Shown piece by piece: positions 1 to 38,163 of a stretch of 38,163 bases of DNA. How positions within the stretch are numbered: the first letter of the stretch is position 1; every line of letters starts with the position of its first letter. The notes beneath the pieces were generated by a model. It saw only the letters and a program-made list of their open reading frames with translations. It was not told where the DNA came from and made no database searches. The translations under genes and the position numbers were made by a program. The stretch is from Dimargaris cristalligena. Its lineage: Eukaryota. The DNA is taken from assembly GCA_003614675.1 (NCBI GenBank), contig ML002363.1, positions 1-38,163 on the forward strand, given 5' to 3'.

Positions 1-23
1 TATAAAGGTACTTAAAACCGACC

Positions 24-3000
24 CTAGCAGTACTCCAAAGCCGTCAAGAAATCCGCACCCCACGGCATGCGCCATTGGCGAACCCCCACCCGTTTCCACA
101 GGGCATGGGGGATACCAATATCGGCCAGGGTCAATTCGCCCGAAATGGCCCGGGAGGTCAGTACGGAGCTGGGGGCACCCAGGCAGAGGGTCCATTTGGG
201 GGCAATCACATTACGGCTGGGAGTACTGACCGAGGAGGTTGTGCCACTGTTGGAACCGGCCCCTTTAACCCCAGAGGCCGTGATAGTGGACGACGAGCCA
301 GTGACGGCTTCGGACGGGCGTCGCGACACGGGTTTAGTCGCCGACTGAGTGATGAGGGTTTCGCTACTCAGGCCACTGGGGGCTTCCAAAGCCAGAATAG
401 GCGCCTTATTATCGTTGGCCCAAGGAATTAGGCGGGTGACGGCCTCTAATTCACCGTCATCCTCCATATCGGTGAATTTCTGATGGGGGGCCATCAAGCC
501 GTCCACAATCAGGTCTAAAGGTGCGATGTACTGATCCGGCAGTTCGGCCAAATCACTGATTAGAATAGCACCCGCCGACCGAGCCAGCTTCTGTTGAAAA
601 TACACTTGCTTGGCCAGATCCCGATCAGGCCCAGCCACGAAAAAGTGGACTTCGCAGCCGTGGTTGGCGACGTGCCGGGCGGCACAAAGAGCAATAGAGC
701 CCTGTAGGTTATTACCGCACATGATAAACACTGCGGGGGGTGAGTTGTGGTTGTTGGGCTGTATCCGGCGGTCACCTCCTGTAGAAAGTAAGAAGTGATT
801 CGACAAATCGTTACAGATATCACAGCAAAAATGAAAATGGATTAGTAGCTAGCATGAATAAGCGAGTGACATCAAGTTCACGCAAACGTATTTGCATATA
901 CTGTGAATGTTTAAATCATTTAGCTAATGCATCTAGCCCATCTTAATCATTTTAAAAGTAAAACAGAAGCAACGACCTACCTAGAATCTGCAAGCAGCGG
1001 GAAGCGCAGCTACGGCCGGCGTTTTCAATGATCTGTTCCCGATTCGGGCCAGCCTCCATAGCGATAAGCCGGTCGACCTCAGCCGCCTGGGTTTCGCTGA
1101 TGGCCGGAACCACCACCCCCGAAGTAGAGCGGAATTTAGGTTTAGTGACGGGTGAATGCGGCAGACTGTGGGGTGAACCGGAGGTGCGGGTAGACACCCC
1201 CGCGCCAGTCGGACTATCCTCAACCACGGTACCCTTGAGGGCCGATAAAAGGTTGAAGGGGTCGTTGATTGAGTTAGTTGGCCGTTTGCTGATGCTGCTA
1301 GCACCCATGGGCCAGTCGCCTAGGTTCCGGGAGCGTGAGGCATTGCCGGCGGGGGGAACACCGGTACTGGGCTTACCGTTCCGACCCGGGGCCGACGACG
1401 ACGTCGCTGTGGCCGGAAGCATAGTAAGGGGCTTACCGACCTTAAGTGCATTTAGAGCGGACTGCAGGGTGGCCAGTTTGCTGGGGGGGGGCGTCACTAC
1501 CATCGGGCGAAGTCTGGCCCTGGGTAAGAGGAGCGACCGCCAACGAGTCGGAAGCATCGTCTTCCAAAGCCGAGTCACCCAGGGGGTCGTAGCCCAAATG
1601 CGTATCCGACCCGTTGGACGCCACGGTCGCCATATTCGAGGTAGGGGCGGCGTCTAGCACATTTTCGTTGTGGGCCAGGTTACGGACTAGAGTGGCCAGT
1701 GGTTGGCTGGGGCGACCGTAACCGGTATTGATGTTGAGGTTAACCAACAGGGTTTCGGGATCGGTGGGGTCGTTGGAACGAATCTCGTCGAAGATCTTTT
1801 TCTTGTCAAACAGGCCAAGGTTACTTTGGAAATCGAACTCTTCCTCCTTGAATTGGTCGACGCATTCATCGGCCCAGGCGTGATTATCGCTCTTGCGGCC
1901 ATTTTGGCGAGGAGTACGGCGGTTCTGGCCTGTGGTTGAAATTGAAGCAACCAAGACATGGCATGGGTTAGTTTAAAAATAGGCGTATCAGGTAAACTGC
2001 AGTGGCAATGGCAACAGCAGTCTATGCAGGTCTCACGGGGGGTGGTTTACAACAATGAACAAACGCCGTACAGCGGCTGGATATTTAGATTAGATACCAA
2101 GACGAATATGATATTTACCTGGCGAATCATAACCCCGCGATGGCCGGGAAGACCCTTTGGACCGGTACTGGTTACCGTACTTATAGTACTGATCATTGTT
2201 GGGTTCCGAGTCGTCCAGCAGACCTTCGGAGTCGCTGGGAAGCGGGGAATTGCGGTAGCCGGTCCGGTTCAATTGGCGGTGATGATGATTAGGCAAGTCG
2301 CGGGACTTCCGGGGAGTATGCGTGGCGTAGTCACCGCTGGGGGAATAAGGGTATGCACCCTTCTTGCCGCCGGCTCTGTCCCTCTTATCGTCACCGCGCT
2401 TGGTGCCGGGTTGTTGGCGGAAGCCGTTGGTCTTACCACCACCACTACCGCCTTGGGGGGCCTTAACGCCTGTAATAAAATATTGGAAATCAAAAGTCGG
2501 CGGATTCGAAGGACTCAAGGTGTCCTGTCCGGTTTGAGTGCCGGTACGACCGGAATGAGGAGTGAACCCACCTCCATTACCATCATCATCCTCGTCATCG
2601 TCGTCATCATCATCATCATCCTCTTGGACAGCCCTATGACCGTGACGGTTGCCCAGGGACAAGATAGCGGGATCCACATGAGCCGGAGCGGTCCGTTTGT
2701 TGCCGGTAGCCATGGCAGACACGGAGGGATAACCACCACCACTTCCACCTCCCACCACAACGGCCGGTTCGCTTTCGCTGGGGGAAGAAGCGGAGGAAGA
2801 GGAGGACATGCTGTCACTGTCGTCGGAGAGAATCTGGATGTCGGTCACATCTTGGCCGGCTACGCGAAACGTGGGCATGTGCCGGGGTTTGCCGGGACCA
2901 CCGGAAGTGGCATTGATGAGAGTTAGAACTTGGGTATGGGGGTCGATGGAATCCACCATACCCGTAACTGATACGCCATTCTTAAGGGTGGCGCGAACGT

Positions 3001-3025
3001 TGACGCCAATGAACGCTTCCGACAT
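24..3025 (-). CDS. EDC3: Enhancer of mRNA-decapping protein 3 (Lsm + FDF + YjeF_N). Predicted exons 3025-2119, 1929-981 (+1 frameshift at G9 run 1483-1491), 778-24
   Basis: N-terminal Lsm-like MSEAFIGVNVRATLKNGVSVTGMVDSIDPHTQVLTL; FDF motif EEEFDFQSNLGLFDKKKIFDEI; YjeF_N-type C-terminus (EQIIENAGRS...GGDRRIQPNNHNSPPAVFIMCGNN...LDLIVDGL...PKWTLCLGAP...LADIGIP). Phase-compatible introns 2118-1930 (GTAAAT...CACAG, branch-like ACTAAC) and 980-779 (GTAGGT...TACAG). Confidence 0.9.
2576..2622 (-). repeat. Imperfect (GAT/GAC)n run encoding poly-Asp in the EDC3 linker
   Basis: Translates EDDDDDDDDDEDDDG in ORF 2090-3025. Confidence 0.85.
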
Positions 3026-6000
3026 GGGGTGTTTCGAGGGAGGAAACCGAAGGAGAAAGGGGGGGGTGCGATTGTTGGATTGGCAAAAAGATGGGAATGC
3101 GGAAGAGGCCAGTAAAGGAAAAAGGCCTTTTTGGGAAACGGATAGACAGCAATGAGAAGGCGTAAGTAGTAGTAAGTAGAGATGATGAGAAATCTTTTGG
3201 GTAAACTAAAAGAGGTCAGAAGTCAATTAAGGGGAGTAATAGCTTCGCAAAGTAGTACGGGGCACTCGAAGTCTGATGGGCAAAGTGGGGAAAGGTGGCG
3301 ATGGGCGGGGAGTATGGCGCATAATTGGTGATATTTTTGGAGAAGCTGGAGATTGCCCCACCCACGCCAGTCTGCGTATGTAATGGTCAAGGACAATAGG
3401 CAGTGTTCCAAAGGCTGCGGGGGATTTTGGATAGTCTCTATAATTGGATCACCCCGCCCACCGAAAATGCCTATTGCTGGCTTAAATCCTGAATACCAGC
3501 CCAAACCTGGTGAAATCCTGGATTGTTCACAAATGACCAGCATTAAGCAATATAGAAGCCATTAAACGACAGACCATGTGTATTTCCATCAAGACATTAA
3601 AAGACGATTTAAATAACTAGATTATCCGATGAATTACAAATTATAAACTGACTATAGAGAACACTGGCATTTGATAAACAGCGCTTTAAAAATACCCCTA
3701 ATCCAACCGCCGATGCTCGAGGATTCACTAAATGCCTGGGTTAGACGTAAGCGGATACAGTGTATACCTTGAAAACATTGCATTGCTTTGGAGAAATCGA
3801 CTGTTCACAAACTGGGGTGCTAGCCTGGACTACAGGTGATCAATCTACGAATATCGACAATCTGGATTCATCACTGAGCCGTAAACCCAAACCCTACGGA
3901 ATTCGCCTTCGCTCATCCGAACTATGTTTTGTATTTGCCGTTCGCCACTGATTTGCGAACATTGCAATCAATGATTAAGCAAAGAGCCCCGTATTCCCAA
4001 TTCTTAGATTAAAGAAACCAACACGTTGATATTTTTGTAATTACCTGCGTTTACAAGTATCAGTCGAGTAGCAGTACATCAATAGTTGGGCATTAGCGAA
4101 CCATTAGGCAATTCCGCCTGAATAAAGAATACAGTTGTTCGCCAATCTACATTGTCGCCGATACCACCCCAATGATAAAAATTGAACTAAACAACGTAAA
4201 AAGCCCCCTGCAAGTCCACTGTTGAACAATTGGGGGGACTCGGTCGGATATATTTAGAATACTAGCAACGAGGGTTCCTTTCGGAATTGGTATTTAATAG
4301 TTCATCTTTTAACCATCAACCAAGCACATGTTTATATCCATTTTTGCATATATACGAGATCCTTCAACATCAAGAATAGCAAGATGTGCTGCACACCCTT
4401 TGGAAATCAATTCGACTTTGTACCTTCTCTCCCAGTGCAATGCCAATAGATCTTCTAGTAGCAATATGCGATAAGATCTAGTCACCTCGACTGTGAAGTA
4501 TCGCCAAGATGGGGATAAATCGATTTCCCCAGTGGTTCAAGAGAAGATCAAAAATGATCCTAGAACGACTGGTCGTAGACTACATTAAAAAATACAAGTA
4601 ATGGTTTGGTGGTCAGAGGCAAAAATATACGGCGATTCAATGGAACTATCATGGTTTTCACGGCCACCCACTATATGGGATCCTCGGGAAGAGCTAAAAT
4701 AAAAGTACAGCCCTACCCCCAATACAACCAAGTCCCATTGCACAGCCTATGCAGGACCTAAAGGAACATATCAGTGTAACCTACAGCTACCAAACTAACA
4801 CCACTAGGTTGTTTAGGTGAACAATAGCAGGTAGCCCATTTTTATTACATTAACAGTATCGCCCAGATGGTACGCCAAAATTAAGTCACGCGTAAACACC
4901 ACAGGCGTTTACCACGCATACAATTTAAATAGATATCAGATATAATATTTTTGGATTCCGCGATCCTATAATTTCCAAAGCGATTGCATTTTTCCCTAAT
5001 GGACCGGGACGACTGGGAAAGAATTAGAAACATGATATCGTTATAGAAGCTTATAGATATGAACCAGTTTGATGGGTTTGGGATGTGTTGATGGATTGCA
5101 TACACATTTACGCACGTAAGTATTTCAATTGTATTCGATATTTCCGCCAATTGATTACGCATTACCCCCAAAATGGCAGTCGTGGGGACCCGTCGGCCTC
5201 GCCCTTCCTTAGCCGCTGGCTGACTTTAACATTGGCCAAAAATAAACAATTTGGGGGTTATTGATTAATCAAGCTAGTCCCAACCTCTAGAAGAATCCAA
5301 CACCCCCCCCTCCCTTACCCTGCAAGCATCGCTCATATATGAATGCTGCACCCGAATACACCCTACAATGCAGACTTATTTGCATTCATATCAGGAGAAT
5401 GGGTCCGCTCTTCACATGATCGTTTCGAGTACCTACGACTGGACACACGCACACCCGAGAAAAGGCCAGCATTTGATTTGGGGGGGGGGGGGAGATGTTG
5501 ATAAACAGTGTCAGCCCCTGAGTAGCTAAACAGGACAGATAGGTAAGACGTCACGCTGGCCACTCTAAATGATTATTTACGGCGAAGCAGCAGGCTTCGG
5601 CCATGGATATAATGGCAAAGAATTCTTAGAATCAAGTAAAATGGGGATAGTGACATGTCCACATGGGTACTATGAAACTAACATTTAGAACAAATGCAGC
5701 CAATCTAGATCCGGCCCATGACCTGAAGTAGATTAATCACCTTTTTACAATCAATGTAGTCTCTCCCCAACCAAGTGGAACTCGAGGTGTGGAATGAGAA
5801 AGGGAACACAATATTTGAACGCTACGGCTGGTTTACTTGACAACACGGGTGAACCAGAGGCACAGTTGGTTTCATCGATTAAACCAGACCTGCTAGATGT
5901 AAGCCCCCCTGCTTAGCTAAATGATGTGATATTCTTGGACAAGTGTGGCCTGTCACTAACGGAACTCGCTCATGGGACCTACCTCCGTGAAAAACCGGCC

Positions 6001-9000
6001 GGGTTTTTTGGGGTTAGTGGTCGATGAATGAAAAAATATGATTTTAGAGGGTTAACGAGTTGCCAATGCATGCGGGAATAACTGGGCTGACTAGTCAAGA
6101 TTGTTGCTGGGACATTCCTAGACGAGGGAGGGAGATGCCCCCTAACCAGAACTTGCGGATTCAATTCTACCCTACATCTGCGACGCATATGCAGGATGAT
6201 TGGAGGATCTTCAAGCCTACATCTTAGCTTACTAGATGAGAGATGAAAAATCCGATATTTAAAATATCCGCTGGTTTAATTCGTTTGGGTGGGACAGTTC
6301 CTTTGCACCACTGTCACCGGATCTGTGGTCGACGTTGGGGTTATAGTAGACTGTTGTTCCTAATAGTAAAGGACCTTCATCGTACTTTCACTTTGGTGCT
6401 GAAAACATCCGCAAGTACTTATCACATCTATCCAAACATGCACATTACCCTAGCCGATTAAGCACCCAACGGATGCGGGCTCCTGGATGATCCGACTATT
6501 TCCAATGGAAATCGAAGTGAAAAAAAAACGAATAGCGGAATTACACTTTAAACCCACCATCGCCATTGATGTACCTGCCTTTTAATAATATGCATTCAGG
6601 TCATTGTAAAAGTGGGGGCACCGAAACCGGCGGCGCCACCGAGCAAAGCATTATTTCAAATAGGTATGGGCCGCCCCACCTGCCACGGTGCCTTTATAAA
6701 ACCCGGGAGCAGAGCTCGGAAAAGGGATAGGGGAATAAGATGTACAATATTATAGATACTGGTATTCTCGGTCTATGGCATCTAAGAGGCGATGGGGGAA
6801 GAAGAGACCCCTTCAATTACTCACAGTTGCCGTACATGGGTTATAGGGACTTGGTGGAGTTTAAACTGGGCATGCTACCTATAGTTAGAAAAGTAGGTGG
6901 GTTCGGGAACGCGTCCTTTATCGCATGTCCTCCAGCTCGACCCACGCCTGAAAAGCGGATGCCATATAGTTTGATAGCATCTGATGTATTTACGACCATC
7001 CTTTAGAGTGGTGCTATTATCCTACTTCCACGGAAGGGGATATTGGTAAAGCTCGAGGGCCTCGCTACATTAGATTCGGAGTCCCACGGGACCTACCTGC
7101 CCACCCTTACCCCCACACATACACCCACATAGTTTACCGGTTGAGATGTTTACAATGAATTTGGAAGGTTATGCTGAATCCAGGTGAGCCCCTAAGTCCA
7201 TTTAGCTGGCCTACGAACCCATACCGAGCCAAAAGTGGCGGAGTGGGCGGTGGGGAAGGGGCAGCCTACGCCCTTGGTCACCACCATTGACAATGACACC
7301 TATACTGGGATATATTGGCCAAGGGGCGTCGTAATGGGAGGGGGGGAGAACGTGAGTGACATTAGCGGAGCGGGGCGGGTTCCCCACAACACGGCCAGCC
7401 CCCTCCCCTCCTTCTACAGTTGCTATATTTAAGGAATTGTTGGGCTAAATTGAAGGACTTCGAAGGCACGAGGGGAGATGGTGAGTGATACAAGGGTAAC
7501 TACTATATGATCTCGGCTGCCTAATATAGCCCACCTCCCGTTTACCACATGATTGTATTAGCCTGTCTCCCTTCGCTTCTCGGGCCCGGTTGCCTGTGAT
7601 CCAGAGGCGGACTAAATATATGTTTTACACAGGGTCATACGTGTTAGGCGTGCCGAGAACCACTCCACTCCACCCCCCCTCCAAGAACCCGCATACTCGG
7701 ACAGCCCACATACTCCACCCCCATGCCAATTTTATCCGCAATGAATACGTGGGGTTTGCAAGTTCACAGCCGGGCTTGAAAAATACCACCTAATATCCCA
7801 ACTATTACTACATTCTCCCCCAACCGCATTATCATTTTGGTACCTGTATTTTCCACAATCCCAGTCAATTTCCACCACCACCACCCTAGTACCCCGGCTG
7901 GTGGATGGATTGGGGAAGGAGGAAGGGGCTTTGATGGGGCTTTAGGATCACACTACCAGTTCTATCCAATTCCCTTTGGGCAGGTCATGGGCAACAGCCT
8001 GACACCCCCTCCCTCCCTCCCTCCCTCACACACACACTCGCCTTATTATTCACAATGGGCAATCCGATTGAGTGACCGCTTTACGTGATTCCTCAGCTCA
8101 ATCATCCACCGGATATACTTTCCCAATATATAAAACCTAAAACATCCAAAAACGAATATCTAACCCCCCCCCTCATCACCAGTGGACCGGATAGGGCAGG
8201 TTGGGTGGATTTGAAGGTGGTTGGGTCGATCCTAGAGGAAACAATCAATACCCAATGCTACCATATACTAATGCATCCTCCTCCCCAAACTCACGCGACG
8301 GGCTTCCCCCCGGCATTGATTACTTTAAGGGTGTAGGTAAGGCACCCCGAGAGGAATTAAAGCTCGGAAGAGGCGGCGGCGGTGATTGCGCCTGATGGCA
8401 TTCCTACCTGCTTGAAAATTAAAGTAATGTAGGGTTGTACACTTATTAAACCAATGACTAACTGCAACCACCGGTAAAGGAAAGGGGGTAAATGATTAAC
8501 AACCCTAACCATTCCAAAGCATTGGAGGGCGCCTGGATGGCAGCCTCCACATGGACCTTCACTTTCCCCGTGTAAAGGGAAGGAAGACCATTGCCCCAGC
8601 CTTCTCTTTGGTGGAGTTGCACAGCGAATGAAAAAGGAAAGGCCGGAAGGGAGGAGGAGGGGGCTGTAATGGCCCACCACCCCGTCTACATTGGTGTATA
8701 TTTATTTATAAATGTACCTTCGACTTGGTGAAGAGTAGAGGAGGCCAAGGGATGGAAGGATTGAAGACAATGAGGCACCAATGGGAATTATCGGTGTATG
8801 TCAACAACGACGCGGTCTACATGTCCTCCCCCATCAACCCAAGTGCACCCAAATCCATCTACAGATTGCCACTCTCCATAATTGGGACCCCCCCTCCTCA
8901 TACGCTAATTAGCCCCAGGAAAAGGGTAAAGAGGAGAAGAGGGAGGGGGCACAATAATGGCCACGAAAAGAGATGGGGGGTCACGTGTAGATGAGACGAC

Positions 9001-9530
9001 AAGGCTGAGGAGGTTCGTTGTTAATGGAAATACTCAACTAATCCCTCCGAAAGCCCATCCGCTTGTTTTGTTTTGGGGGGATGTCCTTCCTACATGACTA
9101 GAAACAACTACTAAAAGGAGAGAGACAACTGGCCCTACCTACCCGGCTAGCACAGCATCATACCATTTCCCACCTCCCCCTTTAGGGGGAAAATGCCATT
9201 TAGAGTATATTTGGGAAACAGCGGCCCATGCAAAAGGAAAGGAGGAAGGGGGTGGAAAAACAATAGGTACAGCTGCGCCTTACGCCCAATTATAGCCAAC
9301 GCTAGTCCAACTGGTGACTTTTGGCATAACCGACACATGCCCAGTTTAATAATAGGGAGGTGATGCCTACCTTGGCCTACTTAGTACGTGTACGTGCAAA
9401 ATCCCAAATCCATTATCAATGATGATGTAACAACCCTCTTCGCTTTTTCGTTCATAGCCGGAACATCTACAATCTACGGGTGTAGTACATCACTTTGCAA
9501 CGGGGGAGGGACGAGGTGGTGTATTTTTTC

Positions 9531-9556
9531 ATATATATATATATATATATATATAT
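9531..9556. repeat. (AT)13 microsatellite
   Basis: Read directly from sequence. Confidence 0.95.
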
Positions 9557-11465
9557 TGTAAATGAAGGGGTGATTATAATATATATTAGGAAAGGGATAT
9601 GGAAAAAAAGCGGTGCAGTCCAATTCGGCTGAGGGATGCCTTAGACATGCCGATTTCCCTTTTTAAATAGGACACGATAGAAATGTAGGCGATCTGTGGT
9701 ACCCGCCATCACCGCTGCCCACCCCCTCCCGCTGGTGTAATGATGATGAGCGAAGCGGTCCTAAATGGTACCTCCCATCTCCCTCCATACTACCCCGCCC
9801 GTGTGGCTATTGTGTTCATGCAAATGGAGGGGCAGTTCAGCCCATGTTATTTAGGGATGCCATGCTATTTATTTACTTTGGACAGAAAACGACCAATGCA
9901 TATTTATTTGTATATAAACATACCGGAAAAGAGGGGCGGCTATGCAGTGGGGCAATCAAGGCTCGCCCGAACTTTGCCAGCCATGTAGAAATCCTGTACG
10001 TAAAGCAAAAGGGCCTGGGAGTATATCACGTAAGAGTAGTTTTCACTTTGGTTGATTTTTTTTCTACATCCTTCAAAATGTGCAGTTGATTCATGGGTTG
10101 GCCGGCCACAACTAGAGAAAGGGGTGGAATGGTGGTGGTTATTCCGCTGGGGCATTTTAAAATCTCCGAAAGGCGTGTTTTCATGGCGTCGCCTTTTAAT
10201 GAGAAGCTTAACCCTGGGCGCGTCCGAAGTATTGTCCCCATTTTCAGCTACGTGACTCCGAACCCAGGAATATGATCTTCATTCCTCGGCTACGCGCTAC
10301 ACTCAAGTCGGGAGGGGGTGATTCTACATGGAAAGCTCGTATGGAAAAACCTTATCTTTCGACAAAGAATTTAACTTGGGCGCTTTTCAGCGAAGTAGTG
10401 AGTGGGAAGGGGGGAGGAGGGAATGGCACAAAGACCATCATCATAGGATGGCTGCTAATCCATGTTTGGTAATAGGATTCCCCCGCCCTCAAGCAATGAT
10501 GATGGATCACTCTCTTTGACCCTCTCGACAGGGTGTGGTTGATTGCCCTGACCTAGTGGGTAGTGAACGGTGCCAGGAGTGTTGCTTGTTGGCTTATTAA
10601 TAGTCAGTATGAAGCATCAACCGCCCAACTCATCATTACGTAGAGTTGCCCTGGCGCGTACTCAATCGACCACGATATGTGGGGTAGTTTAGTTGTTGTT
10701 TTTTTGGTAATAGAGACGACGAAACCCCTGGCCGAAATGATGGCGCAGGATGCGCCAGAAAGGAGGCGTGTTCGGCTACTGTATCCCTTGTTCAGAATGG
10801 CATGCCATGAGTTGTTGGGTGGGTACCATCCCCGTCCATTTGACATACATCAATCCCCCCCCCCAAATCAAGCATGACATGCCCCCCTCTCCCTCCTTCC
10901 TCTTCTAAACCCTTCAGGGTTATCAAATGGCTTTCAAAGGAGATGATGTGGTCACTTGTTAACCAATAGCCAATAAAATATTACAGCGTCCGATCACCCA
11001 ACCAGTGATTTCAAGTGTCGCCCTTTCCCCATGTCATTTTGATGAATCCTTTCCTTATGACTAACTAACCCTACCATGCCAATAAACTTGGCCCAGCGAG
11101 TATACGAATACCTTCATTAACTCAATAGCTCAATAATAAAGGAAATCCTAGAGAGTGGAAGGGGGAAGGCAATGTAAAAAAAATCAGCAGGGGGGGGCAA
11201 ACTGAGGTGGGCCGCCCACAGAGAAGTGCCGTGAATGTCAAATCTGACGCAGTAGTTACCGCATTTGGACATTTGGAGTAACCTTCCCAGTAATGCCGGC
11301 TAGGACAAAGCCATACGAAACAAAATATAAGTACGGGAGAGGGAAATAGTGGAAGTAGACGGGGGGCAAATCCTCGCAAGTCTTTGGAATTGGCACCTAG
11401 TGCAGAGAAGGGAGGTGGTGGAGGCATGGCGGCCAAAGATACCCATCGTTGAGCTACGCCGCCGT

Positions 11466-11492
11466 TGCTGATGCTGATGCTGATGCTGATGC
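11466..11492. repeat. (TGCTGA)~4 microsatellite
   Basis: ttgctgatgctgatgctgatgctgatg. Confidence 0.85.
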
Positions 11493-12326
11493 CATTGTCA
11501 TTGCCGCCGCCTTCGCGGCAACATACGGGTTGGGTGGAAAATACCGTAAAGGCAAAAGGAGAGGGGGTTTATTCACAGATTCACGCACCTACGCCGATAA
11601 TATACATACACATCGATACACCCTTTTTGCAACAGTTCGGGGTGAACCTGAGACTCGGACCCCTTGGCTGGGTCAGGCAGGGGTCGCTTTATTTTCTGTG
11701 CCCTTTAAAATCTATATTTGGGTGGATGTTGACTCGCTGGAGGGAGGGGGGTGAATATTGCATGGGTCATTGGGACCGCCTACCACAAAATGATGCGCGG
11801 GTTGGTGTTTAGGTCCGCGGAAGGCCAGATGTAGCCGCATTTTTCCTTTTCTATTTATTTTTTACTCACGAAGGTAGCCCTTATGGTGGGGTTGTAGTCC
11901 AATAATATATATATACATCTGTATATAGCCAAAGAATCTGAGTAATGGTGAATCAAGAGTTAAAATAACCGAACCGTCTTGGCTGTTTAAAGGGGGTCTG
12001 TGGGGAGTGTGAAACGGCCAAGATAATTGGATTTCATAGGGTAAAAAATCCTGTCCCACTTGAGTTGTCTAGGCAAAGGCGGCTGCTGTATAGATAATTC
12101 AAGGTAAAAATGGGGTGTTTAATGTAGGCGGTAAAACGGACAGCCATGAAATGGGGTTGGGTCCCTCCCTCTCTCTCCTTCCAGCAAGGAAGCACAGATG
12201 CATCGCTTATTGGCCATGGCGGTCACGTACAACGGCTGTGCGGGTATGTGGGAGGGGTCGTCCATCAAGTGGGTAGGGTAATCAACCCACTATGAAATTG
12301 GGCAGTCTAGCTAGCTTTTACCCGTG

Positions 12327-12380
12327 GCCACTGCCACTGCCACTGCCACTGCCACTGCCATTGCCACTGCCATTGCCATT
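12327..12380. repeat. (GCCAYT)9 hexanucleotide microsatellite
   Basis: Nine consecutive gccact/gccatt units. Confidence 0.95.
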
Positions 12381-15300
12381 GACTTGGGGTATGTGGGACT
12401 GAGTTAAATGGGTCGAATTGCGGGAAGGGGAAATCGATCCCGGCGTTGAAGCGACCCGGAGGGTAAGCACTGTTTGGGCCATCTGTAGTTAAAGGAGGAG
12501 GCTCGACTTAGGATATAGATATACCCCTCCATACACTATAGAGTGAATACTACCCAATTACCCAATACCGAGTCGATGAGTTAGTGTGATTAAGCAGCGA
12601 ACTGTCCTTTTTATTTGGCCATCTTCACTGCTGCCACTCGAAAATGGCCCGACATGCCGTATCATTTTTATTTACACCTTTCCCTCACCAACCCCCCAGT
12701 CAATTTGGCATCTATTAAGTCATCTCTCTGGGAAAGACAGAGAGAGAGAGAGGTGCCTCCAACACATTCGCTACAGTTGTTACACCCGGCAGATACTGCT
12801 CCCAATGCCCATGATGCTACAACGTCGGATGCGGCACATCCACTGTCAAAGTTGGCCAATCCCCGGTGGTGGTAGCGACATGGGTGAATGGGAAATATAG
12901 TATAAAGAAAAATACCCCACCATTTCCCTCTCTTCCAAGGCTCTAAAACTAGGGGCAATGGTATTAAATTGATACATCTTGTGTAGGGCGTGCTCTCCCC
13001 AACTTTTGGCATTTCGGATCCGAAATTAATTACACTGGGGCCAATATACCAGTTGCCTTATAACAAGCCTATGTAGTATCAGCATTGGCGTCATCTCCAC
13101 TATTACCATGACAATGGGCAGTGGTGATGAGTAAGTGTGGGGAGGAGGGATAAAGCAGGGAGTTGGAGTTGCGGTTGTGGTTGTGGAGAGTCTAGGGTGG
13201 ACATCTGTTCGGTCCAGGGATGCCAACGAATCAAGTAGGTATGGGCCCAAATAAGGTGATGACCCGGGATAATTACCATATCCCGACATCGACCCCCCCT
13301 CCACATAATCCCTGCCCCCGCTTAATGGAACCCCGCCACGCGCGCCGCTGCCAATTTCATGAACCACGGCGGAATCCCTAAATCCGATTCAGCCCAGGAA
13401 ATGGTCGGCCACTTTTCCCAATCTATATTTTTGACGTTATAATGCAGGCAGACGGGCTGGGACATCCGCACTAACTCGCACATACATACAGCCATTCGCA
13501 TTGATGGGGTGTATATTACGTCCATTGGCAGCCCATCTAAATAAAAGGGTATACACTCTGCAGACCACTTTCTCTGGCCATGCAAATTTATAGCACCTCT
13601 AAAATTGGCCACCAATTGCTTCATTAGTCATTTATCCGCCTTCGGGGTTTGAGTGGATTTTGACAGGTCAGCGGATCCCTTGGGATATTGTTAAGGAAAA
13701 GCGGTATAGTGTGCGAAAGGGAAGAAATCGAATGAAAGACAAATAATATTAGAGAGAAAAAGAGAGAGAGTATGAGAGTCCGATGACGGATAGCCTCCAA
13801 ACAGCGTTCGTTGAAGGGAAACACAGAGCTCTCTCTGGCTTCAGCATTGGTTGATCTCGGCCAAAAGAAGACGACGCTTGGTGTTGTACGAAATAGGGGG
13901 CTCGCTATTTTAATCCGTCCAACAACGAGGGGGGGGGTGGTCACCCCACTTTCGCCCAAGGAGAGAGAGAGGAAAGGGCAATGATTAGCGGAGGATGTTG
14001 TGATGAAGCTCAATACTCATCATAATAGCCGGTTCGGTTCGCCAATGGGCATAGAGAACACAGGAGTTAATGTGATGATGACGAACAGACACTTATCCCG
14101 TCGTTCGATGGGTTGTTCACTCACTGGCTACGGCTAAAGGCGAGTGGCAGCAAATTAGTATGACTCCCCCCGTTGTGGTAGTATATGGCAGACGAGGAGA
14201 AGGAGGAAGAATACGCCCTTGAATCTATTATTTTTTTACTCGCTTGCTCTCTCTCTCTCTCTCTTTCCTGTCTCAATCGACCTCTCGATTAGGAAACGGC
14301 GATCATTCCCCGTCCAACAGTGGACCGGGAATGTGCGACTCAAACTGGTCCCAACATGTGTCCCACCCTTAACTGCAGTCGAGTCAATCGAATCAGCCGT
14401 TGTTGGGAAGGAGAGAGATGGAGAAAGCGAAGCCCCTCCCTCCTCCACACACGTGGGCCGGACCCGGGGGAGCCCCATTGTTAGGGAGTTTGCCTCGTTC
14501 CACCCAATCCACATCAAAAAATCACACACACACAGAGAAAGACCGAGACAGGCACACTCCACATTCTAGCCAGTCACTCGGTTGATGGCGTGTACCCAGG
14601 AGTTTCATTTACCATATACCATTTTTTATTCCATACGCTTCTCCACCCGACCTTGTAATCAATCGGATTTGGGGGGATCTTGCTATTTTTATCACCTCCG
14701 CGAATTAACATCTGAAAGGCATTTGAATATCTTGGCAAAGTTAATATAGCCGCCCCAGCTGTCTTACCAAACCCCCGGCCAAGTATCGCTGCCGTGCGCA
14801 GCTGGAAGGGCGAAGGCTAAAAATACGATTAGGATTATTCTTCAGCCCGACACACCGTTGGAGATGTGTGCGTGATTCACCTGCCTATTTGTCTCACCCA
14901 CGGTTAAAAGATCCGCTAAATCGGGCGAGTGGAACAATACCGGAAAAGAATGAATCTAGTAGTAGTATTGTCCATAGGGGTCATGCCGACCTAGACTCGG
15001 ATATATATCATGGAAGAAGTATAGAGAAGGGTGCGCTAAAGTTCACTGATCTCCGCCTTGTTCTATCCCACTCACCTGGATTAGGACAAAATAAATCCAT
15101 TACATATTTGTGTGGGCGGTAGACATGTGGGTGTAGGTGTGGACGTCAGTATATATATGTGTGTGGTGTAGGTGGGTGGGTATACGTGTCGCCCGTATTT
15201 CCCTTCCATTGCTGTGAATAATGTACTTTTCTGCAGCAATTCGAGCCGTCGTCCAAGAGAGGATGTTCCAATAGCAATGGTTGGAAATAAGGAGTGTGAA

Positions 15301-16531
15301 GCCGAGAGAAGATGGAATGGGTCGTTGGTCTTGGTTCAACTGATGCGGCGTCGGCTTCAAGCTACAGGGTCACTCTCTTTAAGGAGGTACAATTCGTAAA
15401 ATTTATCGGGAATGATTGGCCGTATAAGTTTTTGGGGGGCGGCCGGGACGAAGGGAGGGGTGTATGGATATGACAGGGGGGGTCGATGATGATGATGGTG
15501 GTGGTGGAGGAGAGATTATCCTAGAATTAGATGATGGGTTTGGGTTACCCTTTGGATGAATGGATTGTAGGCCAAGGGGGAAGGGATAAAAGGCGTTATG
15601 TGGAATGACGATGGCGGAAAATGTGTACCGCCTCCACATAGATTCAACCGGACAGTAGGAGTGGGAGGTATGATTTTAAGTAGGGGCTACAACTGGTAAA
15701 GGAATATAATCCCCAACCACTCCCACCCAATGTGTAGCCGCTGAAAGGGACAATACTGTCGCAAACCCTGAGGAGGACGAGGATCAGAATAGGGGCAGCG
15801 GGAGGAGGCTAAAGGGGGGAGCAAACCCGCAATGGGAGAGTATGAGGGAAAGACGGCTGCGTGTGTCACCCGCTCGTTCCGGCCCCGTCCTGGTGACTTG
15901 GAAACATTGGTTGGGAATGTCAGTGAGCCCTGGTCACATCCTCCCCCCCCCCAGCCAGCCAACTGACTAGTGGTGGAAAAGACGAACATCACTATAACTA
16001 ACAGATGTTCATAGTGGGACCTAAATCTACACCACCACCATATACAGACACATATACATATATAAAAGAGATATAGACACACCTACGCACGCCCAGTTTC
16101 CTACATTCACCGACTCCCCTCTTTTACCATGGCTTCGCATTTCCCGGACCCACTGGCATTGGTGGCGGTTCTTGGCTTAGATTATGGGGTTGACGGGATT
16201 GTCCGGCGCAACTAACAGCAGGGGGCGAAGGGGTGCGACGAAGCAGTGGAATATTCAACCACCGATACACACATATATATACACACCCATCTACAATGAC
16301 CACATCTCCCCTTCTTGTCGAATTGCCGAATATAGTACAAGGGATAAGTGCGAATGTGATTTCGTTTCATAATTACCCACCACAACTGGCAGGGACAATT
16401 AGGGAGAATTATGTAGGAAGGAGCCACGGTGGTTGGGACTGGACTTGAGCTACACAGTACGCCATTATTTCCACTTTGATTGTATTCCTCTCTCCGATTA
16501 GGCCAGTTCCTTCTCATGTTTCCTTTCTTTT

Positions 16532-16576
16532 TATTATTATTATTATTATTATTACTACAGTATATATATATATATA
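16532..16576. repeat. Compound (TTA)n + (TA)n microsatellite
   Basis: Read directly from sequence. Confidence 0.85.
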
Positions 16577-17012
16577 CTATTAGTAATTAGTGAGAAGAAA
16601 TGAAATATGGATATTGGCACTGCCGACGGGGGCGACGAGTAGGGAGGGGGCCCCCCAAAAAACAACAGAGAAAATGAAAGAGAGGGGAGATGGAGGGAAC
16701 TTCGACTACTGTGGGCCTCGTTTTCCGTCCCTTGGATTTATATTTTAAGTTCCCAAAGGGCCTATAGGGGGGGCACACTTCGTTCATGAGTAGGCCTTTG
16801 TCGCACACCCTACTATACCCTGCACACACTAGTTGGGTGCCTCTTTTTCGCCTTTCCGTAGTCTGAGTAAGGTTTACATTCGTCAACCCATTTTCCTAGT
16901 TCACACCACCAACCAATAGTATAAAGCTACTATTGGATAGAGAGAGGGACTGTGTGGTGTATTTGGGAGGGGGGAAGGTATGATCCACCACCTACACCAC
17001 CCGCACGCGCGG

Positions 17013-17013
<1 letters not shown>

Positions 17014-17047
<34 letters not shown>
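17014..17047. repeat. (TG)17 microsatellite followed by short (GGTT)n
   Basis: Read directly from sequence. Confidence 0.95.
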
Positions 17048-17050
<3 letters not shown>

Positions 17051-19325
17051 TGGTTGGTTGGTGGTGTGTGAGCGGCACGGTCGAGTAGTATTAGTTCCTT
17101 TCAGCAGATTGTTTATGGTGGATCCCAAAGAAACTACCTCCCACCGTGGCTAAATTACCACCAGGCGGCATTGGTGGTGGAAATAAGAAAGAGGCAGGAG
17201 GTACGGCCAAGGGGCACACACATACACAATATCACACACAAAACCCCTTCGAAACCAACTATTGAAGGAGAGAAGAGAGAGAGGCATTCATATAACCTGA
17301 CCAGGGAGAGGAACGAGAGGGATTCAGCCACCAGTAAAAGTATGGTATCTGTGTGCCAAAAGGGAGAGAGGGGGGGGGGTTGTGAGATGGATAATAATAA
17401 TAATAATGGCCGGTTTTAGTGGTGTGATTTTTTCGAAAGGCCAGAGGTAGGAGGATTCGATTCTATTATTTCTATAGAGAGGGAGTTGTTGGGTCGCCCC
17501 AACTCTTAATTGAGCCGAGCCTAGATAAATAAATAAATGGCGGGTTGATTGTATCCGCCGACCTGACCTAACTTCTAGTCTAGGAGTGCGTGTGTAGGTT
17601 TAAATGGGCGGGATGTGGGAGTTGTGCCCCCCGTGTAAAGAGTACAGCACAGCCGCCGCATTCGGTTAAACATCCCGCGTCATTTACACGGATGGGCACC
17701 CTTTCCGGCATAGTATAATAATACCCCTTGTCAGGCTGGCGTAGTGGTGTAGGGGGGGGGAATGACATTGGTATTTTCTAAATGGGCTGGGGGAAGGCGC
17801 GGAAGCATCCGGGAAGGATAAAAATCTACCATTTGGGCCACGCACTACCACCACCAGTCTTGACGTGACCTGTGTAATCTATCGCACTCCTTTGACTCTC
17901 CTGCCTCTTGTACATAGCCAGGGTGATGTGATACTATTTTACTCTCTCCTACCTTAATCCGTGCGGCGGGTCTTCTCAGGTCCCGCCCGGAGATTACAGA
18001 CAAGGACTATTATATATATTGAATGCAGCGGTGGGTGTAATAATAGAAGCCAAGCCAAGCCAGAGGCGCCTTGGCTGGATAGAAAGAATGGTGTACATTC
18101 ATCCATAGTGGGGTTCCTCTGCCTATGAGAAGAAGAAACCGAACCCATCAAATGGAATAGTGGAATGACGGCGGCGGTCGTATCAGTCAGCCAGTCAATA
18201 GGCCACCCAACTAGCCCATTCCACCATCCACACAGCGAACACGCCGAAGGGCCGAGAAATGGTGGCAATGATGCTAGTTAGTAATACTGCGCCTGGCAGC
18301 GGACCAATCGTATATTACAATGGCGGTTGGAGCTTTTTTGTGCCATGCTGTACGGTGAAGAATATAGAAATGGTAACCTAGAGAAGGGAGGCTTCACAGC
18401 CAATTAGTCGCCCGATAGGGAAAAGTGGGGGTGGAGTAGATGGGAAAAATAAATGTACCACACCGATACGGCCCTGTAGCTGGAAGCAAAGCAGGACACA
18501 CCAAGGAGGGGGGGTGTATGAAAAAAGAGGGTGGCCACGATAGATAGGAAGAACAACAACACTTATGTATGTACGAAGAGATGAACAACAAGCATGATGA
18601 AAAGCAGGACGCGCAATCCACCCTAATAGTAATAGTGGTGGTTAGTTAGTGGCTGGCTGGGGACGGGAAGAGTATCGTGGAGGATAATCACAGCCTGTAG
18701 CAGTGGCAAAAAGAACCACCAATCCTTGTGTGTCTATCCCCTTCCTTCATCACACACTCCCGCCCCCATTCGGTCCATCCTCTCTTCTCTCCGTAGCCGT
18801 CGGAAAACACAATCTATTAGCCAAGCCCAATAATCAAAGGGAAGCAATCCCGCTCTCCTATTGGAGCCGCCCCCCCAAAGAGATCCTTGTGATATGAGGA
18901 AAGTGGCCAGATGGAATATAATACTTCCCCATTCCGGCCACTGTCGGTCGGCGTATCTTATTGACACCCTCCTCCCTCTCTCTTAGCCCATCCACATCAT
19001 ACTCCCCCCCCCACTACTACCAGTCAACCAACCAACCACACACCCTGTTCTCACTCTCAAGAAGAAAAAAACACCCCACCACCCCTCCCTCCCTTCTTCA
19101 TATGCAATAACATATACGCATTATATATAACCGTCACATTTAGCCTCCCCTCTATATATCCCCTCGATTGTTTATGTGTGTGTGTAATATGTACGCGCCT
19201 TCTATCCCAATTTTTCTGTAGTCTTTCTAAACCAGCCGATTCTTCCCTATTATATCTCCGGCTCTTCTAGCGCTCCTTGGCCATTTTATATCCCATTCTG
19301 CATATATCCAAGCCCTTTCCCTCCC

Positions 19326-19458
19326 TACCCTTCCTGCGCATACATCCAACTACTAGTTAACTGACTATTCCTGCGCATACAGCCAACTGCTAGTTAACTG
19401 ACTATTCCTGCGCATACAGCCAACTGCTAGTTAACCTACCCTTCCTGCGCATATAGCC
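19326..19458. repeat. 37-bp tandem repeat, ~3.5 copies
   Basis: Unit TTCCTGCGCATACAGCCAACTGCTAGTTAACTGACTA starts at 19331, 19368, 19405 and (partial) 19442. Confidence 0.95.
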
Positions 19459-19837
19459 TGCTGTATCCTCCCACTTCCTTTAAAATAACCTCGTTTCCTG
19501 TTTCTCCTCTCTACTACTGTCGTCCTTTTTCCCTCATATTGCTTAACCTACATTCCCCCCCTCTCAGTATTTACCATAGTAGTAGTAGACCTCTCTTCTA
19601 TTGCCCACGTCGTCGTCTCTTTCTCTCACTTTATTCGTATCAACTTCATGGCTGGTCCTTGCCTTTAGTGACGGGTCTCTTTTTAGTTTGCCGTGTTCCC
19701 GCCCGTGTTCAGTCCTAGCCGTATCTCCTTCCCTACCACACGACCTCGTATCCTCCTCGAAAATCTGGTGTCCCCCAAAACTATATCTATCCCTCCCATA
19801 TTCTCCCTCCCTCCCTATATATACTCATAACTAAACC

Positions 19838-21505
19838 ATGGCCGTGGCTACCTACGCACCTGCCCTCGCCCACACTTTCGGGTTGGTTCCCCAGCCACCC
19901 GCCCCCTTTGGCGCCGCCAGCCGGCATTCCCCCCGGTCACTCCACCCAATCTATCCCTCGCTCTTCAACCCTACCCCCGTGCCCACCGTGGGCCACAAGT
20001 CCCTATACCCGTCGCCGGCTCCCCACTCGACCTTGGCCCTCCGCGACCTGCCTCCCTTCAAATCCATCGACCCCTTGACCCTCGAGCAGCACCTCACCCT
20101 GATGGCCGACCTGGCCGGCCGCGCCGCCCTATACTTGTGGTACGATACCTTCTACCCCAACATCCCCCTCGACAGCTTCCACAAGTTCGTCCACCAGGTG
20201 CTCAAATCGACATCATTATCCTCGTCGGTGGTCCTACTGGCCCTCAAATACATTCATCGCTTCAAGACCGGTTTAATCTACCGGGAGGTCAAGAAGGGCT
20301 CCGAGTTCCGCGTTTTCACCGTAGCCTTGATGCTCGCGAGCAAATTTCTCGAAGACAATACCTTCACCACCAAGACCTGGGCCGAAGTGTCCGGCCTTCC
20401 CTTTAAGGAGCTGCACCGCATCCAGGTCGAGTTCCTCAACACCCTTAACCACAATCTATATGTCTCGGGTGTCGAATACTTCGATTGGCTCCACAGCCTC
20501 AGCCGCCTGGTTCACCAGGAGAGCTCCCATTTTCAGTACCCACGCGCTTCCCGCCAGGTCCTGAGTGCCTTTGTGCAGGAGGGTCCGGCCGAGGTGAACG
20601 GCATCTCCTGTAGCCCCGTGGAGCGGAAACGTCCCAGTCCCGCTCTGCTCAGTCCCCTGGCTCACGGTTTCGCTACTCCCAACCCCTCCCCCTATCTGGG
20701 CCGACCCGCCTCTTCCCCCGTTGCTCCTCACCGCCGGTCGTCTTTGGCCTACACCGCTGACCTGCCCCAGCACCTGATGGCCTACCCCCATACTTCAAAG
20801 CGTCGCTGTGTCCTCTCCGCCACCACCGGTGCCCTGGCCGCAGTGCCTACCCCCAACTCCTCCTACCACTATGTGCCCGCCACCGTGGCCGCCCTCACTC
20901 CCAATGAACTGCCCGTAAGCCGCTCCAACTACTCCGGCGATGCCCTAGTCCCTGCGTCCACTTCCACGGCCTTCCACGGTTCTCTTCCGGACACATCTTC
21001 GTCCGTCTTCACAGCCACCGCCAATTCCTTCCAGAATATGAGCATTGACTACAACCCTGGTCACCCCCGCTCGAATTACTCTCGGTCAACCACCGCGCAA
21101 GCAAATGCCGTCCCTACTGCCGAGTCGTACACTAACGCCTACCACACCCCGGAGGCTTCCGTCTACGACTCCACCCACCACTCCAGCCAATATTCCCCCG
21201 CCGTCTCCCACCTGTCCTACCACCACCACCAGCAACAGCAACCTTCCTCGGCATTTGCCAAGACGGCCCCTGTAGCTCACCACCGGGATTCGCTAGCTGC
21301 CTACCCCCAGTTCCATCACGCCCAGCACCAGTACCAACAGGTCCCTTCCATGAATACAATGGTCCAAACCCTCAATCACCCCTATCCACCTGAGGTGCAC
21401 ACCGGTTATCCCTCAGTATACCCACTGGACCACTTCGGCTACACCACTGCCAACGCTACTCACCCCACTGTCTCTTTTGGGGCTGACCGGAGTTTCCGCT
21501 GGTAG
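19838..21505 (+). CDS. Pho80/Pcl/Clg1-like cyclin-box protein, 555 aa, intronless, long Pro/Ser/His-rich tail
   Basis: Cyclin-box text FHKFVHQVLKSTSLSSSVVLLALKYIHRF...SEFRVFTVALMLASKFLEDNTFTTKTWAEVSGLPFKELHRIQVEFLNTLNHNLYVS is typical of fungal Pho85-type cyclins. Start context accATGg; strong C-ending codon bias. Confidence 0.9.
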   Translation: MAVATYAPALAHTFGLVPQPPAPFGAASRHSPRSLHPIYPSLFNPTPVPTVGHKSLYPSPAPHSTLALRDLPPFKSIDPLTLEQHLTLMADLAGRAALYLWYDTFYPNIPLDSFHKFVHQVLKSTSLSSSVVLLALKYIHRFKTGLIYREVKKGSEFRVFTVALMLASKFLEDNTFTTKTWAEVSGLPFKELHRIQVEFLNTLNHNLYVSGVEYFDWLHSLSRLVHQESSHFQYPRASRQVLSAFVQEGPAEVNGISCSPVERKRPSPALLSPLAHGFATPNPSPYLGRPASSPVAPHRRSSLAYTADLPQHLMAYPHTSKRRCVLSATTGALAAVPTPNSSYHYVPATVAALTPNELPVSRSNYSGDALVPASTSTAFHGSLPDTSSSVFTATANSFQNMSIDYNPGHPRSNYSRSTTAQANAVPTAESYTNAYHTPEASVYDSTHHSSQYSPAVSHLSYHHHQQQQPSSAFAKTAPVAHHRDSLAAYPQFHHAQHQYQQVPSMNTMVQTLNHPYPPEVHTGYPSVYPLDHFGYTTANATHPTVSFGADRSFRW

Positions 21506-23396
21506 GGTTGTATTAAGTTTGAGACTCTGTCAACCTACTTTGGGGTTTCTATTCCAATGGGTTGACTACTGCTGCACAGTATCGTGGGTGGTGTAGGGTT
21601 CAATAACCCATAATCAATTAGGTGAATGGCCCATGTCACCAGGGGCCCTCTTCCCTCAAGCCCAATTGAATGGGGCCATACGAGCTTGCCTTAGCATTCC
21701 TTCTCAACCCCCACCAACACTCTCTAATTATACTCCCTCTCCCCTAACGGCCAGCGGTTTCCAAATGCAAAGGCGGTCAACGTCCATCGTCAAGATGCTC
21801 CGATTCGATCCTCCCTGGCTCTGTTTCTTGGCGACTGGCTCAGCTATCTCGTGGAATACAATCTCTTTTTTCCCCTGTTCAGATGGTTCCACTTCGTTAG
21901 CGCTGCACTACTTGTTTTCCGCCTCCCCTTGATTTCCGCGTGCCGCCTCCCCCTTTCTTCTTCACCTCGACCGACTGTGTCCATCCTTGACGGCCATTGT
22001 CTGTTTGAGGCGATGAACACCCCTCGCTTCCTATTGGGTGACGTATGGCCTGGTCTTTTGCTCCCTTTGGTTGCTCACTCTTTAATGACCGTCGTTAAAC
22101 TGTAGATCGGTAAATATCGGTCCATTGTAGGTCTTCTCGTCATGCACCTCTCAGTATCCCTCATTTGTCTTGGTAGTTGTATCTACACTTATTCTTTTTT
22201 ATTCATTCCACCACTCTGTGATCTTCCAGCTTGTGAACTTTTCGGTTTACACACTATTTATCCCTTTGGTGTATGTTTATACCCCTTCTCTTCTGTTCAC
22301 CTCCGCCGGCGCTATTCCGTCATCACAAGGGTCTCTCCTATTCTTGTTCGTCACCCCATCCATTCGTCCATACTTTGTGCCCCTAGATTCTCATGCCTCT
22401 TTCGTTGCTCTTGTATTCCTCCATCTACCCTTTTTCTATTCTGAAATTATATATTATAATATTCGTATACTATTTCACGCTAATTTCCGTATTCCTCTGC
22501 GTTATTTATCTCACCAGGCATTTTCATTTATCGTTTCTTCACCTCTTCCTGCTCTCGCGTCCAATTGTTGTATAGTCCTCCTCCCTCCCCCTCACTACAG
22601 CCACTTTACAAGGTCGCTCATATAATATTACGTCCCCTAACCCCTCCACCTCCCTCTCCCTCACTGTAATTTTAATACCACAATAAAAGAAATCCCAGCT
22701 CCATTTACTAAAGTAACTTATCTGTTACATTATTATCCATATCGATTGAGTTTTCAACGTATGGTAGGGATGGCCGACATGGTATTGATAATGTGTAGTA
22801 GTGAAATGGGCTAAACAGCTATCATGCCGAATTTTTGTCGGCCGAATATGGCCTGGCTTACTAGGCTATTCATGCCGACCACTTCTGCGGGTTAAATTTT
22901 CAAGGAATTGAGCGGTAACTATGAAACATTAGGTGTAACGGAATGAAAGGCTTGGCGGCAGAGGGGGGTATGCCTATATTTATCCAGCTGCCCTAGTTTT
23001 AATATCTTGTAGTTGAGATTGGGCCATCTTATCCACACCATTCTCTCCAATTTTACCTCGGCTCCCAAACCACGTGCACGGATGACGCAGTCAATTGCCC
23101 CCCAACCATGGGAAACCCAGTTCCAAAACTCCCCCCATCAACCCCCTCCCCCCACTCTATGTTAGAAACCAGACTCTTGGTCCAATACCCCTAATGAGGT
23201 CAGTGGGACTGCCTGTAGGGCATTCGAATGTTGAATTCAAGCCCTCCCCTCCCCTGTTAGCATTCGTTTCCAATATGCGAATTGAGTTTACTAGACATTC
23301 ACCCAGGTCCCCTTCACGAATAAATGCCACTTGCTTATCTGTTGCTTGAATTGTCCCAGTTGTTCTAGTAGAGTCATATTATAGAGGTATTCCACC

Positions 23397-24874
23397 ATGT
23401 CTTTCAATACATTGACCGCAAAGCTATCCTTAACCAAGTCCAGCTCACAACTTCAGGTTGGTCGTCTCGCTAGCCTAGCTTCCGTTTCTTGCCAATTACC
23501 GAAATGCAGCAAGCGATCTCGAAGAATTTATAGTGTCAATTCGGAGAAACTCAGCCATGTTTCCTCCCCTCGTTCACACCCTTGGGGCTCACCCATTCGT
23601 CCCCCCTTAAAGTGGCCGACTAAAATTTGGTCCGATGTTATCCCAAGTAGTTGCCGCCCGCAGTGTTATTTGACGACCCAGTCCTCCCCAACCTCGTCCA
23701 CACCGTCATCACCACCACCATCCCCGGCCAAGAAAATCTGCTGGAAGTGCGATGCTAAAGTCGAGCATGACGCTATCGTATGCGATAATTCCGACTGCCA
23801 AACCATCGTACCCATCACCCAGGACATCACCTACTTTGACGTTCTACTCGACTCGGAAACGTTCGACGTTGATTTTCCGACTTTGCGTCGCAATTTTTTA
23901 AAATTACAGCAGCAGGTACATCCGGACAACTTTTCTCAAAGCGATGCGGTAAGTTACGGGTATTTATTCTTATATATATATAAATGTGTGTATGTTGTTT
24001 AAATCCAAATTCTAAGTGGTTGAATCATGCCTAATAGGGCGTTGTCATTCATCCTAAAGTCATTTTAAAACATTACACTATATCTACTTATTTGTTTATC
24101 TAACCTATTAACTATACCGCCGCCCTTTTCATACCGCCTTGCAACTCTACATTACAGAAAGAAAAAAAGATTGCTGAAGTCCAATCCACATGGCTCAATA
24201 CCGCCTACCATACTCTCCGTAACCCCCTTCTTCGGGCCAAATACATGGTAAGTTCTATGGCCCAAGCCCTACTTATTCCAGCGGTGCTCTACCCATCGAC
24301 TATCGGGATAGCTTGTAATCACTTTTTAATGCGTTTCTATATATAAAATTGTATATTTTTTCGATCCACATCCACCTCGACTGTCCCAATCATGGGTCCA
24401 AATAGCTTGAATTGCGTGGCTATAAATTTGGCGAAGCAGGTACACCCCAAGATCCCGAATTTCTAGGCGAAGTTCTTCAATTTCACGAAGACCTCGACGA
24501 AGTAACCGATGAGCAGGGCCTCAGCGAACTCAAGGCTACTAATGATGGTAAGTTAGGGCTTGGAATGATTCGGGTGACAAACTAGTCCTCTTTCATGGGC
24601 GTTATTTTACAATTAATCGTAATTCCTATGCTGACAAAGTAACCACCTAGCTAACTAAGCCGATTATCTATTGATGTTTAACCAAATTTATATATTTACC
24701 ATCTTCGATTTCCCACTGGCGGGGTACCCCTTAGCCCGAATCAAAGGCGTAGTGACGGAACTATCCCAGGCCTTTGCCCAAAATAATCTGGAAATGGCTA
24801 AAAATCTGACCGATAGGCTTCAATTCTGGTATAGCGCCCAAGAGGCTGTGAATAACTGGCAGCCATCCGCTTAA
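23397..24874 (+). CDS. JAC1: Mitochondrial Fe-S cluster co-chaperone HSC20/HscB/Jac1. Exons 23397-23948, 24158-24247, 24406-24547, 24735-24874
   Basis: J-domain with HPD (YFDVL...FDVD...LRRNFLKLQQQVHPDNFSQ), then STWLNTAYHTLRNPLLRAKYM|LEL, DPEFLGEVLQFHEDLDE, and C-terminal helices. Three GTAAGT...YAG introns join in frame. Ser/Arg-rich presequence-like N-terminus; CWKC...CDNSDC motif. Confidence 0.92.
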
Positions 24875-25152
24875 TCCAACCGTTCAACTCCCTACACCTT
24901 ATCTTCTCTTCCACTTCCCTGACCCACTCGTTGCATTGTTTTTTTTTGTTGTTGTTACGGGAAACCCAATACCCATTAAAGTACTGCGCACATATTCATT
25001 ACCCACACGTACATCATCCCTTCATGTTAAATCCAAAGGATTATTGACGTTAATATATTTAAAGGCTCCCGTCTATCTACATACCGATTGTACTACCTTA
25101 TTAGTTTTTATTTGTTCAGCCGCCTGCACCTTACGAGATGCGGATTAGATCA

Positions 25153-27273
25153 TTAGTAGTTTGACTTGGGCAGGGCAGGTAGGCTTTTGGTTTGGTCTAC
25201 GGGCCTAGAAGTGTTAACCTTAGTTTTGTTAGCGGCTTTTCCCGAAGGAGGCGAGGTATTGCGTCTAGTATTAGCATTAGAAGTGGATGGCTCCGAGGGT
25301 TGACCAGGTTTCATTAGATGGAAGGCCGTCGAGTCCTCTTCCCCCTCCTTGTTTGTAATACACACAGACATGTCGAATTTCTCTACGCCGGCCTCTATGG
25401 GACCATTTTGGGGATCAGTTTCTCTGATTTTGTACCCGAAGGAGACGAAAAATCGGCGAAAGAAGGCTTCGCCCAGAATCACAATGTTGCCCTCTTCGTA
25501 GGCCTTATCGCCATTATGGGCCCCGATGGCGGAAATATACCGAGACCGCCGGGGATGGAGGGACGGAGGTGATGACGATGATGGTGTGCAAACAGTATCC
25601 CCGGTAAAGTCGGGGCCGGGAGGGATGTAGGTCGATGAGGGGCGGGCCTTGGCAAAGACTTTCTCTACTGAACTAGTCGCCGCCTGGGCGGTGGCTTTGA
25701 GGAAGGAGCGCTTGCGCTTAAGTTCGCAATTGGCGGAGGAGGTCCGGTCGGTATTATCCCTATAATTATCGGGGCCGGCCGAGTCCACTTCGCCATCGGC
25801 GTCGTTGCCAGGAGAGGGTGGGGTGGTCATGACGTAATGGTTGCGGTTCATTTCGAAGCTTTTGTCGTCCAGCTCAAAAACAATGCGGTGACCGAAATGG
25901 TCTTCGTTGTCGTCAAAGGCAAAGAGCGCCCGGTTCTTTGGGTTCTTTTCCTTTTCCTTAGGTTCGGCTTGCCCCTTTTTCTTCTGGTCTTTTTCAGTCT
26001 TATTTTTCGATGAGGTTGGGGCAAGCGGCTTGGCCCCCAGGGCGGCGTTGATTTTAGTCGCTTCCGGCTGACTAAAGTAAATAAACCGGGCGGCAATCTC
26101 AAAATGGACCGAGGCGTCTGTGATCTCGGCCGCCAAGTTGCCATTCACCAATACACGGAATGTTTTAATTTGGAGTAGGAAATGGCTGCGGCCGAGGGGG
26201 GGAAAGAAGCATTGGATTGCACGGTTTGTCAGCTCATTTAGAGGTTTCCGGGAAATCACCAGTTCACCGCGGTAGGGGTTATTATTCTGATAGCTTTCGG
26301 ATGGTCGGCGATGATGCGTGCTACCGTTACCGTCACCGTGGTTATTAGTCACCGTGGCCCTTTCGCGGTCGGCCACATTATAATGAATGAAGACTGACTT
26401 CTTTTTACGCAGGACCAAGTCGTCAATCAATTGACTGCGCTGCCCCCTATCCGAAATCCCCGCCAGGGCCGTACCGAACAGACCGTCCATATCGAAATAC
26501 TCCGTGAGTTTAGCGGGGAGGGCGTTGGTGATGACGCGGAACTGGGTCTTTAACGCCTGACCCCCATTGGGTAAGCCCGGGTACGCGATGCGACCGTTGA
26601 CCCAAAGGAAACGCAGTTCCTCGTTGTGAAAAAAATTGACGCTATTCCCATCGTTAATGAACAGGTTGGTGATGCCCGGGTGTTTCTGCGGGCTGTTCAG
26701 TTCGGGCGCCCGGTAGCGTCGGAGAGATTCGGGGATCTGGAGTTGGCCGTTCGCATCCAAGGTTTGGGCCGTTGGACGACGGTGGGCCTCCCAATGGGCC
26801 GGATTGATCCACACGTCAAACCCCCGGCTGACGAGGCGGAGGCGGCGCCATTTCATATCCTTTTCGCTATTATCCGGCACGTCATAGTCGGCCGCGGGGT
26901 CCCGTTTCCCCGTACCGTCGTCGGGTCCGGAACCCAAGTGGATGGACGAGGCAGCGGGCGAAAAGGCCTGATCCGCGGGTATGAGGCCCACCTCTAGTTT
27001 CACATAAAGGTCACTTTGTTCGTGCCAGACAAATGGAAAGGGCCCCTTCTCGCTTTTGCCGAGAAGCTTCGAGCCTAGCTTGCCTAGAATTGCCTTGGGG
27101 TTCACTAAGTACTGCAGGGTGGATTTGGACGGGGTCGGAGGTTTGGGTGGGGCAACGAGGCGGCGGTAAATGGGGATAACGATATTCAAGTCATCGTCTT
27201 CTTCATTACCCAGGCACGGCATGACGCCGAGGCAAATTAGTAGCAGGGCCACGCGCATAGTAGTTGGTTTCAT
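25153..27273 (-). CDS. Secreted, highly divergent pepsin-like (A1) aspartic peptidase homolog, probably catalytically inactive, 706 aa
   Basis: Signal peptide MKPTTMRVALLLICLGVMPCLG. Ordered A1-like motifs: LYVKLEVG, FDVWI, DMDGLFG, GELVI, FIYF...KINAALGA, IVFELDDKSFEMNRNHYV, ISAI, IVILGEAFFRRFFVSF. No DTG/DSG. Confidence 0.7.
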   Translation of the reverse strand: MKPTTMRVALLLICLGVMPCLGNEEDDDLNIVIPIYRRLVAPPKPPTPSKSTLQYLVNPKAILGKLGSKLLGKSEKGPFPFVWHEQSDLYVKLEVGLIPADQAFSPAASSIHLGSGPDDGTGKRDPAADYDVPDNSEKDMKWRRLRLVSRGFDVWINPAHWEAHRRPTAQTLDANGQLQIPESLRRYRAPELNSPQKHPGITNLFINDGNSVNFFHNEELRFLWVNGRIAYPGLPNGGQALKTQFRVITNALPAKLTEYFDMDGLFGTALAGISDRGQRSQLIDDLVLRKKKSVFIHYNVADRERATVTNNHGDGNGSTHHRRPSESYQNNNPYRGELVISRKPLNELTNRAIQCFFPPLGRSHFLLQIKTFRVLVNGNLAAEITDASVHFEIAARFIYFSQPEATKINAALGAKPLAPTSSKNKTEKDQKKKGQAEPKEKEKNPKNRALFAFDDNEDHFGHRIVFELDDKSFEMNRNHYVMTTPPSPGNDADGEVDSAGPDNYRDNTDRTSSANCELKRKRSFLKATAQAATSSVEKVFAKARPSSTYIPPGPDFTGDTVCTPSSSSPPSLHPRRSRYISAIGAHNGDKAYEEGNIVILGEAFFRRFFVSFGYKIRETDPQNGPIEAGVEKFDMSVCITNKEGEEDSTAFHLMKPGQPSEPSTSNANTRRNTSPPSGKAANKTKVNTSRPVDQTKSLPALPKSNY

Positions 27274-30200
27274 AAAATAGAGATGTAAGTGCTAACCAAG
27301 TGATGGCTTGGGGGTATTTTCAAATAGTTGATTAGTATGTCATCAAGCGGTTCAATATAAAAATATAAATATAAATTTAGATTTTAAAATTATTTAAAAG
27401 TTCTCCTGCAGAAATGCGCCTAATATCCACTTTCGTGCATTTTAATGGTGTGAAGCTATACTAAAAAAAAATAGACTAACTAGTATATACCGTCGAATGG
27501 TACGGGTGCCAATGGACGTGGAAAATGAAAGGCAAAAGGGATATCCCTCTGGTCGATGAGGATGTATCGAGGTCAGTGGGGGGGGGCTAAGATAATGAGT
27601 AACATAGGAGGGAAGGATGTCCAGCAGGCGGTTAGGTCGGTTATATGGGGAAGAGGGAAGGGAGCCCACAGGCGCCGGTGGTGGTCTGAATTCGCTGCTG
27701 TGCTACCTAAGATTAGGTGGGGTCAAGTGGAAAGAAACGGAAGAATAAATGGGGGTTTGGTCGCCCATTTTTCTAACCGAGCACCGCTTCCGTTTGTAGT
27801 TATTTTTCTATAGTCTCAGGTACTGCTAACCTGCCCTGTCTTTTATTTTTTGGCCCTTTGCTCCTGCAAAAAGACAGTTAGGGCCAAGGGTGGGGAGTAA
27901 AGGGAAGTCCATAATAATGGTACAAGAGCGGAGCGCGGAAACTATGGATAATCACCAACCACTCATTTTGTTACACTAAAGTAGTACAGCCTGTGGAACA
28001 GGAAGGTACGGGGGAGAAGAGGGGAGGTAAATAAAGTAAACATTGGCAGTGCGGCCTGGTGGAGTAACAGACATCGCCCCGTTTCGTAACTTCTACTGGC
28101 CATCCAATTGCTTAAATCCTCATTTAGAGAGGTTAGTTGAGTATGGACAAACCGCTGAGGGATATTTTTAGAGGGTTGGAACCTGTGTCAGAGTAGTGTC
28201 AGTACGGCGGTTAATTATCCCAGGTGGAAGGAAGAGCTAGTGCAATCGCACCCATCGAATAGTGTTAGACCCAAAGGCAAGCCACTATTAAGATCGCTCT
28301 ATTTAGGCCCGGGTTCCACCTTCACGAATCCTACGGGATTTCATTCGCATTTTGCCATGTTCACCTCCCGTTTTGGTCTCTTCGTTACCCTCCCCTGGAG
28401 CTGAAATACCGCCGTACATGTCAAAAGCGCGGTTGCCGAAATACCCTTTATAGCGGTGAACTATCCCTGGCGTTTTTCCGTCAACGCAGCGCTACTCGCT
28501 CCCTAACTCGTCTGCAGATTTAGTATGCGTTTATTGAATGGGCCACCCCAGGGAGGCTAGCCGTCGTGAGTGTTCGGAAGTAGTGTGTCGCGCCAAATAC
28601 GATGGCGGCAATTGGTCCCTTAGCCGTAGATTGGATAGTGAGGCCGGGAATATCCTATATCTGGAAGAACGGGCTAGGGTCGGCACTCAAGTATAGCCCA
28701 TTGGTTTCATCTTGACTTAATCTAATACCTAAACAGCACTGTACGCCCTTTACCCAGTGGTCCGGATTAGCATTTTCGCGGCACTACGACGGAGTTCACC
28801 AACTCAAGTAATAGCAAAAACTCGTGAAGCCTCGGAAGCACCGTGAATCACAATGTATAATTATCTTCAAGGGACCCATATACACCCCTATTCGCATCCA
28901 ATGTCACCGAGTGAGTAAGGTGGAATTAGTAGTGGATCCCCAACGTTCACCAGCGAAGGACTTGCCGTGTTAGTAGCCGTTCGGGTGTATTGGCAGGTGG
29001 ACATATGGTTTGTGAATTTGTATCTAACTGGATCATGCCACTGAACAACACCACACCGACCAGCGTATCTTACCCTCTCCCTCCTTTCTCAGGTATTGCG
29101 GACTGGCTAATTCCTGACTAAAGTGGAATCAACTCAAAGAAGCGACCCGAAGAATTCGGCCGCTATGTTGGTTGAAGAAAAAAGAAGGTATCCGAGTTTA
29201 GCTGGATCAGCTGGTTTGGGGGTGCCTGGGGTGTTTAGACAGTTGGCATGTACATGGGCTGGATATTGACGACCTCCATTAGATGCATGAATAATAGTAG
29301 ATGGTCGCGGCCTCTATTGCGGTCAGTGAGAGACTATTAATCATTAGGTCCTTTAGCACTATTCTCTCGGCAGTCGTGGGGATTTTAATATGCTCGTAGA
29401 AAGCCTCCGCAGTTACACTCCCCCTCCCCCTTTTTTATGCCTGCCTTCTCTCCTTTGGCTTAAAAATAGGCACTGCAGCTTCAAATCGAGATGCCTGTCA
29501 TCACTAGTGGGCTCCATGGAGTCAACGGGGCCAACTCTCCTCCCCCCTGTTGGTGTACTCCTGAGCGCCATACAACTAAATCCGCAGAAGGTGGTTTTGA
29601 GGGGGAAGAGGGAGCGGAATCGGCGGGGAGCAAGGTACAGATAATATAGGTAGGCTAGTTAATAAGACGCACGTGGTGGTGCCCACTAATGGGCAGTGGT
29701 TATGACGGGTTTCGTCATTGGCTATTCGTATTGGGCTCTAATAATGGTTCAAAATGAGGTATTCTCGGCTAGAGGGCCGACCTTTTTTTGATTTACGATA
29801 GCGGTGTATGGTAACCCAAGCGGTGGTCCCGGTAATCATCCCCAGCGGTAGCATATGTATCCCCGTATGTGAGGGCATTTCACCAAATCATTCAGGCATG
29901 AGGGGCACAGTGACTAGCCCGAGTAAACTGGGGTATTTAGGCTAGTGCATTGGCGGTGTAAATAATGTAATTTTTCGGGTGCCATTTGCCATTACAGCGA
30001 TCCCAAGCCACAGTACTGCCGATAAGTAAGAAGGTGTGTAGGACATGGAGTGGTGTGTGATGCTAAGATATGTAAATCCGGGGTCTGCGGATGCAGGTGG
30101 TACCCACTTGAAGAAGGCGATACAGCCCAGTAACCACATTCATCATAGACATTCGTGCTCAATGTCCGATGTCAATGAGTTCCGGGGAGGAGGGGGGAGA

Positions 30201-30845
30201 GGAGGTAATGGTTGGTCTAGAAGGGGATTCTCGGAAACCTCCTCTAATATCTCCTGTAAAGTGGCATTAAGAACACTCCGGGGGCTAGCCGATGGCTATG
30301 GTAGCACACTACAGGCCTAGTACTGCATTAGTTCATCGTAGCCCCCCCTCTTTATCGAAACACTATTATTGCAGACTCTAGCTACACTCTTGTTTCATTC
30401 TAGATGAGCAGTAAGCAGTCGAGGACAATGTAAAGTAATAATTGGTACGGGATACACATTTGCATTTCGCTGCCTCTTCCATTTCTTCTCACTCGAAATC
30501 ATTCTAACGGTAGTGTGTATCTCTAGGGTGGTACTGAACTTACTCGGTTCTTCAATGCAAGTATGATGGTCACCACCGTAGATTTTTTCTATTATATTAT
30601 TATCTACCTACCCCCTGAAACTCATGCAACAGGGACTGTGGGGGGTTTTCCCCTCAGCAATCGACTGGTGTTATTCGCTTATGAGCTAATTGGCGCAAGT
30701 GGGCCGCTCCCGAAGGTCACAGCCCGGGTACAGCCCGCCAAAAGATACTGGTATATTTAATGAAAGGGGGAGGGTAGATAGAGAGAGCGAGGGGAGGGGC
30801 TGCTTCCGGAGATAAATTACTAGGTCAATAGTTTGGATCCTGGCT

Positions 30846-30853
30846 TATAAAAA
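30846..30853 (+). promoter_or_regulatory. Candidate TATA box for the Gly/Pro/Ser-rich gene
   Basis: TTATAAAA about 235 nt upstream of ATG 31084. Confidence 0.35.
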
Positions 30854-31083
30854 GAGCTGATTGGCGCCATGGACCAAGAAGCATTACGATTCTAGACTTT
30901 CCTACTACCTAACGCCCTGTTAACCTCTAATTAAAACATCACTAACGACTCATAGAGTTGGAAATCTAATATTCTACTATTGTATTGATTTTTACGAAAT
31001 TCATCACGTCTCACGTTTCTGACGAATCCCCATCTCATCTCATTTCATCACTCACAACACAGCTAGCCGGTCGTGAATTTACC

Positions 31084-32571
31084 ATGAAGGTCTACACCAT
31101 CTCCCTCCTTGCCCTCTTCGCCGGTCTGTTGGCCCACGAGGCCTCTGCCTCCGGTTCGGGTTACGCCGGGTTCAACGCCTCCCCCTCTGTCCCAGAGACC
31201 CAGCCCGCCGGTGTGGGGTCCTCCCACCCTGGTCCGGCCAAGAACCAGGGTAGTTCCAACGGTGGGCCCGGCGACTACGAAGGTGGCTCTGGTCCTGCCG
31301 GTTCCGGCCCCTCGGATTTCGGTAAGGGTGGCAACTCCGGTGGTCCGTCGTTCGATAATGGCGGCGCCCGCGGGTCCGACAAGGATTACGAGGGCGGTTC
31401 CGGCCCCAGCCCCTCCAACTCCGGCCCAGCCGATTCCGACAAGCCTGATTACAAGGAAGCCGACAGGGGTGGTCAATCCAGTGGTCCCGCCGGTTATCAA
31501 GGGGCTACCGGTCCCTCCAGCTCAGGCCCTTCCAACGCCGGTAAGCCCGACTACAAGGAATCCGGTAAGGGTGGATCCTCGGGTGGACCCACTGGTCCCA
31601 GCTCTGCTCCTTCTAACGGTAACGGTGGTGCCGGCGGACCCAGCAAGGGCTACGAAGGGGGTTCCACCGGGCCTGGACCCTCCAGCTCCGGTCCTTCCTA
31701 TTCGGGTAAGCCCTAATACCGCGAAGCTGACAAAGGCGGAAACTCCGCTGGCCCGTCCGGCAGCGGCCCTAGCCACGGTGGTGGCTCCAATGGCTACCAG
31801 AGTGGGTCCGGTCCCACTGGATCCGGCCCCTCCACCTCCGGCCGCCCCGAATACCGTGAGGCCGACACCGGTCCCAAGTCGTCCGGCCCGAGTCCGTCCG
31901 GTAGCGGTTCAGGCCCCCAGGCTGGAGGAAAGCCCCAGCCCGGACCTTCCACTAGCCCGTCTTCTCCCAGTAATGGCGGATCGGGTTACGACAACAAAGG
32001 TGCTCCCACCGGCTCCGCCCCGCAGCAGCCCGGCCACAATGGCGGTGGAAACAACGCGGCGCCCGCTGGTCCCAAGCCCCACCACCACCCTATTCCTCAG
32101 ACCACTCCCACGTCAGCCGGTCCCCGTGAAGGAAACGCCGGAGGCTATGATAATAAAAAGCCGGACAACGTTGCTTCCAAGCCCAGCACCGGATCACCCA
32201 ACGACTACCAGCAAGGCAAGCCCAATGGCCCTGGGGGTGCCGACTCTGGATCAAACCACCCTAAGCCGTCCCACGGCAACGGAGGCGGTAACGGACATGG
32301 AAATGGAAATGATAACGGTAACCAACACGGAGGCCCCAACCCGGTGGTGGCCCCTGGTTCCGGTGCTGGTTACGCTAGCGGCCCTGCTCCTGCTGCCGCC
32401 CCTAATGGCGGTGCTGTGAAGCCCAACTACAAACCCGCTTCCAATGATGATAACAAGGGCGGTGACCAGGGTAAGGGCCCTAGCGCTGGTGCCGGCCACG
32501 GTCAACCCGAGTACAAAGCCCCGGCTGCCCCTGTCGCTCCCGCCGAGACCAAGCCCAAGAGTGGATACTAA
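31084..32571 (+). CDS. Secreted Gly/Pro/Ser-rich repeat protein (495 codons) with internal in-frame TAA at 31714-31716
   Basis: accATG; signal peptide MKVYTISLLALFAGLLAHEASA. The frame stays open with the same repeat style (GPSxSGP, KPDYKE/RPEYRE) after the TAA to KPKSGY* at 32571. AATAAA at ~32713. Confidence 0.8.
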
Positions 32572-33399
32572 TGAACACGGTGCCTTCAGTGGCCAACGGC
32601 CGTCCTTTTACTGTGCATTCTGAAGTACGAATACCAATCTGTATTCGTGCCCTTAAATTCATTGCAGTATTCTGCATAAGTGCAGGCACCTTTGTTGCTT
32701 CACTCTAGTTGAAATAAAAGTAGCATTGTAGCATTGATTTACGATAAATAGTCAGTTGGATGGAATATGTCGAGGTGCTAGTGAAATGGCCAGGGTGAGT
32801 CTGGTAAGGCGATTCACTTTGCCAAAAAAATATAGATATGGGACTCTCTGAAATATTAGATAGACACTTAAATGTAATTAAATATATTAAGCCTATTCAA
32901 AAGCTGTGGTATCGATTAGCCAAATGGTATTTAGAGACATGCAAATTCGGATGCGCATTTGCCATTTACTTGTTTCGAAATTTCCTGGTTGCTGGCTAGT
33001 TGAAGCTAACATCAATTTCCAGCCAGTGTTGCTAGGAGGTTTGTTACCACGCCCAAGCTGCTGCTTCCCCCTGATTATCACAATCATTCAACCGGTCCTA
33101 TAGAAGTGACATTGTTGGCTTTTACCGTTAACCCTATCCAACTAAATGGTTAACATCACGTGATGACAATCCCCCCCCATTCTTAATTGAGCGACTACTC
33201 TGGTTCTTATTGTGGCAGTGGGTCTTACCCCCCTATCCTCTTTTGTAAATGGTCTTGAGCTAATGAGGCGGTAAGCGTGGTTGGCCTCCTGTTGCACAGG
33301 TGGGGGGCCTCAACAGGATGATCTGGCTGGACATGAGACCTCACTTGCATTCCTTTCCAAAACCCGATTGTATTTCTTTTCATACCCACTATTATAACC

Positions 33400-33996
33400 A
33401 TGCTTTCCCGCTCCATTCGTCACATTACGTTGTCACCGTGGCACCGTCCCTTAATTTGGCTCGGGCCCAACCCCCTCCAGAGCCGATTGGGGGCTGACCT
33501 CCGGCGCCGGCTCGCCAGTACCATTCAGGACGGTGTCGCTCCCGCTGCGACCAGTACCGCCCGCCCTCTGCACATCGAGCGTGAGCTTCCGGAAATCAAA
33601 ACCAACAACAAACTCCGTTACTTTGGGACCGCCGTCGGCCTGGCCATCTGGGTCGGTGGTATGGCCTGGGCTTTCAATTACCAGCGCCTGTGTTCCGCCG
33701 CGGTTACCAGCACGCTCTTTGTCACCCGCCACCACCCTGTCGCCATTGAGGCCCTAGGTGAACCCATTGCCTTTGAAAGCGGCTGGCCCTGGATTTCCGG
33801 GACGATTAATCAGCTGAAAGGGATCGTCGAGATTTCGATGCGGATACGAGGTACTAAGGCCGCCGGTGTCCTGTCGGTGAAAACTTACCGATCGAATAAC
33901 GAATGGAGTGACCGCGAGTTTCAACTCCGCTTAGACAATGGCCGCATCATCAACCTACTTGACGCCAGCTCCTCACTAGGGGCCCAGCTGGAATAG
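33400..33996 (+). CDS. Mitochondrial inner-membrane COA1-domain (Coa1/Mrx15-like) protein, 198 aa
   Basis: Arg-rich presequence MLSRSIRHITL; one TM segment (YFGTAVGLAIWVGGMAWAF); family-like ALGEPIAF...PWISGTINQLKGIVEISMRIRGTK..G.L. Confidence 0.78.
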   Translation: MLSRSIRHITLSPWHRPLIWLGPNPLQSRLGADLRRRLASTIQDGVAPAATSTARPLHIERELPEIKTNNKLRYFGTAVGLAIWVGGMAWAFNYQRLCSAAVTSTLFVTRHHPVAIEALGEPIAFESGWPWISGTINQLKGIVEISMRIRGTKAAGVLSVKTYRSNNEWSDREFQLRLDNGRIINLLDASSSLGAQLE

Positions 33997-35808
33997 TCGC
34001 TACGTAGGCGGCGATGTTGCCCTTTCTTATCTTTCCAGCTGTCTCCATCGACCGACAATCATTAAATGCCTAGTTTTAGAATTCCCGCAAAGAATTCGTG
34101 AGGATTTACCCGTTGCACTGCTGTGATCAAATAGTGGAATACCCCGGCCGCTGATGTATCCCCTACCTGCACTACAGGAGTGGGTATTTCCATACATAGC
34201 CAATAGTGGTGCGAGACTCTACAAACAGCTGATGATTGTAAGTCGGTCACATTTGTGTATGCCCCAAGAGGAGCCCATCCCCAATGCTAAAGGTACTAAA
34301 TCAAAGATGAGGGGCTTTCCCGAATGCGATGGGTGGATCGAACACAGTTATATTCCGGGATCAAGGTGGATACCGAATAAAGCGACCGGGGTTCTAAGGT
34401 AAGTGTTCCTTTTCACCCAATCGCTACTTGTTGGCCTTTTCAAGGGGGTGTCTGGTGGGAAGTCAGCTGCGAGCTCCCAGTACTGGCCGAATAGACCAGG
34501 TGGTATTGGGCTCCAGTGGCATTGGGGGGATTCAGGGACCAGGGATAGGCCCCACACCCCAAGCTTACGATATCCAGTTATCCAGGTTGGGCGGCGCGCC
34601 TGCATATTTGTGCTTGTAATGCATAGGTTTGTCCGAACTTTAATTAACATGATCATATTGGGTAAAATAGGGCCAATGGACCATATTGTTACTAAATTTT
34701 GATTTCGAGCACCTATACCAATGAATCGAATACATGACGCAGGGTATACTCCATAGTCACTTCCTGTTATAAAGATATTTGGCATTCTACGTTCTCCTGT
34801 CAGGGAGTACAAGAAAATGACAATGACAAGAACCCTTGAATGGGAAGGCTGGTGGATTTTGTATGCTAAAAGTCAAACGTCAATTATTCCGGTTATATCT
34901 GTTATGCAGTTTAATTGTAACCATCTGGTTCTCACTAGTGATCCATCCAGTTTATTAAATTAGGTTCACGTTTCGACATACATGGATTAGCCCAGAGTCA
35001 TACATGTTTACTATCTTCGGAAAATTTATAGACCAATCGTACAAAATGGCCATTGGTAGCCGTTCTCCGCCTTTACAAAGTATCGGTAAACGGCCGGACT
35101 TATTCACTACACCACTATCGGCCACTGTAAGAGGAAATGTTACCAACCAGGGGCAATGGTCCACGGGGCCCCAAAACCGTTGACCGCTTAGTCGTATCAG
35201 GGTATCCCCTGGGGGCAGTCGTTACCCCTCGGTGTACTTAAATAGAGGCCGGCTTATTATATAGCTCTATTAAATGGTGTCCTGGTATACCCCTCCACTC
35301 TCCGTCTTGGGAAGAAATGGGGATCCCTACATGAATATGTTGGGCATCCGCTGTGTGATGTCGCCCAGTTACTTAATTTCAGTACCCTGGCCATCTTGGG
35401 CTGATTTTTAATCAAGCGAGAGTAACAATTATCTCAAACCTAATAATGCCGATTAACGCTAGCATTGACCTTGGCCATTAATAGGATAGGGGGCTTTATC
35501 ATCTGAGGTCAGCCGGCCAGGGCGAACTCCTTGGTGATAAGTTTAAGGGCCTACCTTGGCTCCTCAAGACACCCTATAGCATTGATATTTTTGAGACTTA
35601 TAATGTCCTGTGCCGAAAAGATGGGGATTGTCGTCCTCATCGCTCCTATCCAATGGTAAAATGAAGTACACGGTCGCCAAGTGCGCTCGGCCAACTTGGC
35701 GAGGTACCGAATGTGATTCCCCTGTTCTAAGCCGTTTCAAGTCAACTTTTTTATTTGACCAGCGCCCGAACATGGTATATCGCTACCATCGAACCGAAAC
35801 TAAAATCG

Positions 35809-35816
35809 TATAAATA
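35809..35816 (+). promoter_or_regulatory. Candidate TATA box for the uORF/chitinase transcript
   Basis: TATAAATA about 100 nt upstream of ATG 35910. Confidence 0.4.
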
Positions 35817-35909
35817 GCCGCATTTCGCTTTCCCGAAATACACCAAACCAACCAACATCTCTTGTAACATCTGAAACTACTCCTCGAGCTATTTTCCGAC
35901 CTACTTACA

Positions 35910-36173
35910 ATGCACTTCCGTCGTCGCACTACTACCGCCGTGGCTGCTGCCCTGGCCCCCACCACCGCGGCCCCCCATGCCACTCCTGACATTACCATTG
36001 TCACTGATACCGGAGTGAGTCCGCCCCTGGCTACCCTTCCCTTTTTCGTGCGCATCATGCTGGCCTGGAGGATTATAAAACGCATCGTGAAGACGGCTTT
36101 TAAGAGCCTAATCCATTTTCTTCTCGGAATTTGCAAGTCCAAACTTCAGTCCGCCCACCACGCTCAAGGATAA
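35910..36173 (+). CDS. Small 87-aa ORF/uORF in frame with, and immediately upstream of, the chitinase
   Basis: acaATG context; C-rich codons in the first half; ends GGA TAA ACT ATG (chitinase start). Confidence 0.3.
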   Translation: MHFRRRTTTAVAAALAPTTAAPHATPDITIVTDTGVSPPLATLPFFVRIMLAWRIIKRIVKTAFKSLIHFLLGICKSKLQSAHHAQG

Positions 36174-36814
36174 ACTATGCGATTTCTATCACTTCTTTTC
36201 GCTTCTTGTCTTATATTTGTACTCTACGTTCGGTCTGGCCTGGCCGACGGTTTTAGTTCCCAGTGTGGCCATAATCTTGTTGTGTATTGGGGGCAAAATC
36301 CTTGGGGAGGCCAGCATTTGGAAGATCCTGCCAATTGGGAACAAAATATTGACTACTATTGCCAGGATGAAACCGTGGACATCATTATCGCGAGCTTCCT
36401 CGTAAACTACAACCTGGGCAGGATCCCGGACACCAACTTCGCCAATCACTGCAACACCACCTTCCCTGGGACCCATTTGCACTACTGCGCCAGTATCGCC
36501 AATGGTATTCGCTACTGCCAACGCCGCGGTAAGAAGGTCCTGCTTTCCCTAGGAGGAGCCGAGGGCAGCTACGGGTTCCAGGACGACCAGAGCGCCATTC
36601 AATTCGCGCGTCTCCTTTGGGATATGTTCCTAGGCGGCAACCACCCCATGCGTCCCTTCGGTGAAGTAGTCCTAGATGGCATCGACCTCGACCTCGAACA
36701 CGGCGGCCCCACGGGTGTCACCGCCTTTTCCCGAGAGCTGCGGCGGCTGTACCAAAGCACCCGTTACCGGAAATACCTCCTCACTGCCGCCCCTCAATGC
36801 GAATTCCCCGACTC

Positions 36815-37025
36815 CAATTTGTGCCCCCCCGCCGTTACCCATACCCATACCTATATTATTGTTGGTGGGTGAGCCTTCGATTTGAGCCCCGCCGTTATTG
36901 CTCTGGCTGGTATTCTGGCGGGGTGGTGGACCTTCGATTTGAACCCCATCATTGTTGCCCTTGCCAATATTCTGGCGAGGTGGAGGGCCTTCAATTTGAA
37001 ACCCTTCGTCGTTACCCTTGCCGAG
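36815..37025 (-). repeat. 57-bp (19-aa) coding tandem repeat in the chitinase tail
   Basis: TTCRATTTGA recurs at 36876, 36933 and 36990. Peptide units resemble GKGNNDGVQIEGPPPRQNI. Confidence 0.85.
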
Positions 37026-37344
37026 GGTGGGATTACTCCCTCCAAAACACCTGCGCTGGTTATGCAGCCACTGGCCGGTGGCCTGGGCGAAATTCATTCC
37101 GCCGGGATTACGGCTGCGCTGGACCCGTCCGTCGTCAATATATTCGAGGTTGTAGTTGTTCCAGGCGTTACTCGCATCCCAGAGCATAATGCCGCCCAGC
37201 CCTTCGTAAGTGGAGCTGACGTTCTTGTAGATTTGGGTGAGGCGGGACAGGTTGACGTACCCGCGGCCGGCGCCGGGGGAAGCCGGTGCACCGAGGTACA
37301 GCTTCGTGTTGGGGTTGGGCATACGGCGGCGGGGGCACAAATTG
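36815..37344 (-). other. Inverted 530-bp chitinase segment bounded by a 14-bp inverted repeat
   Basis: CAATTTGTGCCCCC (36815-36828) and GGGGGCACAAATTG (37331-37344) are exact reverse complements. Confidence 0.9.
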
Positions 37345-38163
37345 ATGGCCCGCCCACCAATAATAATATCGACGATATGGCCAACAGTGAAGGTGACGCC
37401 GATAGTGACGTTGACGAGTTCGGGCAACAAGTAAACGTTTTGGACTCCGAGTCCGAAGGCGAGTTCGAAGGTGCCGACATAGATGGTGACGAAAGTGACA
37501 ATAACTTTGCCGACATCTCCGAATTCGAAGGTTAAGCCGAGTCCTAGTCTATCACAGGGGTCCCGATCAACCTGGCATTCATTTCAAACCGGTTCCCCGC
37601 ACTTCAGGAGTTCAAATTAGGTCATTCCGAGACGTAATCCCTTAAATTCCGATGCGTTCTGTGGTTCCATTTGTCGCAGCCTTAAGTTTAACTTCCTCAG
37701 ATTGCTCCTGATTAATATCTGACATTATATTGCTGGAATTTAGACCTCGGTTGCATTCACTTAAATTTTGAGCACCCTGTGGCCGTTGAGAAATAGATCC
37801 GGGTTCTTGGTTGGCCATCTGAACTCGATCCACTGCAGGACTTTGCTTATATTTTGTATAATTTGCTCCAATAAATTGTATGGGCTTCATTTCTGGGACA
37901 TGTCTGTTAATAGTCACTTAATGAGTTATTATATAGATGGCTGCATTGGGGAATACACGACTATATAGTTGAACATATAATCCAATGCTTTAGAAGGGTA
38001 CACCTAGGGCTATGATATTTTAGCGGAATTTTGATAATTTGTTTATAAGGCAATTGGTAGATAGTATGTGCCCGTGCCAGTCTCTGTTGGTGTGAAGGCT
38101 CACCGACCTATATTAACAGTACGCGTTTATATCGCCATATTTCCTGGCTAGTTGTGTCTGGGG

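Follow-up and report, generated by a model that had tools for sequence, protein, structure and literature searches.

An inverted middle, a deletion and a 14-nt inverted duplication in the assembled copy of a GH18 chitinase gene of Dimargaris cristalligena, with the native form in other sequencing runs

The split chitinase gene and its inverted repeat

The stretch of DNA analysed here (the window) has a length of 38163 nt and is the whole public contig. A chitinase gene near its end is divided over the two strands. The + frame begins with an ATG at 36177, and the N-terminal chitinase part (36177..36814, + strand) consists of a hydrophobic, signal-peptide-like N-terminus followed by the first half of the GH18 barrel. 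After ...AAPQCEFPDSNL the frame continues with unrelated residues as far as a stop at 36870-72. DxxDxDxE is the catalytic motif of GH18 (class III) chitinases; the N-terminal part contains LDGIDLDLE, which is of this type, and for LDGIDLDLEHGG in the + ORF the same motif is aligned in all six orthologs. The family profile PF00704 places the gene among the GH18 (class III) chitinases on its N-terminal part only (E 3.2e-13; score 50.5 bits, cut-off 29.6), the match of the + ORF spanning residues 34-212 and only profile positions 2-159 of 317. The C-terminal part gave no Pfam match at E <= 0.01.

The N-terminal part ends at junction J1 and the left arm of an inverted repeat, CAATTTGTGCCCCC (36815..36828), which is the exact reverse complement of the right arm, GGGGGCACAAATTG (37331..37344). 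The C-terminal GH18 part and the tail repeats lie between the arms on the minus strand (36829..37330), as identified by BLASTP, tblastn and the contigs of other sequencing runs. The minus strand reads ...RRRMPNPNTKLYLGAPAS...GGIMLWDASNAW...NFAQATGQWLH and then the tail repeats. These are 57-nt tandem repeats (36874..37022, - strand; tandem repeat listing and translation); an array row has 2.0-2.3 copies, and each repeat encodes a 19-residue unit of the type G-x-Q-I-E-G-P-P-P-R-Q-N. One further unit, GAQI(D)G, is coded by the right arm, which forms the end of the last GAQI unit and is native sequence in the contigs of runs X1 and X3 described below. Junction J2 is found at 37330/37331, where no more than about 1 nt is shared. 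From 37344 the + strand takes up the gene again with DGPPTNNNI, the start of a C-terminal acidic tail, DGPPTNNNIDD...SEFEG (37344..37535, + strand, stop at 37533-35); in the X1 and X3 contigs this tail and the 5' part are colinear. A 12-nt repeat is present at the end of the acidic tail (37448-37471, + strand), and no carbohydrate-binding module was found in the chitinase tail. The initial annotation of this DNA had described the early stop of a GH18 + frame, the rest of the barrel and the tail repeats on the minus strand and the resumption of the + strand, all of which agree with the present analysis.

The exact inverted repeats that it had placed at the ends of the segment were likewise confirmed. 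The arms (36815-36828 and 37331-37344) are 14 nt each and 100% complementary, with a spacing of 502 nt, and past one gap they extend by 7 matching bases (CCGCCGT) to 21/22. Inverted pairs of 14 nt were found in none of 300 shuffles of the gene region; the repeat around the chitinase middle is not due to chance. Flipping 36815-37344 by script gave a 1359-nt frame (36177-37535) with the terminal stop only, encoding 452 aa. The window contains 200 perfect inverted pairs of at least 10 nt that are 100-3000 nt apart, of which 131 were dropped as low-complexity and 69 were kept. The chitinase pair is the only one of the 69 in which an open frame is lengthened by the flip, from 909 to 1359 nt. All 25 inverted repeats in a separate repeat listing are low-complexity runs (TA, GA, CA, ATT).

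Orthologs and the native form of the gene

The proteins closest to the N-terminal part are the 'Chitinase 2' proteins of the Dimargaritales, with identities of 72% for Tieghemiomyces parasiticus, 67% for Dispira simplex, 65% for Dimargaris xerosporica and 64% for Dimargaris verticillata, which places the contig in a fungus of this order or close to it. The orthologs used include P0002 and P0004 (Tieghemiomyces parasiticus), P0085 (Dispira simplex) and P0001 and P0003 (Dimargaris). The N-terminal part is 71% identical to residues 44-233 of P0002 and the inverted middle is 60% identical to residues 273-365 of the same protein (BLASTP, E 7e-39). Identity with the 'Chitinase 2' group is 64-72% over the N-terminal part and 55-60% over the C-terminal part of the domain, DxxDxDxE is common to both, and the domain has equal length once 38 codons are added. 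In contrast to these proteins, the gene has 19-residue G-x-Q-I-E-G-P-P-P-R-Q-N repeats and an acidic end of its own, and the copy in the window is broken. The Ser/Thr/Pro-rich tails of the orthologs gave no alignment with the tail of this chitinase.

The flip does not restore the whole chitinase gene. The alignment of the flipped ORF with six orthologs has a 38-column gap at the first junction, filled by 38 residues in four of the orthologs and by 36 in two, and the gap includes the conserved DMVxVQFYNNxCG stretch (VQFYNN strand region). In tblastn the plus-strand match ended at 36821-36830 and the minus-strand match started at 37316-37328 for five of five orthologs. About 38-44 ortholog residues were unmatched, namely 234-272 of P0002, 221-258 of P0001, 224-261 of P0003, 222-263 of P0006 and 224-267 of P0007. 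A tblastn search for the missing stretch elsewhere in the window did not find it (best E 2.1). The (beta/alpha)8 barrel is thus not complete in one frame, the domain being split over two strands in the window, and 36-38 barrel residues are absent even after the flip in comparison with all six orthologs. Re-inversion, which according to the initial annotation restores one ORF, does give a continuous frame, but the whole gene is not rebuilt and 38 codons are missing. A Cys codon (TGC, 36822-24) within the left arm corresponds to Gly in all six orthologs of alignment A1 and in P0085.

The stretch is present in five sequencing runs of the same organism, from four samples and two studies, and one run per sample was compared. 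The comparison used assembled contigs, in which rare variants are lost and from which proportions cannot be read. Two of the runs are deep, X1 (sample S1, depth 61.6, contig of 22.6 kb) and X3 (sample S2 of the other study, depth 193.5, contig of 24.8 kb). In the contigs of both, 35900-36830 and 37331/37345-37900 share a strand and 36815/36829-37331 is on the opposite one, so that the chitinase middle is in the gene's own orientation. The piece that is on the minus strand ends at 37331, and the right arm is contiguous with 37345 onward as well as with the reverse complement of 36829 onward. Between 36830 and 37331 there are 111 contig letters that match nothing in the window. Altogether the contigs span 2114 letters against 2000 in the window and are thus 114 nt (38 codons) longer, in frame. 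This excess is exactly the 38-codon gap found against the orthologs, and the native chitinase should therefore encode about 490 aa. Judged by their length and frame, the 111 letters would code the missing barrel residues. NL and RM are 42 residues apart both in P0002 and in the native gene as reconstructed in this way.

According to this reconstruction the organism has an undamaged gene without introns for a secreted GH18 class III chitinase of about 490 aa, in which the N-terminal part is followed by the 38 further codons, the middle in + orientation and the tail. The intact, non-inverted gene that the initial annotation had named as the sign of an artefact is accordingly present at the level of contigs. 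The fixed inversion allele that it had also proposed is not supported, since the same contigs, which represent two samples and two studies, carry the native orientation.

Sequence differences between the runs are few. The inverted middle has no other letters in the X1 and X3 contigs than in the window. Over 35900-36830 two letters differ from the window; they are common to both contigs, are situated near the end of the matching piece and would fall inside the left arm. X3 has two single-base differences from the window (36153 G>A and 37799 C>A) and may be a slightly different strain. X1, X4 and X5 have no listed base difference over 2 kb, the two piece-end letters of X1 being unlisted, and therefore represent one strain or very close strains.

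Probable template switching and the origin of the rearranged form

The window form is an inversion combined with a deletion and a 14-nt inverted duplication, which is the signature of polymerase template switching. If the native left site is called a, the lost stretch X, the middle M and GGGGGCACAAATTG R, the native order is 5' part, a, X, M, R, tail, and the order in the window is 5' part, reverse complement of (M + R), R, tail. Of the two arms, the right one is native; at the left site the native contigs differ from the window by the two letters near the piece end. Since every ortholog has Gly at the position of the window's Cys, the left arm is most readily taken as the reverse complement of the right arm, copied in the course of the event, a reading that the two letters also fit. 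The perfect inverted repeat would then be a by-product or scar left behind, and neither a recombination site nor the cause of the rearrangement.

Junction J1 lies within complementarity between a and R, of which 7 nt are exact; the imperfect complementarity would amount to about 14 of 16. At J2 about 1 nt is shared, beside a further 7-nt imperfect inverted homology, ACGGCGG / CCGCCGT. A self-priming origin of J2 at this homology was considered and rejected. It predicts 4 or 7 G and the window has C then 5 G, so J2 is not inside the homology.

The rearrangement can be described as two switches. A strand copying the 5' part would have reached ...TCCAATTTG and then jumped to the opposite strand (J1), to the chance near-complement GGGGGCACAAATTG 0.6 kb downstream. 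The middle would then have been copied backwards as far as ...CATACGGCGGCG, and a second switch would have led back to the start of GGGGGCACAAATTG (J2), from where copying resumed. Such copying would invert the middle, remove a net 114 nt and leave the 14-mer in two copies that are inverted relative to each other.

The junctions of the window were found only in two shallow and uneven runs, X4 and X5, and in each without the other. Both runs are from the same study as one of the deep native runs. They comprise 148-218 thousand records for 25-29 Mb and are fragmentary, with contig depths of 2-33 within 2 kb and some stretches without cover. Contig 3 of X4 carries J1 (35900-36844, 0 other letters) and contig 5 has the native join of the end of the middle, the arm and the tail; J2 is in none of the X4 contigs. 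At the 30-mer 36815-36844 three X4 contigs converge: the first arrives from the 5' part (J1), the second from the reverse complement of the tail (native join), and the third leads into the middle. In X5, contig 9 (562 nt) is bounded by the reverse complement of 37345-60 at its start and by 37345-60 at its end; one of its ends holds the native join and the other J2. No X5 contig has J1, and 36637-36770 is without cover (two table bins). The loose ends of the X4 and X5 contigs were checked against the window sequence. In X4 the sole continuation of the 5' part is into J1, and in X5 that of the start of the middle is into J2. The native joins a-X and X-M were seen in neither run.

The switches would most likely have occurred in vitro, with J1 and J2 arising separately and being threaded by the assembler into one contig. 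Such chimeric junctions in the assembly are the explanation favoured here, with moderate confidence. If it is correct, the gene is not inverted in the organism and nothing switches. The window thus shows an ordinary chitinase gene in a damaged, derived form, and this form is most likely absent from the organism itself. An in-vitro origin is supported by the native form of the deep runs from two studies and by the separate occurrence of J1 and J2 in the shallow runs. The uneven, shallow depth of X4 and X5 is a hint that these libraries may have been amplified.

The chimeras of multiple displacement amplification offer a close comparison. In the data reported by Lasken and Stockwell (2007, PMC1855051), 406 of 475 strand-displacement chimeras were inverted joins, inverted with an intervening deletion, and 337 of the 406 joined segments less than 10 kb apart. 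According to the same report about 77% were primed at complementary stretches of 2-21 nt, and a junction occurred about once in every 10-22 kb of product (PMC1855051). Features given there for amplification chimeras (PMC1855051) are seen in the window, namely an inverted nearby join (0.5-0.6 kb), an intervening deletion and short complementarity at the join, here the complementary stretch at J1; the native sequence is moreover found in other data. The window differs from the chimeras described in that report (PMC1855051), which are single junctions in reads, by having two complementary junctions in one contig, and J2 shares only about 1 nt.

The small amount of shared sequence at J2, in spite of the adjoining 7-nt homology, also counts against an artefact in general. 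An artefact would further require that in each of two separate samples a chimera had locally taken the place of the native join, and one allele with J1 and J2 needs fewer events than two complementary independent artefacts.

It is possible, if less probable, that the window represents a real, non-fixed rearranged allele, a pseudogene present in some cells, nuclei or isolates. A template switch during replication, or two-break repair, would have inverted the middle, removed 38 codons and duplicated the 14-mer, and one of several chitinase paralogues would be inactivated. Both junctions would be explained by one event. J1 in X4 and J2 in X5 are each the sole continuation seen there, in two samples, and both are in the assembled contig; the agreement of X1, X4 and X5 over 2 kb is also in favour of this reading. 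The native joins in the shallow runs would then come from mixed nuclei, or from chimeras at the now perfect 14-nt repeat. However, a real allele holds J1 and J2 in cis, 516 nt apart, and X4 has J1 only and X5 has J2 only. The native form is also the consensus in the two deep runs, one of which belongs to the study of X4 and X5. One dropout and one chimera per shallow run are needed for a real allele, and the same number is needed for an artefact. That some nuclei or cells of one strain of this mycoparasitic, Dimargaritales-like fungus carry a real 0.5-kb template-switch product beside an intact gene is rather unlikely.

Most short-range switches published from living cells involve far less than 500 nt, and an inversion of about 500 nt is long for the class. 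Short-range template switching between imperfect inverted repeats is described as a known mutation process (PMC5453318), the yeast lineage included (PMC8604942). As in the events described in these reports, copying here would have gone out at imperfect inverted repeats and back, leaving identical arms and an inverted interior (PMC5453318; PMC8604942). Unlike in the class as described there, the return point is downstream, so that 114 nt are lost, and the form is not fixed, native copies being present in runs of two studies. A real form would be a modest case of complex template-switch mutation without a new mechanism. It would show long-range template switching in a fungal coding gene, caught in the act, with a secreted chitinase knocked out.

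A pure assembler error, in which the graph was walked the wrong way through the inverted repeat and the junctions are in no read, is highly improbable. Assembly graphs do allow a stretch flanked by inverted repeat arms to be walked in either direction, which would permit such an error. The 14-nt arms, however, fall below the word sizes that assemblers usually employ, the loss of 114 nt would not result from a wrong traversal, and J1 and J2 are found in the independently built X4 and X5 contigs.

The initial annotation had further suggested an invertible switch, and Hin, Fim and the shufflon are bacterial invertible DNA segments bracketed by short inverted repeats. They resemble the window in having similar short inverted repeats in or beside a gene for a surface or secreted protein. 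A switch would also agree with the exact 14-nt arms and the in-frame position of both junctions after the flip, with both orientations of the middle relative to the tail in X5, and with the joining of the end of the middle to both flanks in X4. Unlike in the bacterial systems, the host is eukaryotic, no recombinase gene was found nearby in the ORFs scanned, the repeat would be absent or imperfect in the native chitinase gene, and the two states are not interconvertible without loss, as native and window forms differ by 114 nt. A scan of 36 of the window's 69 stop-to-stop ORFs of at least 100 aa, and of the three locus ORFs, found no recombinase, integrase or transposase domain, in accordance with the initial annotation, which had seen no recombinase gene. 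Had the native sites been the ends of the inversion, the missing 111-114 nt would be found in inverted form beside the right arm, but J2 lacks them. A programmed, reversible switch that turns a secreted chitinase on and off between 14-bp repeats is scarcely credible, considering that the flipped protein is without 38 barrel residues, that the left arm is probably a copy and that the native left site appears imperfect (a Gly codon in the orthologs where there is Cys here). Of the three readings put forward in the initial annotation, switch, fixed allele and chimera, the last is the best supported, with some probability left to the real, non-fixed allele discussed above.

Where a flipped coding segment is framed by a short, perfect inverted repeat, the repeat can be a template-switching scar rather than a recombination site. 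Comparing the length of the flipped ORF with orthologs exposes such a false inversion signal.

The public record and the remainder of the window

The public gene model at the locus, P0084, has 183 aa and covers 36264-36821 (+ strand), from NLVVYWGQ to PDSNL. It has neither a start codon nor a signal peptide, and its end, ...PDSNL, coincides exactly with junction J1. The public contig and this model understate an intact chitinase of about 490 aa. The chitinases of the organism bear on its attack of other fungi and on counts of carbohydrate-active enzymes.

In a search for near-identical proteins only the window's own 183-aa model was found, and a search for longer proteins that could represent the native chitinase gave none above 72% identity. 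An exact protein look-up found none of four locus ORFs, and a metagenome scan with a 35-nt stretch beside J1 gave 0 matches. Only 0.8 kb beyond the rearranged gene the public assembly is interrupted, at a point where the simple contigs of other runs go on, those of X1 and X3 for about 6.4-6.7 kb past the window end (38163).

The other ORFs of the window are ordinary eukaryotic genes, with Pfam matches to YjeF_N plus FDF, cyclin and Coa1. The region of about 9500-17400 is dense in TA, GA/CT, CA/TG and ATT microsatellites with many low-complexity inverted pairs, and the ORFs within it have no Pfam match. A 712-aa open frame (25156-27291, - strand) belongs to no Pfam family. It contains a 10-nt inverted pair (26781-26992), and the 2136-nt frame is open in both orientations of the segment; this pair is probably due to chance. 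The region 18001-24000 has a strongly negative GC skew (-0.23 to -0.32) and a GC content of up to 0.58, and spans the ORF with the cyclin domain (19835-21502).
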